A DNA stretch of 64,000 bases from Gemmatimonadota bacterium (GCA_039591655.1 JBDHDE010000002.1:39995-103994); one strand, 5' to 3'. Counted from the stretch's first letter, positions 1 to 64,000 are shown. Notes: generated from the letters alone by a model not told the origin. Made by a program: numbers and translations.

Positions 1-686
1 GACAGGTCCGATGCGAGGAAGAGCACCGCGTCGGCGATGTCCTCGGGCTGCCCGAGGCGCTGCAGCGGGATCTGGTCCTGCAGCGCCTTGCGGACGTCGT
101 CAGACAGCTTCTTCGTCATTTCCGTATCGATGAAGCCCGGGGCGACGGCATTGACCAGGACGCCTCGGGAGGCCAGCTCCCGGGCGATGGATTTGGTGAA
201 CCCGATCACCCCCGCCTTGGAAGCGGAGTAGTTCCCCTGGCCTGCGTTCCCCCGAATGCCCACGACGCTCGAGACGTTGATGATGCGACCCGCGCGTCGC
301 TTCGCCATGCCGCGGGCGACGTGCTTGGTGCAGTTGAACACGCCCTTGAGGTTGACCCGCAGAACCAAATCCCAGTCCTCTTCGGCCATCCGCATGAGGA
401 GCCCGTCGCGCGTGATCCCGGCATTGTTCACCAGGATGTCGATGGGGCCGAGGGCCCCCTCGACCTGACCGACGGCATCCTCGACCTGCGCCGGATCCGA
501 CACGTCACCGGCCACTCCGAACGTCCGTCCCTTGCCGGTGAGCGAAGCCGCGGCCTCCGGCGCGCCCTGGAGATCGCTGAGGCCCACGTGGGCGCCGGCT
601 TCGTACAGGCGCTGGGCCACGGCCAGTCCGATGCCGCGGGCCCCGCCGGTGACCAGAGCCACCTTGCCCGTGAGATCCAAAGTCAT
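1..686 (-). CDS. fabG: 3-oxoacyl-ACP reductase (partial, runs off window start)
   Basis: Manual translation from ATG at 686: MTLDLTGKVALVTGGARGIG...NNAGITRD...NYSASKAG...NAVAPGFIDT. Classical SDR motifs; ATGA overlap with fabD stop. Confidence 0.96.
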   Translation of the reverse strand, partial: MTLDLTGKVALVTGGARGIGLAVAQRLYEAGAHVGLSDLQGAPEAAASLTGKGRTFGVAGDVSDPAQVEDAVGQVEGALGPIDILVNNAGITRDGLLMRMAEEDWDLVLRVNLKGVFNCTKHVARGMAKRRAGRIINVSSVVGIRGNAGQGNYSASKAGVIGFTKSIARELASRGVLVNAVAPGFIDTEMTKKLSDDVRKALQDQIPLQRLGQPEDIADAVLFLASDL

Positions 687-1618
687 GCGTGCTGCTCCAA
701 GAAAGCGTTGACCTGTTCGGCCGTGCCGAGCGCCACCGAGCGGGTGCCCTTGGCGATCTTCCGCAGCAGGCCACTCAGCACGCCTCCCGGCCCGGCTTCC
801 ACGAACGTGGCTCCCTCGCCCGCGTCGGCCACAGCCCGCCGCATCGACTCCACCCAGAGCACCGGCGCCGTCAGCTGCTCCCCGAGTAGCCGCCGCGCCT
901 CGGTCGCGGTGCGGACCGGCTCCGCTGACGCGTTGGCAATGACCGGGAAAGCAGGGTCGGCGAAGGCGACCTGCCCCAGCTCGGACCGCAGCCCCTGGGC
1001 CGCCGGCTCCATGAGGGGCGAGTGGAACGCGCCGCTCACCTTGAGCGGCAGTACCCGCTTGGCTCCCGCCTCCTTGAGGGCTTTCCCTGCCCGTTCCACG
1101 GCATCGGGATCGCCGGAGATGACGCACTGGTCGGGGGCGTTGAGGTTCGCCGCCACCGCGACCTTGCCCTTCGTGCTCGCCGCCGCGCAGTGCTCGCCGA
1201 CCTTTGCCGCATCCAACCCGATCACCGCAGCCATGGTGCCGGGCCGCACCTGGCCGGCCTCGAACATCAGCTCGCCCCGGCGGCGCACCAACCGGGCCGC
1301 GTCGGTGAGCCCCAAAGCCCCGGCCGCGACGTAGGCGCTGTACTCACCCAGAGAATGCCCGGCGCCGGCCACCGGCCCCAGGGCGCCCCGGGCCACTGCC
1401 CAGGCAGCCAGCGAGTGGGCCAGGATCGCCGGTTGGGCGTTGTGGGTGAGGGTGAGCTCCTCCTCGGGACCCTCCCACATCAGCTTGGAGAGGGCGACCC
1501 CGAGGGCCTGATCCACGGCCTGGTAGACCTCACGAGCCTGCGGAAACGTCTCGGCCAGATCCTTCCCCATCCCCACCTTCTGCGCCCCCTGGCCGGGGCA
1601 CAGGAGCACCGCCCTCAC
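683..1618 (-). CDS. fabD: malonyl-CoA:ACP transacylase
   Basis: PGQGAQ, GHSLGEY, VSGAFHS motifs; start trimmed to GTG at 1618, overlapping fabH stop. Confidence 0.96.
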   Translation of the reverse strand: MRAVLLCPGQGAQKVGMGKDLAETFPQAREVYQAVDQALGVALSKLMWEGPEEELTLTHNAQPAILAHSLAAWAVARGALGPVAGAGHSLGEYSAYVAAGALGLTDAARLVRRRGELMFEAGQVRPGTMAAVIGLDAAKVGEHCAAASTKGKVAVAANLNAPDQCVISGDPDAVERAGKALKEAGAKRVLPLKVSGAFHSPLMEPAAQGLRSELGQVAFADPAFPVIANASAEPVRTATEARRLLGEQLTAPVLWVESMRRAVADAGEGATFVEAGPGGVLSGLLRKIAKGTRSVALGTAEQVNAFLEQHA

Positions 1619-2604
1619 CACCGAACCAGGACGCTCGCCCAGGTGAAGCCGCCGCCGAACGCCACGAAGAGCACCAGGGATCCCTCCTTGATGCGCCCGC
1701 TCCGCACGCACTCGTCCAACGCGATGGGGATGGAGGCAGCCGACGTGTTGCCGTAGCGGTCCACGTTCACGTAGACCTTGTCCATCGGGACGTGCGCATG
1801 CTTTGCCGTGGCTTCGATGATGCGGATGTTGGCCTGGTGCGGGATGAGGAGATCCACCTCCTCACCGCTCACCCCGGCTTGCTCCAACGCCCGGTCGCAC
1901 GCGTCGGCCATCGAGCGCACGGCGTTCTTGAACACTTCCCGCCCGGCCATCCTGATGAAGTAGCTGCCCTCGTCGAGCATCTGCTGGTCCGGCGGATGAT
2001 TACCCCCGCCGCCGGGGCGGTACAACAGCTCGCCCAACCTGCCGTCGGTCTTGAGGTACGTCGCGAGTATGCCGCGCTGGCCGTTCTCCGCAGGCTGCAC
2101 CAGTGTCGCACCGGCGCCATCGCCGAACAGCACGCACGTGGTACGGTCGGTGTAGTCGGCGATGGTGGAGAGCCGGTCGCCGCCCACGACCAGGACGTTC
2201 TGTGCAGTCCGGCTCGTGACCATGCCTTCGGCGACCGACAGGCCGTACAGGAACCCGCTGCAAGCGGCGGCGATGTCGAAGGCCGCCGCGTTGGTGGCCC
2301 CCAGCTCCTTCTGGATATCGCACGCCGTGGAAGGCAGGAAGCGGTCGGGGCTGGCCGTGCCCACCACGATGCCGTCCACATCGAGCGGCGTCAGGCCCGC
2401 CGTCTCCAGCACCTGTTCGCAGGCGGCGGATCCCATGTATGCCAGGGTCTCGTGCTTCTCGGCAATGCGCCGCTCGCGGATTCCGCTACGCTCCCTGATC
2501 CACTCGTCCGATGTGTCGAGGATGCGCTCGAAGTAGGCGTTGTCCAGGATCTTGTCCGGGGTGTACCGCCCCGTCCCCACGAGCTGGACGAAGGGCCGCT
2601 TCAC
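1615..2604 (-). CDS. fabH: 3-oxoacyl-ACP synthase III
   Basis: AACSGF (Cys), PHQAN (His), GNTSAAS (Asn), FGGGFTW. Confidence 0.97.
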   Translation of the reverse strand: MKRPFVQLVGTGRYTPDKILDNAYFERILDTSDEWIRERSGIRERRIAEKHETLAYMGSAACEQVLETAGLTPLDVDGIVVGTASPDRFLPSTACDIQKELGATNAAAFDIAAACSGFLYGLSVAEGMVTSRTAQNVLVVGGDRLSTIADYTDRTTCVLFGDGAGATLVQPAENGQRGILATYLKTDGRLGELLYRPGGGGNHPPDQQMLDEGSYFIRMAGREVFKNAVRSMADACDRALEQAGVSGEEVDLLIPHQANIRIIEATAKHAHVPMDKVYVNVDRYGNTSAASIPIALDECVRSGRIKEGSLVLFVAFGGGFTWASVLVRW

Positions 2605-3593
2605 GCTACCGCCCCGCCGCCGGCCATCTCCGCGGCGATGTGCTGGCTGAGATGCGCCTTCACGGCGTGCACCGCGACGCCGATGGCGTTCTTGATGGCC
2701 CGGGCCGGTGACTGGCCGTGGCAGATGATGGCGACGCCGCGCACGCCCAGCAGCGGCGCTCCGCCGTACTCGGCATAGTCGAGAACTTTAAACACTCGCT
2801 GCATACCCTCGCCTTGCAGGACCTCTTGCTCCACTTCCCGCTTCAGGAACTCCTCGAACAGGTGGGCGATCGTCTCCGAGAACTTGAGCAGGACGTTCCC
2901 CACAAAGCCGTCGCACACGACGACGTCGACCTGGCCGCTCAGGATGTCGCGGCCCTCCACGTTGCCCACAAAACTGAATCCCGCTGCCTCCCTCACCAGC
3001 TCGAAGGCGGCGCGCACCGCTTCGTTGCCCTTGTCCTCCTCCTCACCGATGTTGAGCAACCCGACCGATGGGTTCCCGCGGTCCAGCACGTCTCGGGCGT
3101 ACACCGCCCCGATGTGGGCGAAGCCCAGGAGCTCGCGCGGCGTGCAGTCTACGTTGGCGCCCGCGTCCAGCACGAGAGTCGGTTGGCCGCGGGAGGGCAG
3201 GACCGCTCCGATCGCCGGCCGCTCCACTCCAGCGTGCAGCCCCAGTAGCAGCGTGCTGCCCGCCATGATGGCGCCGGTGTTACCGGCTGAGATGAACGCA
3301 TCGGCCTCCCCAGCCTTCTGCAATTCCAGCCCGACTCGAATTGATGACTTCCGCTTCGACCGGATGGCGGCCAGCGGCTTGTCGCCCATCTCGATGACCT
3401 CAGGCGCATCCACCACGCGAAGGCGGTCGGGGGGCGCGTCGTGGGAGGCGAGCGCCGCCTCCACCTCCGCCTTTCGACCCACCAGTTGGATCTCGCAGGA
3501 CTCGGGAAGCTGCTGCAGGGCCTCCACCGCCCCCGCCACCGGGACGTGCGGGGCGAAGTCCCCTCCCATGGCGTCCAACGCGATCCGGATCAC
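2601..3593 (-). CDS. plsX: phosphate acyltransferase PlsX
   Basis: IALDAMGGD, SAGNTGA, DAGAN, CDGFVGNV, YGGAPLLG; start trimmed to GTG 3593. Confidence 0.96.
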   Translation of the reverse strand: MIRIALDAMGGDFAPHVPVAGAVEALQQLPESCEIQLVGRKAEVEAALASHDAPPDRLRVVDAPEVIEMGDKPLAAIRSKRKSSIRVGLELQKAGEADAFISAGNTGAIMAGSTLLLGLHAGVERPAIGAVLPSRGQPTLVLDAGANVDCTPRELLGFAHIGAVYARDVLDRGNPSVGLLNIGEEEDKGNEAVRAAFELVREAAGFSFVGNVEGRDILSGQVDVVVCDGFVGNVLLKFSETIAHLFEEFLKREVEQEVLQGEGMQRVFKVLDYAEYGGAPLLGVRGVAIICHGQSPARAIKNAIGVAVHAVKAHLSQHIAAEMAGGGAVA

Positions 3594-3595
3594 GC

Positions 3596-3778
3596 TCAGG
3601 CCTCCTCGACCTCGATGCGCCTTTCCTCTCCGTAGTACCCGCAGCTCGGGCACACCCGGTGCGGACGCCGGGGATCGCCGCAGCGGGGGCATGGCTGGAT
3701 GGCCGCTGTCGGCGCCTTGTGATGCGTGCGGCGCTTCCGCTTACGGCTCTTCGAAGTTCGACGCTTGGGAACTGCCAT
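3596..3778 (-). CDS. rpmF: 50S ribosomal protein L32 (Zn-binding type)
   Basis: [15 protein letters not shown]...[10 protein letters not shown]. Confidence 0.98.
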
Positions 3779-3780
3779 GG

Positions 3781-4296
3781 CTACCTCTCCTCATCGGGCC
3801 GTTGCTGCTTCAGCGCCTCCAGCTTCGCCCAGCGTGGATCGGGCTCGGGGCTACAGGAGCACGGGCCCTCGTTCAAGTCGTTGCCGCACTGCGGGCACAA
3901 CCCGCGGCAATCCTCCCGGCAGAGCACGTACGGCGGCACCGCCAGGATCAGCTCTTCGCGCACCATCTCGCCGAGCTCCAGCTCGGTGGCCTGGGGCGGC
4001 ACCGGGTAGGCTGCCGCGTCGTCGGCCCCGGCCTCTTCCGTGAAGAGCACCCGGAGCTCCGGTGCCACCTCCACGGAGACGTCGGCCAGACAGCGGCGGC
4101 AGCTGGCCGCCACCCGCGTACTCAGGGTCCCGTGCCAGTAGTAGCGCCCGGGACCACTCTCCATGAGCCGCCCGCGGATCCTCACGGAATCCGCGAGGAC
4201 GAACTCCGCATCAGCGAGAAGTGGGTCGTCCGCTGCCACGACCCCTTGGGTCTCGATGGGGCCTTCGTCGAGCGCGCGCAAATCAACGCGCAACAT
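3781..4296 (-). CDS. yceD: YceD/DUF177 family protein
   Basis: [26 protein letters not shown]; canonical position upstream of rpmF. Confidence 0.93.
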
Positions 4297-4304
4297 AGCC
4301 GTTA

Positions 4305-4333
4305 AACCTATCCGAGGCCTATAGTTGCGTCAA
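4305..4333 (-). promoter_or_regulatory. sigma70-type promoter of yceD-rpmF-plsX-fab, probably leaderless
   Basis: TTGACG-N17-TAGGTT, then only 8 nt to the ATG; no Shine-Dalgarno. Confidence 0.7.
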
Positions 4334-4764
4334 CGCGCGCCGCTTCCCCAGAGGTTCCGGAGCTCGGCCTCCGGAAAGAAGAAGCCAATCTCCCGCGCAG
4401 CGTTCTCCTGCGAGTCGGACGCGTGGATGGCGTTGCGCTCCTTGTTCTCCGCGTAGAGCTGCCGGACGGTGCCTGCCGCGGCCTCCGCGGGGTCGGTCGC
4501 GCCGATCACGGTGCGGAGGTGGGCGACTGCGTCGTCCCGCTCCAGCACCATCGGCAGGCAGGGCCCGGACGTCATGAACCGGACCAGGGCGCCGTAGAAC
4601 GGCCGCTCCCGATGCACCTCGTAAAACGCCTCCGCCTCGGACTGGGAGAGCCTCACCAGCCTGGCAGCCCGGACCGTGAACCCCGCCTCCTCGAGATGGG
4701 CCAGGATCTTGCCGGCGGTGCCGACATCCAGGGCATCCGGCTTGATGATCGCGAGTGTCTGCAT
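4330..4764 (-). CDS. ndk: nucleoside diphosphate kinase
   Basis: TLAIIKPDA, FYEVHRERPF, GATDP, NAIHASDS (phospho-His); start trimmed to ATG 4764. Confidence 0.96.
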   Translation of the reverse strand: MQTLAIIKPDALDVGTAGKILAHLEEAGFTVRAARLVRLSQSEAEAFYEVHRERPFYGALVRFMTSGPCLPMVLERDDAVAHLRTVIGATDPAEAAAGTVRQLYAENKERNAIHASDSQENAAREIGFFFPEAELRNLWGSGAR

Positions 4765-4793
4765 GTACGACGTGTGGTTGATGGTTGGCGGCC

Positions 4794-4802
4794 AATATAC
4801 CA
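4794..4802 (-). promoter_or_regulatory. possible extended -10 promoter of ndk
   Basis: TGG-TATATT (TGnTAnnnT) about 30 nt upstream of the ndk ATG. Confidence 0.45.
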
Positions 4803-4862
4803 CGGCCCGCAAGTCCGGTACGCGGCGCCCACCGCGGCGTGCGACCGCTCAGCGCCCCCCGC

Positions 4863-5765
4863 CTAGCGTCCCATGAGACGCCGCACTATGTCGCCCCGTG
4901 TCAGGAAACCCACGAGCGCTCCCTCTCGCACCACGGGAAACCGCTCGATGTTGCGGTTGAGCATCATCGTGGCGACTTCGGCCACCGTCTGATCCTCCGA
5001 AACGCAGAGGACGCTGCGGTCCATGACGTCCCGCACCGGCATGGTGTGTGGGTCGACGCCGGCGCCCGCCCCCCGGGGCATGGCACGGAACTCCCCGCTG
5101 CTGAGGCGCTTCACGTACAGCGGCAGGAGGTAGCGCAGCAGCTCACGGTGCGTGATGACCCCCAACACCTCGCCCGTCTCCGACACCACCGGCAAGGCCG
5201 CTACATCGTGGGCCACCATTAGGCGCGACGCCTCCCCCAGGGGAGTATCGGGCCGGACCGAGAGCCGTCTACGCATCATCACGTCACGCACCGTCAGGTG
5301 CCCCGGCAGCGTCAGGTCGGCCAGCGGCGCCGCCTGGAGCACGTCCTCGGGGCGCTCGGCGGAGAGAATGGCGTCGATCACCTCCTGACGGCTCAGGGCC
5401 CGCGCGAAGGCACTGATGGCCTGGAGGTGCGCCGAGCTCTCCCGCGGCGGCGCGGCGATGAGGATCACGACCCGCGCCTCCTTCGGCTCTCCATCCCCGG
5501 AGTGCTTGATCGGCCGGGCCGCCACCCCGAGGGCGGCGGCCAGCTTCTTCACCGCATCCGTGCGGTAGTGCAGCAGGAACGCCTGCCCGACCGGGACGAT
5601 CTCCTTGGGCAGCGCGCCGCGGACCATCTCGTGAAGCTTGTCCGGTTCCGCGACGACGCCCGCGTCGATCAGCGCGTCGGTGAGCCGGGACGCGGCCTCC
5701 CGCACCTTGGCGGTCTCCAGCGGCACCACAACACGGTCCCGGTCCAACAGCTCAATCAGTTTCAT
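4863..5765 (-). CDS. PTS EIIA(Ntr/Fru-type) domain fused to a CBS-domain pair
   Basis: N-terminus MKLIELLDRDRVVVPL...LLHYRTD...VILIAAPP..SAHLQAISAFARAL (EIIA_2 pattern); C-terminus VRDVM...LPVV...GVITHRELL and VRDVM...FPVV...GFLTRGDIV (two CBS). Confidence 0.82.
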   Translation of the reverse strand: MKLIELLDRDRVVVPLETAKVREAASRLTDALIDAGVVAEPDKLHEMVRGALPKEIVPVGQAFLLHYRTDAVKKLAAALGVAARPIKHSGDGEPKEARVVILIAAPPRESSAHLQAISAFARALSRQEVIDAILSAERPEDVLQAAPLADLTLPGHLTVRDVMMRRRLSVRPDTPLGEASRLMVAHDVAALPVVSETGEVLGVITHRELLRYLLPLYVKRLSSGEFRAMPRGAGAGVDPHTMPVRDVMDRSVLCVSEDQTVAEVATMMLNRNIERFPVVREGALVGFLTRGDIVRRLMGR

Positions 5766-5769
5766 GGCG

Positions 5770-6642
5770 CTAGACCCGTTCTTGCTTGAGCAGCGAGACG
5801 ACCTCGGCCGGCCGATCCATCACGCCGATACCGGCCCGCTCGAAGGCCGCGATCTTCTCCTCGGCGGTGCCCGCCGAGCCGGAAATGATGGCTCCGGCAT
5901 GCCCCATGCGCCGGCCGGGCGGTGCCGTCCGGCCGGCAATGAAGCCTACGACGGGCTTCTTGACGTGCTGCGACACGTACTCGGCGGCCTGCTGCTCGTC
6001 GGTGCCTCCGATCTCGCCGATCACGACGATGGCCTCCGTTTCCGGATCCGCCTGGAATCCCTCGAGGCAGTCGATGAAGTTGGTGCCGATGATCGGGTCT
6101 CCCCCGATGCCGATGCAGGTAGTCTGCCCCAGGCCGTTCTGCGTGAGGTGGTGGATCACCTCGTAGGTGAGGGTACCGCTGCGGGAGACGACCCCCACCA
6201 CCCCCTGCCGGCAGATCTGACCCGGAATGATACCGACCTTCGACTTCCCGGGTGAGATGACGCCGGGGCAGTTGGGACCGATCAGCCGCGCTCCGCGCTC
6301 CCGGAGGAACGGCATGACGCGAGTCATGTCGAGGACCGGCAGCCCCTCGGTAATACACACGATCAACTCGATACCGGCGTCCGCCGCCTCGAAGACGGCG
6401 TCGGGCGCGAACCGGTCGGGCACGTACACTACGGACGCGTTGGCACCGGTCTGCGCCACCGCGTCGTGCACCGTATTGAACACGGGCACCTGATCGTCGA
6501 ACCGCTGTCCACCCTTCCCGGGGGTCACGCCGGCAACTACTCGCGTGCCGTACTCCATCATCTGGCGCGTGTGGAACGAGCCGTCCCGCCCCGTGATGCC
6601 CTGCACTACCAGCTTAGTGTTCTCGTCGATGAAGATGCTCAC
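5770..6642 (-). CDS. sucD: succinyl-CoA synthetase alpha subunit
   Basis: [36 protein letters not shown]. Confidence 0.98.
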
Positions 6643-7778
6643 GCCGCCTCCCGCGCCAGTTTCACCGCCTGCTGCACCGCCTCATCCATGTCGGTGAGCG
6701 CCTCGAAGCCTGCCTCCTTCAGGATGTCGACCGCCAGATCCTCGTTCGTGCCCGTAAGGCGAATCACCATGGGACGGTCGAGCCGCACCTGCTTCGTCCC
6801 CTCCACGATGCCGTTCGCAACGTCATCGCACCGCGTGATGCCGCCGAAGATGTTGAATAGAATGCTCTTCGCACTGCGATCGCTGGAGATGATCCTGAGA
6901 GCCGTCACGACCTTCTCCGGGCTGCTGCTGCCCCCGATGTCCAGGAAGTTGGCGGGTTCGCCACCGTAGTACTTCACCAGGTCCATCGTCGCCATCGCCA
7001 GCCCGGCGCCATTCACACAGCATCCCACGTCTCCGTCGAGCTTGATGTAGGAGAGGCCCGCGTCCCGGGCTTCCACCTCGTACGGGTCCTCGGCGGTGAG
7101 ATCGCGCAATCCCGCGATGGTGGGACGGCGCTCCAGCTCGTTGTCGTCCACGACCAGCTTGGCGTCGAGCGCCACCACCGCGCCATCCGGCGTGGTGATG
7201 AGCGGATTGATCTCGGCCAGCGAGCCCCCGGCATCGGCAAAGGCCCGGAACAGCTGCTGCATGATCTTCGCGGCCTGGCGAACCTGCCCGACGTCGTCGT
7301 ACAGCTTGAACGCCAGCTCCATCGCCTGATGCGGCAGCAGCCCGTACCGCGGATCGACGGGCGCCTTGAAGATCTTCTCCGGCGTCTTCGCCGCCACCTC
7401 CTCGATGTCCACACCGCCAGCCGGGCTCACCATCATCACGGGCCTTTGGGAAGCCCGGTCGACGATGACGCCCACGTAGCTCTCCGAGGCGATCTCGCAA
7501 GCCGGTACCACGAGCACCTTCTCCACCGTCAGACCCTTGATCTGCATCCCTAGGATCTCACCCGCGTGCCGCTTCGCCTCGGCAGGGGTCTTCGCGAGCT
7601 TCACACCTCCGGCCTTTCCTCGTCCGCCCGCGTGCACCTGCGCCTTCACGACCACCGCTCCGCCCATGCGGCTCGCAATCGCCTCCACCTCGTCCGGCGT
7701 CCGCCCCACTTCGCCGTCGGGCACCGGAATGCCCGCAGCCTTCAGCAGTGCGCGCGCTTGATACTCGTGAAGATTCAC
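6639..7778 (-). CDS. sucC: succinyl-CoA synthetase beta subunit
   Basis: [48 protein letters not shown]; start trimmed to GTG 7778. Confidence 0.98.
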
Positions 7779-8731
7779 GCTGGATCTCCTGTAATCGTCG
7801 TTCCCGTCTCGCCACGGATGGCCGCGAGCCCGTCCGCCAGGTGTGCGATGATCGCGCGACTGCCCCCTCCACGCAGGAACGCCACCGATGCCTCGATCTT
7901 GGGCCGCATGCTCCCGACACCCAGCTCCCCACCGGCGAGCAGCTCTTCCGCCTCCCCCAGGGAAACATGGCGCAGCGGCTCGCCCTGCGGTGTGCCCCAC
8001 CCGCGATAGACCGCGTCAACATCCGTGAGAATCAACAACGTATCGGCACCGAGGCGGCCGGCCAGAATGGCCGCCACCCGGTCCTTGTCCACCACCGCGT
8101 CGACACCTTCCCAATAGAGTTGCTCATCGAAGTAAACCGGGGCGCCGCCGCCCCCGGCAGCAATCACGATCTTGCCCTCCTTCACAAGCTGCCGCACGGC
8201 GTCCGCCTCCACGACATCCGTCGGCTCCGGACTCGGGGCCAGGCGCCGCCAGTACCCGGCGCCGTCCTGCCCCACCGTCACCCCGCGTCCACGCAGGCGC
8301 TCCACCGTGCCCGGGCTAAGGGCATGCCCCACCGGCTTAGTGGGCCGATCGAACCCCCCTGTGGAGCGGTCCAGGGCCGTCTGGGTGATGACCGAGAGCA
8401 CGTCCCGCCGGACGCCCGCTTTGAGCAGGGCGTTCTGCAGCGACTGCTGGATCATATAGCCGATCCACCCGGCCGTGGCCGCCACCAACACCCCCAGAGG
8501 CAGGGGAGCCACGCGGTCGTGCGCCAGCTCGTTCCGTTCCAGCTCGTCCCCAACCTGCGGCCCGTTACCGTGCACGATGGCAATGTGCCACCCCTCCCGA
8601 GCGAGTGAGACCACCGCATTGAGGGATGCGCGCGTGTGCCGAAACTGGTCGTGGATGGTCGCCCGCTCACCGGGGGGTGCCAGCGCGTTCCCGCCGAGGG
8701 CGACGACAATGGTGCCGGGCGAAGCAGTCAC
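7775..8731 (-). CDS. arcC: carbamate kinase
   Basis: VVALGGNAL, HGNGPQVG, PTKPVG, GGGGAPV, AVVDKD, LTDVDAV, GSMRPKIEA. Confidence 0.92.
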   Translation of the reverse strand: MTASPGTIVVALGGNALAPPGERATIHDQFRHTRASLNAVVSLAREGWHIAIVHGNGPQVGDELERNELAHDRVAPLPLGVLVAATAGWIGYMIQQSLQNALLKAGVRRDVLSVITQTALDRSTGGFDRPTKPVGHALSPGTVERLRGRGVTVGQDGAGYWRRLAPSPEPTDVVEADAVRQLVKEGKIVIAAGGGGAPVYFDEQLYWEGVDAVVDKDRVAAILAGRLGADTLLILTDVDAVYRGWGTPQGEPLRHVSLGEAEELLAGGELGVGSMRPKIEASVAFLRGGGSRAIIAHLADGLAAIRGETGTTITGDPA

Positions 8732-8740
8732 GGGACGTGC

Positions 8741-8769
8741 AAGCTACTCTGCGCCATGATGGCCAGCAA
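8741..8769 (-). promoter_or_regulatory. sigma70-type promoter of arcC-sucCD, probably leaderless
   Basis: TTGCTG-N17-TAGCTT, 9 nt before the GTG start; no SD. Confidence 0.6.
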
Positions 8770-8775
8770 CCCGAC

Positions 8776-11355
8776 TCACGGCACCGAATCGGTGCCGCCG
8801 GTGAGTATGCGGCGGAGTTCTTCGTAGGCCCGCCCGAACGCTGTCCAGTCACCCGAGCGGCGCGCGGCGTCCATGCGCTCGAACCACCGCCGCGCCTCTG
8901 CGCGCTCCGCCGCGGCCATGCCGAACGGCGAGGCTTCGGTCTCGACGCGGTCCAGCGCGCTGCGGACCGTGGGACCGCTTCCCACCTCCCGGCCCCAGCC
9001 CACCGCCACGTCCACTAGCTGGGGTGCCGCCTGTCCCTCCCCCGGTGAGGCATAGCTCACCTGCAGCGCCAGCACGCCGTTCTCGAAGGGCACCAGGCGC
9101 AGCGCACCCTGCACTCCTATGGGATCGGCACGCAACCGGGTGAACAGCCGCGCCGCGCGTGTGGGCCCCGGTACCTCCAGCTCCGGCTCTATCTGAAGCA
9201 ACGTCAGGGTGCTCGAGCCGCCACGCACAGTGGCGTCGACGATCCCCGCCAGAAACTCGGACTCTCCAGCCTCCAGGGCCGCCATGAGCCGCAGGCGCAC
9301 CACCGAGTCGGCGGGCGTTCCACCCACCCACCAATAGGGCTCCACGCCACCCAACCGGCCCACTCCCATGGGCGCAGCGGGGGCCCCCAGGAGCGCGCCG
9401 GACGCCCCCCCGCTCTGCAGCAACCCCAGCTGAATGGCGAAGAGCTCCCTCGGATAGCGTAGGTGGGACGCCAGCTCGCCAGGCATCTGGCCGGCGGGCC
9501 GCACGATCTCCGGGGCAATCTGGGCCCACGCCCGGCTCAACGGATCGGAATCGTCGGTGAGATACACCGCGGTCTCACCGGTGCTCGCCTCGACGACGCC
9601 TACGAGACTGGATCGCAGGTAGCGCACCGTCTCCCGACGCCAGCGTGTCCGGGGCACCAGGGGGAACGCACGGGCCCGCACGTACCCAGTCGCCAGCCAG
9701 TAGAGGCGGCCATCGGCGACCACGGCGTGTGGCGCGGAGAACCGCGCGAAGGGCGCGTAGCGATCCAGCCGTCCGACGATGTCGCGGTGCCACAGGACGA
9801 GGGAGGTATCGGCCACGGCGTCCGACGTGACGAGCCGGGGACTCTGCAGCGACCAGGCCAGCGCCAACTGGCGCCACCAACTGCCGGCCGGCACGCCGGC
9901 AATCGCTCCACCCTGCGGCAGCACCGCGAAGTTTACCGCCCCGGGGCTGAACAGCACCCGCGGATCGTCGAGCATGAGCTCTTGCAGCCGGGGTCGGCCC
10001 GAGTCCGGTCGCTCGAGGTCGGTGACGAACAAGGGCAATCCCGTCTCCGAGATCCCATGCGCCTGGACCGCCACGGCGCCCGAGGCTGCGGCATACTCCC
10101 CGACGTGTACCCGCTCCCACGACAGGTCCACGGCGGCGTTGCGCGCCGCCGCCAGATCGACTTCCCGAGCCGCCACGTAGACCGGCACCGCGCGGCCCCG
10201 CGCGGTCCGATAGACACCCAGCGTCGCGTCGGTGACCCGGAGATGTTCCACCTGGGCTGCCGCGCGATTGAGGAACACGGTGACGGCGAAGGCGTCCCAC
10301 AGGGGGCCGGCCTCCAGCTCGGCGCGGTGTTGCCGCACACTCGAGGGCTCGGGAGGGGCCCCGAGGTCCAGCATGGCATGTGAGCTCCCGGCGCCAAACG
10401 CCTCCCGCAGGAAGGCGGACCGGCTGGCCTCGACTTGCTCGAGGTGGAGCTCCTCCGGCGTGCGAACCGCACCCGCGAACGCCGGCACGAGATAGTGACC
10501 GGCGAACGAAACGGCCGCGAGCAACGTCCACGGCACCACGACGACCGCAACCCGCCGGCTCCACATCCAGAAGAGCGACGCGCCCGCGGTGATCAGTGCG
10601 AGCACGCTGAGCATTCGCGCGACTGGGATTCGCACGCCGCTGAGTACCGTGTCGGCGGGGACGTCGTGGATCCCGGCCACGTACTCGGCCGGCTCCAGGC
10701 GGTATCCCCAGAACAGGGCCAGCGCGAAGGCGAGGAGGAGGCCTGCGAGGTGCCAGCGGGCCAGGTCGTTCACCCGCAGTCGGCGGCGACCGCCCCAGCG
10801 GATCGCGCCGACGGCCGCGTAGAGGACCGCCGTGATCCCGAGCATCACTCCGCTCAGCAGGGTGACGAAGGAGTGAATGGTGCGCTGCCAGGGAAGCTGA
10901 TAGAGGTAGTAGCCGATGTCGCGCCCCAGCACGGGGTCCGTGACGCCCAGCGGCACATCGAATCCCGCCAGGGCCCGCGCATACCACCATCCATCGGCCC
11001 GATGGCTGAAGGCGATGGCAAGCAGCAGCCCCGCCGCGGCAGCGGCCACCAGCAGGTAGTGCCGCGGCACCGCCTCCAGGATCTCCAAGTTGCCCAGCCG
11101 GCGGGGAACGTGAACCGACCCGATGGAGCGGTAGACCAGGTAGAGGTTTCCGAGGCACCAGCTCGCCGCGGCGACGAAGGCTGTGAGCAACAGCATCGTC
11201 TGGAGCGACCGGACGTGAGCGTGGGTGGCGCCGACGCCCAGCGCTTCAGCCCACAGCGCGTCGGCGGTGGACACGGCCAGCCATCGCCCGCCGAGCAGGG
11301 CGATCAGCGCGGCCGCGACGGCCAGCTTCACCAGCCACTTGCCCCGCGGCCCCAT
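8776..11355 (-). CDS. UPF0182 (COG1615) family membrane protein
   Basis: N-terminal TM helices, DPVLGRDIGYYLYQLP, RYAPF, YLRSS, DPLSRAW, HLRYPRELF, C-terminal RSGDWTAFGRAY; start trimmed to ATG 11355. Confidence 0.85.
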   Translation of the reverse strand: MGPRGKWLVKLAVAAALIALLGGRWLAVSTADALWAEALGVGATHAHVRSLQTMLLLTAFVAAASWCLGNLYLVYRSIGSVHVPRRLGNLEILEAVPRHYLLVAAAAAGLLLAIAFSHRADGWWYARALAGFDVPLGVTDPVLGRDIGYYLYQLPWQRTIHSFVTLLSGVMLGITAVLYAAVGAIRWGGRRRLRVNDLARWHLAGLLLAFALALFWGYRLEPAEYVAGIHDVPADTVLSGVRIPVARMLSVLALITAGASLFWMWSRRVAVVVVPWTLLAAVSFAGHYLVPAFAGAVRTPEELHLEQVEASRSAFLREAFGAGSSHAMLDLGAPPEPSSVRQHRAELEAGPLWDAFAVTVFLNRAAAQVEHLRVTDATLGVYRTARGRAVPVYVAAREVDLAAARNAAVDLSWERVHVGEYAAASGAVAVQAHGISETGLPLFVTDLERPDSGRPRLQELMLDDPRVLFSPGAVNFAVLPQGGAIAGVPAGSWWRQLALAWSLQSPRLVTSDAVADTSLVLWHRDIVGRLDRYAPFARFSAPHAVVADGRLYWLATGYVRARAFPLVPRTRWRRETVRYLRSSLVGVVEASTGETAVYLTDDSDPLSRAWAQIAPEIVRPAGQMPGELASHLRYPRELFAIQLGLLQSGGASGALLGAPAAPMGVGRLGGVEPYWWVGGTPADSVVRLRLMAALEAGESEFLAGIVDATVRGGSSTLTLLQIEPELEVPGPTRAARLFTRLRADPIGVQGALRLVPFENGVLALQVSYASPGEGQAAPQLVDVAVGWGREVGSGPTVRSALDRVETEASPFGMAAAERAEARRWFERMDAARRSGDWTAFGRAYEELRRILTGGTDSVP

Positions 11356-11359
11356 GGGC

Positions 11360-12733
11360 TTACCCCGTGGTGTCCTGCTCCCCAAGCCAGCCCTCCACTT
11401 CCCGGCGATTGCCGGCGAGTGCCTCCTCGGAGGACGCTTCAAAGCGGAGCACGAGCACCGGCTGCGTGTTGGAGGCGCGCAGCAGGCCCCACCCGTCGGG
11501 GAATGTGATCCGCACGCCATCCAGGGTCAGCACCTCGTACCGCTCGCCGAAGTGGCGGGCCGCCGCCTCGACGACGGCGAACTTGCGCTCCTCGGCGCAA
11601 TCCACGCGTAACTCGGGTGTGGCGAAGCTCTTGGGGAGATCGGCGAGCAGCGTGGAGAGCGGTCCCGCGCCTCGCGCCACGATAGCGATGAGCCGCGCCG
11701 CCGCGTAGAGGGCGTCGTCGAAGCCGTAGTAGTCGCCGCCGAAGAACATGTGTCCGCTCATCTCGCCGGCCAGCGGAGCCCCGGTCTCTCTCATCTTGGC
11801 CTTGATGAGCGAATGCCCGGTCTTCCATATGACCGGCTCGAGCCCGACCGCTGCCAGCGCGTCGGCCAACACGTTCGAGCATTTCACGTCGAAGATGACG
11901 GCGTGTCCTGTGCCAGCGCGATCGGCGAGGTCGCGACCGAACAGCACCAGAAGCTGATCTCCGTAGACCACCGCGCCGCTCTCGTCCACTGCACCGATCC
12001 GGTCTCCGTCCCCGTCGAACGCGATGCCCAACTCGGCCTCAGTGCGCCGCACGGCGGCTTGGAGGTCCACGAGGTTCTCCGGCACCGTCGGGTCCGGGTG
12101 GTGGTTCGGGAAGGTGCCGTCGGATTCACAGAAGAGCGGCACCACGTCGGCCCCGAGACGGGTGAGCGCCTCTTCGGCCGCCAGGCTCGCAGTGCCGTTC
12201 CCGCAGTCCACCACGACCTTTACCGGTCGAGCGATGGGACCGTTGCGGGACACGATGGTATCTACGTAGCGCCGCAGCACCGAGTCATTGGCCTCGATCG
12301 TACCGTGGCCCGTGTCGCTTGCATCGGTCTCGATCAGCTGCCGGATCTGCTGGATATCATCCCCGTAGAGCGTCTCGCCCGCGACCACCATCTTGAATCC
12401 GTTGAACTCAGGTGGGTTGTGCGAGCCGGTGACCTGGATTCCCCCATCCACCTCCAACTCGTGCAGGGCGAGATAGAGCGCCGGTGTGGGTACCAGACCG
12501 ACGTCGACGGCCGAGCCGCCCGCCTGAGCCACGCCATCGCGCACGGCCCGGGCCAGGAGCTCACCCGAGGGTCGGTTGTCACGCCCCACGGCCACCCTGG
12601 GATCCCGCCCGATCCTCGAGCGCGCAATGGTCGCGACGGCCCGGCCGATGGCATGGGCCACGGGCGCAGTGAGCTCTTGGTCCACGACGCCCCGGATGTC
12701 GTATTGCCGGAAGATGAAGGAGGGTACGTCCAC
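11360..12733 (-). CDS. phosphomannomutase/phosphoglucomutase (AlgC-type)
   Basis: IFRQYDIRG, TGSHNP (phospho-Ser), FDGDGDR, GEMSGH, RASNTQP. Confidence 0.95.
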   Translation of the reverse strand: MDVPSFIFRQYDIRGVVDQELTAPVAHAIGRAVATIARSRIGRDPRVAVGRDNRPSGELLARAVRDGVAQAGGSAVDVGLVPTPALYLALHELEVDGGIQVTGSHNPPEFNGFKMVVAGETLYGDDIQQIRQLIETDASDTGHGTIEANDSVLRRYVDTIVSRNGPIARPVKVVVDCGNGTASLAAEEALTRLGADVVPLFCESDGTFPNHHPDPTVPENLVDLQAAVRRTEAELGIAFDGDGDRIGAVDESGAVVYGDQLLVLFGRDLADRAGTGHAVIFDVKCSNVLADALAAVGLEPVIWKTGHSLIKAKMRETGAPLAGEMSGHMFFGGDYYGFDDALYAAARLIAIVARGAGPLSTLLADLPKSFATPELRVDCAEERKFAVVEAAARHFGERYEVLTLDGVRITFPDGWGLLRASNTQPVLVLRFEASSEEALAGNRREVEGWLGEQDTTG

Positions 12734-12794
12734 GTCGTCCTCGGTGGATCAGGCCAGCCGCACTACCCGTGGGTCCGGCACGGGGGGCGGTTGG

Positions 12795-14306
12795 CTACCT
12801 CGAAACCGTCAGCATGACCGCCGGCCTGAGCTCCTCACTCCCCCGACGCGCCACGTCCATGGCGCGGCCGGGCCAGACACCCAGCAGCAACAGGATCACG
12901 GCTGTGGCCCCCACCACCCAGCGGGCGATACCGACGACTCGTGTGTGCTCGTGCGCGGTCTCGGAGGCGGGGGGCTTCATGTACATCGCCATGATGACCG
13001 GTAGGTAGTAGCCTGCCGACACGACGGTGGCGCCGACCAGCACCACGGCCAGGAGGCCCTGCCCTGCATCCACGACCGCCGACAAGATATACCACTTGCC
13101 AATGAAGCCGGCCGTGCCCGGGAACCCCAGCAGGGAGAGCATGAACACGGTCATGGCGAAGGCCGTCCAGGGACGGTGCTTGGCAAGCCCGTCGAGATGG
13201 TCGATCCGAACGTCGCGCTCGCCGCGGCGGCCGGCAGCACCCAGGACTGCGAACGCCCCGACCGTCATGAGCGTGTACGCCAGCACGTAGAACAGGAACG
13301 CAGCGGCGCCGAGCGCAGTGCCGCTGGCCACCGTGGCCAGCAGGTAACCGGCGTGTCCGATGGAGCTGTAGGCGAGCATCCGCTTGAGGTTTCGCTGCGC
13401 CAGTGCGACGAGGTTGCCCACGACCATCGTGATGGCCGCCAGCCACCACACGATCTCTGTCCAGACCGCCTCGGCGGGCACGAGGGCCTCGAGCAGCAGA
13501 CGGATCATGGCGGCGAAGGCCGCGGCTTTCACCGCCGCCGCCATGAAGGCGGTGATCGGGGTCGGCGCGCCGTCGTACACGTCGGGCGTCCACATGTGGA
13601 ACGGCACTGCCGCCACCTTGAACGCGAACCCCACCAGCAGCATGGTCAACCCGACGAGCAGCATGACGTTATCGTCGAGGCCCAGCGTGGATATCTGCAC
13701 GTAGATGAGCGCAAGGTTGGTGGTCCCGGTGGAGCCGTAGATCAGCGCGATGCCGTACAGGAGGAACCCTGAAGCGAAGGCGCCAAGGAGAAAGTACTTG
13801 AGCGAAGCCTCCGCCGCGAAGACGCTGCGGCGATCGATACCCGCCAGCACGTAGACGCAGACGGACATCAACTCCAGGCCGAGGAAGATGACGACCAGGT
13901 CAGCGCCTCCGCCCATGAACATCATCCCGAGCGTGGCCAGCAGGAGCAGCACGTAGTACTCCGGCACCACGATGCGCTCCCGCCCCAGGTAGCCCAGGGA
14001 CAGCAGCACGGCGAGCGTCGCCCCTAGCAGGAAGATCACGTCGGTGGCGTAGCGGAAGCCGTCCAGCGCGATCATCGTCTCGAGTCCCAGGGACCGCACA
14101 TCGCGGATCCAGAACACCAGGACCGCCAGCAGCGTCAGGATGAGGCCCACTGTAGCGAGATGCCCCACGAGGCGCTGGTCGCCCTCACTCCGGTGCCGCC
14201 ACGACACCACGATCACCAGCACCAGGATCCACGTCGTGAGCACGAGCTCCGGGAGGAGCGCGAGAACCATGCCGCCGGGGCGGCCCAGGTCAATCAGCGA
14301 TCCCAT
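12795..14306 (-). CDS. nuoN: NADH-quinone oxidoreductase subunit N
   Basis: GLELMS, EASLKYF, FKVAAVPFHMWTPDVYDGAP, KRMLAYSSIGHAG. Confidence 0.97.
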   Translation of the reverse strand: MGSLIDLGRPGGMVLALLPELVLTTWILVLVIVVSWRHRSEGDQRLVGHLATVGLILTLLAVLVFWIRDVRSLGLETMIALDGFRYATDVIFLLGATLAVLLSLGYLGRERIVVPEYYVLLLLATLGMMFMGGGADLVVIFLGLELMSVCVYVLAGIDRRSVFAAEASLKYFLLGAFASGFLLYGIALIYGSTGTTNLALIYVQISTLGLDDNVMLLVGLTMLLVGFAFKVAAVPFHMWTPDVYDGAPTPITAFMAAAVKAAAFAAMIRLLLEALVPAEAVWTEIVWWLAAITMVVGNLVALAQRNLKRMLAYSSIGHAGYLLATVASGTALGAAAFLFYVLAYTLMTVGAFAVLGAAGRRGERDVRIDHLDGLAKHRPWTAFAMTVFMLSLLGFPGTAGFIGKWYILSAVVDAGQGLLAVVLVGATVVSAGYYLPVIMAMYMKPPASETAHEHTRVVGIARWVVGATAVILLLLGVWPGRAMDVARRGSEELRPAVMLTVSR

Positions 14307-15838
14307 GCTCGCCCCTCTTCCGTCCCCCGGACCGTGGTGAACGACTCCTGCGGACCCCGAACCTGCTCCACCAGCGCCTCTGCCGACGCCTCCACCCGGT
14401 GGAGGAACGGCGCGGGATAGACGCCGATCCAGACGATGAGCACGATCAACGGCACCAGCACCAGCAGCTCGCGCCGCGACAGATCAGGCATCCCCTCGTT
14501 CTCGGGCTTGTCGAGCTTGTTGTAGATGATCCGCTGCAGGGCCCGCAACAGGTACATGGCCGCGACGATGACGCCGGTCGCTGCGATCACTACGGCCCAC
14601 GGATAGACGCCGAACGATCCCACGAGCACCAGGAACTCCCCGATGAAGCCGTTGGTCCCCGGCAACCCCACGGAGGACAAGGCCACGATGGTCAGCACCG
14701 TCGCCAGCATCGGGACCACCCTGGCCAACCCGCCAAAGGCAGCGATCTCCCTGGTGTGGGCCCGCTCATACAGCATCCCGGCGAGGAAGAACAGTGCTCC
14801 CGTGGAGACCCCATGGCTGATCATGATGATGATCGCCCCCTCCACGCTCTGCACCGTCACCGCCCAGATCCCGAGCATCACGAATCCGAGATGCGCCACG
14901 GACGAGTAGGCGACCAGCTTCTTGAAGTCGGGCTGCACCATGGCGACCAGCCCGCCGTAGATGATCCCCACGACCGCGAGTATCACCACGACGTTGACGA
15001 CCGCCGGATCCAGAACCACCTGCGGGAAGAAAGGCAGCGCGAACCGCAGGAATCCGTACGTCCCCATCTTCAGGAGGATGCCGGCCAGGATCACGGACCC
15101 GGCGGTGGGGGCCTCGACGTGGGCATCCGGGAGCCACGTGTGGAACGGAAACAGCGGGACCTTGATCGCGAACGCCAGGAAGAACGCGCCGAACAGCCAG
15201 AACGCCCCGCGATACGTCACCGCGATGTTCGCCAGGATGTGGTCGTACGCGAACGAGTAGGTACCGGTCGCGCGTCCCACCTGGTAGTTGATGGTCAGGA
15301 TCGCCACCAGCATGAGCAGCGACCCGACGAAGGTGAACACGAAGAACTTGATCGCGGCGTACAACCGTCGCGGCCCACCCCAAACCCCGATGATGAAGTA
15401 CATCGGGATCAGCATGATCTCCCAGAACACGTAGAACACGAAGAGATCGAGGGCGACGAAGACCCCCAACATGCCTGTAGTGAGCACGAGGAGCAACGCA
15501 TAGTACCCACGCTGCCGCTCCTTGATGTAGTTCCAGCTACCGAGCACGGCGAGCGGCATCGTGAACGTCGTGAGCAGCACCATGAAGAGCGAGATGCCGT
15601 CCAGCCCGAGACGGAACCACACACCCCAGCCCGGGATCCACGGCCGCGCGACTTCGAACTGCATGGCCGCCGTCCCCGGCTCGAACACCCACCAGAGGGG
15701 CACCGACAGCAGGAACTCCGCCGTGGCCGCCACGACAGCCACCCACTTGGCCTCCCGCTCCGGGCGGAGCAACACGACGAGCCCCGCCACCAGGGGAAGG
15801 GCCAGCAACCCGTCGAGCACCCAAGCCTCGTAGTTCAT
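14294..15838 (-). CDS. nuoM: NADH-quinone oxidoreductase subunit M
   Basis: FWEIMLIPMY, IKVPLFPFHTWLPDAHVEAP, LLKMGTYG. Confidence 0.97.
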   Translation of the reverse strand: MNYEAWVLDGLLALPLVAGLVVLLRPEREAKWVAVVAATAEFLLSVPLWWVFEPGTAAMQFEVARPWIPGWGVWFRLGLDGISLFMVLLTTFTMPLAVLGSWNYIKERQRGYYALLLVLTTGMLGVFVALDLFVFYVFWEIMLIPMYFIIGVWGGPRRLYAAIKFFVFTFVGSLLMLVAILTINYQVGRATGTYSFAYDHILANIAVTYRGAFWLFGAFFLAFAIKVPLFPFHTWLPDAHVEAPTAGSVILAGILLKMGTYGFLRFALPFFPQVVLDPAVVNVVVILAVVGIIYGGLVAMVQPDFKKLVAYSSVAHLGFVMLGIWAVTVQSVEGAIIIMISHGVSTGALFFLAGMLYERAHTREIAAFGGLARVVPMLATVLTIVALSSVGLPGTNGFIGEFLVLVGSFGVYPWAVVIAATGVIVAAMYLLRALQRIIYNKLDKPENEGMPDLSRRELLVLVPLIVLIVWIGVYPAPFLHRVEASAEALVEQVRGPQESFTTVRGTEEGRAWDR

Positions 15839-15842
15839 AGCA

Positions 15843-17822
15843 CTACCCCGTCACCACCCGGAGCAGGATCAGCGCAGCCAGCACGAAGAGGAACATGTAC
15901 GTGCCCACGTACCCGGTCTGGAGCCGGCTGCCGATCCATCCCATGGCCCGAGCGAACGTCGCGGACCCGTTCGCGGCGAACCCGTCGATGATGCCTTTGT
16001 CCACCACCTTCCACAGCACATTCTCCGAAAACCACATGATGGGCCGCACGATCAGCGTGTCGTAGATCTCATCCACGTACCACTTGTTTACGAGCACTTT
16101 CTGGATTCCCGATTCCGCCGGCGCCTCGCGCGCCGGCTTCAGCCGCTCGGGCTTGAGCAGCTGCCAGGCTCCCGCGATGCCGAGCGCCACCACCACCGTG
16201 GCTAGACCCACGAGGGCCCACTCGGTGCCATGGGAGAGATGCGCTTCCGGCAAGTAGCGGGCACCCAGCTCGGTAACCGGCTCCATCCAGTGGTGCAGCC
16301 ACCCGCTGCCGGGGAGGATCTCCGGCAGGTTGATTACGCCCGCGACGATACTGCCGATCGCCAGCGCCACCAGCGGCCCCGTCATGACCCACGGGGCCTC
16401 GTGCAGGTGCCTCTCCTCCTCGGTACCCGTCCGGTTGGGCCCGTGGAAGGTGTAGATCATCAGCCGGGTCATGTAGAAGGCTGTGAGCAGTGCCGTCACG
16501 ACACCCACCGCCCACAGCACGTAGAAGGCCGAGGCCTCGTGGCCCCGGGCGAAGGTCGCCGCCAGGATCTCATCCTTGGAGAAGAACCCCGACAATCCCG
16601 GTACCCCCGCGATCGCCAGCGTAGCCACCCACATCAGCGCCGCCGTCCACGGCATCCAGCGACGGAGGCCGCCCATGTTGCGCATGTCCTGGGCATCCTC
16701 GTGCCGGTTCGAATGGTGATACGCGTGATGCAACGCATGGATCACGCTGCCCGATCCGAGGAACAGCAGTGCCTTGAAGAAGGCGTGGGTGGTGAGGTGA
16801 AACATGCCCGCGGCGTACGCTCCGACGCCCACGCCCATGAACATGTAGCCGAGCTGCGAGACGGTGGAGTACGCCAGCACCTTCTTGATGTCCCACTGCT
16901 TCAGTGCGACTGTCGCCGCGAACAGCGCCGTCACGGTTCCTACCGCGGCCACGACAAAGCTCGACACGGGCGCCATGGCAAACAGGACATTGGTCCGGGC
17001 CACCAGGTAGACGCCCGCCGTCACCATCGTCGCCGCGTGGATCAGGGCCGAAACCGGCGTCGGGCCCGCCATGGCATCAGGAAGCCAGGTGTACAACGGA
17101 ATCTGAGCCGACTTGCCGACACATCCCAGGAAGAGCGCGAGGGTAATCAGCGTGATTGTGGTACCGCCGATGGCGAACGCCCGCGGCGCCTGCTCGAACA
17201 CCGCCGTGAACGATAGGCTTCCCACCGCATGGAAGATCAGGAACATCGCTACCATGAAGCCGACATCCCCGATCCGATTCATGATGAACGCCTTCTTGCC
17301 GGCGTTCGCGTAGTCCTGGTTCTCGAACCAGAAGCCGATGAGCAGGTAACTGCAGAGCCCCACCCCCTCCCATCCCACAAACATCACGGGGAAATTGGCC
17401 CCGAGCACCAGCATCAGCATGAAGAAGACGAACAGATTGAGATACGCGAAGTACCGCGGATACCCCGGATCCTCGCCCATGTAGCCGACGCTGAAGATGT
17501 GGATCAGCGCGCTCACACCCGTCACCACGAGCAGCATCACGGCCGACAGCTGATCCACCTGCAGCGCGAACGCGACCTCGAGGTTGCCCGCCGGAATCCA
17601 CCGCCAGTACGTGAGCACGTAGGGCGCGTCGTTCGGCTGCGAGGCGAGCCCGACTACGACCGCGAGAGCGGCGAGGAATGACAGGATCAACACGCCCACA
17701 CCGATCGTGCTAACGGTCCGCTTGGCGTCGCGGCGCAGCAGGGCGATGGACCCGTTCACCAGGAATCCCAGCAACGGGAACAGCAACACCAACCACACCC
17801 ACCCGACCGATGCCGGCATCAT
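15843..17822 (-). CDS. nuoL: NADH-quinone oxidoreductase subunit L
   Basis: [58 protein letters not shown]. Confidence 0.97.
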
Positions 17823-18115
17823 CCCCTCAGCAGATTGATCTCTCTGACGTCGACCGTGCTCTTGTGTCGGTAGATCCCGATCATGATAGCGAGACCGACC
17901 ACCGCTTCGGCTGCGGCGACTGCCATCACGAAGAACACGATCACCTGACCCTCACGGCCCAACTGCTGTGCCAACGCGATGAACGCGAGGTTCGCCGCGT
18001 TCAGCATCAGCTCGATGCACATGAAGATCACGATGGCATTCCGGCGGAACAGCACCCCGGCTACGCCGAGGCTGAACAGGATGGCCGAAAGACCCAGCGA
18101 TGGTCCGAGGAGCAC
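17819..18115 (-). CDS. nuoK: NADH-quinone oxidoreductase subunit K
   Basis: [29 protein letters not shown]. Confidence 0.97.
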
Positions 18116-18643
18116 TTAGAGCCTCCTCTTCGCCAGCACCACCGCCCCCACAATAGCGGCGAGCAGCAGCACTGAAGTGATCTCAAACGGTACGAGAAAA
18201 TCGCGGAACAAGGGCTCCGCGATGACCCCAACGGCTCCCTGCTCCTCCGTCATCTGCACGATGACCTCCCGGGGCAGCCGGATCTCCTCCGCTGGGGCGA
18301 TTCGCGTCAGCACCCACAACTCCATGGCGAGAAGCGTCCCCACCGCCAGCATGACGAGACGGCCCGTCCATCCCAGCATGTCGGTCCCGGCGTCGCGCCC
18401 GAGGTTGAGGAGCATGATCACGAACAGGAACAACACCATGATCGCGCCGGCGTACACCAGAACCTGAATCGCGGCGATGAAATGCGCGTCGAGGAGCACG
18501 AAGATCGCCGCGAGGGCGAACAGGGTGCTCACGAGCCACAGCGCGCTCGCCACCGGACTCCGGCGCGTGATGCAGAAGAAGGCCGAAATGACGGCGACGG
18601 AGGCGAAGAACCAGAAGACGGCTTCGATCTGAGTCACGATCAC
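18116..18643 (-). CDS. nuoJ: NADH-quinone oxidoreductase subunit J
   Basis: QVLVYAGAIMVLFLFVIMLL, PFEITSVLLL. Confidence 0.97.
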   Translation of the reverse strand: MIVTQIEAVFWFFASVAVISAFFCITRRSPVASALWLVSTLFALAAIFVLLDAHFIAAIQVLVYAGAIMVLFLFVIMLLNLGRDAGTDMLGWTGRLVMLAVGTLLAMELWVLTRIAPAEEIRLPREVIVQMTEEQGAVGVIAEPLFRDFLVPFEITSVLLLAAIVGAVVLAKRRL

Positions 18644-19146
18644 TCACCCTTGGGATCCGAGGGATCCCAGAGTGTGGATACCGGATGCGTCTGAGCGCAA
18701 AGCCGCTCCAGGTCGTACACGAACCGATCGCGCTCGTACTCCGAATTCTCGTAGTGCACGCCCACGTGAATGGCTTCCTCGGGACATACCTCCTGGCAGT
18801 ACCCGCAGAACACACAACGGAACTCGTCGATCTCGTAGATCAGCGGATACCGGTGGCCCTCCTCATCCTCACCCGGCACCAGCTTGATGCAGTTGGCGGG
18901 ACAGATCTGCGGGCAGAGACCACATGCTACACACTTCGCGCGGCCCTGCTCATCCGTCAGCATCCGGTGCGTCCCACGCCAGCGCGGCGCGAGGGTCCAC
19001 GTATCCGTGGACTTCTGCTCCGGGTACTGCATCGTCCATTTCCTCTGCATCAGATGCCGGAACGTGAGGGCCATCCCCTTGACCGCGGCCCGCAGGTAGG
19101 AGACCTCGCTGTCAGGGCGCTTCATGACCTTGACGCCGATCGCCAT
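18640..19146 (-). CDS. nuoI: NADH-quinone oxidoreductase subunit I
   Basis: CVACGLCPQICP and CVFCGYCQEVCP (two 4Fe-4S motifs). Confidence 0.97.
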   Translation of the reverse strand: MAIGVKVMKRPDSEVSYLRAAVKGMALTFRHLMQRKWTMQYPEQKSTDTWTLAPRWRGTHRMLTDEQGRAKCVACGLCPQICPANCIKLVPGEDEEGHRYPLIYEIDEFRCVFCGYCQEVCPEEAIHVGVHYENSEYERDRFVYDLERLCAQTHPVSTLWDPSDPKGE

Positions 19147-20360
19147 CACGCCCTCCGTTCCCGCCGGGCGTGCTGGCCGACGATCAAGCGGTCAACATCG
19201 ATGATTCGCGCCACCACGACGAGCACCACTACGTTCAGCCCAAAGAGCGCGAAACCGTACACCTCATTCTGCCGCAACCCCAGCTCGTCCAGCGTCCAGA
19301 CGGCCGTCGCGATGATCATGATGTACGACAGCGCCATCGGCAGCATGACCTTCCACCCCAGCGACATCAGCTGGTCGTACCGGAACCGTGGCAGGGTCCA
19401 ACGCACCCAGATGTACCAGAAGACGAAGAAGAAGGTCTTGCCCAGGAAGACGATCAGCGTCGCTAGCGACTTGAGCACGGTCGGCTCACCCTGGTCCCAG
19501 CTCGTGAACGGAATGTCCCATCCGCCGAAGAACAGGGTCGCGATGAGAGCCGACATCGTGATCAATGCCCCATACTCCGCCAGGAAGAACATGGCGAAAC
19601 GCATGGAGCTGTACTCCGTGTGATAGCCCCCCACCAGTTCACTCTCCGCTTCGGGCAGATCGAACGGCAAGCGATTGCCTTCCGCCAAAGCCGATACCGC
19701 GAACAACACGAACCCGAAGGTGAGGGCGATCACGAACCACACGGTCTGCTGCTGGTAGGCGATGACCTCGTTCAGGGTCACGTCACCCACCAGGATCAGC
19801 ACGGCGATGACGCTCATCCCGAGCGCGATCTCGTAGCTGATCATTTGCGCGCTCGAGCGCAGCCCACCCAGGAACGAGTACTTGTTGCCCGAGGACCACC
19901 CCGCCATCACGACGCCGTACACTGCGAGGCTCGAGATGGCCAGGATGAAGAGCAGGCCTATTGAGATGTCGGCCACGATCATGGGCATCGGGCCGTCGAA
20001 TACGAAGCGCCCCAGCAGCGGCACAGTGAAATCGAACGACAGCGGAAGGGGGGCCGCAAACGGGATCACGGCGAACAGAATCAAGGAGGGCACGAAGGAC
20101 ATTCCCGGGGCCAGCAAGAACAACACCCGGTCCGCCTGCCCGGGCAGTGTCTCCTCCTTGACGAAGTTCTTGATGCCGTCGGCGATGGGCTGGTACAGCC
20201 CCTGCGGCCCCGCCCGGTTGGGCCCCAGCCGGTTCTGGATCCACGCAGCCACCCGTCGCTCCAGCCAGGTCACGAACGCCACGCCCAAGAGGAGCGCGAA
20301 GAAGACCACCACCAGCTTCACGACGCCGACCAGCAGGAATCCCTTGAGTTCTGGCGTCAC
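19146..20360 (-). CDS. nuoH: NADH-quinone oxidoreductase subunit H
   Basis: ERRVAAWIQNRLGPNR, AQMISYE, NRLPFDLPEAESELVGGY, PRFRYDQLM. Confidence 0.97.
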   Translation of the reverse strand: MTPELKGFLLVGVVKLVVVFFALLLGVAFVTWLERRVAAWIQNRLGPNRAGPQGLYQPIADGIKNFVKEETLPGQADRVLFLLAPGMSFVPSLILFAVIPFAAPLPLSFDFTVPLLGRFVFDGPMPMIVADISIGLLFILAISSLAVYGVVMAGWSSGNKYSFLGGLRSSAQMISYEIALGMSVIAVLILVGDVTLNEVIAYQQQTVWFVIALTFGFVLFAVSALAEGNRLPFDLPEAESELVGGYHTEYSSMRFAMFFLAEYGALITMSALIATLFFGGWDIPFTSWDQGEPTVLKSLATLIVFLGKTFFFVFWYIWVRWTLPRFRYDQLMSLGWKVMLPMALSYIMIIATAVWTLDELGLRQNEVYGFALFGLNVVVLVVVARIIDVDRLIVGQHARRERRA

Positions 20361-21940
20361 CGGGACACCTCCGCCGGGCTCGCATCCAGCACTGCTCCTC
20401 TGTATCCGAGCCTCTGATACGTCAACCCGGCGAATGCCGCCTCGCCGGCAGCGAGACGCTCGAACGCCTCGCCCGCGCTTGCCAACGGCTCACCCCGTCC
20501 CAATTCCGCCAGGAGCTCACCTAGAACCCACCAGGCGGGTCGCGCCATTCCCGGTCCGGTCTTTGCCTGCAAGTAGCGCTGCACCCGGCGATCACGATTC
20601 ACGAACGTCCCATCCTCCTCGGCCACGTTCGTGACGGGGAGCACCACGCGGGCTGCCCTACCCGCATCCGGCAGCGTCGTGCCGAGATACACCACGTTGC
20701 CCGCCTGCGCGAGCGCCTCCCGCGTCACGCCGTCGAGGCCCTCGTCCAGCACGACGACCAGGGCGGCATCAGCGACGGCGCGCAAAGCCGCGTCGAAGTC
20801 CTCCTGGAAGCCCAACAGAACTGCCCCGGTGGCGTTGGGTGCCCGCTCCTCGCGCAGCGCGAGGCCCGGCACCCCGGCCAACGTAACCTCGCCTCCAACC
20901 CGCTTCATCCGGAACGCGCCAGTGACGTCGAAGCCCTCGAGCACCCCCCTCGCGAGGTACAGCGCCTCACTGGAAGTACCGGGGGAGACGAGGGCCACGG
21001 CCTTGCCGCTGGCACCCTTCACGACCTGGGCGGCCCGGGCCAGGGCGTGATCCCAATCGACCGCCACCAGCTCACCGTTCTCCGCCACCAATGGGGCCTC
21101 AATCCGATCGCCCCGGTTCATCCAGCGATACTCGCTGCGCCCCTGATCACAGATGAAGTACCGGTTGACCTCCAGATTGGGCCGCGGCCGCAGACGGACT
21201 ACCACGTTGCTGCGGGTGTCGATGTTGACGTTGCAGCCCTGCGAGCAGCCCGTGCACACACTGGCCGTCTTGTCCAGCTCCCACGCCCGGGCCTTGTGCA
21301 GGAAGTCCTTCGAGAGCAGCGATCCCACCGGGCAGAGATCAACCACGTTCCCCGCCCATGGATGGTCCAGCTGCCGGTCGACGTGTATCCCGATGTGTGC
21401 GCGGTCCCCCCGCTCACTGACGTTGAGGATCGGCTCCTCGGCCACGTGGTCCATGAACCGCACGCATCGGGTGCACAGGATGCAGCGGTTGGGCACGTAC
21501 AGGATGTCGCCTCCGAAATCCTCCACCGGGTTGAAGCGCTTGGGGAAGGCCGGCGTATAGCGGGTGCGCGCCCGCCCCTCTTGGAACACGTAGTCCTGGA
21601 GCTCGCACTCACCCGCCTGATCGCAAATGGGACAGTCCAGCGGGTGGTTGATGAGCAGGAACTCGAGCACTCCCTCTCGGGCCTTCGCTGCCTGCTCGGT
21701 GTAGACATGCACCTTCTGACCCTCGGCCACGGTGGTAGCGCAGCCGGGGGCCAACTTCGGCATCCCCTCGACCTCCACCAGGCACATCCGGCACACCCCG
21801 ACGATGGGGAGGCCGGGATGGTAGCAGTAATGGGGGATCAGCACCCCAGCCTGCTTCGCCGCCTCGAGGATCATCGTCCCCTTGGGGACCGTGACCTCGA
21901 CGCCTTCGATCGTCAGTGTGACCAGTTCTCGTTCCGCCAT
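20357..21940 (-). CDS. nuoG: NADH-quinone oxidoreductase subunit G (short form, ~527 aa)
   Basis: CYHP..CRMC, HPLDCPICDQAGEC, CILCTRC, CTGCSQGC..ICD; start trimmed to ATG 21940. Confidence 0.93.
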   Translation of the reverse strand: MAERELVTLTIEGVEVTVPKGTMILEAAKQAGVLIPHYCYHPGLPIVGVCRMCLVEVEGMPKLAPGCATTVAEGQKVHVYTEQAAKAREGVLEFLLINHPLDCPICDQAGECELQDYVFQEGRARTRYTPAFPKRFNPVEDFGGDILYVPNRCILCTRCVRFMDHVAEEPILNVSERGDRAHIGIHVDRQLDHPWAGNVVDLCPVGSLLSKDFLHKARAWELDKTASVCTGCSQGCNVNIDTRSNVVVRLRPRPNLEVNRYFICDQGRSEYRWMNRGDRIEAPLVAENGELVAVDWDHALARAAQVVKGASGKAVALVSPGTSSEALYLARGVLEGFDVTGAFRMKRVGGEVTLAGVPGLALREERAPNATGAVLLGFQEDFDAALRAVADAALVVVLDEGLDGVTREALAQAGNVVYLGTTLPDAGRAARVVLPVTNVAEEDGTFVNRDRRVQRYLQAKTGPGMARPAWWVLGELLAELGRGEPLASAGEAFERLAAGEAAFAGLTYQRLGYRGAVLDASPAEVSR

Positions 21941-21944
21941 ATCC

Positions 21945-23249
21945 TCACACCGCGGCCAACATCGGGCGGCGAGCACCCTCGGTGTAGGCCTCGAATTCGT
22001 TCCGGAACTTGCTGACTGCGCTCATAGCCACAGCGGCACAGGAGTCACTGAGCACGCAGATGGTCTTGCCCGTCATCTGCTCGCCCAGGTCCATGAGCAG
22101 ATCGAGGTCCCGCGTCTCCCCCTCACCCGCGAGGATCTTCTGCAGGATGCGCACGGTCCATCCGGTGCCCTCCCGGCACTGCGTGCACTGGGCACAGGAC
22201 TCGTGGGCATAGAACCTAGCCGTACGCATCGTCTGGTACACCATGTCGGCGGTCTCGTCGAATACGATCACTCCGCCCGAGCCCAGCATGGTCCCGACCT
22301 CCACGCAGCCCTCGTAATCGAGCACGCACGCCTCGGCTTCCTCGCGATTGAGGTACGGCACCGACGACCCTCCAGGCACCACCGCCTTGAGCGCTCCGTG
22401 TTGCACCCCGCCACACAGGTCGTAGATCAGGTCCTTGAGCGGGAAGCCCATCTCAACTTCGAAGTTCCCGGGCTTGTTCACCTGCCCACACACGCTGAGC
22501 AGCTTGGTGCCCGTACTCTTGGGATTCGAGAGGCTCAGCGACTTGTACCACTGGGCTCCCCGGTTGATGATGTGCAGCACCGAGGCGAGCGTCTCGACGT
22601 TGTTGATGGTGGTGGGTCGGCCGAACACGCCGTACGCGGCCGGGAACGGTGGCCGGATCCGTGGATTGCCGCGCTTGCCCTCGATGGAGTTCATCAGCGC
22701 GGTCTCCTCACCACAGATGTACGCCCCCGCACCCCGGTGGATGTACATGTCCAGGCGCTTCCCTTTCCCCATCGCGTTCTTCCCCAGCACACCCTTGGCA
22801 TAGGCCTCATCGAGGGCCTGCTGCATCACGGCTATGGGCTCGGTGAACTCGCCCCGGATGTAGATGTAGGTGATCTCGGCCTGGATGGCGTACTGCGCGA
22901 TGGCCGCCCCCTCGATGAGCGCATGGGGCGTCCACCGCATGATCTCGCGGTCCTTGAAGGTGCCTGGCTCGGACTCATCGGCATTGGCACATAGATAGTG
23001 GGGGCCCTTCCTCTCCTTGGGCATGAAGCCCCATTTCACCCCGGCCGGGAACCCGGCGCCCCCACGCCCGCGTAGTCCGGACTCCCTCACTTCAGTGATG
23101 ACATCCTGCGGGTCCATGGAGAGCGCCTTCTCCAACGCCTGGTACCCGCCTCGCTTGATCCACCCGTCGTACGTGCGGGCCTCGGGATCGCCGAAGTGCT
23201 CGCTGAGAACGCGTGTTTCCTTGGGATGTGGCTCGTGCGGATAGCCCAT
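21945..23249 (-). CDS. nuoF: NADH-quinone oxidoreductase subunit F
   Basis: GLRGRGGAGFP, NADESEPGT, GAYICGEETAL, HESCAQCTQCREG. Confidence 0.98.
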   Translation of the reverse strand: MGYPHEPHPKETRVLSEHFGDPEARTYDGWIKRGGYQALEKALSMDPQDVITEVRESGLRGRGGAGFPAGVKWGFMPKERKGPHYLCANADESEPGTFKDREIMRWTPHALIEGAAIAQYAIQAEITYIYIRGEFTEPIAVMQQALDEAYAKGVLGKNAMGKGKRLDMYIHRGAGAYICGEETALMNSIEGKRGNPRIRPPFPAAYGVFGRPTTINNVETLASVLHIINRGAQWYKSLSLSNPKSTGTKLLSVCGQVNKPGNFEVEMGFPLKDLIYDLCGGVQHGALKAVVPGGSSVPYLNREEAEACVLDYEGCVEVGTMLGSGGVIVFDETADMVYQTMRTARFYAHESCAQCTQCREGTGWTVRILQKILAGEGETRDLDLLMDLGEQMTGKTICVLSDSCAAVAMSAVSKFRNEFEAYTEGARRPMLAAV

Positions 23250-23277
23250 TACGCCCCCTGCCCCGCGCCGCCCCGGC

Positions 23278-23772
23278 TCACTGGTACCTCTGCAGGAGCT
23301 CTGGCACCGATTCCGGTGTCACGCTCTCGATGAAGTCGTCGTTGACCATCACCGGCGTGGGGAATCCGCACGCTCCGAGGCATTCGACCTCGATGACTGT
23401 GTACTTCCCATCGGGCGAGGTGGCGCCCAACTCCCCGCAGCCGGTGTGCTCCAGGAACGCGCTCACCACGTCCTCGGCACCCACCACGTTGCAGCACGTT
23501 GTCGTACACACTTGGATGAAGTGCGTCCCAACCGGGTGCTGGTGATACATGGTGTAGAACGTCACCACACCCTTCACGTAGGCCGGGGTGAGATCCAGCA
23601 CCTCGGCCACCTCCGCCATCGCTTCGTCGGAGATCCAGCCGCGCGCCTGCTGCACCATCCACAGCGCGGGCAGCAGCCCGGCGGCCTTCGCCTCGTACCG
23701 CTGCAGGATCTCCTCGATCTGCTTCCGTCGCTTGCCCGTGAACACGGGCTCGTAAGTCGTCGTCTCGTGCAT
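23278..23772 (-). CDS. nuoE: NADH-quinone oxidoreductase subunit E
   Basis: GVVTFYTMY, VCTTTCC, ECLGAC (2Fe-2S); start trimmed to ATG 23772. Confidence 0.95.
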   Translation of the reverse strand: MHETTTYEPVFTGKRRKQIEEILQRYEAKAAGLLPALWMVQQARGWISDEAMAEVAEVLDLTPAYVKGVVTFYTMYHQHPVGTHFIQVCTTTCCNVVGAEDVVSAFLEHTGCGELGATSPDGKYTVIEVECLGACGFPTPVMVNDDFIESVTPESVPELLQRYQ

Positions 23773-23800
23773 CACTCGTTTCCGCCCCGGCCCAAGGCCC

Positions 23801-25087
23801 CTAGCGGTCGATCTCTCCCAATACGATATCCACGCTGGCATTGATCGCGATCAGATCGGCCAGCAGGTGCCCTTCGGCCATCTTGGGCAGCGCCGCCAGA
23901 TTGATGAGCGACGGCGGCCGGATACGCCACCGAACGGGCTTCGCCGTTCCGTCGGACACGAAGTAGGTGCCCAGCTCCCCTTTGCCGTTCTCGATGGGGA
24001 AGTACACCTCCCCAACCGGGGCCGGCACGCCTTCCATGACCTGCTTGAAGTGGAAGATCATCGCCTCCATGTCCGACATGGCGGCACTCTTGGGAGGCAG
24101 GATCACCCGCGGATCGGCCGCGTTGATCGGTCCGTCCGGCAGACGGTCCAGCGCCTGCTCCAGGATGCGGACCGACTGCCGCATCTCCTCCATCCGAATG
24201 AGGTAGCGGTCGTAGACGTCGCCGTGCTCGCCGATGGGCACGTCGAAGTCGTAGGTCTCGTAGTCGAGATACGGACGGTCCTTGCGCACGTCGTACGCGA
24301 CCTCGCTGGCACGGAGCATGGGTCCAGAGAGGCCGTAGTTGATGGCATCCTCCGCGGACATCACCCCGACCCCCTGGCACCGGGAACACCAGATGGCGTT
24401 CTTGGTGAGGAGACGATCCACCTCGTCCAGCACGCCCGGGAAGCTCTTGCACCAGTCCCGCAGCCGGTCCTCGAAGCCGTCGGGAATGTCGGCCATCATC
24501 CCGCCCACACGTGTGAGGCTCGTGGTGAGGCGGGCGCCAGTCCACTCCTCCTGCAGATCGTAGACCTTCTCGCGCTCCTGGAATGTCCACAGGAACGGCG
24601 TGAAGGCGCCGATGTCCACGGCGGTGGTTCCGAGCCAGACGATGTGCGAGATGATGCGGCTCAGCTCGCAGGCGATGACGCGGAGCACCTTGCACCGCTC
24701 GGTGATCTCGATGCCCATGAGCTGCTCGGCGGCAAGTGCCAGCCCGACGTTGTTGGCCATGGGAGCGAGGTAGTCGGTTCGGTCGGTCAGCGGGATGATC
24801 TGATTGTAGTGCCGGTACTCGCCCAGCTTCTCGAAGCCCGAGTGCAGGTACCCGATGTGAGGTATCACCCGGACGACGACCTCGCCTTCGAGTTGGACCA
24901 CGAGGCGCAGCACCCCGTGAGTCGCAGGATGCTGCGGCCCGATGTTGATCAACATATCTTCGGCCCTGAAGTCCGGCTCGCCGTCCTCTTCCGCCGCTCC
25001 CACCCCCAACGGGACGCGCACGGGCCGTCCCTGGGCGTCGACTCCCGTCGTCGCTACGTCGAGCTCGATCGTCCGCTTCTCACCCAT
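23801..25087 (-). CDS. nuoD: NADH-quinone oxidoreductase subunit D
   Basis: NIGPQHPATHGVLR, GYLHSGFEK, DIVLGEIDR. Confidence 0.97.
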   Translation of the reverse strand: MGEKRTIELDVATTGVDAQGRPVRVPLGVGAAEEDGEPDFRAEDMLINIGPQHPATHGVLRLVVQLEGEVVVRVIPHIGYLHSGFEKLGEYRHYNQIIPLTDRTDYLAPMANNVGLALAAEQLMGIEITERCKVLRVIACELSRIISHIVWLGTTAVDIGAFTPFLWTFQEREKVYDLQEEWTGARLTTSLTRVGGMMADIPDGFEDRLRDWCKSFPGVLDEVDRLLTKNAIWCSRCQGVGVMSAEDAINYGLSGPMLRASEVAYDVRKDRPYLDYETYDFDVPIGEHGDVYDRYLIRMEEMRQSVRILEQALDRLPDGPINAADPRVILPPKSAAMSDMEAMIFHFKQVMEGVPAPVGEVYFPIENGKGELGTYFVSDGTAKPVRWRIRPPSLINLAALPKMAEGHLLADLIAINASVDIVLGEIDR

Positions 25088-25715
25088 TGTCGTGGTCCGC
25101 CTCTAGCTCGGGCACCTCGCCGCGCTCCCCCCTCACCAGCCGCTCCCGCACGTCGGCGGGGAGGTCGTGATGCGCCTGCACGATGGAGAGCTCCTCGAGC
25201 GAGTAGTGCGCCTCGGGATTGGCGTGCAGCGCGCGGCGGACCTGCTCCGACCGGGAGAAGCGGCCACGGAGCGGGAAGTCCTTCCGCAGCGGGTGACCTT
25301 CGTCGTACGTCTCCCACATGAGCAGCCGCCGGAGATCGGGGTGCTCGCGGAAGGTGACACCGAACAGGTCGTACACTTCACGCTCGAGCCAATCGGCGGC
25401 GTGCCACAGCGGGACCACGGAGTCGACCTCGAGGGCCTCGTCCTGGGGGAGCTCCACCTTGACCCGGAGGTCCATCCGCCGCTCGAGGGAGCGGAGCTCG
25501 TACATGACCTCCATGGGGAGCTCGGGATCGCGGTACTCCACCGCGGTGAGGTCCACGAGGTAGTTGTAGTCCTCGCCCGGCGTCTCCTTGAGCCACTGGA
25601 GGACCTCCCGGAGACTCCCGCGATGCACGTAGACGATGGTCTGGCCGCAGGAAACGGTTGCGCGCCCGATCTTGTTGCCGTGGGCGCGCCGCAGGGATTC
25701 GACAGAGGGATTCAC
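25080..25715 (-). CDS. nuoC: NADH-quinone oxidoreductase subunit C
   Basis: ADWLEREVYDLFGV, HPDLRRLL, GHPLRKDFP. Confidence 0.96.
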   Translation of the reverse strand: MNPSVESLRRAHGNKIGRATVSCGQTIVYVHRGSLREVLQWLKETPGEDYNYLVDLTAVEYRDPELPMEVMYELRSLERRMDLRVKVELPQDEALEVDSVVPLWHAADWLEREVYDLFGVTFREHPDLRRLLMWETYDEGHPLRKDFPLRGRFSRSEQVRRALHANPEAHYSLEELSIVQAHHDLPADVRERLVRGERGEVPELEADHDNG

Positions 25716-25722
25716 AGGGTCG

Positions 25723-26337
25723 CTACGCTGAGCGTGTCTGATGGACCGAGTTGCCGAACGGCTCCGACAGCTCGTCGACCAGCCGCGGCGGGATCCTCAA
25801 GTTCCCCCGCTCGAGGGGACGCTCTACCCGGAGGGTCGGGTCGGCCAGCGTCTCTCCCCTGATCTTCTTGTGCAACAGCAGGATGCCGTAGAGCAGCCCC
25901 TCGGGCCGCGGCGGGCAGCCGGGCACGTACACGTCCACCGGCACTACCGTGTCGATCCCTTGCACCATCGCGTAGGTGTCAAAGATCCCGCCGGTTGAGG
26001 CGCAGGCTCCCATGGAGATCACCCACTTGGGCTGCGGCATCTGGTCGTAGATCCGCCGAATCACCGGCGCCAGCTTGAACGGGAGTCGCCCAGCGCAGAG
26101 CAGAACGTCAGCTTGCCGGGGCGTGTAGCCCAACCGCTCCATGCCGAAGCGGGACAGATCGAACCGGCTGGCCGCCGTGGCCATGAACTCGATGGCGCAA
26201 CAGGCGGTTCCGAAGGGCATCGGCCAGAGGCTGCTCGACCGCGCCCAGTTGACCAAGAAGTCGAGACGGGTGGTCACCCAGTTCGGGGAGATCTGCGAGA
26301 CTACCGACGAGGTCTCGGGAGGGGCGGTCAGTGCCAT
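25723..26337 (-). CDS. nuoB: NADH-quinone oxidoreductase subunit B
   Basis: [24 protein letters not shown]. Confidence 0.97.
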
Positions 26338-26696
26338 TCCAGCGCTCCCCGCTTCCAGGCGTATATGAACCCCACCAAGAGGATGATTACGAATACGAGC
26401 ATCTCAATGAGCCCGAACAACCCGAGCTGCCGGAACGCCACCCCCCAAGGGATCATGAACACCGTCTCCAGATCGAAGACGATGAAGAGCATCGCAACCA
26501 GGTAGAACTTGACGCTGAACCGGGACCACGTGCTGCCGAGGGGCGGCATGCCCGATTCGTACGGCGTCAGCTTGATTGGAGTCGCGGTCGCCCCGGGGTA
26601 CAGGTGGGACAGGATGAGAATCGCCAGAGCCGTCATCACCACGAAGGCGATCAGAAGAAAGAGAGGGATGTATTGTTGTAGCACCGGACCGTGCAC
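26328..26696 (-). CDS. nuoA: NADH-quinone oxidoreductase subunit A
   Basis: [27 protein letters not shown]; true start may be a few codons downstream. Confidence 0.96.
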
Positions 26697-26735
26697 TCGC
26701 GAAACGCGTTCACGTTCATCGGATTTCGGGCGTGG

Positions 26736-26765
26736 AAGTTACCCAGGCCTCCGGAGCAGTGTCAA
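26736..26765 (-). promoter_or_regulatory. sigma70-type promoter of the nuo operon
   Basis: TTGACA-N18-TAACTT upstream of nuoA. Confidence 0.6.
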
Positions 26766-26888
26766 GCAAGCCTAAGGTAGCGCAGCAGAAATGCTTACAT
26801 ATCTTTCCGTGGGCCGCCGAGCGTCGGCCGCGCCTGCGTCGCGCGGGGGCGAGCGCACCCACCCAGAACCCGCTTGGAAGGAAGGTTC

Positions 26889-27449
26889 ATGTCGATCAAG
26901 TCCGACCGTTGGATCCGCCACATGGCACAGGAGCACGGCATGATCGAGCCGTTCGCCGAATCACAGGTGCGGGCTGGGGCCATCAGCTACGGCGTGTCGT
27001 CGTACGGCTACGACATGCGCGTGGCCCGCGAGTTTCGCATCTTCACGAACGTTCATTCGCCGGTGGTGGACCCAAAGGATTTCGACGCGAGGTCGCTGGT
27101 CGACTATGAGGGCGACAATTGCATCATCCCACCGAACTCTTTCGCGCTCGCGCGTTCGGTGGAGTACTTCCGTATTCCGCGCAACGTGCTCACGATTTGC
27201 GTCGGGAAGAGCACGTACGCCCGCTGCGGCATCATCACGAACGTGACACCGTTCGAGCCGGAATGGGAGGGCCACGTGACCCTGGAGATCTCCAATACGA
27301 CACCGCTCCCCGCCAGGATCTACGCCGAGGAGGGCATCGCTCAGGTGCTGTTCTTCGAGGCCGACGCGGATGACGAGTGCGAGGTGTCGTACGGCGACCG
27401 CAAGGGGAAGTACCAGGCCCAGCGCGGGGTCACGCTGCCCAAGCTCTAG
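26889..27449 (+). CDS. dcd: dCTP deaminase
   Basis: [49 protein letters not shown]; GGAAGG SD upstream. Confidence 0.96.
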
Positions 27450-27461
27450 GGTAGAGGCGAA

Positions 27462-28421
27462 ATGGCACTCGTTCGGTGTCCGATCCACAAGATCCCCTAC
27501 AACGACGAGAACCCTCGTGGCTGCCCGGCGTGCGCGCTCGAAAAGGAGGGAGCCGGGGAGGCCCGTATCATGCAGGAGCTGGCAAAGGCCTCACAACCCG
27601 CCCGGCGGGTGAGCTCGCCGGAGGTCGCCCCCCCACCCGAGGAGCCAGCCCTCCCGCAGGAGCCGTCTCCCTTCGAGCCGATTTGGGAGGAGCCCCTCGA
27701 GGAGGAGAGCCGGCTCCGCGCGTGGAGGCGGGCACTCGTGGGCCCGCGCGGCCTCGCCATCGGGGCGGGGATCATCGTGGTGCTGGCGGTGACGCTGTAC
27801 CTCACGACGCGGCCGCGTTTCGTGGCGCAGGCTCATCCCGCGGCCGCCGTCGACCAGGACGTGCGTCCGCTGCCCATCGAGCCGGGAGCCCCGGTGACCA
27901 TGGTCTTTGCCCTCCTGGGCACCCAGGCGCCCCGGCCCGTGCCGGATGAACCCCGACTCGCCCGCTACTCGTATGGCACCGACCTCGAGGTGGACGTCAT
28001 CAATGAGGCAGTCTACGCCGTCACCTTCAGCGTGCCGAATCGGAGCTGGCGGGGTCTGCGCGCCGGTGTGCCGGAGCAGACGGCCCGGGGCACCCTGGCA
28101 CTGCTCGGGACGCCCGAGGAGGTAACCCGAGGCTCACCGGCGACGCCCGAGCTGAGGGGGAGTTATCTCGTCTATCCGTCCCTAGAACAGCGGCCGCGGC
28201 GCACGCTCCGGGCCGAGGTCCGCCCGCCCAACGGCTGCTTTGACGTCCTGGTGGACCTCCAGCCGCGGGCCGCGGGCTTGCTGCTGCAAGAGGGCAATCG
28301 ATACGCAGTGGTGGGCCGCGGTGAGGAGCCGCTGGAGTGGGCCATCACCCGCGTCCGCGTGGTGGATCGCTCGGTCAGCGGCCCCTACGCCGACGGGCCG
28401 GCCTGTCAAGGAGGAGGATAG
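27462..28421 (+). CDS. hypothetical single-pass membrane protein with N-terminal Zn-binding motif
   Basis: CPIH-x10-CPAC, Pro/Glu-rich linker, one TM (GLAIGAGIIVVLAVTLYL), extracytoplasmic domain; GAGG SD. Confidence 0.75.
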   Translation: MALVRCPIHKIPYNDENPRGCPACALEKEGAGEARIMQELAKASQPARRVSSPEVAPPPEEPALPQEPSPFEPIWEEPLEEESRLRAWRRALVGPRGLAIGAGIIVVLAVTLYLTTRPRFVAQAHPAAAVDQDVRPLPIEPGAPVTMVFALLGTQAPRPVPDEPRLARYSYGTDLEVDVINEAVYAVTFSVPNRSWRGLRAGVPEQTARGTLALLGTPEEVTRGSPATPELRGSYLVYPSLEQRPRRTLRAEVRPPNGCFDVLVDLQPRAAGLLLQEGNRYAVVGRGEEPLEWAITRVRVVDRSVSGPYADGPACQGGG

Positions 28422-28425
28422 AGCC

Positions 28426-29148
28426 GTGACGACGACCGAACAGACCTGGGGACCCTGGAAGCTCGCCTTGCGGGTGATCGACGAGCCGGTGGAGGTATTC
28501 CGCCAACTGGCGGTGCGGCCCGCGGTGTGGGCGCCCATCGTCACGATGGTGATCGTGGTGGCGCTCACGAGCTTCACCATGCCCTCCGAGCCGATTGCCC
28601 AGGCCACCCGCACGCAAATGGAGGCGGCGCAGCGGCGGGCGCCCGACCAGATCACCGACGAGGCCATCGAGGAGCGCGTGGAGCTCGCCACCAGCACGAG
28701 GGGACGCGCCATCTCGCTGGCGAGCCAGGTAGTGATCTACCTGCTCGGCTTCGCGGTGGTGGCCGCCGTCCTGATGCTCGTCTTCGGGGCAGTCGGAAGC
28801 GAGCCCCTGAAGTTCAAGGACGAGTTCGCCATCGTCACACACGCGTTCATGCCGCAACTGTTGGGCTTCATCCTCATCGTGCTGCTGACCCGCTTCGCGG
28901 GGATCGAGCAGCTGAGCCTCTCGCTCGGTTTCCTGTTCGACAGCGAGTCGTCGCTCTTCATGCACAACCTCGGCAACCAGTTCACCCTCTTCGGGACCTG
29001 GAACATGGTCCTGCTGGCCCTGGGCAACCAGATTCGCACCGGGGCGAAGACCCTCGGCGGACCGCTGGCCATAGTGGGCGGGCTCTGGGTGCTGTTGAAC
29101 GTGGTGCTCGGCGCGATGGTGACATTCCTGGCAGGGCTGGCGGGCTAG
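28426..29148 (+). CDS. Yip1 family membrane protein
   Basis: VIDEPVEVFRQL..RP.W.P pattern plus ~5 TM helices; GGAGGA SD before GTG 28426. Confidence 0.75.
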   Translation: MTTTEQTWGPWKLALRVIDEPVEVFRQLAVRPAVWAPIVTMVIVVALTSFTMPSEPIAQATRTQMEAAQRRAPDQITDEAIEERVELATSTRGRAISLASQVVIYLLGFAVVAAVLMLVFGAVGSEPLKFKDEFAIVTHAFMPQLLGFILIVLLTRFAGIEQLSLSLGFLFDSESSLFMHNLGNQFTLFGTWNMVLLALGNQIRTGAKTLGGPLAIVGGLWVLLNVVLGAMVTFLAGLAG

Positions 29149-29186
29149 CCGCCCGGCGCTCGACCCCCGGGAGGGGGCAAACGGCC

Positions 29187-29230
29187 ACCGCCCCTCCACC
29201 CAAGCCATGGGGTGGAGGGGCGGTCCCTTC
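29187..29230. terminator. strong hairpin between convergent genes (probable terminator)
   Basis: Perfect 15-bp stem ACCGCCCCTCCACCC / GGGTGGAGGGGCGGT with 8-nt loop; only a weak pyrimidine tail. Confidence 0.7.
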
Positions 29231-29250
29231 TCGCTTCAGCCTCCCGGCGT

Positions 29251-29649
29251 CTACTCGATGGTGAACGTCATCGTGTGTAGCACGTTGCCCGCGGTGTCCC
29301 GCACCGTGACCGTCCACTCACCCTTCCACTCCGCCACGATCTTCTTGCTGCTGTAGGTGCGCCACGGAGAGCCGCCGATCTGGAGCGGCACGACCCACTC
29401 GTACCCGGCGAAGCTCCACACGTGCTCCAGGGCCATGCCTTCGGCGCCGGTCACCTTGGTCCAGCACCATAGGGTCTCGACGTCGGCCGAGAAGGTCGAG
29501 CCGGTGTCCACCGGCATGCGATCCACCACCTCCCGCGCGATCACTCCCTCGACGGTGATCGCGGACTCCTGGGCGCCGAGGGGTGCCGAAAGCCCCCCGA
29601 GCACGAGCGGCAGCACCAGGAGCAAGACTGCGCGTCTGATCGTCTTCAT
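29251..29649 (-). CDS. secreted DUF2914-family (Ig-like) protein
   Basis: Signal peptide, LWCWTKV, LEHVW, SPWRTYSSKKI, GEWTVTV; GGAGG SD before ATG 29649. Confidence 0.8.
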   Translation of the reverse strand: MKTIRRAVLLLVLPLVLGGLSAPLGAQESAITVEGVIAREVVDRMPVDTGSTFSADVETLWCWTKVTGAEGMALEHVWSFAGYEWVVPLQIGGSPWRTYSSKKIVAEWKGEWTVTVRDTAGNVLHTMTFTIE

Positions 29650-29755
29650 TGGTGACCTCCGCTGACAGGTTATCTGGGCGCACAGCGCGCTGGCGAACGC
29701 GTACACTCAAAGCTATCTTCGCCCCGCAAACGAGCAAAGCACGGAGGATCAACGG

Positions 29756-30664
29756 ATGCTACGGTCACACCTCATTGCGGTGATCGGCGTCACATTTGCC
29801 CTCACGGCGTGCGGCGGCGGCGGGCGCAGCGATGGGGGCAGCCAGCCCATCGCCGTCTCCGGGGTCGGCTTCGCAACGCCGGAATCGCTGCTGCACGACG
29901 CCACCGCGGACGTCTACCTCGTCTCCAACATCAACGGCTCCCCGCTCGCCAAGGACGACAACGGATTCATCTCCCGCCTGGCGCCCGACGGCAGCGTGCT
30001 CGAGCTCAAGTGGATCGATGGCGCGGCCCCCGACGTCACCCTCCACGCCCCCAAGGGCACCGCATTGAAGGGCGACACCCTGATCGTCGCAGACATCGAT
30101 GTGGTGCGGCTGTTCGACCGGCTCAGCGGCGCCCCCATCGGGCAGTGGGCCGTGGCCGGAGCCACATTCCTGAACGACGTCGCGGTCGGACCGGACGGCA
30201 CGGTCTACGTGACCGACAGCGGGTTCGAGGCGGGTGACGAGGGCTTCGCCCCCAGCGGCACAGACGCGGTGCACAAGTTCGATGCGGAGGGCCAGGCCGC
30301 GGCCCTGGTGAGCGGCGCGGCGCTAGGGGGACCCAACGGCATCGTGGTGGACGGCGCCCGCGTGATGATCGTGACCTTCGGGACGGGTCGGGTCATCCTG
30401 GTTCAGCGGGAGGCGGGCACGATCAGCGGCCTGCCGGCCCCGCCGACCGGCCAGCTCGACGGGGTCGTGAAGGTGGCCGACGGCCAGTTCCTCATATCGA
30501 GCTGGGAAGGCCAGGCCGTCTACCGCCTGGGCGCCGGCGGGGTGTACACGACAGAGGTGGACTCGGTGGAGGCGCCAGCCGACATCGGGTTCGACGCCAC
30601 CCGACGCCGGGTGCTGATCCCGCTATTCATGGCACACGAGGTCTTGATTCGGCCGGTGGAGTAG
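29756..30664 (+). CDS. SMP-30/gluconolactonase-like beta-propeller lipoprotein
   Basis: Lipobox LTAC, FATPES, VSNING, FLNDV, GPNGI, LDG, PADIG. Confidence 0.85.
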   Translation: MLRSHLIAVIGVTFALTACGGGGRSDGGSQPIAVSGVGFATPESLLHDATADVYLVSNINGSPLAKDDNGFISRLAPDGSVLELKWIDGAAPDVTLHAPKGTALKGDTLIVADIDVVRLFDRLSGAPIGQWAVAGATFLNDVAVGPDGTVYVTDSGFEAGDEGFAPSGTDAVHKFDAEGQAAALVSGAALGGPNGIVVDGARVMIVTFGTGRVILVQREAGTISGLPAPPTGQLDGVVKVADGQFLISSWEGQAVYRLGAGGVYTTEVDSVEAPADIGFDATRRRVLIPLFMAHEVLIRPVE

Positions 30665-30730
30665 GCCGGGGGGTAGGCCAGCGGGAAGGGGGAATGAAGA
30701 AAGCGAGGGGGCGGGCCTCACCCGCGAGCG

Positions 30731-32332
30731 CTAAGGCTCGGCCACCTCCCCCTGCTTCGCCGCCTCCACCATCGCCGCCACGTCGGCGAGCAGCCGCCGG
30801 GCGTCGTAGATGATGCCGTCCTTGACGGTGTACCTCACCCCACCCACGCGCTCGACCGCACCGGTCTCGTCGTTCAGGCGCTGCGTGCCGGTGCCGTAGA
30901 GCACCTTGAGGTTGTGGATCGGGTTCTCCTCCACCACCACCAGGTCGGCCAGCATGCCGGGGCGGACGATGCCGAACTCGATGGGCTCTCCCTTGGGCTC
31001 GTGGATTGCCTGGGCCCCGTACAGCGTGGCCGACCGGATCACCTCCAGCGGGTGGAAGCCCGCCTCCTGCAGCAGCTCGAGCTCCCGCACGTAGCCGAAC
31101 CCGTACAGCTTGTAGATGAACCCGGCGTCGGAACCGGTGGTAACCCGCCCCCCGCGGTTCTTGTACTCGTTCAGGAACGCCATCCAGAGCCGGAAGTTCC
31201 GCTTCCAGGCGATCTCGTCCTGCGTGGTCCAGTCGAACCAGAAGGAGCCGTGGCTCTCCCGGCTGGGTTGGTAGAAGCTCCACAAGTAAGGGAGCGTGTA
31301 GGTATCGTGCCACTCCGCCCGGCGGGCGCGCATCACGTCCCTGCTCGCCTCGTAGATCGTCATCGTCGGATCGATTACGAAGCGCAGGGCGAGAAGCTCG
31401 TCCATCACGGCGCTCCACTTCTCGCTTCCCGGGGGGGCCGCCTGTTCCCAGAGCCGGCCTGCCTGCCCGAAGCGGTGGTACTCGTCGTTGTAGTTGTAGT
31501 CGTCGGGGAAGTCCTGCACCGTCCGGTCGTCGAACATCGCCTCAGGAAGCCCGTACCAGTGTTCCATAGTGGTGAGGCCGAGCCGTGCGGCGTCCAGCAC
31601 GTTCATCCGGGCCACCCCCATCTGGCCCAGATGGGCGGCCGCTCCCATGCCGCGCTCCCGAGCTTCGTCGATGAGAGCCTCCATGATCACCGGCTCGTAG
31701 GAGACCAGCTTGAGGCCGTCCACGCCCTCGCCCGCGGCCCAACGCACCCAAGCGCGGGCGGCGTCGGGCGTCCGGACGGGGCCGTCGTCCCAGCCGGCAC
31801 CCGGGCGCGCGTACACGAAGATACGTGGCGCCACGATGGCGTTCTCGGCAGAGCGGGCTTGCTCGTGGAGGGTCCACTCGATGCCGTTGCCAGATCCGGG
31901 CTCCCGGATCGCGGTGATCCCGTGCGCCAGCCAGAGCTTGTAGACGTACTCGGCGGGGGCGCCCTGCGAGGCCCCGCCGATATGGGCGTGTAGATCCACG
32001 AAGCCCGGCAGCAGGTACATCCCGTGGGCATCCAGCTCCCGCGTCGCGTCCTGCGGGCGCCGTTCCTCATCGATGGCGGCGCCCGGCACACCCACGCTGC
32101 GTACCGTGACGATGCGGTTCCCCTCAATGACGATGTCCATGGGGCCGCGGGGCGGGGCCCCGGTGCCGTCCACCACGGTGACACCTCGGATGATGAGACG
32201 CTCGAACGGCCCGTCACCCTCGCCCGCTGCCCGGTCGGGCCCAGGGGCCACCGACTCCTGTGCCGCCACCGGACCAGCGCTTGCCACGAGCAGCGCCGCA
32301 CCCGCCAGAAGTAGCCAGCGTACCGTGTGCAT
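30731..32332 (-). CDS. secreted metal-dependent amidohydrolase
   Basis: Signal peptide, LPGFVDLHAH, EH, TGSDAG, G..ADLVVV; start uncertain (32332 or 32374). Confidence 0.88.
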   Translation of the reverse strand: MHTVRWLLLAGAALLVASAGPVAAQESVAPGPDRAAGEGDGPFERLIIRGVTVVDGTGAPPRGPMDIVIEGNRIVTVRSVGVPGAAIDEERRPQDATRELDAHGMYLLPGFVDLHAHIGGASQGAPAEYVYKLWLAHGITAIREPGSGNGIEWTLHEQARSAENAIVAPRIFVYARPGAGWDDGPVRTPDAARAWVRWAAGEGVDGLKLVSYEPVIMEALIDEARERGMGAAAHLGQMGVARMNVLDAARLGLTTMEHWYGLPEAMFDDRTVQDFPDDYNYNDEYHRFGQAGRLWEQAAPPGSEKWSAVMDELLALRFVIDPTMTIYEASRDVMRARRAEWHDTYTLPYLWSFYQPSRESHGSFWFDWTTQDEIAWKRNFRLWMAFLNEYKNRGGRVTTGSDAGFIYKLYGFGYVRELELLQEAGFHPLEVIRSATLYGAQAIHEPKGEPIEFGIVRPGMLADLVVVEENPIHNLKVLYGTGTQRLNDETGAVERVGGVRYTVKDGIIYDARRLLADVAAMVEAAKQGEVAEP

Positions 32333-32494
32333 CTTGACCCTTGCTCCCGGCGCCATCGCCAATGCGCGCCTCATGGTCTGCTCCTTCTTGGTGGCATCAA
32401 CGAGAACCGCGTGAAAGGACCTCTAACGAAACCGGGATTCGACACGGCCGCAAGTTCGCGGTATACGTACGGGGGGCCGTGACCACCCCGCATC

Positions 32495-33301
32495 ATGACC
32501 GGCGATCTGACTATTCGAGACCTGTCCACCCCGGGCGACTACGAGCAGTGCGTCGCGCTGCAGCGCGACACCTGGGGCGACGATTTCCGGGAGCTGGCTC
32601 CTCCGGCGCTGCTCCAGATCGCGCAGAAGGTCGGTGGCCTGGCGGTCGGCGCGTTTGACGCCGCAGGGAGCCTAGTGGGTTTCATCTTCGGGCTCACGGG
32701 GGTGCGTGAGGGACAGCTCACGCACTGGTCACACATGCTCGCCGTGCGGGAGGACGCCAGGGACCAGGGACTGGGCCGGCAACTCAAGATGCACCAACGC
32801 GAGCGCCTCCGAACGCTGGGCGTGCGCCGCATCCAGTGGTCATACGACCCGCTGGTGGCCCGGAACGCGAACCTCAACCTCAACGGGTTGCGCGTTAGCG
32901 TCCTCCAATACGTGCGCGACATGTACGGCGAGAATCCCCTGAGCAAGACCGACAGCGTGATCGGCACGGACCGGCTCGTCGTGGAGTGGATCATCGCGGC
33001 ACCACAGGCGCCGCCGGTGCCGGCGCCGGTTCCGTCCGTGGCCACTCCCGTGGTGTCGCCAGGCACCCAGGGAGAGGACCCTGCCCTGCCCGATGCGGCG
33101 GAGGTTCTCGTCGAGATCCCATGGGACATCCAGGCGCTCAAGCGCAGCGACCCAGACGCGGCGGTGGCGTGGCGCACCAGTACCAGGAGAGCCCTGGAGC
33201 ACTACCTCGGGCGCGGATACCACATCGCGGGGTTCAGTCGTGAGCCCGACGCGTCACGCTGCTACTACGTGATCCGTGGACGGGGATCCGGCGATGACTG
33301 A
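32495..33301 (+). CDS. GNAT acyltransferase (putative D-amino acid N-succinyltransferase)
   Basis: HWSHMLAV..RDQGLG..LK..QR, WSYDPLVARNA, DMYG, DRLVVEW; overlaps the OSBS/NSAR gene. Confidence 0.85.
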   Translation: MTGDLTIRDLSTPGDYEQCVALQRDTWGDDFRELAPPALLQIAQKVGGLAVGAFDAAGSLVGFIFGLTGVREGQLTHWSHMLAVREDARDQGLGRQLKMHQRERLRTLGVRRIQWSYDPLVARNANLNLNGLRVSVLQYVRDMYGENPLSKTDSVIGTDRLVVEWIIAAPQAPPVPAPVPSVATPVVSPGTQGEDPALPDAAEVLVEIPWDIQALKRSDPDAAVAWRTSTRRALEHYLGRGYHIAGFSREPDASRCYYVIRGRGSGDD

Positions 33302-34427
33302 GCTCAGCCGGCTCACGCTGCGCGAGATTCGTCTCGCCCTACGGGAGCCCTTTCGGATCTCCTCCGGCACGAGCCAGGATCGGCGTATTCTGCTGGTGGA
33401 GCTGTACGACGTTGACGGCGTCACGGGCTGGGGGGAGTGCGTGGCAGGCGAGACCCCCCACTACTCCCCCGAGACCGTGGACACGGCCTGGCTCGCCATA
33501 CAGCGGTGGATCGCTCCACTGGCGTTGGATCGGGCCTTCGACGAGCCCGCGGAGCTGTACCGCACGCTGGCCACCTCGATTCGGGGACACCACATGGCCC
33601 GGGCCGCCGTCGAGATGGCAGCCTGGGACCTCACCGCGCGGAGGCAGGGGCTCTCCTTGGCCGAGCTCCTCGGCGGTACCCGGGAGCGGGTCGCCACAGG
33701 CATCTCCCTCGGAATCCAGCCCGATCCCGCCCGACTGGCGGAGCAGGCGCACGCGGCCGTGCAGGAGGGCTACCGCCGCATCAAGCTCAAGATCGCACCG
33801 GGCCTCGACCTGCCGTACGTGGAAGCGGTGCGAGCGGCGCTGCGCCCGGATACTCCCCTCAGCGTGGACGCCAACGGCGCCTACACCCCGGACGATACCG
33901 GGATCCTCCAACGCCTCGACGCGTTCGGGCTGGTGATGCTGGAGCAGCCCCTGGCCCCCGGCGACCTGGTGAGGCACGCGGCCCTGCAGCGCGCACTGTC
34001 CACGCCCATCTGTTTGGACGAGTCCATCACCGACCCGGATCGGGCGTCGGACATGGTGTCGCTGGGCAGCGGCAAGGTGATCAACATCAAGCCGGGTCGC
34101 GTGGGCGGGTTCACGGCAGCACGGGAGATCCACGACCTGGCGGCGGCGCACGGCATTCCCGTCTGGTGCGGCGGGATGCTCGAGAGCGGAGTGGGTCGGG
34201 CCCACAACGTCGCCCTCGCTTCCCTGCCCAACTTCGAGCTGGCAGGGGACCTCAGCCCCAGCCGTCGCTATTGGGACCGGGACATCGTTGTGCCGGAGTG
34301 GGAGATGGAAGACGGCATGATCACGGTCCCGTCCCAGGAGCCTGGCATGGGCGTCGAGGTCGACGTCGATTTCCTCGCGCACTGCACCGAGCGCTCAGAG
34401 ACGATGTCCGCCGGGAGCGCACCGTGA
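33294..34427 (+). CDS. menC: o-succinylbenzoate synthase / N-succinylamino acid racemase (enolase superfamily)
   Basis: PFRISSG, KLK, DAN, EQP, DES, NIKPGRVGG, WCGGMLESG, GDLSPS. Confidence 0.9.
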   Translation: MTELSRLTLREIRLALREPFRISSGTSQDRRILLVELYDVDGVTGWGECVAGETPHYSPETVDTAWLAIQRWIAPLALDRAFDEPAELYRTLATSIRGHHMARAAVEMAAWDLTARRQGLSLAELLGGTRERVATGISLGIQPDPARLAEQAHAAVQEGYRRIKLKIAPGLDLPYVEAVRAALRPDTPLSVDANGAYTPDDTGILQRLDAFGLVMLEQPLAPGDLVRHAALQRALSTPICLDESITDPDRASDMVSLGSGKVINIKPGRVGGFTAAREIHDLAAAHGIPVWCGGMLESGVGRAHNVALASLPNFELAGDLSPSRRYWDRDIVVPEWEMEDGMITVPSQEPGMGVEVDVDFLAHCTERSETMSAGSAP

Positions 34428-35596
34428 TCCCGATGGTCGACCGGGAGCTGTTTCAGCGCCTGGTGGCACTGCGCCGGGATCTCCACCGTCACCCCGAGCT
34501 CTCCTGGCACGAGACGCGCACGGCGGAGCAGGTGTGTCGTGTCCTCGACCGGCTGGGGATCGAATACCGGCGCGGGGTCGCGGAGACGGGGGTGGTCGCC
34601 GATCTCCCCGGCCCGCCCGACGTTCCCGCAGTCGCGCTGCGCGCCGACATGGACGCGCTGCCCATCGAGGAAGAGACCGGCCTGAAGTACGCCTCGGTCC
34701 ACGTCGGCGTCATGCACGCCTGCGGGCACGACGGCCACACCAGCATGCTGCTGGGCGCCGCCGAGCTCCTCAAGCGCGAGAGCACGTTGCCCTGCCCCGT
34801 GCGGCTCCTGTTCCAGCCGGCGGAGGAGACGGGATCGGGCGCCCGGGCGATGATCGAGGACGGCGCCCTCGACGGGGTCGGGATGATCTTCGGCGGACAC
34901 CTCGACGCGGCTTACGCCCCAGGCGAGATCGTCGTGGATCCGACGGCCGTCAACGCGTCCACCGATGAGTTCGTGATTCAGCTCTCAGGCCCGGGCGGTC
35001 ACGCCGCTCGCCCGCACGAGACCGTGGACCCCATCGTTGCAGGGAGCCTGATCGTTGCGGCCCTGCAGACCATCGTGGCCCGATCGGTGCAGCCCAACCA
35101 GGTCGCCGTGGTCACCGTGGGACGCTTCGAGGCCGGCACGGCCGCCAACGTCATCGCTACCCAGGCGCGGCTCACCGGGACGCTGCGAGCGCTCGATGCC
35201 GCGGTCCGCACCCGGCTGGTCACGGCCGTACGCCAGGTAGCCGAGTCCACCGCGGCGGCGCAGGACGTCGAGGTCGAGGTCAACTTCACGGAGGGGACGC
35301 CGGCCGTGGTGAATGCGCCGGAGCCCACCGCGCTCGCCAGAGAGACCGCGGCAATCGTGGTCGGTGACGAGCGCGTGCTGCCGCTGCGTACACCGAACCT
35401 CGGGGGAGAGGACTTCGGCTTCTTCCTCCAGCACGTGCCCGGGTGCTACGTGCGGTTCGGCGCCCAGCCTTCCGGAGAGACCACTTTCCCCGCTCACTCC
35501 AGCCGCTTCGGCTTCGACGAGCAGGCCCTGGCAGTGGGAGCCGGCTACTTCTATCAGGTCGCTCTCGTTGCAGGCCGGAGGCTCAGGGAGGCATGA
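34424..35596 (+). CDS. M20 family amidohydrolase (putative N-succinyl-L-amino acid desuccinylase)
   Basis: RRDLHRHPELS, LRADMDALP, MHACGHDGH, FQPAEE, GGHAARPH, GGEDF; GTGA overlap with menC. Confidence 0.9.
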   Translation: MIPMVDRELFQRLVALRRDLHRHPELSWHETRTAEQVCRVLDRLGIEYRRGVAETGVVADLPGPPDVPAVALRADMDALPIEEETGLKYASVHVGVMHACGHDGHTSMLLGAAELLKRESTLPCPVRLLFQPAEETGSGARAMIEDGALDGVGMIFGGHLDAAYAPGEIVVDPTAVNASTDEFVIQLSGPGGHAARPHETVDPIVAGSLIVAALQTIVARSVQPNQVAVVTVGRFEAGTAANVIATQARLTGTLRALDAAVRTRLVTAVRQVAESTAAAQDVEVEVNFTEGTPAVVNAPEPTALARETAAIVVGDERVLPLRTPNLGGEDFGFFLQHVPGCYVRFGAQPSGETTFPAHSSRFGFDEQALAVGAGYFYQVALVAGRRLREA

Positions 35597-35612
35597 TGCG
35601 TCAGTACGCGCC

Positions 35613-35885
35613 CTACGCGTCCTCAGCCGCTGTTACCGGGGCACTCTCCTCCCGCCGCTGGTAGGCCCGCTGCATCCGCCGTACCAAGACGATCCACACC
35701 AGCAGCCCTGCCGTGCCACCCAGCACGGCCCCACCGACCATCCAGAAGAGACCGTTGTCATCGGAGCGCAGACTCGGCACGAGGGCGCCCACCCAGCCGC
35801 CAAAAAACGAAGCCGCCCACACCACCACGGGCGTGAGCAGCCAGCCGGCGATGTAGGCGAGCCGGCGCGGGGAACGGCGGTTCAC
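35613..35885 (-). CDS. small hypothetical 2-TM membrane protein
   Basis: GTG start overlaps the upstream stop (GTGA); two hydrophobic segments. Confidence 0.65.
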   Translation of the reverse strand: MNRRSPRRLAYIAGWLLTPVVVWAASFFGGWVGALVPSLRSDDNGLFWMVGGAVLGGTAGLLVWIVLVRRMQRAYQRREESAPVTAAEDA

Positions 35886-36496
35886 CGCCGCGCCAGTACC
35901 GCAGCCAGGGGCACGTGCAGCACCAGCGCCACCCCGTAGGCGAGCGCCACCACGGCGGCGTGGAACGGCGCCGGGGTCGCCAACACGAGGAGGGCCGTCA
36001 CCATCAGCGCGATACCCACGGTGCCGGGCACAGTCTTCAGGAGCGCACTCTCTCGAGCACCGGCGGAGAGCGCCTCGATCCAGCCGCCCAGCCAGGCCAG
36101 CAGCGCCGCCAGGATCCACCACACCGGGATGTACCAGAAGCCACTTCCTCCCCCGATCTGATCCCAGGTCCAGTGATACAGTGCCAGCGGCCTGAGCAGG
36201 ACGATGTCGAGCACAGTGAAAGCCAGGGCACCGAGCAGTCCAACCAGCGCCGCCCAGGCAATGGCGTCGGTGCTGCGGGGACGCACCCACAGCGCCGGCA
36301 GGAAGCTGCACAGCGCCGCCCCCACCAGTACCAGCAGCGACTGCACCACCGTCTCGGCTAGCCCCGTCATCACCCGAGACAGGAGCGCGAAGGCGGTCAC
36401 GCCGACCGCCATGAGAATCCCGAGCTTGATGCCCCCGCCGACGATGGTGCGGACGTCGGTCCGCTCCATTCCGGCGGTCTGGGCCACTGATGTCAT
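35882..36496 (-). CDS. hypothetical polytopic membrane protein
   Basis: About 6 hydrophobic helices, aromatic loop LYHWTWDQIGGGSGFWYIPVWW. Confidence 0.75.
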   Translation of the reverse strand: MTSVAQTAGMERTDVRTIVGGGIKLGILMAVGVTAFALLSRVMTGLAETVVQSLLVLVGAALCSFLPALWVRPRSTDAIAWAALVGLLGALAFTVLDIVLLRPLALYHWTWDQIGGGSGFWYIPVWWILAALLAWLGGWIEALSAGARESALLKTVPGTVGIALMVTALLVLATPAPFHAAVVALAYGVALVLHVPLAAVLARR

Positions 36497-36565
36497 GGGC
36501 GCGTCTTTCTCATTCGGGTGCTGAGCCGCATCAAGTTTACCCGCCCGGTCGCGGCCACACCACCG

Positions 36566-36799
36566 CTAGCCGTCGGTGCGCGGGCCACCGCGCATGGCCC
36601 CCACGCTGGAAAGGGTAGACACCAGGTACGGAACCAAGAGCGTGAGCCCCATCTTGAGCACCGCGCTGCGATCGACCGTGCCCGCCACGATGGCGTCACC
36701 CTGATTGATGGCTATCAGGATCGGTCCCACGATCACGGCGTAGACCAGCCCGCGGCGGACGACCTCGGGTCGTAGGGCCGTCCTAAGCCAGTCTCTCAC
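36566..36799 (-). CDS. nrtS: NrtS-family small membrane protein
   Basis: RR.L..A.IVGPILIAINQGDA...K..LT..VPYLVST pattern. Confidence 0.75.
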   Translation of the reverse strand: MRDWLRTALRPEVVRRGLVYAVIVGPILIAINQGDAIVAGTVDRSAVLKMGLTLLVPYLVSTLSSVGAMRGGPRTDG

Positions 36800-37579
36800 T
36801 CACCACTCCAGCCCCAGTCGTGACGCGGCCACCTTGAGCCCGAGTAGCGTGAGATGCGGCTCTACGGCTTCGATCTCCTGACAGAGGGGCGCCACCATAT
36901 CGGCGAGGCCGCCCGTGGCCACGACATAGGGGGAATCCGCGCCGGGCCACTCGGCCTTGATGCGCCGCACTATCCCATCCACCGCATCGGCGGTCCCGAG
37001 CAGCACACCTGCACGGATGCACTCCTCGGTGCGGCGACCGATCACCCGCTCCGGAGGCACCAGTTCAGTGGCCGGGAGCTTCGCCGCCCGAAGCGCCAGA
37101 TCCTCGGCCGCCGTCCTCATGCCAGGGGCGATAACGCCTCCCAAGAACGTCCCGTCCCCGGTGATGCAGTCGAACGTGGTCGCCGTGCCGAAGTCCACCA
37201 CCACGGTGTCCCGTCCATAGAGCGCGGCGGCCGCGACGGTATTCACCACCCGGTCCGCCCCGACCGAGTGTGGCTCCTCCACGTCCAGCTTGATCTCCAG
37301 CGGCGACTCCGGTCCCACCTGCACCGGGCTGAACCCCATGGCGAGCTCGATGCCCTCCGCCAGCCTCTCGGTCACGCCCGGGGCGACCGAAGCCTCCACT
37401 GCTGCCCGCACCTCATGCGGCGAGTGTCCGGCGTGGTTGAGGAACGACATCAGCATGGCGGCCCACTCATCGGGCGTGCGGTCCGTCACGGTCGTGAGCC
37501 GCCAATGGGCGAGGAGCCGGTCGCCTGCGAACAGCCCCAGCGTTATCTCGGTGTTTCCGACGTCGGCGGTGAGTAGCAT
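36800..37579 (-). CDS. coaX: type III pantothenate kinase
   Basis: DVGNT, ASVAP, GADR, VDFGTATT, GGVIAPG, ATGG; start trimmed to ATG 37579. Confidence 0.95.
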   Translation of the reverse strand: MLLTADVGNTEITLGLFAGDRLLAHWRLTTVTDRTPDEWAAMLMSFLNHAGHSPHEVRAAVEASVAPGVTERLAEGIELAMGFSPVQVGPESPLEIKLDVEEPHSVGADRVVNTVAAAALYGRDTVVVDFGTATTFDCITGDGTFLGGVIAPGMRTAAEDLALRAAKLPATELVPPERVIGRRTEECIRAGVLLGTADAVDGIVRRIKAEWPGADSPYVVATGGLADMVAPLCQEIEAVEPHLTLLGLKVAASRLGLEW

Positions 37580-37589
37580 GATCCGGTAA

Positions 37590-38564
37590 TCAGCGGATGC
37601 CGCGCAGCACGCCCTTCTGCCGGACGACGAGGACGGCAAAGGTGAGCACCGCCACGAGATGCGCGACGCCGAACTCCCAACCTCCGGCGCCTGCCGGTGC
37701 GGACTCGGTCGCCGCCGCCGCGTAGCGGATCGCGTCGGACCCTGCGAGAACCAGCGCGTAATAGAGACCGGAGACCAGGAGGGAGCCCGAGAGCACGTAC
37801 AGGCAGCCCGCACCCATGGCACTCAGACCGGCCAGCCACCAGGGCGCCACGAACATCTGCGACCCGGCTCCCACCAGCATCCACCAGAGGGTGGCCACGG
37901 CGGCCGCGCCTGCGATGAGCATCAGCCCTGCCCGGTCGGGATGCCCTATCAGCAGGCGTCGAAACGCCAGCTCGGTAGTGACCAGCGCCGCCGCGGCACC
38001 CAGCGCCGTGAGGAACGCCAGCGTGCCCAGCGCCGTGCCCTGGCAAACCGGCGCATCCGGCAAGCCCCCCGTGCTCACGAGACACACGGCGTCACTGCCA
38101 CCCCGCAAGATCAGGCCGACCAGTGCCAACCCCCAGGGCACCAGCCCGGCGCCCACCGCGGCGCCGAACCATGGGAGGTACTTACGCTGCTGAACGAACG
38201 CCCACGTGAACCCCCACGCCGCCACGCCGACGACCACCACGAGGGCCACACCGGGCTCGAGCCAGGCCACCAAGCCGGACGAAAGGGCCGGCCGCCCCAC
38301 CACTATCAGCAGACCGAACACGAGGGCAACCGCCACCACCGTTCCGGCGGAGAAGCGGGAGCGCCAAGGACCGTTGGGCCAGATGCTGATCGGGAGATGC
38401 ATCCCCCGCAGGATGAACGCAGCCACGACCCCGACGCTGAGAGGCGCGACGGCATCACCGACGAGCCCGCGCAGCGTCTCGGTCTCGAGCATCCACCACG
38501 AGGCGAAGAGGAAGAGCACCGCCGCAGCGCCCCGCGCCCACAGCGGCAGATCACGCTGTAGCAA
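37590..38564 (-). CDS. polytopic membrane protein, degenerate CPBP/Abi-like
   Basis: About 10 TM helices; TELAFRRLL and SGSLLVSGLYYAL resemble CPBP motifs but lack the EE and His residues. Confidence 0.6.
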   Translation of the reverse strand: MLQRDLPLWARGAAAVLFLFASWWMLETETLRGLVGDAVAPLSVGVVAAFILRGMHLPISIWPNGPWRSRFSAGTVVAVALVFGLLIVVGRPALSSGLVAWLEPGVALVVVVGVAAWGFTWAFVQQRKYLPWFGAAVGAGLVPWGLALVGLILRGGSDAVCLVSTGGLPDAPVCQGTALGTLAFLTALGAAAALVTTELAFRRLLIGHPDRAGLMLIAGAAAVATLWWMLVGAGSQMFVAPWWLAGLSAMGAGCLYVLSGSLLVSGLYYALVLAGSDAIRYAAAATESAPAGAGGWEFGVAHLVAVLTFAVLVVRQKGVLRGIR

Positions 38565-39291
38565 CGCTGCCCCCTACGATCCGTTCCACACCGTCCTCCG
38601 TTTCCACCAGCAGCGCCCCATCCGGCCCGACGCCCGACGCTCGGCCCTCGACGGGGCTACTCAGCCACCGCCCCCGCAACCAATCGCAATGCCGGAACGC
38701 ATCCTGCTCGACGGCATCCAGCTGCGCAGCATCGGGCATCGCGTGGAGCCTCGGGACGAGCCGCTGGAGCACGTCCAACCGTGCGGTTCCCGCCCGCACG
38801 TCATCCAGTGCGACGGCACTCGTGCTCACTTCCGGGGGAACCCGGCCGTGCACGTTGAGGCCGATTCCCACCGCTACCCACCTCGGTCTCCCCTGAGCCC
38901 AGCGGGCCTCGCAGAGAATGCCTCCCAGCTTGCGATCCCGCACCACGACATCGTTGGGCCACTTGAGCCCGGCCTCGACACCGAGCTCGCCTAATGATTG
39001 CACCACCGCTAGCCCGGCGCGCAATGCCACCAACCCGCTCTCCGCCGCCACCCGCGGTCTGGCCAGGTAGGCCAGCAGAATGCCGCTGCCCCGCTGGCTC
39101 TGCCAGCGGCGGCCATGTCGTCCCCGACCTTCCGCCTGCTCGTCCGCCAACACGACGGTGCCGGCCGGCGCTCCCTGTTCGGCGATCTCGTGAACCACGT
39201 CCAGGGTGCTAGCGACGCGGTCGAAGCACAGGCATCGCGGCGCGTCGAGGCGGATCGCCAGCTCCTCCGGCTCCAGCCCGTCGTAGCGCAT
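38551..39291 (-). CDS. birA: biotin-protein ligase (no HTH domain)
   Basis: QAEGRGRHGRRW, KWPNDV, KLGGILCE, GIGLNV; start trimmed to ATG 39291. Confidence 0.93.
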   Translation of the reverse strand: MRYDGLEPEELAIRLDAPRCLCFDRVASTLDVVHEIAEQGAPAGTVVLADEQAEGRGRHGRRWQSQRGSGILLAYLARPRVAAESGLVALRAGLAVVQSLGELGVEAGLKWPNDVVVRDRKLGGILCEARWAQGRPRWVAVGIGLNVHGRVPPEVSTSAVALDDVRAGTARLDVLQRLVPRLHAMPDAAQLDAVEQDAFRHCDWLRGRWLSSPVEGRASGVGPDGALLVETEDGVERIVGGSVATA

Positions 39292-40076
39292 CACCCGACC
39301 AAGGCCCAGACGATCGTGCCACCGCCTATCGCCCAACAGTATGGTGCGAAGCGATGGAAGGCACCCCGGCGCAGCAGTACTATGAGAATCCGGATGGCCC
39401 ACACGCCGGACACCAACGCGACCAGAAAACTCACCGCCAACGGGCCCACCGCCACCGGGGCACCATTGCCCGACAGATGCCCTACCTGAAGCGCCGCCGC
39501 ACCCACAATGGCCGGGATGGCCAGCAAGAAGGAGAACTCCGCGGCACGCACCGGGTCCGTCCCGTGCCACAGGCCGGCGGCCACCGTGGCCCCCGAGCGC
39601 GAGATACCCGGCAGGATAGCAGCCGCCTGCGCCACCCCTATGCCCAGCGCGCCCGCTGCAGTAGGGGCCGTTCGCCCTTGCTGCGCGATTACCCACCGTG
39701 TGCTCCACAGGATAAGCCCGGTCACCACGAAGTCCACCCCCACGACGAGCAGCGAGTCGAAAGCGCGCTCGAACACATCGGCCAGCACGAAGCCCACGAT
39801 CCCGGCGGGAACGGAGGCGAGAGCCAGGAGTCCGATGTAGCGCCACGCCGTTGCCCGCCCCCCCACGGCGTCGCGGATGAGCCCCCAGATGCGCTGGGCG
39901 TACACCAGGACGACTGCGAGCAGCGTCGCGACGTGGAGCGCCACCTCCACCACTACGCCCGGCGTGGACAGGCCGATCGCCGCCTCAGCGACGACGAGGT
40001 GGCCCGAGCTCGAGATGGGAAGGAACTCGGTGAGACCCTGCACCAGCCCCAGGAGCAACCCCTGCCAGTAAGTCAC
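39291..40076 (-). CDS. uppP: undecaprenyl-diphosphate phosphatase
   Basis: QGLTEFLPISSSGHL, PGISRSG, FSFLLAIP; start trimmed to GTG 40076. Confidence 0.96.
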   Translation of the reverse strand: MTYWQGLLLGLVQGLTEFLPISSSGHLVVAEAAIGLSTPGVVVEVALHVATLLAVVLVYAQRIWGLIRDAVGGRATAWRYIGLLALASVPAGIVGFVLADVFERAFDSLLVVGVDFVVTGLILWSTRWVIAQQGRTAPTAAGALGIGVAQAAAILPGISRSGATVAAGLWHGTDPVRAAEFSFLLAIPAIVGAAALQVGHLSGNGAPVAVGPLAVSFLVALVSGVWAIRILIVLLRRGAFHRFAPYCWAIGGGTIVWALVG

Positions 40077-41197
40077 CGGCCCAGAACCCTGGCATAGAGA
40101 GCCTCGTACCTGGGAACGACCTCGGTTGCGGCAAGCCCTCGAGCCCGCTCCACGGCCGCCGCCCGAGCAGCGGCCCACCGCTCACGCTCCAGCAGTTCCA
40201 GAGCCGCCTGCGCCATGGCATCCACATCACCCACGGGGACCAACGCCCCGGTCACACCGTGCTCCACGACCTCCGGCAGCCCGCCAACGGCGCTGGCGAC
40301 CACCGGGACCCCGCACGCCATGGCCTCGAGCGCGCTGAGCCCGAAAGACTCGGAGGAGCTGGGGAGCATAAAGAGGTCCGCCGCGCGCAAGAGATCGGCC
40401 ACGGCATCCACTTTGCCGAGGAACCGCACGTAGGGAGTCACGCCCAGGCGCTCGGCCTCCACCGCGGTGGCCTGACGCTCGGGGCCATCACCGACCAACA
40501 CCAGCACCGCCGGCACCTGCTCTCTCACCTTCGCGAAGGTGCGCACGACATCGGGGACGCGCTTGAGCTCCCGAAAGTTCGAGACGTGCATGAGCACCTT
40601 GGTATCGGCCGGCGCGAGCGCGGTGCGGCACTTCACTTCATCCGAGGGGAAGTACTCGGTCAGGTTCACGAAGTTGGGAATCACGTCGATGTGACAGGCA
40701 ACGCACCCGAACGCGGCATACGTCTCGGCGCGTAGGAATTCGGAAACGGCCGTCACGGCGTCCGACCGCTCGATGGAGAACTTGGTGACCGTGAAGAACG
40801 AGCGCTCGCGACCGACCAGCGTGATGTCGGTGCCGTGGAGCGTCGTGACGACCTTCAGCTCCCGCTGCTCACGCACCATCTCGCGCGCGAGGAATGCCGC
40901 CGTGGCGTGGGGCACCGCATAGTGCACGTGCAGGATGTCCAGCTCCTCGCGCAGCGCGACCTCTTCCTGCGTCACCGCCAGGGCCAGGGAGTAGGGAAAG
41001 TACTCCAGCAGCGGGTAGGTGCCGCTGAGATCCACCTCGTGGAAGTACACGTTCTCGGCGAAGCCCCGCAGGCGGAAGGGGGAGGCGTAAGAGATGAAGT
41101 GGATCTCATGCCCCCGGCGCGCCAGGTCCAGGCCGAGCTCGGTCGCGACGGCGCCCGAGCCTCCGTAGGTCGGATAACAGGTGATCCCTATGCGCAT
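40073..41197 (-). CDS. bshA: N-acetylglucosaminyl L-malate synthase (bacillithiol biosynthesis)
   Basis: MRIGITCYPTYGGSG, HVHYAVPHA, TTLHGTDITLVG, HVSNFRELKR, ESFGLSALEA. Confidence 0.93.
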   Translation of the reverse strand: MRIGITCYPTYGGSGAVATELGLDLARRGHEIHFISYASPFRLRGFAENVYFHEVDLSGTYPLLEYFPYSLALAVTQEEVALREELDILHVHYAVPHATAAFLAREMVREQRELKVVTTLHGTDITLVGRERSFFTVTKFSIERSDAVTAVSEFLRAETYAAFGCVACHIDVIPNFVNLTEYFPSDEVKCRTALAPADTKVLMHVSNFRELKRVPDVVRTFAKVREQVPAVLVLVGDGPERQATAVEAERLGVTPYVRFLGKVDAVADLLRAADLFMLPSSSESFGLSALEAMACGVPVVASAVGGLPEVVEHGVTGALVPVGDVDAMAQAALELLERERWAAARAAAVERARGLAATEVVPRYEALYARVLGR

Positions 41198-42120
41198 CAG
41201 TCGACTTGCTCTCCCCATAGTTGCGCGATGCGATCCGCCAGCGCGTCGGCCGGCTGCGTGGCATCGAGCGTCGTGACTTCATGCCCTACGAGCTGGTGCC
41301 GGAACCAAGTTTCTTGCCGCTTGGCGTAGCGCCGCGTCGCCACCATGACTGCCTCGGCCAGCCCCTCGTCCGCCAACTCCCCCTGGAGATGCCGCACGAC
41401 TTCGCGATACCCTACCGCGTCGAGGCCGGGGGCGTCCGGCGCCACCCCCCGATCCAGCACTGTCTGCACCTCCTTCACCCACCCCGCGCCCAGCATCACA
41501 TGAACCCGCTCCTCGATGCGGCGGCGCAGGATCGCCCTGGGAACAGTGAGGCGCACGTACCAGGGCCGCATCGCTCCCTCCGCCTTGGCCTTGCGCTGCC
41601 ACCATGTGAGCGGTCGGCCCGTGAGCAGGGCAACCTCCACCGCCCGGGCGGCTCGCTGCCGTCCACCACCAGTGTACCCCGGATCGAGTCGCGCCGCCCA
41701 CCGGCCCAGGCCTTCGGCCTGGCGCGCCCAGCGACGCAACCGGTCGCGCCGGTCGATGCCCAGCGGCGGCTCATGAAACAGTCCGTCGGCCAGAGCGCGA
41801 ACATAGAACCCCGTGCCGCCCACGACCACCGGCTGGCGTCTGCTGTCGAGATCGCTCAGCCAAGCTGCGGCGTCTGCCGCGAATCGTCCGGCACTGTAGC
41901 GCTCGCCGGGCTCTACCAGATCGATCCCGAGATGAGGCACGCGGCTGCGCTCCGCCGCCGTCGGCTTCGCGGTGCCGATGTCGAGCCCTTTGTACACCTG
42001 ACGGGAGTCGGCCGAGATTGCCACCAGCGGCCAATGCTGGGCGAGGGCCAGCACCACCGCCGTCTTCCCCACGGCCGTGGGGCCGACGACAACCGGCACC
42101 AGCGGCCTAGGTTCGGCCAA
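41197..42120 (-). CDS. miaA: tRNA dimethylallyltransferase
   Basis: GPTAVGKT, DSRQVY, DIGTAKP, VGGTGFY, TRRYAKRQ.TWF. Confidence 0.96.
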   Translation of the reverse strand: MAEPRPLVPVVVGPTAVGKTAVVLALAQHWPLVAISADSRQVYKGLDIGTAKPTAAERSRVPHLGIDLVEPGERYSAGRFAADAAAWLSDLDSRRQPVVVGGTGFYVRALADGLFHEPPLGIDRRDRLRRWARQAEGLGRWAARLDPGYTGGGRQRAARAVEVALLTGRPLTWWQRKAKAEGAMRPWYVRLTVPRAILRRRIEERVHVMLGAGWVKEVQTVLDRGVAPDAPGLDAVGYREVVRHLQGELADEGLAEAVMVATRRYAKRQETWFRHQLVGHEVTTLDATQPADALADRIAQLWGEQVD

Positions 42121-43813
42121 AGCGGCGTCCCACCTCGGTCCTCGAGAGTATCACCATCGCCGGACGCCCGTGCACGTCGTGGGGCGGGAGCTCGCAGGCA
42201 AGCAGGCGCTGGATGAGCTCCTGCATCTCGACCGGGTCCAGGACCTGGCCGGCCTTGACCGCCGCGCGGCATCCATAGGTCGCCGCAAACCGCTCCAGCC
42301 GATTGCTCAGACCTCCCAACCGCCCCTGGGCGAGGTCGCCCACGAGCTCCTCGAAGCAGCGCCCGGCATCGAAGCGGGGGTGGGGGTTGGGCACGGCGTG
42401 CAGCACGACCGACCGACCCCCGAATGGCTCCACCTCGTAGCCCAGGCTGGTGAAGAGATCCCGGTGGGCGTCCACCGCCTCGAGCTCCTGCGGCGCCAGA
42501 TCCACCGTCAGAGGAAGCAAGAGCCGTTGCGCCACGGCCGCACCAGCGGCGAGCTGTGCCATGGCCTGCTCGTAGAGTACCCGCTCGTGCGCCGAGTGCT
42601 GGTCCACTACAGCCAGTCCTTCAGGGGTCTCGAACACAATGTAGGTGTTGAAGACCTGGAGGAGTGGACGCGACTCCGGCGGCGCGAACAGCGGCTCCGC
42701 CACCCCCAGCAGCGACTGCACCTCGCCCTCGACGTGCTCACGGGCCGCCTCGGCCCGCACCGTCGCCTCGCGCACCGCGGGGGCCCCAGGCGTCACATGC
42801 CTACTGCCGGCCACGGCCGCGGCCGCCACCGGCCGGAGGGCCGCCCGGACTCCCTCCTCGACCACGCGCTCCACGAACACCTTGTCGCGGAAACGCACCT
42901 CCAGTTTCGCCGGGTGGACGTTGACGTCCACGCGATCCCCGGGCACGTGGAGCGCGAGGAACAGTGAGGGCCGAACCCCCTGAGGGATCGTCGCGCGGTA
43001 TCCAGCTTCAGCCGCGCGCACGATGAAGGGGTTACGAAAGGGACGGCCGTTGACGAAGAGGTAGGCGCGGCGTCCGCTGCGGCGGGCAGCGGCCGGTCGT
43101 TGTACCAGGCCCCGCACCGTGGCGTAGCCGTCGTTGTGCTCCACGGGCACGAGCTGCTCGGCCAGCTCGCGCCCGAACAGCGCTGCGATCCGATCCGCCA
43201 CGCTCGCTACGCGGGGCGCTTCCGTCACGCGACGGCCATCACTGGTCAGGACGAACGAGACGTCCAGCCGCGCGAGGGCGAGCACGGCCAACGCCTCGAC
43301 GGCCGCACGGGTCTCGCTGCGGGCCGAGCGCAAGAACTTGCGCCGGGCCGGCGTCTTGGCGAAGAGCCTCCGCACGACGACCGTGGTCCCCCGGGTGCGT
43401 GCCACGTCCTCCACGGACTCGAGCCGTCCGCCCCGTACGGCAATCCGCACCCCCGTCCCGCCTTCGGCCGCCGCCGTCTCGAGCTCGAACACCGAGACGG
43501 CGGCAATGGCCGCCAGCGCCTCGCCGCGGAACCCGTAGGTCGGCACACCGATCAGCTCCGTGGCTGAGCGGATCTTCGAGGTGGCGTGGCGATCGATTGC
43601 GAGCACGGCGTCATCCCGGTCCATCCCGGCGCCGTCGTCGCCCACCCGGATGAGCGACTTGCCGCCGTCTTCCAGCTCCACGGTGACGTTGTGCGCCCCG
43701 GCGTCCAAGGCGTTCTCCACCAGCTCCTTGACGACCGACGCGGGACGTTCGACGACCTCGCCGGCGGCGATCTGATCGATCACCACCGTGGGAAGGATTG
43801 CGATGCGGCCCAC
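42107..43813 (-). CDS. mutL: DNA mismatch repair endonuclease MutL
   Basis: IAAGEVVERPASVVKELVENALDAG, RHATSKI, GFRGEAL, DVNVHPAK, DQHSAHERVLYE. Confidence 0.97.
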   Translation of the reverse strand: MGRIAILPTVVIDQIAAGEVVERPASVVKELVENALDAGAHNVTVELEDGGKSLIRVGDDGAGMDRDDAVLAIDRHATSKIRSATELIGVPTYGFRGEALAAIAAVSVFELETAAAEGGTGVRIAVRGGRLESVEDVARTRGTTVVVRRLFAKTPARRKFLRSARSETRAAVEALAVLALARLDVSFVLTSDGRRVTEAPRVASVADRIAALFGRELAEQLVPVEHNDGYATVRGLVQRPAAARRSGRRAYLFVNGRPFRNPFIVRAAEAGYRATIPQGVRPSLFLALHVPGDRVDVNVHPAKLEVRFRDKVFVERVVEEGVRAALRPVAAAAVAGSRHVTPGAPAVREATVRAEAAREHVEGEVQSLLGVAEPLFAPPESRPLLQVFNTYIVFETPEGLAVVDQHSAHERVLYEQAMAQLAAGAAVAQRLLLPLTVDLAPQELEAVDAHRDLFTSLGYEVEPFGGRSVVLHAVPNPHPRFDAGRCFEELVGDLAQGRLGGLSNRLERFAATYGCRAAVKAGQVLDPVEMQELIQRLLACELPPHDVHGRPAMVILSRTEVGRRFGRT

Positions 43814-46158
43814 TAGAGGGGCACCACCTCAGTGCGGAGCAGCCACCCCTGCACGACCCCGTCGCTCACCAGCACCCACGCTCCGTGCTCCCTCTGGATC
43901 AGCACCCCGGTGCCGGCGCCGAGCTCCCGCTCCGACGGCGCCGGGCCGTAGGGAGCCGCACGCAACGCAGTGCCATCCAGCATGACGAGGGCCACCGGCC
44001 TCGCGTAGCGAGAGGCGAAGGCGGCGCCGTAGCCAGCCACCAGCGCCGCCAGCACGAGCACCGGGACGGCACGGCGCACCGGTGTCCGAAGGGCGAGCAG
44101 CACCCAGCCCAGCACCCACAACCCCGCGGCCGCGGCCAGGGCCTCGCCCGGCGTCACGGGCGCTACGAAGGTGAGCCCGCCCGGCGGGGCATCCGGCGGG
44201 GCGCCCGTCTGGAGAGCCCGCCTGACCGTCTCGTCACGCGGAGTCAGCCGAGCTGCGCGGAGCCAGGCCGCTCTGGCGCGCACGTCTTCGCCGAGGCGGT
44301 CCAGAGCCGCACCGAGATTGTACCAGTGAGCCGCTGCGTAAGGGGTCGCGCGGGCCCGGGTGGCGAAACTATCGGCCGCGGGGCGCACTGCCCCAGCGTC
44401 GTACAGTCGCGCGGGCGACTGCCCATCGGCCGGCCCGGCCGAAACGAGCACCGCCAGCGCGAGGGCCAAGGCCGCCAGTGCAGTGCGCACCTTGCCCGTT
44501 CCTCCTCGCAGCGCCCGCAGCACCTCCTGCACCTCCGCGGTGAGCTCCTCGGGATCGGTGGAGCCTTCCGGGCCGTAGAGCGCCTGGCGCAGGCGGTCGC
44601 GCACCCGGGCTGCGTGTGTCGCCAGAGAGTCCTCGACTCCGGCAGCGCGCAGCGCGTCGGCCAAGCCGTCGCTCACCCGAAGCCGGGTCTGTGGCACGAA
44701 GCCCTCGAGAATGTCGCGAAACTCCAACTCCAGCGTCCGCAGGGTGAGCGTCTCGACCAAGCGGGGCGCCCGTCGCGGGCGCCGCAGCCGGCGAAGCCAC
44801 CGCGTGCGAGTGCGCAGCGCGACGGCAGCCAGCGGCGGCGCGACCCCTATCACGATCCACACCCACAGGGACACACGCGTCAGCCACGCGTCGAGCGACA
44901 AACCTCCGGGCGTGAGCAGCGGCCGGACCGTCTGCACCGGCGTGATGCCGGCCAGTCCGCTGGGTGTCACGAACTCGAGTGCAGGCGCGCGAAGCTGGAC
45001 GTAGCGATCGGTGTCGATATCGAAGTAGGCGTAGCTGGTCGCCGGCACGCGATGGGTGCCGGCGGAGTCGGCCACCACGAGGTAGTCGAACACCTTCGAC
45101 CCCCCCACCAGACCGTACTCGGCGGCGATGCTCACCGTCACTTCCTGGGGATATGCCCTCAGTCCGACCGGCCAGTCGAATTCCGGCTCGGGCCAGAGCG
45201 CCACGTTTCCCTGCCCCGTGAGCACGGCCCGGACCTGCGCCGCATCCCCCAGGCGCAGCTCGCCCGGGGGCGCATCCACCTGGAACAGGAGCCCGCCGCC
45301 CGCGGCGCCCGCATAGCCGCGCACGCCGCGCGGGCGAGGCAGGGCCGCCACCCGCACGGCCCGCGGCTCGCTCTGCACCTCGTGGCGCAGCTCCCGGCTG
45401 AGGAACGAGGAGGAGACGGGTACGCTATACGACACAGTAGCGCTGCCGATCTCCATCACACCGGCGGTCAGAGGGAAGACGACCCTGTGGAGCGCGAACA
45501 GGTCGTACCACACGCCGCGCACCCGCCGACTGGTGACGATCCCCAAGGGGGCCGGTCGATCGTAGGTCCAGGCGCCGCGGATCAGGGGTGGTTCCAGTGT
45601 GGGCGGGTTCCTCAGCCGGGCGCGGATGTCCCGGGGAAACCAGGCAACTACCACGACGTCCACCTGCTGGCCCAGCACCACCGAATCGGGGCTGGTGACG
45701 ACGGCTAGGCTCACCTCGTCGGGCACCACGTCCGGAGCCGGCGCTGCTTCGACCATCCGTTCAATGCGCGGATCCAAGGCCGTGGGTGCGGCGGTCGTGG
45801 GCGCCGATACAGTGATCCGGATGGGAGCTGTCTCGGCCGTCTCCTCACCCTGCCGCACCCGCACTCGCCCGATGGTGCCGATGCCAGGCCGCAGGGCCCT
45901 CAGGGTCAGACGCCGCGTTGTGATCCGGGCCGGCACCGGGCCCTCCACGCTCACGCGGGTCTGATCCCGGGCGCTCAGCAGCTCGAGGCCGAACAGGTCG
46001 GGGTCGCCGATCTCCACGGGAGCGCTCCCGCCTGGCGCCTCCACGGTGATGGTGAGCACCAGCTCCTCACCGACCTGGACCTCCTGCCGGTCCACCTCGG
46101 CGATCACCGCCAGCTGCTGCTGCAGCATGACGGCCGCGAGCAGGAGGATGGTCACCAT
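43813..46158 (-). CDS. BatD-like protein with C-terminal BatE-like (TPR plus SH3-like) region
   Basis: Ig-like BatD repeats (VDRQEVQVGE, G.GN), internal TM, HWYNLGAA TPR-like segment, terminal GAWVLV..GWL SH3b-like end; start trimmed to ATG 46158. Confidence 0.75.
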   Translation of the reverse strand: MVTILLLAAVMLQQQLAVIAEVDRQEVQVGEELVLTITVEAPGGSAPVEIGDPDLFGLELLSARDQTRVSVEGPVPARITTRRLTLRALRPGIGTIGRVRVRQGEETAETAPIRITVSAPTTAAPTALDPRIERMVEAAPAPDVVPDEVSLAVVTSPDSVVLGQQVDVVVVAWFPRDIRARLRNPPTLEPPLIRGAWTYDRPAPLGIVTSRRVRGVWYDLFALHRVVFPLTAGVMEIGSATVSYSVPVSSSFLSRELRHEVQSEPRAVRVAALPRPRGVRGYAGAAGGGLLFQVDAPPGELRLGDAAQVRAVLTGQGNVALWPEPEFDWPVGLRAYPQEVTVSIAAEYGLVGGSKVFDYLVVADSAGTHRVPATSYAYFDIDTDRYVQLRAPALEFVTPSGLAGITPVQTVRPLLTPGGLSLDAWLTRVSLWVWIVIGVAPPLAAVALRTRTRWLRRLRRPRRAPRLVETLTLRTLELEFRDILEGFVPQTRLRVSDGLADALRAAGVEDSLATHAARVRDRLRQALYGPEGSTDPEELTAEVQEVLRALRGGTGKVRTALAALALALAVLVSAGPADGQSPARLYDAGAVRPAADSFATRARATPYAAAHWYNLGAALDRLGEDVRARAAWLRAARLTPRDETVRRALQTGAPPDAPPGGLTFVAPVTPGEALAAAAGLWVLGWVLLALRTPVRRAVPVLVLAALVAGYGAAFASRYARPVALVMLDGTALRAAPYGPAPSERELGAGTGVLIQREHGAWVLVSDGVVQGWLLRTEVVPL

Positions 46159-47771
46159 TCCTTGCGCCCCCTGGTCTCCCGCTCCCGGGCCTGGCGCTGC
46201 AGCTGCCGGGCGCGGGTGCGGCGCTCTTCCTCGGCCATGGAGTTGAGGATCTGCTGTGCCTGGGCCGGCGAGAGTCCTTCGGGCGGTGGCTCGCTGGGCG
46301 GCGGCTCGCCACCCTCGCCGCCTCCGGAGGGAGGTGGCCCCGCAGCGTCCTGGGCCGGCATCCGACGGATTGTCAGCTCGAGGTTCCACTTGGCCGCATC
46401 GTGCCCCGGCTCCAGCAGCAGTGCCTCCCGATAGTGGCCTGCGGCCGCAGCGAGATGCTGGGCCGCGCGGCCCGAGTCCCGCTCGGCCTGACGTAGTCTC
46501 AGCAGACCGAGGTTGTACAGCGCGCGGAACCGGAGCTCCGGCTCCATAGAGGTGGCCGCGCGCTCCAGGGCGTGCTGGGCCAGGGTCGTGTCGTCCAGGG
46601 TCAAGGCCGCCGTCCCCAGGTTGAACCAGGCGGTGTCACCCCCTTCGCCGTCCTGCACTTGGGCCATGTATTGCTCCGCCGCCTCACGGAAAGCCCCCCG
46701 GGCCCACGCTCGATCCCCCTCGTTGGCCGTACCCTGGGCCTGAGCGTCGCGCCCCGGCCACAAGAGCAGCAGCAACGACACGAGAGCCAGCGAACGGCGG
46801 GTGAAGGTGTGGAGTAAGAGCAACACCGTCCCGGCGAGCAGTGGAATCCAGGCGCGGGAGATGTCCTCGGCCGCCGTCGAGGTAGCCTGCGGCGAGCGCT
46901 TGTACGCCGCCACCAGCTCGCGCACGGCCCCCGCCTGGTCGCCCAGCTGCGCTGCCACCAGCACTCCCTGAGCGGCATCGGCCACGGCCGTGAGTATATC
47001 GTCCCGCCTGCCCGTGGCCACAACTTCGCCCATGGGGTCGCGCTGGTAGCCGATCAGGGTTCCATCGACATCCCGCACCGGGATCGGCACCGGCTCGACC
47101 CCTCCCTCGGACACGACCACGAGCCGCACGCGCTCGCGGCGCAGCCGCTCGGCGGCGCTCACGATGGCCGCCAGCGAATCGTGGGCCTCGCCGTCGGTGA
47201 ACACCACCAGGACCCGATCCGCCACGGGATCGCCGGCGAACAGGAGCTCCCTCCCCTGCGACAGCATCGCATTGAACTCTGTCCCGCCCGCGCTCGTGAG
47301 GTCGGGATCCAGCGCGTCGATCAGCAGGTGCAGCGCGCCCCCATCCACGGTGAGCGGCGACAGCACGAAGCTCTGCCCCGCAAACGCGATGAGGCCCACC
47401 CGGTCGCCCCCCAGGTCGTGCACCAGCCGTCGTGCCTGCCGCTTGGCCCGCTCCAGGCGGGACGGGGCCACATCCTCCGCTAGCATCGAGCGGGAGATGT
47501 CCACCGCGATTACGAGATTGAGTCCCTTGGTCTCGGCCGTGACGACCCGACTGCCCCACCGCGGGCCGGCCAGGGCCCCTGCCGCTGCCACCGCCACGAG
47601 CCCCAGGACGAGCGGGCTCAGGCGCCCCATCCGGGCGGCCCGGGTAGCGAACGCCGCCGACCAGCGCCGGGCCCTACCCACCCGGACGGCCCTGCCCCAC
47701 CAGGCGAGGGCCGCCCCCAGTGCCCCTATCGCCGGGGCCAGCCAGATGAGCAGCGGCTGGTCGAAGCTCAT
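46152..47771 (-). CDS. BatB-type VWA protein fused to a BatC-type TPR region
   Basis: DISRSM (MIDAS), GLIAFAG, FTDGE, WFNLG, LYNLG, AKWNLE, Pro/Gln tail ending KEW. Confidence 0.85.
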   Translation of the reverse strand: MSFDQPLLIWLAPAIGALGAALAWWGRAVRVGRARRWSAAFATRAARMGRLSPLVLGLVAVAAAGALAGPRWGSRVVTAETKGLNLVIAVDISRSMLAEDVAPSRLERAKRQARRLVHDLGGDRVGLIAFAGQSFVLSPLTVDGGALHLLIDALDPDLTSAGGTEFNAMLSQGRELLFAGDPVADRVLVVFTDGEAHDSLAAIVSAAERLRRERVRLVVVSEGGVEPVPIPVRDVDGTLIGYQRDPMGEVVATGRRDDILTAVADAAQGVLVAAQLGDQAGAVRELVAAYKRSPQATSTAAEDISRAWIPLLAGTVLLLLHTFTRRSLALVSLLLLLWPGRDAQAQGTANEGDRAWARGAFREAAEQYMAQVQDGEGGDTAWFNLGTAALTLDDTTLAQHALERAATSMEPELRFRALYNLGLLRLRQAERDSGRAAQHLAAAAGHYREALLLEPGHDAAKWNLELTIRRMPAQDAAGPPPSGGGEGGEPPPSEPPPEGLSPAQAQQILNSMAEEERRTRARQLQRQARERETRGRKEW

Positions 47772-48751
47772 CACGGCACCCGCACGACAACCGTGGCCGC
47801 CAGCACCAGTTCCAGCGCTAACGCCCCGATCCCCACGAAGAGGGGCAGGTGGAAGGCCTCGTTGTACTGCGTGTAGCGCGTCACCACGACGGGGGTCTTC
47901 TCCAGGCGATCGATCTGCTGGAAGATGCGGTTGAGCGCCTCCGGGTCGGTGGCGCGAAAGTACCGCCCACCGGTGATCCGGGCGATGTCCTCGAGCAGCT
48001 CCTCGTCGATCCGCACGGGCAGCGTCTGATACCGCAGCTGTCCCTGGGTCCCCCGCCCGATAGGCATGGGTGCCTCACCCTCGGTCCCGACCCCCACGGT
48101 GTATATCCGGATCCCGAACTGCGCCGCGGCCTCGGCCGCGGTGCGGGGATCCAGCATGCCCCTGGTGTTCTCCCCGTCGGTCAGCAGCACCGCGACTTTG
48201 CTCGCGCCCGGCGCCCGACGCAGGCGGTTGGCCGCTGTCCCGATGGCGGTACCGATGGCCGTGCCGTCCTCGAGCTCTCCCACCCGAAGGCCCCGCACCG
48301 CCTGCTCCAGCACCGTGTAGTCCACTGTGATTGGCACGCGGGTGAGCGCCTCGCCGGCGAAGGCCACCAGGCCGATGCGATCGAACTCGCGTCCCGAAAC
48401 GAACGCCACGGACTGCTCCTTGGCCACGTCGAGACGGTTCGACGGCGCGAAGTCTTCGGCAAGCATGCTGCTGGACACGTCCACCGCCAGTACGATGGCG
48501 ATTCCCTCGCTGGTGGTGTCCGTGGAGGAGATCCCGTACTCGGGCCCTGCTGCCGCCACGATCCAGGCAGCCAGCGCCAGGGTCCGGAGTGCCGCGGGGA
48601 CCCCCGCGAGCCAGCGTCGCCTGGTGCGCGCCGCTCGGAGCTGCCGGGCGTCACTGTAGGACGCCACCGGGGGCGGGCGGCGGTGGCGGCGCCACCACCA
48701 CAGCGGGAGCGCCAGGAGCAGCAGCAGGACTAGGGGGCGCGCGAAGATCAT
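47771..48751 (-). CDS. batA: BatA-type VWA membrane protein
   Basis: DVSSSM, DRIGLVAFAG, GTAIG, LLTDGEN, IYTVGVG, TGGRYFRA; start trimmed to ATG 48751. Confidence 0.88.
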   Translation of the reverse strand: MIFARPLVLLLLLALPLWWWRRHRRPPPVASYSDARQLRAARTRRRWLAGVPAALRTLALAAWIVAAAGPEYGISSTDTTSEGIAIVLAVDVSSSMLAEDFAPSNRLDVAKEQSVAFVSGREFDRIGLVAFAGEALTRVPITVDYTVLEQAVRGLRVGELEDGTAIGTAIGTAANRLRRAPGASKVAVLLTDGENTRGMLDPRTAAEAAAQFGIRIYTVGVGTEGEAPMPIGRGTQGQLRYQTLPVRIDEELLEDIARITGGRYFRATDPEALNRIFQQIDRLEKTPVVVTRYTQYNEAFHLPLFVGIGALALELVLAATVVVRVP

Positions 48752-49563
48752 GACTCCAGCCGCTCTGCCAACCGCTCCGCCTGTTCCACCAGCTCCACGA
48801 CGTCGCTCGGCACAGCCGGGGAGAATCGGGCCCGCTCCAGGGCCCGCAGCAACTCGCTGAGGTCTCTCAAGGGCCAGTCCACCTCGGCGGCCCGCAGCAC
48901 CTCGAGGCACTCCTCGGTGTCCAGGTGGCGCCCGGCCTGGGGAACAAGCTCCGCGATGAGGCCCCGCATGGCGTCAGCGGTCACCGCTGCCACCGCCCGG
49001 GGCTCGCCGGCCGACATCCAGCGGTCCACCGGGGCAGGCGGACGCGCCACTGCAGCCGGATCATCCGGCGCGACCGGGCCGGGCCGGCGCCTGGCCGCGC
49101 CCCATGCCACCGTACCCAGGAGCACGGCGCACGTCATGACGATGAGCGGCAGCGGCGTCCTCGCGGCCCTGGTCACGGGCGCCAGGGCCGGCAGCGCCGG
49201 CGGCACGTGGTCGTCGGCCGGAAGCACGCTGGCCACGGTGATCCACGCGGTGTCCCCGAGCACCGTCTCCACTCGCCCGTCGGGATACAGCAGCTCCGCG
49301 CTGGGCATTGGGATCGCGTGCTCGCCGGGCTGGAACAGCGCCACGGTATAGAGGATCGTCAACGCGCCCTCGGCATAGGCCGCCCGAGGGGGGCTGAGCG
49401 GCTCCAGCAGGGGTGAGGCATCCAGCGTCTGGAGCCTCGCCTGCACGTCCGGCGGGGCGGAGAGACGCCGCACCAACCGCACCGTATCCCCCACGGTAGC
49501 GGCACCGGGCGCCGCCGACCACACTGGCGCCTGCAGCGCGATCAGGAGCAGCAGATATGTCAC
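48748..49563 (-). CDS. Bat-operon single-pass membrane protein
   Basis: Ig-like N-terminus, TM, C-terminal T.E and RARF motifs; lies between DUF58 and batA. Confidence 0.7.
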   Translation of the reverse strand: MTYLLLLIALQAPVWSAAPGAATVGDTVRLVRRLSAPPDVQARLQTLDASPLLEPLSPPRAAYAEGALTILYTVALFQPGEHAIPMPSAELLYPDGRVETVLGDTAWITVASVLPADDHVPPALPALAPVTRAARTPLPLIVMTCAVLLGTVAWGAARRRPGPVAPDDPAAVARPPAPVDRWMSAGEPRAVAAVTADAMRGLIAELVPQAGRHLDTEECLEVLRAAEVDWPLRDLSELLRALERARFSPAVPSDVVELVEQAERLAERLES

Positions 49564-50456
49564 CGGCGGAGCCGTCGGGCGCGCTCGGCGAACGCGCGGT
49601 GCAGCGCCTCGGCGTAGGGCTGGTCGGTGAGCAGCGCGATGTGGTCCACCTGCACCTGCTTGAGGGCCCGGGCCCGGTCGAGTCGCGCCTTCTCCGCGGC
49701 CATGGCCAAGGCCAGACGAGTGGGCCCGTGGGAGGTGTCCACCAGCACCTGCTCCCCCGACTCCGCGTCCTGTAGCTCGATCCAGCCGGCCTCGGGGAGC
49801 GCGAACTCCCGCGGATCGTCCACCGTGATGGCCACGACCTCATGGCGCCGGGAGAGGCGGCCCAGGGGCTCCTCCCAACCCGGTGCGCGGAAGTCCGACA
49901 GGACCACGACGATGGAGCCATGGCGCAGCAGCCGCGATGCATAGGCCAGAGCCGCCGCGATGTTGGTGTGCGGGTCCTGCGGTCGAAAGGCGAGGAGATC
50001 CCGGATGATACGGAGGGCGTGCAGCCGTCCCTTTCGTGGCGGGACCACGTGGTCGATGCCGCCGGAGAAGATGAGCGCTCCAACTCGGTCCTTCTGGCGC
50101 GCCGCCGCCAAGGCGAGCACCGCGGCGACCTCCACCCCCAACTCGGCCTTGGCCACCGGGGAGCCGAACTCCTCGGACCCCGAGCGATCGACGATGAGAA
50201 GCACGGTGAGCTCGCGCTCCTCCATGAAGACCTTCACATAGGGTGAGCCGATGCGGGCAGACACGTTCCAGTCGATCGACCGGTAGTCGTCACCCTGCTG
50301 GTAGGCCCGCACCTCGGCGAACTCCATGCCGTGGCCGCGGAAGACCGAGCGATATTCTCCGGAGAAGAGCGTGTTGACGAGCCGGCGCGTGCGCAGCTCG
50401 ATCGTTTTCACCTGCCGCAGTACGTCGGCCCCGACGACGCGGGACGGGTGGGTCAC
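49560..50456 (-). CDS. DUF58 (VWA-like) MoxR partner
   Basis: SVFRGHGMEFAEVRAYQQGDD, IDWNVSAR, EERE, DRSGS, LSDF. Confidence 0.92.
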   Translation of the reverse strand: MTHPSRVVGADVLRQVKTIELRTRRLVNTLFSGEYRSVFRGHGMEFAEVRAYQQGDDYRSIDWNVSARIGSPYVKVFMEERELTVLLIVDRSGSEEFGSPVAKAELGVEVAAVLALAAARQKDRVGALIFSGGIDHVVPPRKGRLHALRIIRDLLAFRPQDPHTNIAAALAYASRLLRHGSIVVVLSDFRAPGWEEPLGRLSRRHEVVAITVDDPREFALPEAGWIELQDAESGEQVLVDTSHGPTRLALAMAAEKARLDRARALKQVQVDHIALLTDQPYAEALHRAFAERARRLRR

Positions 50457-51427
50457 GGTACGTCCACGGCCTCCAGGATCTTGGCGATCACTCCGTCCGA
50501 CGAGACGTCTTCAGCCTCGGCCTCGAACGTGAGTAGCACGCGATGCCGCAACACGTCGGGAGCCATCGCCTTGACGTCCTCAGGAACGACGTACGCCCGA
50601 CCGCGCAGGAAGGCGTGGGCGCGGGCGGCCTGTGCCAGATAGATCGACGCGCGTGGGCTGGCCCCGTAGGCTATGAGAGGCCGCACATCGTGGAGGCCGA
50701 CGACCTGCGGTTCCCGCGTCGCCCTGACGACGTCCACAATGTAGTCCACGATCTTCTGGTCCATGTACAGCTCGGCGATCGTGCGCCGAATCGTGAGGAT
50801 GTCCTCAGGCCCGGCCACGCGTCCCACCGCGATCTCCTGCCCGCCGGCCATCCTCCATAGGATCTCCTTCTCGTCATCCCGGCCAGGATAGCCCACGAAC
50901 ACCTTCAACATGAAGCGATCGAGCTGCGCCTCGGGCAGCGGATACGTGCCCTCCTGCTCGATGGGGTTCTGGGTGGCGAGCACCAGAAACGGCTCGTCCA
51001 GGGCGTGGGTCTCGCTCCCGATGGTAACCTGCTTTTCCTGCATCGCCTCCAACAGAGCGGCCTGGACCTTCGCCGGCGCGCGGTTGATCTCGTCGGCCAG
51101 GATGATGTTGGCGAACAGCGGGCCGCGCTTGGGCCGGAACTCCCCGGTTCGCTGGTCGAAGACCATGGTGCCGATGATGTCTGCGGGAAGCAGGTCGGGG
51201 GTGAACTGAATCCGCTGGAAGCTCGTGCGGATCACCTCGGCGAGCGTGCGCACGGCCAGGGTCTTGGCCAGTCCCGGAACGCCTTCCAGCAGGATATGGC
51301 CCCCGGTGAGAAGACCGACCAGCAGCCGCTCCAACATCGCGTCCTGACCAACGACGCGCTTGCGGACCTCCTCGACCACGGCCGTCGTGACCGCGATTTC
51401 CGGGGCCTTCACGGCCCGCGAGGTCAC
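50453..51427 (-). CDS. moxR: MoxR-proper AAA+ ATPase
   Basis: GVPGLAKT (Walker A), RIQFTPDLLP, ADEINRA (Walker B), ATQNPIEQEGTYPLPEAQLDRF, GASPR. Confidence 0.96.
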   Translation of the reverse strand: MTSRAVKAPEIAVTTAVVEEVRKRVVGQDAMLERLLVGLLTGGHILLEGVPGLAKTLAVRTLAEVIRTSFQRIQFTPDLLPADIIGTMVFDQRTGEFRPKRGPLFANIILADEINRAPAKVQAALLEAMQEKQVTIGSETHALDEPFLVLATQNPIEQEGTYPLPEAQLDRFMLKVFVGYPGRDDEKEILWRMAGGQEIAVGRVAGPEDILTIRRTIAELYMDQKIVDYIVDVVRATREPQVVGLHDVRPLIAYGASPRASIYLAQAARAHAFLRGRAYVVPEDVKAMAPDVLRHRVLLTFEAEAEDVSSDGVIAKILEAVDVP

Positions 51428-53133
51428 CCCAGAGCCCTCGTCGCGGCGTTGCGTACCACGGCATCCCCGTCCTGCGCCAGCGCCATCAAGGCCCGCTGGG
51501 CCTCAGGCGTTCCGAGGGCGCCCAGGGCCTCGGTGGCAGCGGCGCGCACCCGCGGGTTGTGCCGTGGTTCCGGAACGCCCGGCTCCCCGTATGTGGTGAG
51601 GCAGCGAACCGTCGTGTCGTCCCCCAGCCGCCCCAGCGCCCAGAGGAGCTTCAAGCGCACATCCTCATCCCGCTCCACGCCCAGGCGTGCCACAATCAGC
51701 GGGGAGACGGCTGGATCGTTGCCGGCCACGAGGGCGCGGGCGGCACTGGCCCGCACCTCCGGCTCCGCATCCTTCAGCAGCAGCAACGCCATCTGGACGA
51801 TCTTGCGGCCTCCGATCTCGGCCATCGCTGCCGCTGCGTGCTCCCGGACCACGGCCGAGGGGTGGCGGGCACACTCCATGAGGGAGAACCGCGCCGCCAT
51901 GCCACCGACGGCACCCAGCAAGTCGACAGCCGCCACGATCACGTCGGGTCCCTCGCCCGACAGTCGGCGCCTGAGGGCGTGGGCCACACGCTCGCCGGCA
52001 CCCCGCAGGGCCTCCCGGTAGGCGGCACGCGTCTGCGGCGCGGCTCCCAGATAGGCATCCACCACGAACGGGCCGGCCCGCTCGCCGACCGCCGACACCG
52101 CCCGGATCAGTGCCTGCCGTTCATCCCGGGAGATCTCCGGGTCACCGATCCGCTGCACCATCCACACGAGGAGGGTGTCGTCCACCAGACGCGAGATCAC
52201 ATCGGTGGCCTGCATGCTGAGCTCGGGCTCGACGCGCTCGGAAGCCACGCGCTCCAACACGGCGACTACCTCGGCTAGGAAATGGGGCTGCCTGAGCGAG
52301 GCGAGCTCCGGGGCCAGCTCGGCGAGGCGCCGCAGGTTCCCCAATCTGGGCGCCGGGTCGGCACCCGGCATGAAATTGGACAGGAGGCGGCGCGCCTCGA
52401 TGTCCGGAGGGAGCGCCTCGGGACGGAACACCCCCGTGGAGCGCCACGAGAAGGGGGTGTCGCCTGCCTCCGGAACGGCCGTCGACTGCCTCGGCGCGGC
52501 GGACCGTTTGGTGCTCAACACCACCACGTCCCCGAGACCCTGATCGCCCAGCGGCAGTTCCCCCCGCGCCACCCGCAGCATGACACTGAGGTGCGCGGCG
52601 GTCGCTCCCGGCTGGACAACCAGGGTGCGCACCCCGCGCGTATGTAGCCGACGGGACAGCTCCACGAGGGCCGGGTTTCTTGGCAGCACCGGGGCTGCGT
52701 TCCAGGTGAGGCCCTTCAACCCAACCTTACACTCCACTGCTCCCCCGGCCACCATGTTGGGTAGCGTCGCCGAGACGACCTGGGTCGCCTCAGCCAGGGC
52801 GGGGTGGGTAGGCGGGTACAGGCGGGAGAGGTGGAAGACCTTGGCGACGGCCGAGAACGCGCACTCGACCCGCTGGATCGTGACGTCCGTCCCGCCGCGG
52901 CGCCGGTCGACGGTGCGCCGCTCGGCACGGCGGCGGCGATCCCGCCCAGTGCGGCGCAGGCGGCTGCGCCGGTCGGCCCCGCGCCGCCGCTCGCGGGCGA
53001 TGGGCAGCCGGGCAATCCGGCGCTCGTTGTGACGACGGTCCTGGCCCGAGCGGCGATCCCACCCGGAGCGACGCTCAACTATGACACGTCTATCGTTGGT
53101 GCGCGGCTGGAAACCCACAGCTTCAGTCATCAT
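51424..53133 (-). CDS. HEAT-repeat protein with N-terminal [DE]RR repeat tract
   Basis: 10 [DE]RR motifs in the first ~80 aa, LYPPTHP domain, C-terminal VRxxAAxAL HEAT repeats; GAGG SD 8 nt before ATG 53133; GTGA overlap with moxR. Confidence 0.85.
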   Translation of the reverse strand: MMTEAVGFQPRTNDRRVIVERRSGWDRRSGQDRRHNERRIARLPIARERRRGADRRSRLRRTGRDRRRRAERRTVDRRRGGTDVTIQRVECAFSAVAKVFHLSRLYPPTHPALAEATQVVSATLPNMVAGGAVECKVGLKGLTWNAAPVLPRNPALVELSRRLHTRGVRTLVVQPGATAAHLSVMLRVARGELPLGDQGLGDVVVLSTKRSAAPRQSTAVPEAGDTPFSWRSTGVFRPEALPPDIEARRLLSNFMPGADPAPRLGNLRRLAELAPELASLRQPHFLAEVVAVLERVASERVEPELSMQATDVISRLVDDTLLVWMVQRIGDPEISRDERQALIRAVSAVGERAGPFVVDAYLGAAPQTRAAYREALRGAGERVAHALRRRLSGEGPDVIVAAVDLLGAVGGMAARFSLMECARHPSAVVREHAAAAMAEIGGRKIVQMALLLLKDAEPEVRASAARALVAGNDPAVSPLIVARLGVERDEDVRLKLLWALGRLGDDTTVRCLTTYGEPGVPEPRHNPRVRAAATEALGALGTPEAQRALMALAQDGDAVVRNAATRALG

Positions 53134-53188
53134 CGACACGACCTCTGTGCTCGCGTGACACTGTCGAATTCGCTGTGGCGGTCATAGG

Positions 53189-53204
53189 GCAAGGAGCGTG
53201 CCGG
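53189..53204 (-). promoter_or_regulatory. sigma54 (-24/-12) promoter
   Basis: Minus strand CCGGCACGCTCCTTGC matches YTGGCACGnnnnTTGC with exact GG-N10-GC spacing; intergenic and oriented toward the HEAT gene. Confidence 0.7.
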
Positions 53205-53216
53205 GCATGGATTCCC

Positions 53217-54851
53217 CTAGCGCTTGATGCGCTCTCCACCTTCTTCGTTGCGGAAGATCCACGTGGCGAACCGGGGCGGCGCAATGGGGTCGGCGGCCTC
53301 GATCGCTCCCCACTCTACGCTGCTGTCCGATTCCGCACCGCGGTGGGCGGCCTGATCTGCCATGCGCTGCGCCCGGGCGATCCATACCTTGCAGTTCTCC
53401 GGGCGCACGTCCACCCACCCCCTGGCCACCGCCTGCTCCACGTCGTCATCCACCGGCTGAATGATGACGAGCTCTCCCCTATAAACCTTCCCGTCCGGCA
53501 CCACGATCGGAAGACCCACCGAGAGGATCGTCGCCCGGAGCTCCCCATCGCCGGCCACGAGCCGCACCGCCTCGGCCGACAGGGTCGCCGGGTCGCTCTC
53601 GGCCAGCTCGGCCACCGAGTCCCGGAGCCGCGACAGAATGAACGCCTCGTACAACGCCTTGGTAAGCCGCGGCGGTCCCAACATCTCAAAGGCGACGGAG
53701 CGGACGCCGTGCTCCCGCTCCAGGGCCGTGAGTCGCTCGATGGCGTGGGCCCGGAGGATCCCAGCCTGGTAGGTCGGCCCGGCGGTGGACGCGTCGAGCG
53801 CCGTCATGATGTCCCGGCCCGTGGGATGGCCCTGCAACTCGGACACGACGTAGGCCGCCACCTCCTCGGGCGTGATGAACTCCATCTGCCTGAGAGCCGT
53901 CACCGTCTCGAACTCGTCCCGCGCGAACAGGCCGTTCTCGCCACAGTCGGCCCACACCGACTCCAGGATCGATCCGGTATCCACCCAGCCCGAGGCGTTC
54001 GGCCCGAAGGCCTGGGCAACGGCCAGGGGTGCCGGACAATCCACCTTCTGGAGGGGTTTGCCCTTACGTCGGACCGGGCCGTGCGCGATCTGCCCCCAGG
54101 CAATCGCCGTCGTGGGCTTGATCTCTGTGGTAGCCGGGGCCCCCGGGGTGCGCGCCATGAGCCACAACAGGAGCGAGTGCGCGCCGGCCACCGCGGACTT
54201 GGTGAGCAGGGTACGAGAGGGCCGCTCTTCGGAGTGGGTGTAGGGAATGTTCAGACCCATCCCTCCCGTCCCACTCGTCCCGATCTTGACATATGCCTCC
54301 GTGCCAAAAGACCGAACGCACTCCAACATGATCTGCACGTGCCGGATGAGCTGCGGCATCGGGATCGAGAGCACATGCTCCTCTACCTGGTCCCTGGTGA
54401 CCGCTCCGGTCTGCGCCGCGGCGAGCAGATCACGTGCCGAGTGGAACACGTCCTGATACGCGAACGCCGTGGCGGTGTTGATGCAGTCGACCACGGCGTC
54501 GGGCTCGTAGCGCTTGAACAGCCGAAACAGGAAGCCCCGCTCCACCACCTCCTTGGTCAACTCGCCCAGGATGTCACCGAGCACCAGCTGACGGTGCGCC
54601 GGATCAGCCAGCAGCTCGCCACGGTCCAGCTTGGCCACCGTCGTCGGCACGAACACGTTGCCCCATTCGGTGACGATCTCGGTCCCGCCGGCGTGGGGAG
54701 CCAACCACAGGGCACCCTCCTCCACCTCGTCCTCGTACAAAGCCACCAGTACGATCCTTCTGGGTTGGAGCTCGAGGAGCCTCCGGGCCACCGCACGGCC
54801 CACCAACCCGCTGCCACCCAGAATGAGTATCGTCTTGCCCTTGAGTTCCAT
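53217..54851 (-). CDS. uncharacterised extended Rossmann-fold (SDR-like) protein
   Basis: ILILGGSGLVG nucleotide-binding loop; 544 aa; no canonical YxxxK recognised. Confidence 0.75.
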   Translation of the reverse strand: MELKGKTILILGGSGLVGRAVARRLLELQPRRIVLVALYEDEVEEGALWLAPHAGGTEIVTEWGNVFVPTTVAKLDRGELLADPAHRQLVLGDILGELTKEVVERGFLFRLFKRYEPDAVVDCINTATAFAYQDVFHSARDLLAAAQTGAVTRDQVEEHVLSIPMPQLIRHVQIMLECVRSFGTEAYVKIGTSGTGGMGLNIPYTHSEERPSRTLLTKSAVAGAHSLLLWLMARTPGAPATTEIKPTTAIAWGQIAHGPVRRKGKPLQKVDCPAPLAVAQAFGPNASGWVDTGSILESVWADCGENGLFARDEFETVTALRQMEFITPEEVAAYVVSELQGHPTGRDIMTALDASTAGPTYQAGILRAHAIERLTALEREHGVRSVAFEMLGPPRLTKALYEAFILSRLRDSVAELAESDPATLSAEAVRLVAGDGELRATILSVGLPIVVPDGKVYRGELVIIQPVDDDVEQAVARGWVDVRPENCKVWIARAQRMADQAAHRGAESDSSVEWGAIEAADPIAPPRFATWIFRNEEGGERIKR

Positions 54852-54865
54852 CGCCGATTCCCGTT

Positions 54866-55582
54866 TCAGGCGGCGCGCAGCGCGCGCAGCGCCTCCCGTT
54901 CACGTTTCGACAGATAGCGCCACTTGCCCGGCGCCAGATTCCCCAACTTCACCGGCCCGTGGCTCGTCCGGATGAGACGCTCGACCTTGAGCCCGAGTCG
55001 GCGGCACAAGCGCCGCACGATGCGGTAGCGCCCCTCCGCCAGTACCAGCGTCACCTCGCTGGAGCCACGCGCCGCGCCGCGCACCCGCGCCGAAACCAGT
55101 CGCAGCGGCCGCCCGTCGATGACGATCGTCCGGCCGAGCCTCCGTCGAATCTCGTCTGCCGGACGCCCGTGCACCAGCGCGCGGTACGTCCGCTCCACCG
55201 CATAGCGCGGATGCATGAGCGTGTGGGCGGCCGCGCCGTCCGTGGTGAGGAGCAACAGGCCCGCGGTTGCCACGTCTAGCCGGCCGACGTAGGTGAGACC
55301 CGGCACGGTGGGCAGCAATTCGAAGACCGTACGCCGGCCCCGCGGATCGCTCTTGGTGACCACGTAACCCACCGGCTTGTTCAGGGCCAACCACGCGGTC
55401 TTCGCGGGCTGCACCCTCTGACCCGCCACCGTGATCACGTCGGCCGCCGGATCCACGCTCGCCCCGATCTGTGCAATCCGACCGTTGACCCGCACGCGGC
55501 CGGCCCTGATCAGCTCCTCTGCCCGACGGCGCGACGCCACGCCGGCACGCGCCAGGGCGCGCTGCAGGCGCATGGTCGTCAT
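54866..55582 (-). CDS. rluB: rRNA pseudouridine synthase (RsuA/RluB family)
   Basis: S4 domain RLQRALARAGVASRR, LNKPVGY, VGRLD, EGR; follows scpB. Confidence 0.88.
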   Translation of the reverse strand: MTTMRLQRALARAGVASRRRAEELIRAGRVRVNGRIAQIGASVDPAADVITVAGQRVQPAKTAWLALNKPVGYVVTKSDPRGRRTVFELLPTVPGLTYVGRLDVATAGLLLLTTDGAAAHTLMHPRYAVERTYRALVHGRPADEIRRRLGRTIVIDGRPLRLVSARVRGAARGSSEVTLVLAEGRYRIVRRLCRRLGLKVERLIRTSHGPVKLGNLAPGKWRYLSKREREALRALRAA

Positions 55583-56136
55583 GGTTCGCCCAGCTCGCCT
55601 GCCTCCGTCGGCGGCCGCAGCGCGACGGACAGCTCCTCCAGCCGTGGCAGCTCTTCCAGCGTACGCACCCCCAGTAGCTCCAGCAGCGCTGGAGTGGTCC
55701 CGTAGAGCAGCGGACGGCCCAGACCATCCGCCCGCCCCACGACCTCGACCACACCTCGCTCCTGCAGCGACCTGAGTACCCCTTCCACCGAGACCCCGCG
55801 GATGTCCTCAATCTGCGCGCGGCTCACAGGCTGCCTGTAGGCGATGACCGCAAGCGTCTCCAGCGCCGCGCGCGACAGCTTGCGGGGGCGCGCCACGATA
55901 CGCGCCTCGGCAATGGCCTCGGCAAGGTGGCGCCGCGAGACGACCTGGTACCCGTCTCCCACCTCGATCAGCTCGACACCGTGGCCCCCGACCTCGTAGT
56001 GCTCACGCAGCTCCTCCAGCCGTGCCTGCAACTCCTCGTCGGAGCCCTCCGGCAACAGGCGCCGCAGCTCATCTACGGTGAGCGGATGGTCTGCCGAGAA
56101 GAGGGCAGCCTCAAGCAGTTGCGAGATCGCGTTCAC
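55579..56136 (-). CDS. scpB: SMC-Scp complex subunit ScpB
   Basis: LEAALF, LSRAALETLAVIAYRQPVSR..IE.IRGV, GRPLLYGTT. Confidence 0.95.
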   Translation of the reverse strand: MNAISQLLEAALFSADHPLTVDELRRLLPEGSDEELQARLEELREHYEVGGHGVELIEVGDGYQVVSRRHLAEAIAEARIVARPRKLSRAALETLAVIAYRQPVSRAQIEDIRGVSVEGVLRSLQERGVVEVVGRADGLGRPLLYGTTPALLELLGVRTLEELPRLEELSVALRPPTEAGELGEP

Positions 56137-56848
56137 GCTTGATCCTCAGCGAGCCGAAAGCCTTTCGTTGAGCGATTCGAATGCGGCCCAGCCGTGCCAA
56201 CTCCAGGAGGGCCAGGAGCGCCGAGAGCACGTCCACGATGCCGCGCGCCTCACCGATGGCATCCAGCAAGCTCAGCTCCTCGCGAGTCTCCAGGAGCCCC
56301 AGAATGCGCTGCGTCGCACCCTCCACGTCCAGGGGACGCGGCACCACCCGATGGAGCATCGGCTCGGGCATCGCCTCGACCATCTGCTCCACCGCCACCA
56401 GGAGCTCCTCCACCGATACCGCGATGGGCCGGGGGGGAAGCTGCGGAGGCTCGGGCACCCATCCGCGAGTGAACCGCCCGGAGTGCTCGCTCGCCTGTTG
56501 CGACAGCCAATCGGCCACTTCCCGGATCTGCTCGTACTCCAGCAGGCGTCGCACGAGCTCGGCCCGCGGGTCCTCCCACGCCTCGTCATCGAAGGGCTGC
56601 GGCAACAGCATCTGGATCTTGATACGCAGGAGCTGCGCCGCCATCTCGAGGTAGTCCGCTGCCTCGTTGAGTTCCAGCACCTGAATCGCCTCGAGGAACT
56701 GATCGGCGATCCGTGCGATGGGAATGTCGGCGATGTCGATCTCCTGCTCCCGAATCAGGTGCAGCAGGAGGTCCAGCGGCCCCGAGAAGGCCTCGAGCCG
56801 GACCACAAAAGGGGTCTCGTTCGTCGTCGTGATGGACGTCGCCGTCAT
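56111..56848 (-). CDS. scpA: segregation/condensation protein ScpA (kleisin)
   Basis: FSGPLDLLLHLI, YLEMAA.LL.IK..MLLP, DPRAELVRRLLEY, LALLELAR. Confidence 0.95.
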   Translation of the reverse strand: MTATSITTTNETPFVVRLEAFSGPLDLLLHLIREQEIDIADIPIARIADQFLEAIQVLELNEAADYLEMAAQLLRIKIQMLLPQPFDDEAWEDPRAELVRRLLEYEQIREVADWLSQQASEHSGRFTRGWVPEPPQLPPRPIAVSVEELLVAVEQMVEAMPEPMLHRVVPRPLDVEGATQRILGLLETREELSLLDAIGEARGIVDVLSALLALLELARLGRIRIAQRKAFGSLRIKRERDLATA

Positions 56849-57531
56849 AGCTGGCACAAGGGGAACGGCTGCAACGTGTACGGGCCAGCCAGATCACAGG
56901 CCACTCCGTGGAGGGCAAACGCTGGAGCCAGCAGACCGTACAGCACGTCAGGCGCGATCAGTACCACCAACATCAGTACCCACACGCCGTGACGAGCCAC
57001 GGTACGGTAGCGCATCGCCCACTGCCGGGGAAGTGCGTGGTACAAGAGGCGCGAGCCGTCAAGCGGCGGAATGGGAATCAGGTTGAAGAACGCCAACAGC
57101 AGGTTGAGCCACACCCCCCACCAGCACAGCAGCTGTGCTACGGCAAGCGCGCTCCCCACCGTCGGGGCGGCGGCGCCCAACACTCCCAGAACGATACCCA
57201 GGACCAGAGAGGTCACCGCCAGCCCCACATTGACCACGATGCCCGCCGACGAGACGATCAGGTCGCCCCGGCGGTACTGCCGGTAGTTGCGCGGGTTCAC
57301 CGGGACCGGCTTGGCGCCTCCGAACACCACACGCCCTCCCGACGCCACCAGCACCAGCAGCGGCATCAACACGGTGAAGAACGGATCGATGTGCTTGAGG
57401 GGATTCAAGGTCAACCGACCCATGGCCTTGGCCGTCGGATCACCCTGTTTCAGCGCTGCATACCCGTGCGCGTACTCGTGCGCCACCATGGAGAAGAGGA
57501 GCACGGGAAGTGCGATCAGGAGTTCGTTCAC
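56845..57531 (-). CDS. site-2 protease (M50) family
   Basis: HEYAHG, GDPTAK.MGRLTLNP, AKPVPVNP, FNLIPIPPLDG. Confidence 0.93.
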   Translation of the reverse strand: MNELLIALPVLLFSMVAHEYAHGYAALKQGDPTAKAMGRLTLNPLKHIDPFFTVLMPLLVLVASGGRVVFGGAKPVPVNPRNYRQYRRGDLIVSSAGIVVNVGLAVTSLVLGIVLGVLGAAAPTVGSALAVAQLLCWWGVWLNLLLAFFNLIPIPPLDGSRLLYHALPRQWAMRYRTVARHGVWVLMLVVLIAPDVLYGLLAPAFALHGVACDLAGPYTLQPFPLCQL

Positions 57532-57564
57532 TTGGGGGTGAGTTCCGTAGGTCGGTGCGGCAGA

Positions 57565-57593
57565 AAGCTAACGGCGCCCCTGCCACGTGTCAA
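57565..57593 (-). promoter_or_regulatory. sigma70-type promoter of S2P-scpA-scpB-rluB
   Basis: TTGACA-N17-TAGCTT. Confidence 0.75.
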
Positions 57594-57605
57594 AGGCGTA
57601 GCGCC

Positions 57606-57634
57606 TTGACTGGCAGAGACTTGCACGATAGTAT
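57606..57634 (+). promoter_or_regulatory. sigma70-type promoter of rpsT
   Basis: TTGACT-N17-TAGTAT; back-to-back with the S2P promoter. Confidence 0.75.
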
Positions 57635-57684
57635 TCCGGCTCGGTTTTGGGGCCGACGGCCCCGGTTTCACGCAAGGAGTTGTG

Positions 57685-57948
57685 GTGCCGACCATTCAGT
57701 CAGCCAAGAAGCGCATGCGGCAAGCCGAGCGCCACCGCGCCCGCAACCGCCAACACCGAAGCGCCGTGCGCACGGCGATCAAGAAGGTGCGGCAGGCCGC
57801 CACCGCAGAGGAGGCCGCCTCCGCCTACCGCGATGCCGAGCAGCTGCTCGACCGCGCCGCCCGCAAGAACCTGGTGCACAAGAACAACGCGGCGCGTCAC
57901 AAGCGCCGCTTACAGAAGCTCGTCGCTGGAAAGGGCGGGAAGAAGTAG
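57685..57948 (+). CDS. rpsT: 30S ribosomal protein S20
   Basis: P.IQSAKKRMRQ, RTAIKK, LDRAARKNLVHKNNAARHK; AAGGAG SD. Confidence 0.97.
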   Translation: MPTIQSAKKRMRQAERHRARNRQHRSAVRTAIKKVRQAATAEEAASAYRDAEQLLDRAARKNLVHKNNAARHKRRLQKLVAGKGGKK

Positions 57949-58887
57949 CTAGAGCGCTGCGAGCTCCGCGCCGCAGCGCTCGCAGTACCACTCCGTGGGC
58001 AGGTTCTGGGCCCCGCATTCCCCACACGTCACAGTCTTGGCCGACCCCTTGGACGGACGGTCCTGTTCCGTCACCGGCCCCACGCCCTCTGCCCCGACAA
58101 GCGAGGCCCGCTCGCTGCGGGTCGTGGAGTCCACCGGCGGCGCCGCCGCCTCGTCCACCGGCACAGGCGAGGCCAGGTCCGGGGTCGACACACGGTGCAG
58201 TGTGCCACTCACCCGGGACGTCCTCGGGCGCCGCTCCTCCTCCTCGGTCACTGAGCGCAGGAACGCCAGCTCATCGAAGCCCTCCGCCGGCGTAGCGGAG
58301 GAGTCGCGCTTCCCGCTCCCCGCCGGGGTGGCGGGCTCGGCGGCGGGCTCGGCGCTGTGCTCGGAGGAGAGCTCCTTGATGGCAGGCGGCATCTCATCAA
58401 TCACTGCCGGCGGTGCCTCCGGAGGCTCGGGAGTCTCCGGCTCCGGCTCGCCCGCGTCCACCACCCCCATCACCTCCTCGATGCCGGCGATCTCCTCCTC
58501 GACGCCCTTCAGCTCCTCCCGGATCTTTACGAGGGACTCGAGAATCCCCGACCGGAGCTCCGACCACTTGGCCTCGCCAAACTCCCCCACGGTGTGCCGT
58601 AGCTCGGCCTCCGCCATCCGCTCAGAGACCGCGGCCTCCTGGCTGGCTAGCTCGTCGCGGGCCTTCTGTTGTTCCTCCAGCGCCGCCGTCAGCTCCGCCC
58701 GCATGCCCTGGAGCTCCTCCACAATGGCATCCCGCCGCTTCGCGTAGTCGGCCCGGACCTTGTGCCGCACCTGGTCCGGCGTCTTGTCCGCCGCCATATC
58801 CAGGCGCTCGAGCCACTGGGCGACCTGACGCTGTTCGTCGAGGAGTCGCTTGATGTCGGCCGTCGAGCGTTTTGAGCGTTTGGCCAT
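57949..58887 (-). CDS. coiled-coil protein (CdvA-like pattern) with C-terminal zinc ribbon
   Basis: About 140 aa heptad coiled coil, Pro/Glu/Ala disordered linker, CGECG..EWYCERCG; GAGG SD before ATG 58887. Confidence 0.75.
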   Translation of the reverse strand: MAKRSKRSTADIKRLLDEQRQVAQWLERLDMAADKTPDQVRHKVRADYAKRRDAIVEELQGMRAELTAALEEQQKARDELASQEAAVSERMAEAELRHTVGEFGEAKWSELRSGILESLVKIREELKGVEEEIAGIEEVMGVVDAGEPEPETPEPPEAPPAVIDEMPPAIKELSSEHSAEPAAEPATPAGSGKRDSSATPAEGFDELAFLRSVTEEEERRPRTSRVSGTLHRVSTPDLASPVPVDEAAAPPVDSTTRSERASLVGAEGVGPVTEQDRPSKGSAKTVTCGECGAQNLPTEWYCERCGAELAAL

Positions 58888-59024
58888 CTCGACCTCATGA
58901 AACGGCACGGGGCGCGAGGGAGCCCCCCCTGCCGGGGCGCCCGGCAGGGCTATCTGCTTAAGATAAAACAACTTTGACGATTTGCGCCAAACTCGGCAGC
59001 GGCGTACGTCACGAATCCACGGTT

Positions 59025-59062
59025 TGTGAAGACCGTCACACCGCTGTGGTGACCGTCACACC
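59025..59062. promoter_or_regulatory. tandem CRP/Rex-like palindromes with 20-bp period
   Basis: TGTGA-AGACCG-TCACA (59025-59040) and TGTGG-TGACCG-TCACA (59045-59060); GACCGTCACACC is directly repeated. Confidence 0.5.
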
Positions 59063-60319
59063 ACCCACGATCGTGCGCTCCACCAGCCCCTCAAGCTCCC
59101 AACCGCCGAACGGGGTGTTGCGACTCTTGGAGCGGAACTGCGCGGGTTCCACCACCCAACGGGCCTCAGGATCGAACACCACCACGTCGGCCGGTGACCC
59201 GCGGCGCAGCGTCCCACCGGGCAGGTGAAAGATCCGCGCCGGCTCGGTACTCATGCGCCGTATCAGCTCTGGCAGGGTGAGGCAGCCCGGCCCCACCAGC
59301 TTCGTGATGCCCAGGCCCAGGGCAGTCTCCAAGCCGATCACGCCGAAGGGGGCGTCGTCGAACTCCCGCTCCTTCAGCTCATAGTGATGCGGTGCGTGAT
59401 CGGTGGCGATGGCATCGAGGGTGCCGTCCTTGAGCCCATCAATCACGGCGGCGACGTCGGCCTCCTCCCGGAGCGGGGGGTTCATCTTGGCGTTGGTGTC
59501 GTAGCCCTCGCACGCCTCGTGGGTCAGCGCGAAGTGGTGGGGCGTGGCCTCGGCCGTGACGTTCACGCCGCGGTCCTTCGCGCGCCGGATGAACTCGACC
59601 GAGCCCCGCGTGGACATGTGGCACAGGTGGATGTGGCCCCCGGTGAGCTCGGCGAGGAGGAGATTGCGGACCACCATGATCTCCTCGCACGCCGCCGGAA
59701 TACCCCTGAGCCCCAGCCGTGCCGAGACCTTGCCCTCGTGCATCACTCCGTGCTTGAAGAGGTAGGGGTCCTCGCAGTGCTCGGCCACGGGAATCCCGAA
59801 GGACCGGGCGTACTCCAGGGCCGAGCGCATCAGCTGGCTCGAGATCACAGGATGGCCGTCGTCGCTCACTGCCACGGCCCCGGCGGCCACCATCTCACCG
59901 AACTCCGAGAGCTGCTCACCGTTCTGGCCCGGGGTCATCGCGCCGATGGGATAAACCCGCGCCGCCTCGGCCGCGGCTCCCTGCTTCACGATGAATCCCA
60001 CGGCCGCCTGATTGTCGGTCACCGGATCGGTGTTCGGCATGGCGCACACCGATGTGAAGCCCCCTACGGCCGCCGCCCGAGCACCTGTCGCGACCGTCTC
60101 GGCATCCTCGCGGCCGGGCTCCCGCAGATGGACATGGATATCCACCAGCCCGGGCGCGACGACCTTGCCGGAGACGTCGTGGGTCTCCGCTCCGTCCGGT
60201 GCCGCGAGGTTTCGCCCTAGGCCCTCGATCTTCCCCTCTACGAGCAGCAGATCTGCCGTGGCGTCGTGGTCCTGGGAGGGATCCACTACACGCCCGCCCT
60301 TGAGCAGCACCGGTCTCAT
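59036..60319 (-). CDS. pyrC: dihydroorotase (type I)
   Basis: [47 protein letters not shown]. Confidence 0.96.
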
Positions 60320-61290
60320 TCTATCGCCTCCCGACCGCTTCCTTTGGCCGCCTCCGCGAGCTCCGGCCTCCCTCCCGCCAGCAGGTAAAGCACCGCCATG
60401 CGCACCGCCACGCCGTTGGTGACCTGGTCCAGGATCACACTGTGCGGCCCATCCGCCACACGCGAATCGATCTCCACCCCGCGGTTCATGGGACCCGGAT
60501 GCAGGATGAGGAGCTCACGCGGGGCCTGCTCCAGCCGCTCCAACGTCACCCCGAAGACGCGGTAGTACTCGCGCAGTGAGGGGATGTAGCCCGCCTTCAT
60601 GCGCTCCAATTGGAGCCGCAGCACGTTCAGCACGTCGGCCCACTCGATGGCGTCCTCGATCCGGCGGAACACCGTCACCCCGAGATCCTCGATTCCCCCC
60701 GGCATGAGGCTCTGCGGCCCGCACACCGCCACCTCGGCGCCGAGCTTCGTCAGCCCCCAGATGTTGCTGCGAGCCACGCGGCTGTGCAGGATGTCCCCGC
60801 AGATGCAGACCTTGAGCCCCTCGAAGCCCTCCAGCTTGTCCCGAATGGTCAGCATGTCGAGCAACGCCTGGGTGGGGTGCTCATGGGTGCCGTCGCCGCC
60901 GTTGATCACGTTGGAGCGGATGCGCTCGGCAAGGAACTTGGCCGCTCCCGACGACGGGTGGCGCATCACCACCATGTCGATCCGCATGGCTTCCAGGTTG
61001 CGGGCGGTGTCGACCAGGTTCTCACCCTTCTCCACCGAGGAACCCGCCGCCGCCACGTTCACGGTGTCGGCAGACAGTCGTTTCTCGGCGAACTCGAAGG
61101 AGATGCGGGTTCGGGTGGAGGCTTCGAAGAAGAGGTTGACGATGGTCTTGCCGCGGAGGGCCGGGACCTTCTTGATAGTGCGCTCACTGACTTCTTTGAA
61201 GGGCTCGGCGGTATCGAGGATGAGTTGGATCTGCTCCTTCGTGAGAGGCTCGAGGCCGAGCAGGTCCTTGCCGAGCGATGGAACGGTCAC
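60316..61290 (-). CDS. pyrB: aspartate carbamoyltransferase catalytic subunit
   Basis: [43 protein letters not shown]. Confidence 0.97.
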
Positions 61291-61838
61291 GTGTTCCCTC
61301 CCTCCACGAGCTCAACGGCATCCCGCCCATCCAACTCCGTGACTAGGACGTCCACCCGATCATGTGTCTGAGAAAACACCTTGGTGCCGACGATATCCGC
61401 CTGAATGGGAAGCTCACGGCCGCCGCGGTCCACCAGCACGCTGAGGCCGATGCGGGCCGGACGACCGAAGTCGGCCAACTGGTCCAGCGCCGCCCTGATC
61501 GTGCGACCGGTGAACAGCACGTCATCCACGATCATGACCCACTTGTGGTCCAGATCCACCGGCAGCCGGGTCTCCCCCACCACCGGACGCGGGCCGATCG
61601 TCTGGAGGTCGTCGCGGTACAGCGTAATATCCATGACGCCCAGCGGCACGTTGTGGCCCTCCGCCTGGGCGATCAGCTCCGCGAGCCGCTGGGCCAGGTC
61701 CGAGCCGCGGCGTTGGATCCCCACCAGCACGAGATGATCCGTGCCGCCGGCGAACTCGACTATCTCATGGGACATCCGCTCCAGCGCCTGGGTGACGCCG
61801 GAGTCGTCGAGGAGGATTCTACGTTCAGAGGGCGTCAT
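61287..61838 (-). CDS. pyrR: PyrR pyrimidine regulator / uracil phosphoribosyltransferase
   Basis: [40 protein letters not shown]. Confidence 0.95.
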
Positions 61839-61849
61839 AGCTCGCCCGC

Positions 61850-61878
61850 AAGTTAGACGGGGCGGCGGAGAGCGTCAA
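61850..61878 (-). promoter_or_regulatory. sigma70-type promoter of pyrR-pyrB-pyrC, near-leaderless
   Basis: TTGACG-N17-TAACTT, 11 nt before the pyrR ATG. Confidence 0.7.
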
Positions 61879-61909
61879 CGCAGGGCAGATGGGCGTGGCC
61901 CACCCACAC

Positions 61910-62857
61910 CTACGGCGCCGGAGGTCGAGGCACTGGGGTGATGGGCGGCTCTCCTTCAAGCACCGCGCGCACGTTCCGAACGGCGAGCTCCGCCATGGCC
62001 TGGCGGGTGCGAGTCGTGGCGCTCCCGAGGTGTGGCAGCGCCACGACGCGAGGGTGCGCAACCAACCCGTCTGGGACGCGGGGCTCTTGCGCGAAGACAT
62101 CCAGGCCGGCCCCCCCAAGGTGCCCCCGCTCGAGGGCGTCGAGCAGGGCCTCCTCGTCCACCAGCTCGCCCCGCGCCGTGTTGATGAACAGCGCTCCGGC
62201 ACGCATCCGGGAGAACTCTTTGCGTCCGAACATCCGGCGGGTCTGTGAGGACGAGGGGACGTGCAGGCTCACGACATCGCTCCGGTCCAGGAGCTCGGCC
62301 AGGGCCACTTGCTCGGCGCCGGTCTCCTGCTCCAGCTCCGGCCGGGGAGCTGGGTCGGCATAGATGATCCTCATGCCGAAACCCACGGCCCGTCGCGCCA
62401 CCGCCTGGCCGATGCGTCCCGCCCCGACCACCCCCAGCACGGCACCACTCAGTTCGAGTCCGAGTAGCTGTGTGGGGTGCCACCCTTCCCACCGCCCTTC
62501 GGCCAGGAGGTCCTGACCTTCCTTGAGGCGCCGAGCCACTGCCAGAATGAGTGTCCACGCGAGGTCAGCGGTGGCCTCGGTGAGCACATCGGGCGTGTTG
62601 GTCACGACGACACCGTGCTGGGCGGCGGCCTCCAGATCGATGTTGTCGTAGCCCACAGCGCAGTTGGCCACGATGCGGAGATCGGGGAGCGCCTTGAGCT
62701 CCGCCTCGCCGATGCGACGCGAGAGCAGCGGAATGATGGCCACGTGGCTGCCTGCCGGCGTGGCGGTGGCGCTGGGTAGCCAGTTGACCGTGTAGCCGGG
62801 AACCGGATTCCGCGGCAGCAGGTCCACCAACTCGGCCGCGATGAGGACGATGGACAT
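61910..62857 (-). CDS. D-2-hydroxyacid dehydrogenase (glyoxylate/hydroxypyruvate reductase-like)
   Basis: AVGYDNID, NTPDVLTEATAD, GAGRIG, INTARG, LDVFAQEP, PHLGSAT. Confidence 0.92.
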   Translation of the reverse strand: MSIVLIAAELVDLLPRNPVPGYTVNWLPSATATPAGSHVAIIPLLSRRIGEAELKALPDLRIVANCAVGYDNIDLEAAAQHGVVVTNTPDVLTEATADLAWTLILAVARRLKEGQDLLAEGRWEGWHPTQLLGLELSGAVLGVVGAGRIGQAVARRAVGFGMRIIYADPAPRPELEQETGAEQVALAELLDRSDVVSLHVPSSSQTRRMFGRKEFSRMRAGALFINTARGELVDEEALLDALERGHLGGAGLDVFAQEPRVPDGLVAHPRVVALPHLGSATTRTRQAMAELAVRNVRAVLEGEPPITPVPRPPAP

Positions 62858-62871
62858 GGGTTGATCCGGGC

Positions 62872-62900
62872 TGGAAACTAGCCCATCGGCCACCTATTAT
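62872..62900 (+). promoter_or_regulatory. possible tRNA promoter
   Basis: TGGAAA-N17-TATTAT upstream of tRNA-Ser. Confidence 0.5.
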
Positions 62901-62954
62901 GCACCGGCACGCCCCGAATGGGCTCGGCACGAAGCAGCGGGGCGACACGCACCG

Positions 62955-63041
62955 GGAGAGGTGTCCGAGTGGTTGAAGGAGCCGGTCTCGAAAACCGGTA
63001 GGCCCTTGCGGGCCTCGTGGGTTCGAATCCCACCCTCTCCG
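62955..63041 (+). tRNA. tRNA-Ser (anticodon CGA), CCA not encoded
   Basis: Acceptor stem GGAGAGG/CCTCTCC plus G73, D-loop AGTGGTTGAA, anticodon arm CCGGT-CTCGAAA-ACCGG, long variable arm, GTTCGAATCC. Confidence 0.97.
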
Positions 63042-63078
63042 TAGCCAGGCGAGTCCACTCTCTATCCGCGACACCGCC

Positions 63079-63789
63079 ATGGAACAGTCCGCCTATCCCT
63101 CCAGCCCCAGGTGGCTACCCAGGCGCCTGCGACGCTACTTCGGGAGCTTCTCTTTTCTCCTGATCGCGCTGGTTGCACTCCTGCTGTTGCATCCGCTGCT
63201 GGCGGAGTCGACCCTGGAGCGGGAGTCCATCGGAGCCGGCTTCACCTTGATCTTCCTCGCCGGGCTGTATGCGGTGAAGGGAGAACGGCGGACGTTGATC
63301 ACGGGACTCGCCCTCGTGATCCCGGCAATCGCGGGAAGCTGGGTCAGCCTCTTCTTCGAGAGCCCGCTGCTGTATGCCGTGAGCCGGGCGCTGGAAGCCG
63401 TCTTCCTCCTGTACGTCACCGGCATCATCCTGCGTCACGTCATGACCGAGGACGACATCACGAACGACACCGTCTACGGCGCCGCCTGCGCGTATCTCCT
63501 CATCGGCCTAGTGTTCGCGGTGGTCTACTCCTGGCTGGAGTTCACGCAGCCGGGATCCTTCAGTGGCATCACCGTCGGGGGAGCGGGAGGTACCACGCAG
63601 CAACCCATCTGGCAGTTCACCTACTTCTCGCTGGTGACCATCACCACCCTGGGCTACGGCGACATCACGCCGCTGAGCGGTACCAGTCGCTCCCTGGCAA
63701 CGCTCGAGGCATTAGCCGGACAGTTCTACGTTGCGGTTCTCGTCGCCAGGATTGTGGCGATCCTCACGTACAAGCGCATGCGTTCCTGA
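63079..63789 (+). CDS. potassium channel family protein
   Basis: YFSLVTITTLGYGDITP selectivity filter; ~6 TM; no RCK or cNMP tail. Confidence 0.92.
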   Translation: MEQSAYPSSPRWLPRRLRRYFGSFSFLLIALVALLLLHPLLAESTLERESIGAGFTLIFLAGLYAVKGERRTLITGLALVIPAIAGSWVSLFFESPLLYAVSRALEAVFLLYVTGIILRHVMTEDDITNDTVYGAACAYLLIGLVFAVVYSWLEFTQPGSFSGITVGGAGGTTQQPIWQFTYFSLVTITTLGYGDITPLSGTSRSLATLEALAGQFYVAVLVARIVAILTYKRMRS

Positions 63790-63837
63790 CGATTCCCTCG
63801 CCCATGGCGCCGCAGCCAGCCGCGCCTGGGAGCCGCC

Positions 63838-63999
63838 TTACGGGAACGTCACGCCCAGCGTGAAGATCAGCAGGGTATTCGAGGTACCGAACAGCTCCTG
63901 GAAGAGAAAGTCCGCGTTCGGCGTGATGGAGACGGTCCGGCCCAGCGGGATGTCCCAGCCCACGCCGAAGGTGACGCCTAACCCCGTCTCCCACGTGCT
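63838..63999 (-). CDS. outer-membrane beta-barrel protein, C-terminal part (runs off window)
   Basis: Manual translation STWETGLGVTFGVGWDIPLGRTVSITPNADF...FTLGVTFP*; alternating amphipathic strands and a terminal aromatic residue. Confidence 0.7.
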   Translation of the reverse strand, partial: STWETGLGVTFGVGWDIPLGRTVSITPNADFLFQELFGTSNTLLIFTLGVTFP

Positions 64000-64000
64000 C

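Follow-up and report, generated by a model that had tools for sequence, protein, structure and literature searches.

A HEAT-repeat gene with a probable sigma-54-type promoter and an arginine-rich N-terminal head ahead of a MoxR–Bat operon in a Gemmatimonadota bacterium

In the genome of a Gemmatimonadota bacterium, a HEAT-repeat gene directly ahead of a MoxR–DUF58–Bat operon appears to have been remodelled, acquiring a sigma-54-type promoter and an arginine-rich (Arg-rich) N-terminal head, and would now serve as an inducible input to moxR...batD while remaining a separable accessory of that operon. We assign this explanation, taken as a whole, a probability of about 0.6. The DNA analysed here is a 64,000-nucleotide (nt) stretch (GCA_039591655.1 JBDHDE010000002.1:39995-103994; hereafter referred to as the window, from the genome coded G000), and all features given below with coordinates lie on its minus strand. 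The window carries a conserved housekeeping string, scpA-scpB-rluB ... mutL-miaA, with three optional modules between rluB and mutL: a Rossmann 'SDR-like' gene, the HEAT-repeat gene, which is lineage-restricted, and the MoxR-DUF58-BatA-BatB-BatD operon, which is an ordinary stress operon. The same arrangement is found, with 5 differences, on a 6531-nt contig from a public run.

The SDR-like gene (53217–54851) encodes a 544-residue protein, whose Pfam match is limited to a weak Epimerase hit at the N-terminus, and 96–98% of the members of its atlas clusters carry PF27054. It ends in a TAG codon at 53219–53217, and 83 nt separate it from the ATG of the HEAT gene at 53133. The HEAT gene (51424–53133; hereafter RR-HEAT) encodes 569 residues, with Pfam matches of 81 bits to HEAT_2 and 49 bits to HEAT. 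Its end at 51424 overlaps the GTG start codon of moxR at 51427 in a GTGA overlap, as a sequence-only reading of the window had proposed. The moxR product (50453–51427) is an AAA+ ATPase of the MoxR-proper type, scoring 223 bits for AAA_3, together with AAA_lid_2, against 58 bits for bpMoxR, and is 71–94% identical across relatives. Downstream lie genes for a DUF58/VWA protein (49560–50456; DUF58, 228 bits), a 271-residue membrane protein (48748–49563), BatA (47771–48751; an N-terminal BatA domain and VWA), a BatB-like protein (46152–47774; VWA_2, VWA and TPR_2) and a BatD-like protein with a TPR tail (43813–46158; BatD and TPR_2). The likely starts of the last and of BatA are 46158 and 48751, respectively, and the BatA N-terminus, MIFARP..., aligns with those of relatives. 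Pfam bears out the gene list of the earlier reading; the membrane protein belongs to no Pfam family, has tblastn matches in relatives and is kept in most of the Bat loci examined. The order moxR-DUF58-VWA/TPR is the same in relatives. We found no convincing terminator inside the operon; given this and the overlap of the HEAT stop with the moxR start, a transcript of RR-HEAT would continue into moxR...batD.

The gap between the SDR-like and HEAT genes holds a sigma-54-type −24/−12 element, CCGGCACGCTCCTTGCC (53188–53204), recognized from the sequence, a clpB-derived matrix and an alignment with the genome of a congener, G010. It reads CGGCACGCTCCTTGCC at 53203–53188 and can be written as CCGGCACGCTCCTTGC at 53204–53189, has the form CGGCACG-N4-TTGCC, and places GG at 53202–53201 and GC at 53190–53189 with a spacer of exactly 10 nt. 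The element lies 44–47 nt 5′ of the HEAT start codon and is separated from the SDR-like stop by 12 nt (53216–53205); both the near-consensus GG-N10-GC in an 83-bp gap and its 12-bp distance from that stop were claims of the sequence-only reading, and both stand. Transcription is predicted to start at about 53177 (a search for RNA runs carrying the locus listed none), and the alignment with G010 outlines a predicted 5′ untranslated region at 53134–53177. This leader contains GAGG (53145–53142) 8 nt ahead of the ATG and a conserved block, ATTCGACAGTGTCACGC (53169–53153), identical to G010 at 16/17 positions; GAGGTCGT is identical at 8/8, and positions −11 to +7 vary. Predicted RNA folding of the leader was not significant (z −1.8 and −0.6). 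The two conserved blocks were also considered as a sigma-70-type promoter (TTGCCC, 17–18 nt, ATTCGA), a reading rejected because the second hexamer, judged by eye, matches at 1/6 positions; a consensus scan found no sigma-70-type site at these blocks.

As a bare pattern, the element is no better than chance: the 3.3-Mb genome contains GGCACG-N4-TTGC 5 times and its wrong-spacing versions 5 and 11 times, and about 156 genome sites score as high as the element (11.9 bits) with a generic matrix. Its placement and its fit to the lineage indicate that it is non-random. Among sites scoring 11.5 bits or more, those that are intergenic and correctly oriented number 22 with the correct spacer and 11, 11, 8 and 7 with control spacers, where 'intergenic' rests on crude GC3-based gene calls. 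A matrix built from the clpB-upstream sites of 25 other genomes gives the element 17.47 of a possible 18.45 bits, a fit that is partly circular because the matrix was seeded with the generic one. Nine genome sites reach 17.47, and three of them are intergenic and correctly oriented (that of clpB, one next to a bacterial enhancer-binding protein (bEBP) gene and the element in the window), as compared with 0/23 at the same score with control spacers. Elements of this form precede clpB at 26/30 loci (25/29 related genomes); they precede dnaK at 24/30 loci, as compared with 1/30 and 2/30 there for control spacers. In this lineage form, position −26 is C or G where the consensus has T, and −11 is often C. 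The genome encodes rpoN, whose presence had been put forward as a check (PF04552, 220 bits, on C2), and nine strong enhancer-binding proteins (PF00158), of which eight have HTH_8 and one is apparently truncated. A search for an upstream activator site common to G000 and G010 yielded no shared k-mer at comparable positions; perfect inverted repeats are absent from the region ahead of the element in G000, and G010 has one palindrome at −133.

The conservation of the element comes from a single pairwise comparison, with G010, the sole other species with the RR-HEAT form and the sole other genome with DNA for it; a scan of metagenome contigs for further close relatives with DNA found none. The element is identical in G010 at 19/19 positions. 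Homology between the two genomes sets in some 3 nt before the element and ends just past the stop of the gene, after which G010 has a 16-bp hairpin; the DNA upstream is unalignable. In G010, the promoter and RR-HEAT stand alone at another locus, as a monocistronic unit far from the SDR-like gene. Its upstream neighbour there is divergent, so that RR-HEAT has no source of read-through. The presence of rpoN and of bEBP genes, the lineage-consensus fit, the placement of the element and its complete identity at a break in synteny together argue that it is very probably a real sigma-54-type promoter, and the enhancer-dependent control proposed earlier is, on this sequence evidence, very likely. The proposed conservation of GG-N10-GC holds for this one genome, but the other orthologues have no such gap.

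Sequence comparison indicates that the promoter, the gap and the Arg-rich head are an innovation at the level of the genus, since HEAT junctions elsewhere are tight and lack all three. Elsewhere, HEAT is translationally coupled to the gene before it: of the 44 other loci examined, at least 36 have a HEAT start that overlaps the upstream stop or follows it by at most 8 nt. A comparably large gap, an Arg-rich head and a matching element are absent from all 44, and sigma-54-like matches of at least 8 bits upstream of HEAT amount to one stray. The promoter and head occur in 2/11 species of the genus; in G001, 69 codons of the Arg-rich start survive as a remnant in the gap between the SDR-like gene and moxR, and in G000 the ancestral HEAT start codon is gone. 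The inserted 357 bp have no DNA paralogue within the genome, so no recent duplication explains them.

The encoded protein combines this head with an older core. RR-HEAT starts at the ATG at 53133 in the window and at the next ATG, 53130, in relatives, and close relatives (P0003 and P0004; 84–88% identity) share the start MTE.... Orthologue comparison delimits the Arg-rich [DE]RR-repeat N-terminal extension to about 85 residues (52879–53133); it was seen in the RR-HEAT form only, and all other orthologues examined lack it and begin M-x(3-8)-[VIL][ED].... Differences from G010 within the head fall 11/8/23 by codon position, a third-position bias, without insertions or deletions. Searches of Pfam and NCBIfam with the head and the C64 paralogue returned no family, a literature search on Arg-rich [DE]RR repeats returned no match, and the model shows a long helix at low confidence (pLDDT of about 58). 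The alpha/beta domain of the HEAT-core family (52513–52878) was defined from the alignment of 38 orthologues, which share the motif FRLxRxYPxxHP, and from the model (pLDDT 93.7). Foldseek gave no match for this domain at E ≤ 0.001, only GAF/PelD entries at E of about 1, and VIA-align gave only helical-hairpin matches (Z up to 7.2, residues 1–48). Residues 242–568 (51427–52407) form helical repeats in the model (pLDDT of about 90 or more), a HEAT/ARM-type alpha-solenoid whose Foldseek matches are alphaRep, armadillo, importin-alpha and PP2A-A (E of about 1e-8 to 1e-6). From the model and the gene neighbourhoods, we infer that the HEAT protein is a solenoid scaffold and a separable accessory, rather than a constitutive subunit of the MoxR/Bat machine.

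HEAT lies directly ahead of moxR, at a distance of 0–60 nt, in 30/31 HEAT-bearing genomes of the same family (28 by automatic count, plus G018 and G151, where the HEAT match is partial and MoxR follows), so a functional HEAT–MoxR link may exist. The sequence-only reading went further: HEAT would be a leading scaffold, or adaptor, dedicated to the MoxR-DUF58-Bat module, with the Arg-rich segment as a sensor, in a sigma-54-gated envelope-assembly system. Besides this adjacency, which six loci keep without an SDR-like gene, the stop/start overlap in the window and the promoter evidence favour such a system, yet we consider it unlikely. In 14 genomes, 10/10 congeners among them, the SDR-like gene is followed by moxR with no HEAT gene between them (−1 to 58 nt apart in 12/14; 182 and 252 nt apart in the remainder), and G001 lost its HEAT gene by deletion and kept the operon. 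Conversely, the sister family has SDR-HEAT-mutL without a Bat operon in 14/14 determinable loci; its MoxR homologues lie elsewhere in 4/5 genomes checked, none being found in the fifth, which is 72% complete. With the monocistronic RR-HEAT of G010 added, HEAT and MoxR do not co-occur obligately in either direction, and adjacency in one family may be inherited gene order. The proposed synteny recurs within the family and is absent from the sister family: HEAT is a recurrent but dispensable neighbour of moxR in one Gemmatimonadota family. The sensor and envelope-assembly parts of the proposal are conjectural.

The same neighbourhoods might instead mean that the HEAT-core protein pairs with the Rossmann (PF27054-type) enzyme encoded upstream, that its adjacency to moxR is accidental and that the promoter merely uncouples the pair. 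The SDR-like gene is the upstream neighbour of HEAT in 34/47 loci of both families, usually at the tight junctions described above, and the pair persists in the sister family where there is no Bat operon; this reading is possible but doubtful, as HEAT directly follows rluB without an SDR-like gene at 7 loci, at least 16 genomes have the SDR-like gene but not HEAT, and RR-HEAT is far from it in G010. It is distinctly unlikely, in our judgement, that the element is a chance match or otherwise no promoter, with read-through from promoters ahead of rluB/SDR as the sole source of RR-HEAT and Bat transcripts. The frequency of the bare pattern at wrong spacings, the roughly 156 equally good generic sites and the lack of an activator site shared with G010 would fit such a view, as would the SDR-like–Bat junctions of relatives, which have no sigma-54-like site (best of 14, 7.7 bits). 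Against it stand the complete identity of the element at the very edge of the G010 homology, beside a divergent neighbour, and its near-perfect fit to the lineage consensus, sites of such quality being intergenic only at the correct spacing.

The preferred explanation, a remodelled and separable HEAT gene, can be put as a sequence of events. In the ancestor of the genus, about 340 bp would have replaced the tight stop/start junction of the SDR-like and HEAT genes, bringing in the 83-nt gap with the sigma-54 promoter, the 5′ leader and an 85-residue Arg-rich [DE]RR-repeat head. RNA polymerase with sigma-54 would bind at 53203–53188, on a promoter sharing its form with those ahead of clpB and dnaK in this order, and one enhancer-binding ATPase would open the complex on a stress signal. 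Transcription would begin near 53177 and, by presumed read-through, run on into moxR...batD, which would supplement the read-through from rluB/SDR with an inducible input. The case would be a clean and datable instance of gene rewiring, in which a promoter, a leader and a new N-terminal module took the place of a tight junction; the resulting unit later changed locus as a whole in one species and was deleted in others. Moreover, the recurrence of HEAT before moxR cautions against counting HEAT as a core Bat component.

Sigma-54-type promoters ahead of clpB and dnaK across this order are an observation in their own right, and this by-product may matter more. The genome has no RpoH above the cut-off, and the two observations together suggest that these bacteria, widespread in sediment and soil, have an enhancer-dependent heat-shock regulon; a literature search on sigma-54-type clpB/dnaK promoters in these bacteria found no paper. 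A bolder and quite improbable extension would make RR-HEAT a stress-induced adaptor in a sigma-54 heat-shock regulon that replaces sigma-32 in this order, comprising clpB, dnaK and probably lon and hsp20. RR-HEAT would then be made together with MoxR/Bat, its solenoid bringing clients to MoxR and its Arg-rich head acting as a cis-inhibitory or polyanion-binding switch, and the genus would have rewired a constitutive accessory gene into a stress regulon through a captured promoter and a new N-terminus.

In importin-alpha, a basic N-terminal IBB segment precedes an ARM solenoid. RR-HEAT likewise has a basic N-terminal segment, predicted to be a long helix, ahead of an ARM/HEAT solenoid, by analogy only: the two have no sequence relation, the Foldseek matches are generic solenoid matches, and cis-binding of the Arg-rich head would be pure speculation. 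The sigma-54 consensus is TGGCACG-N4-TTGCW. As in other −24/−12 promoters, GG and GC are 10 nt apart in the window, where 10/12 positions match this consensus; the lineage form departs from such promoters in general at −26 and −11. Our literature search returned a single published case connecting HEAT repeats with MoxR systems: the VMAP (vWA-MoxR-beta-propeller) ternary conflict systems, whose vWA proteins have HEAT/TPR repeats in the effector position (Kaur et al. 2020, PMC7159879). In those systems, the vWA protein and the repeats form one fusion and the ATPase belongs to the bpMoxR clade, whereas the HEAT protein of the window is encoded by a separate gene. The closest counterpart in gene set and order is the Bacteroides aerotolerance (Bat) operon, with MoxR (AAA_3), DUF58, a small membrane protein, BatA, BatB and BatD. 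According to PMC11834572, heat and oxidative stress induce Bat-type operons, in which moxR comes first, and the one in Riemerella is under PhoP control. By contrast, moxR in the window is not first and follows a translationally coupled HEAT gene (HEAT or the SDR-like gene in relatives), the string runs from the SDR-like gene, and the control that we propose in place of PhoP is a sigma-54-type promoter.

The genes of interest all lie on the minus strand of the window, which has a G+C content of 69%. Read along that strand, they encode an RluB/RsuA-like pseudouridine synthase (55582–54866), a Rossmann (SDR-like) protein of 544 residues (54851–53217), RR-HEAT (53133 or 53139–51424; 569 or 571 residues, with an Arg-rich head of [DE]RR repeats and C-terminal HEAT repeats), MoxR (51427–50453), DUF58 (50456–49560), a 271-residue membrane protein (48748–49563), BatA, a VWA and TPR protein, and a BatD and TPR protein, followed by MutL and MiaA. 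The sigma-54-type −24/−12 element CCGGCACGCTCCTTGC (53204–53189, minus strand) lies 12 nt past the TAG of the Rossmann gene, within the 83-nt gap between this gene and the HEAT ATG at 53133, and the HEAT stop codon overlaps the moxR GTG in the sequence GTGA. The sequence-only reading had reported this element, gap and overlap, and the window sequence agrees with it in all details. The membrane protein between DUF58 and BatA belongs to no family in Pfam or NCBIfam, and occupies the same place in most of the Bat loci examined, with 30–64% identity.

The predicted structure of RR-HEAT (42-sequence alignment; mean pLDDT 83) comprises a low-confidence head (residues 1–81) with a long helix at residues 26–78 (pLDDT ~58), a confident α/β domain (residues 85–206) bearing an invariant R-x-Y-P-x-x-H-P motif, a disordered linker, and a HEAT/ARM solenoid (residues 242–568). 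The structural matches of the solenoid are generic (alphaRep, armadillo, importin-α and PP2A-A); the α/β domain, which reaches a pLDDT of 93.7 when folded alone, yielded no clear relative in structure searches. At least five more proteins of the source genome begin with similar [DE]RR-S/T-G-x-[DE]RR repeats, and among these, two have zinc ribbons and two have receiver domains. They are a zinc-ribbon protein (C64:7349–7834, minus strand), a zinc-ribbon and receiver protein (C83:5650–6450, plus strand), a receiver protein (C1:~20.0–20.9 kb, minus strand), and proteins at C33:57.9 kb (plus strand) and C117:4.0–4.3 kb (minus strand). The C64 gene has TGGCACGGGACGTGCT upstream, 12 nt past the stop codon of the preceding gene. 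These repeats match no Pfam or NCBIfam family, and we found no description of them in the literature on Arg-rich [DE]RR repeats.

Taken on its own, the pattern is not unusual: the genome contains 5 copies of GGCACG-N4-TTGC, compared with 5 and 11 at spacings off by one, and with a generic sigma-54 matrix, the element scores 11.9 bits, a value reached by ~156 genome sites, with similar numbers at wrong spacings. Its placement is more informative. Among sites of at least 11.5 bits, 22 of 216 with the correct spacer were intergenic and aimed at a gene within 200 nt, as compared with 11/292, 11/197, 8/263 and 7/212 with control spacers, where "intergenic" relies on rough gene predictions that we made from GC3, which extend over 83% of the genome and are known to miss some genes. 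The best such sites precede a gene for an enhancer-binding protein (bEBP, the sigma-54 activator ATPase), clpB, dnaK, lon and the Arg-rich zinc-ribbon gene. With a lineage matrix built from 25 clpB sites of other genomes, the element scores 17.47 bits out of a maximum of 18.45, a fit that is partly circular since the generic matrix served as the seed for this one, although the C/G at −26 and C/T at −11 of the lineage matrix were read from the data. Only nine genome sites reach this score, and the three that are intergenic and correctly oriented precede clpB, a lipoprotein gene beside a bEBP gene, and HEAT; control spacers gave 3, 12, 3 and 5 sites at that score, none of them intergenic and correctly oriented. 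The element is very probably a genuine promoter.

RpoN is encoded in the source genome (3.3 Mb, 95% complete, 149 contigs), as are nine strong enhancer-binding ATPases, all but one of them with a Fis-type HTH. One of the nine (C95:5993–7231, plus strand; locus L062; 412 residues) looks truncated: its sigma-54 domain follows the profile only to position 147 of 168, and both lid and HTH are missing. Not far from this gene, at C95:9959–9974, is a top-scoring sigma-54-type site. Across 29 relatives of the same order and the source genome, 26 of 30 clpB loci (L144–L173, one from the unpublished genome G023), including that of the source genome, have [C/G/A]GGCA[C/T]G-N4-TTGC[T/C/A] no more than 260 nt from the start, with invariant doublets and variable spacers. 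An element of the same form precedes dnaK in 24 of 30 loci (L174–L203), mostly ~70 nt before the start, compared with 1/30 and 2/30 at control spacers. In the source genome, the clpB and dnaK elements lie at C7:47710–47725 (plus strand) and C5:63814–63829 (minus strand), and there are similar sites in front of lon (C41) and of an Hsp20-like gene (C71:10221). No RpoH reached the family cut-off in this genome (best 173 bits versus 323). Together, these sites and the lack of an RpoH at cut-off suggest that the heat-shock regulon of the order may be enhancer-dependent. Chaperone and turnover functions are among those over-represented near sigma-54 sites according to Francke et al. 2011 (PMC3162934), in the consulted parts of which clpB, dnaK and MoxR are not named.

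Among the 11 species of the genus in our collection, the RR-HEAT form occurs only in the source genome and in G010, where it lies at an unrelated locus, flanked on one side by a pseudopilin cluster, a response-regulator gene and tRNA-Gln, and on the other by three divergent GAF-PAS hybrid histidine kinases. The two copies share DNA homology (82.5% over 1798 bp) from ~3 nt upstream of the element to shortly past the stop codon, so promoter, leader and gene form a unit that moved in one piece. The element is identical at 19 of 19 positions; the sequence varies between about −11 and +7, while the GAGG region and the block ATTCGACNGTGTCACGC are conserved. At the G010 locus, no upstream gene could feed read-through into RR-HEAT. 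The conservation of this moved unit, a single pairwise comparison, is the strongest single argument for promoter function. We found no activator site common to the two loci and no significant fold in the 5′ leader. Downstream of the G010 gene is a perfect, GC-rich 16-bp hairpin (z −4.2), which sits between the cassette and a convergent tRNA-Gln gene that lies 70 nt from the cassette end (L003:1359–1500).

Every other HEAT orthologue starts with M-x(3–8)-[VIL][ED]-x-x-L-G/A and has no Arg-rich head. In at least 36 of the 44 other loci examined, the HEAT ATG overlaps the stop codon of the upstream gene or lies no more than 8 nt past it, and the 220 nt upstream of their starts contain only one stray sigma-54-like match of at least 8 bits. 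Likewise, 14 SDR–moxR junctions that lack HEAT have no site of at least 8 bits (best 7.7 bits). In the source genome, the start codon is missing at the ancestral HEAT start position. The 85 codons of the head contain no indels between the source genome and G010, their differences fall 11/8/23 by codon position, and the metagenomic relatives P0003, P0004 and P0005 keep the head at 84–88% identity (88% for P0003, 84% for P0004); these comparisons show that the head is coding. In the congener G001, the 252-nt SDR–moxR gap (L040:306–557) contains a 69-codon ORF, the start of which aligns with RR-HEAT residues 4–51 (48% identity over 48 residues; pairwise E 4.6e-11 with composition correction off). 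The ORF is a deletion remnant of RR-HEAT, the C-terminal end of which may also be retained; the sigma-54 element is not. This Arg-rich remnant thus places RR-HEAT at the SDR–moxR position in the genus ancestor, with later deletion. What is new here is a lineage-specific capture of a promoter plus N terminus on an accessory gene; the promoter itself is of an ordinary type, and the operon is an ordinary Bat/MoxR-proper operon.

The HEAT core (residues ~88–568 of RR-HEAT) has a restricted distribution. Of 301 genomes of the order, 45 have it (28/136 in family f1, which includes the source genome; 0/137 in f2; 16/27 in the sister family f3), as do 37 of 401 genomes of a phylum sample, all within f1 and f3; the tallies include the unpublished G221. 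Among 47 HEAT loci, the upstream neighbour is SDR-like in 34 and RluB-like in 7; in 4 the contig ends there, and 2 are unclear (G010 and G083, the latter having SDR upstream on separate inspection). Downstream, MoxR follows in 28 f1 loci, and also in G018 and G151, which have a partial HEAT match; MutL follows in 14 f3 loci, the contig stops in 2, and HEAT in G010 has neither gene after it. In f1, HEAT at the rluB–mutL locus always lies directly before moxR. Four of five f3 genomes checked have MoxR homologues elsewhere (47–52% identity), whereas the fifth (G099, 72% complete) gave none. SDR joins moxR without HEAT in all ten congeners, including G010, and in G022, G011, G019 and G033, and joins mutL directly in two f3 genomes. 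The HEAT and Bat modules thus occur in all four possible combinations, and HEAT is no obligate component of the operon; the HEAT-less SDR–moxR and Bat-less f3 HEAT–mutL loci argue against the proposal that it is a dedicated Bat/MoxR component. Public sediment runs contain one contig of 6531 nt with moxR–HEAT–gap–SDR, at 5 differences, and other contigs that join SDR to moxR without HEAT; the run holding the former may be the sample from which the genome came.

The Rossmann protein is kept in 26 of 41 relatives (57–80% identity), usually between rluB and HEAT or moxR. Its protein-atlas clusters, like those of HEAT, are commonest in Gemmatimonadota, and 96–98% of the members of the Rossmann clusters carry PF27054. 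The local Pfam copy gives only a weak N-terminal Epimerase match; past the first 50 residues, the protein is family-less in the local Pfam and NCBIfam copies, and no solved relative was found.

Alongside the observed sequence features, sigma-54 machinery, lineage consensus, conservation and gene-order history, we propose that the sigma-54 holoenzyme would bind at 53203–53188, a bEBP would open the complex under a stress signal, and transcription would start near 53177. The transcript would then continue from RR-HEAT into moxR through batD, because the genes overlap with no credible terminator between them. The best explanation as a whole, which joins this mechanism to the remodelling of an accessory HEAT gene, has a probability of roughly 0.6. 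In the literature that we consulted on MoxR/DUF58/BatA/aerotolerance and on MoxR with HEAT repeats, no Bat operon headed by a HEAT gene is described; the one passage of relevance deals with vWA proteins that carry fused HEAT repeats and belong to a different MoxR clade (PMC7159879), and those systems differ in both fusion and clade. The Bat operon of Riemerella is reported to be induced by heat and oxidative stress (PMC11834572), making a stress input plausible; however, the Riemerella operon is under PhoP control, whereas the present one has a sigma-54-type element.
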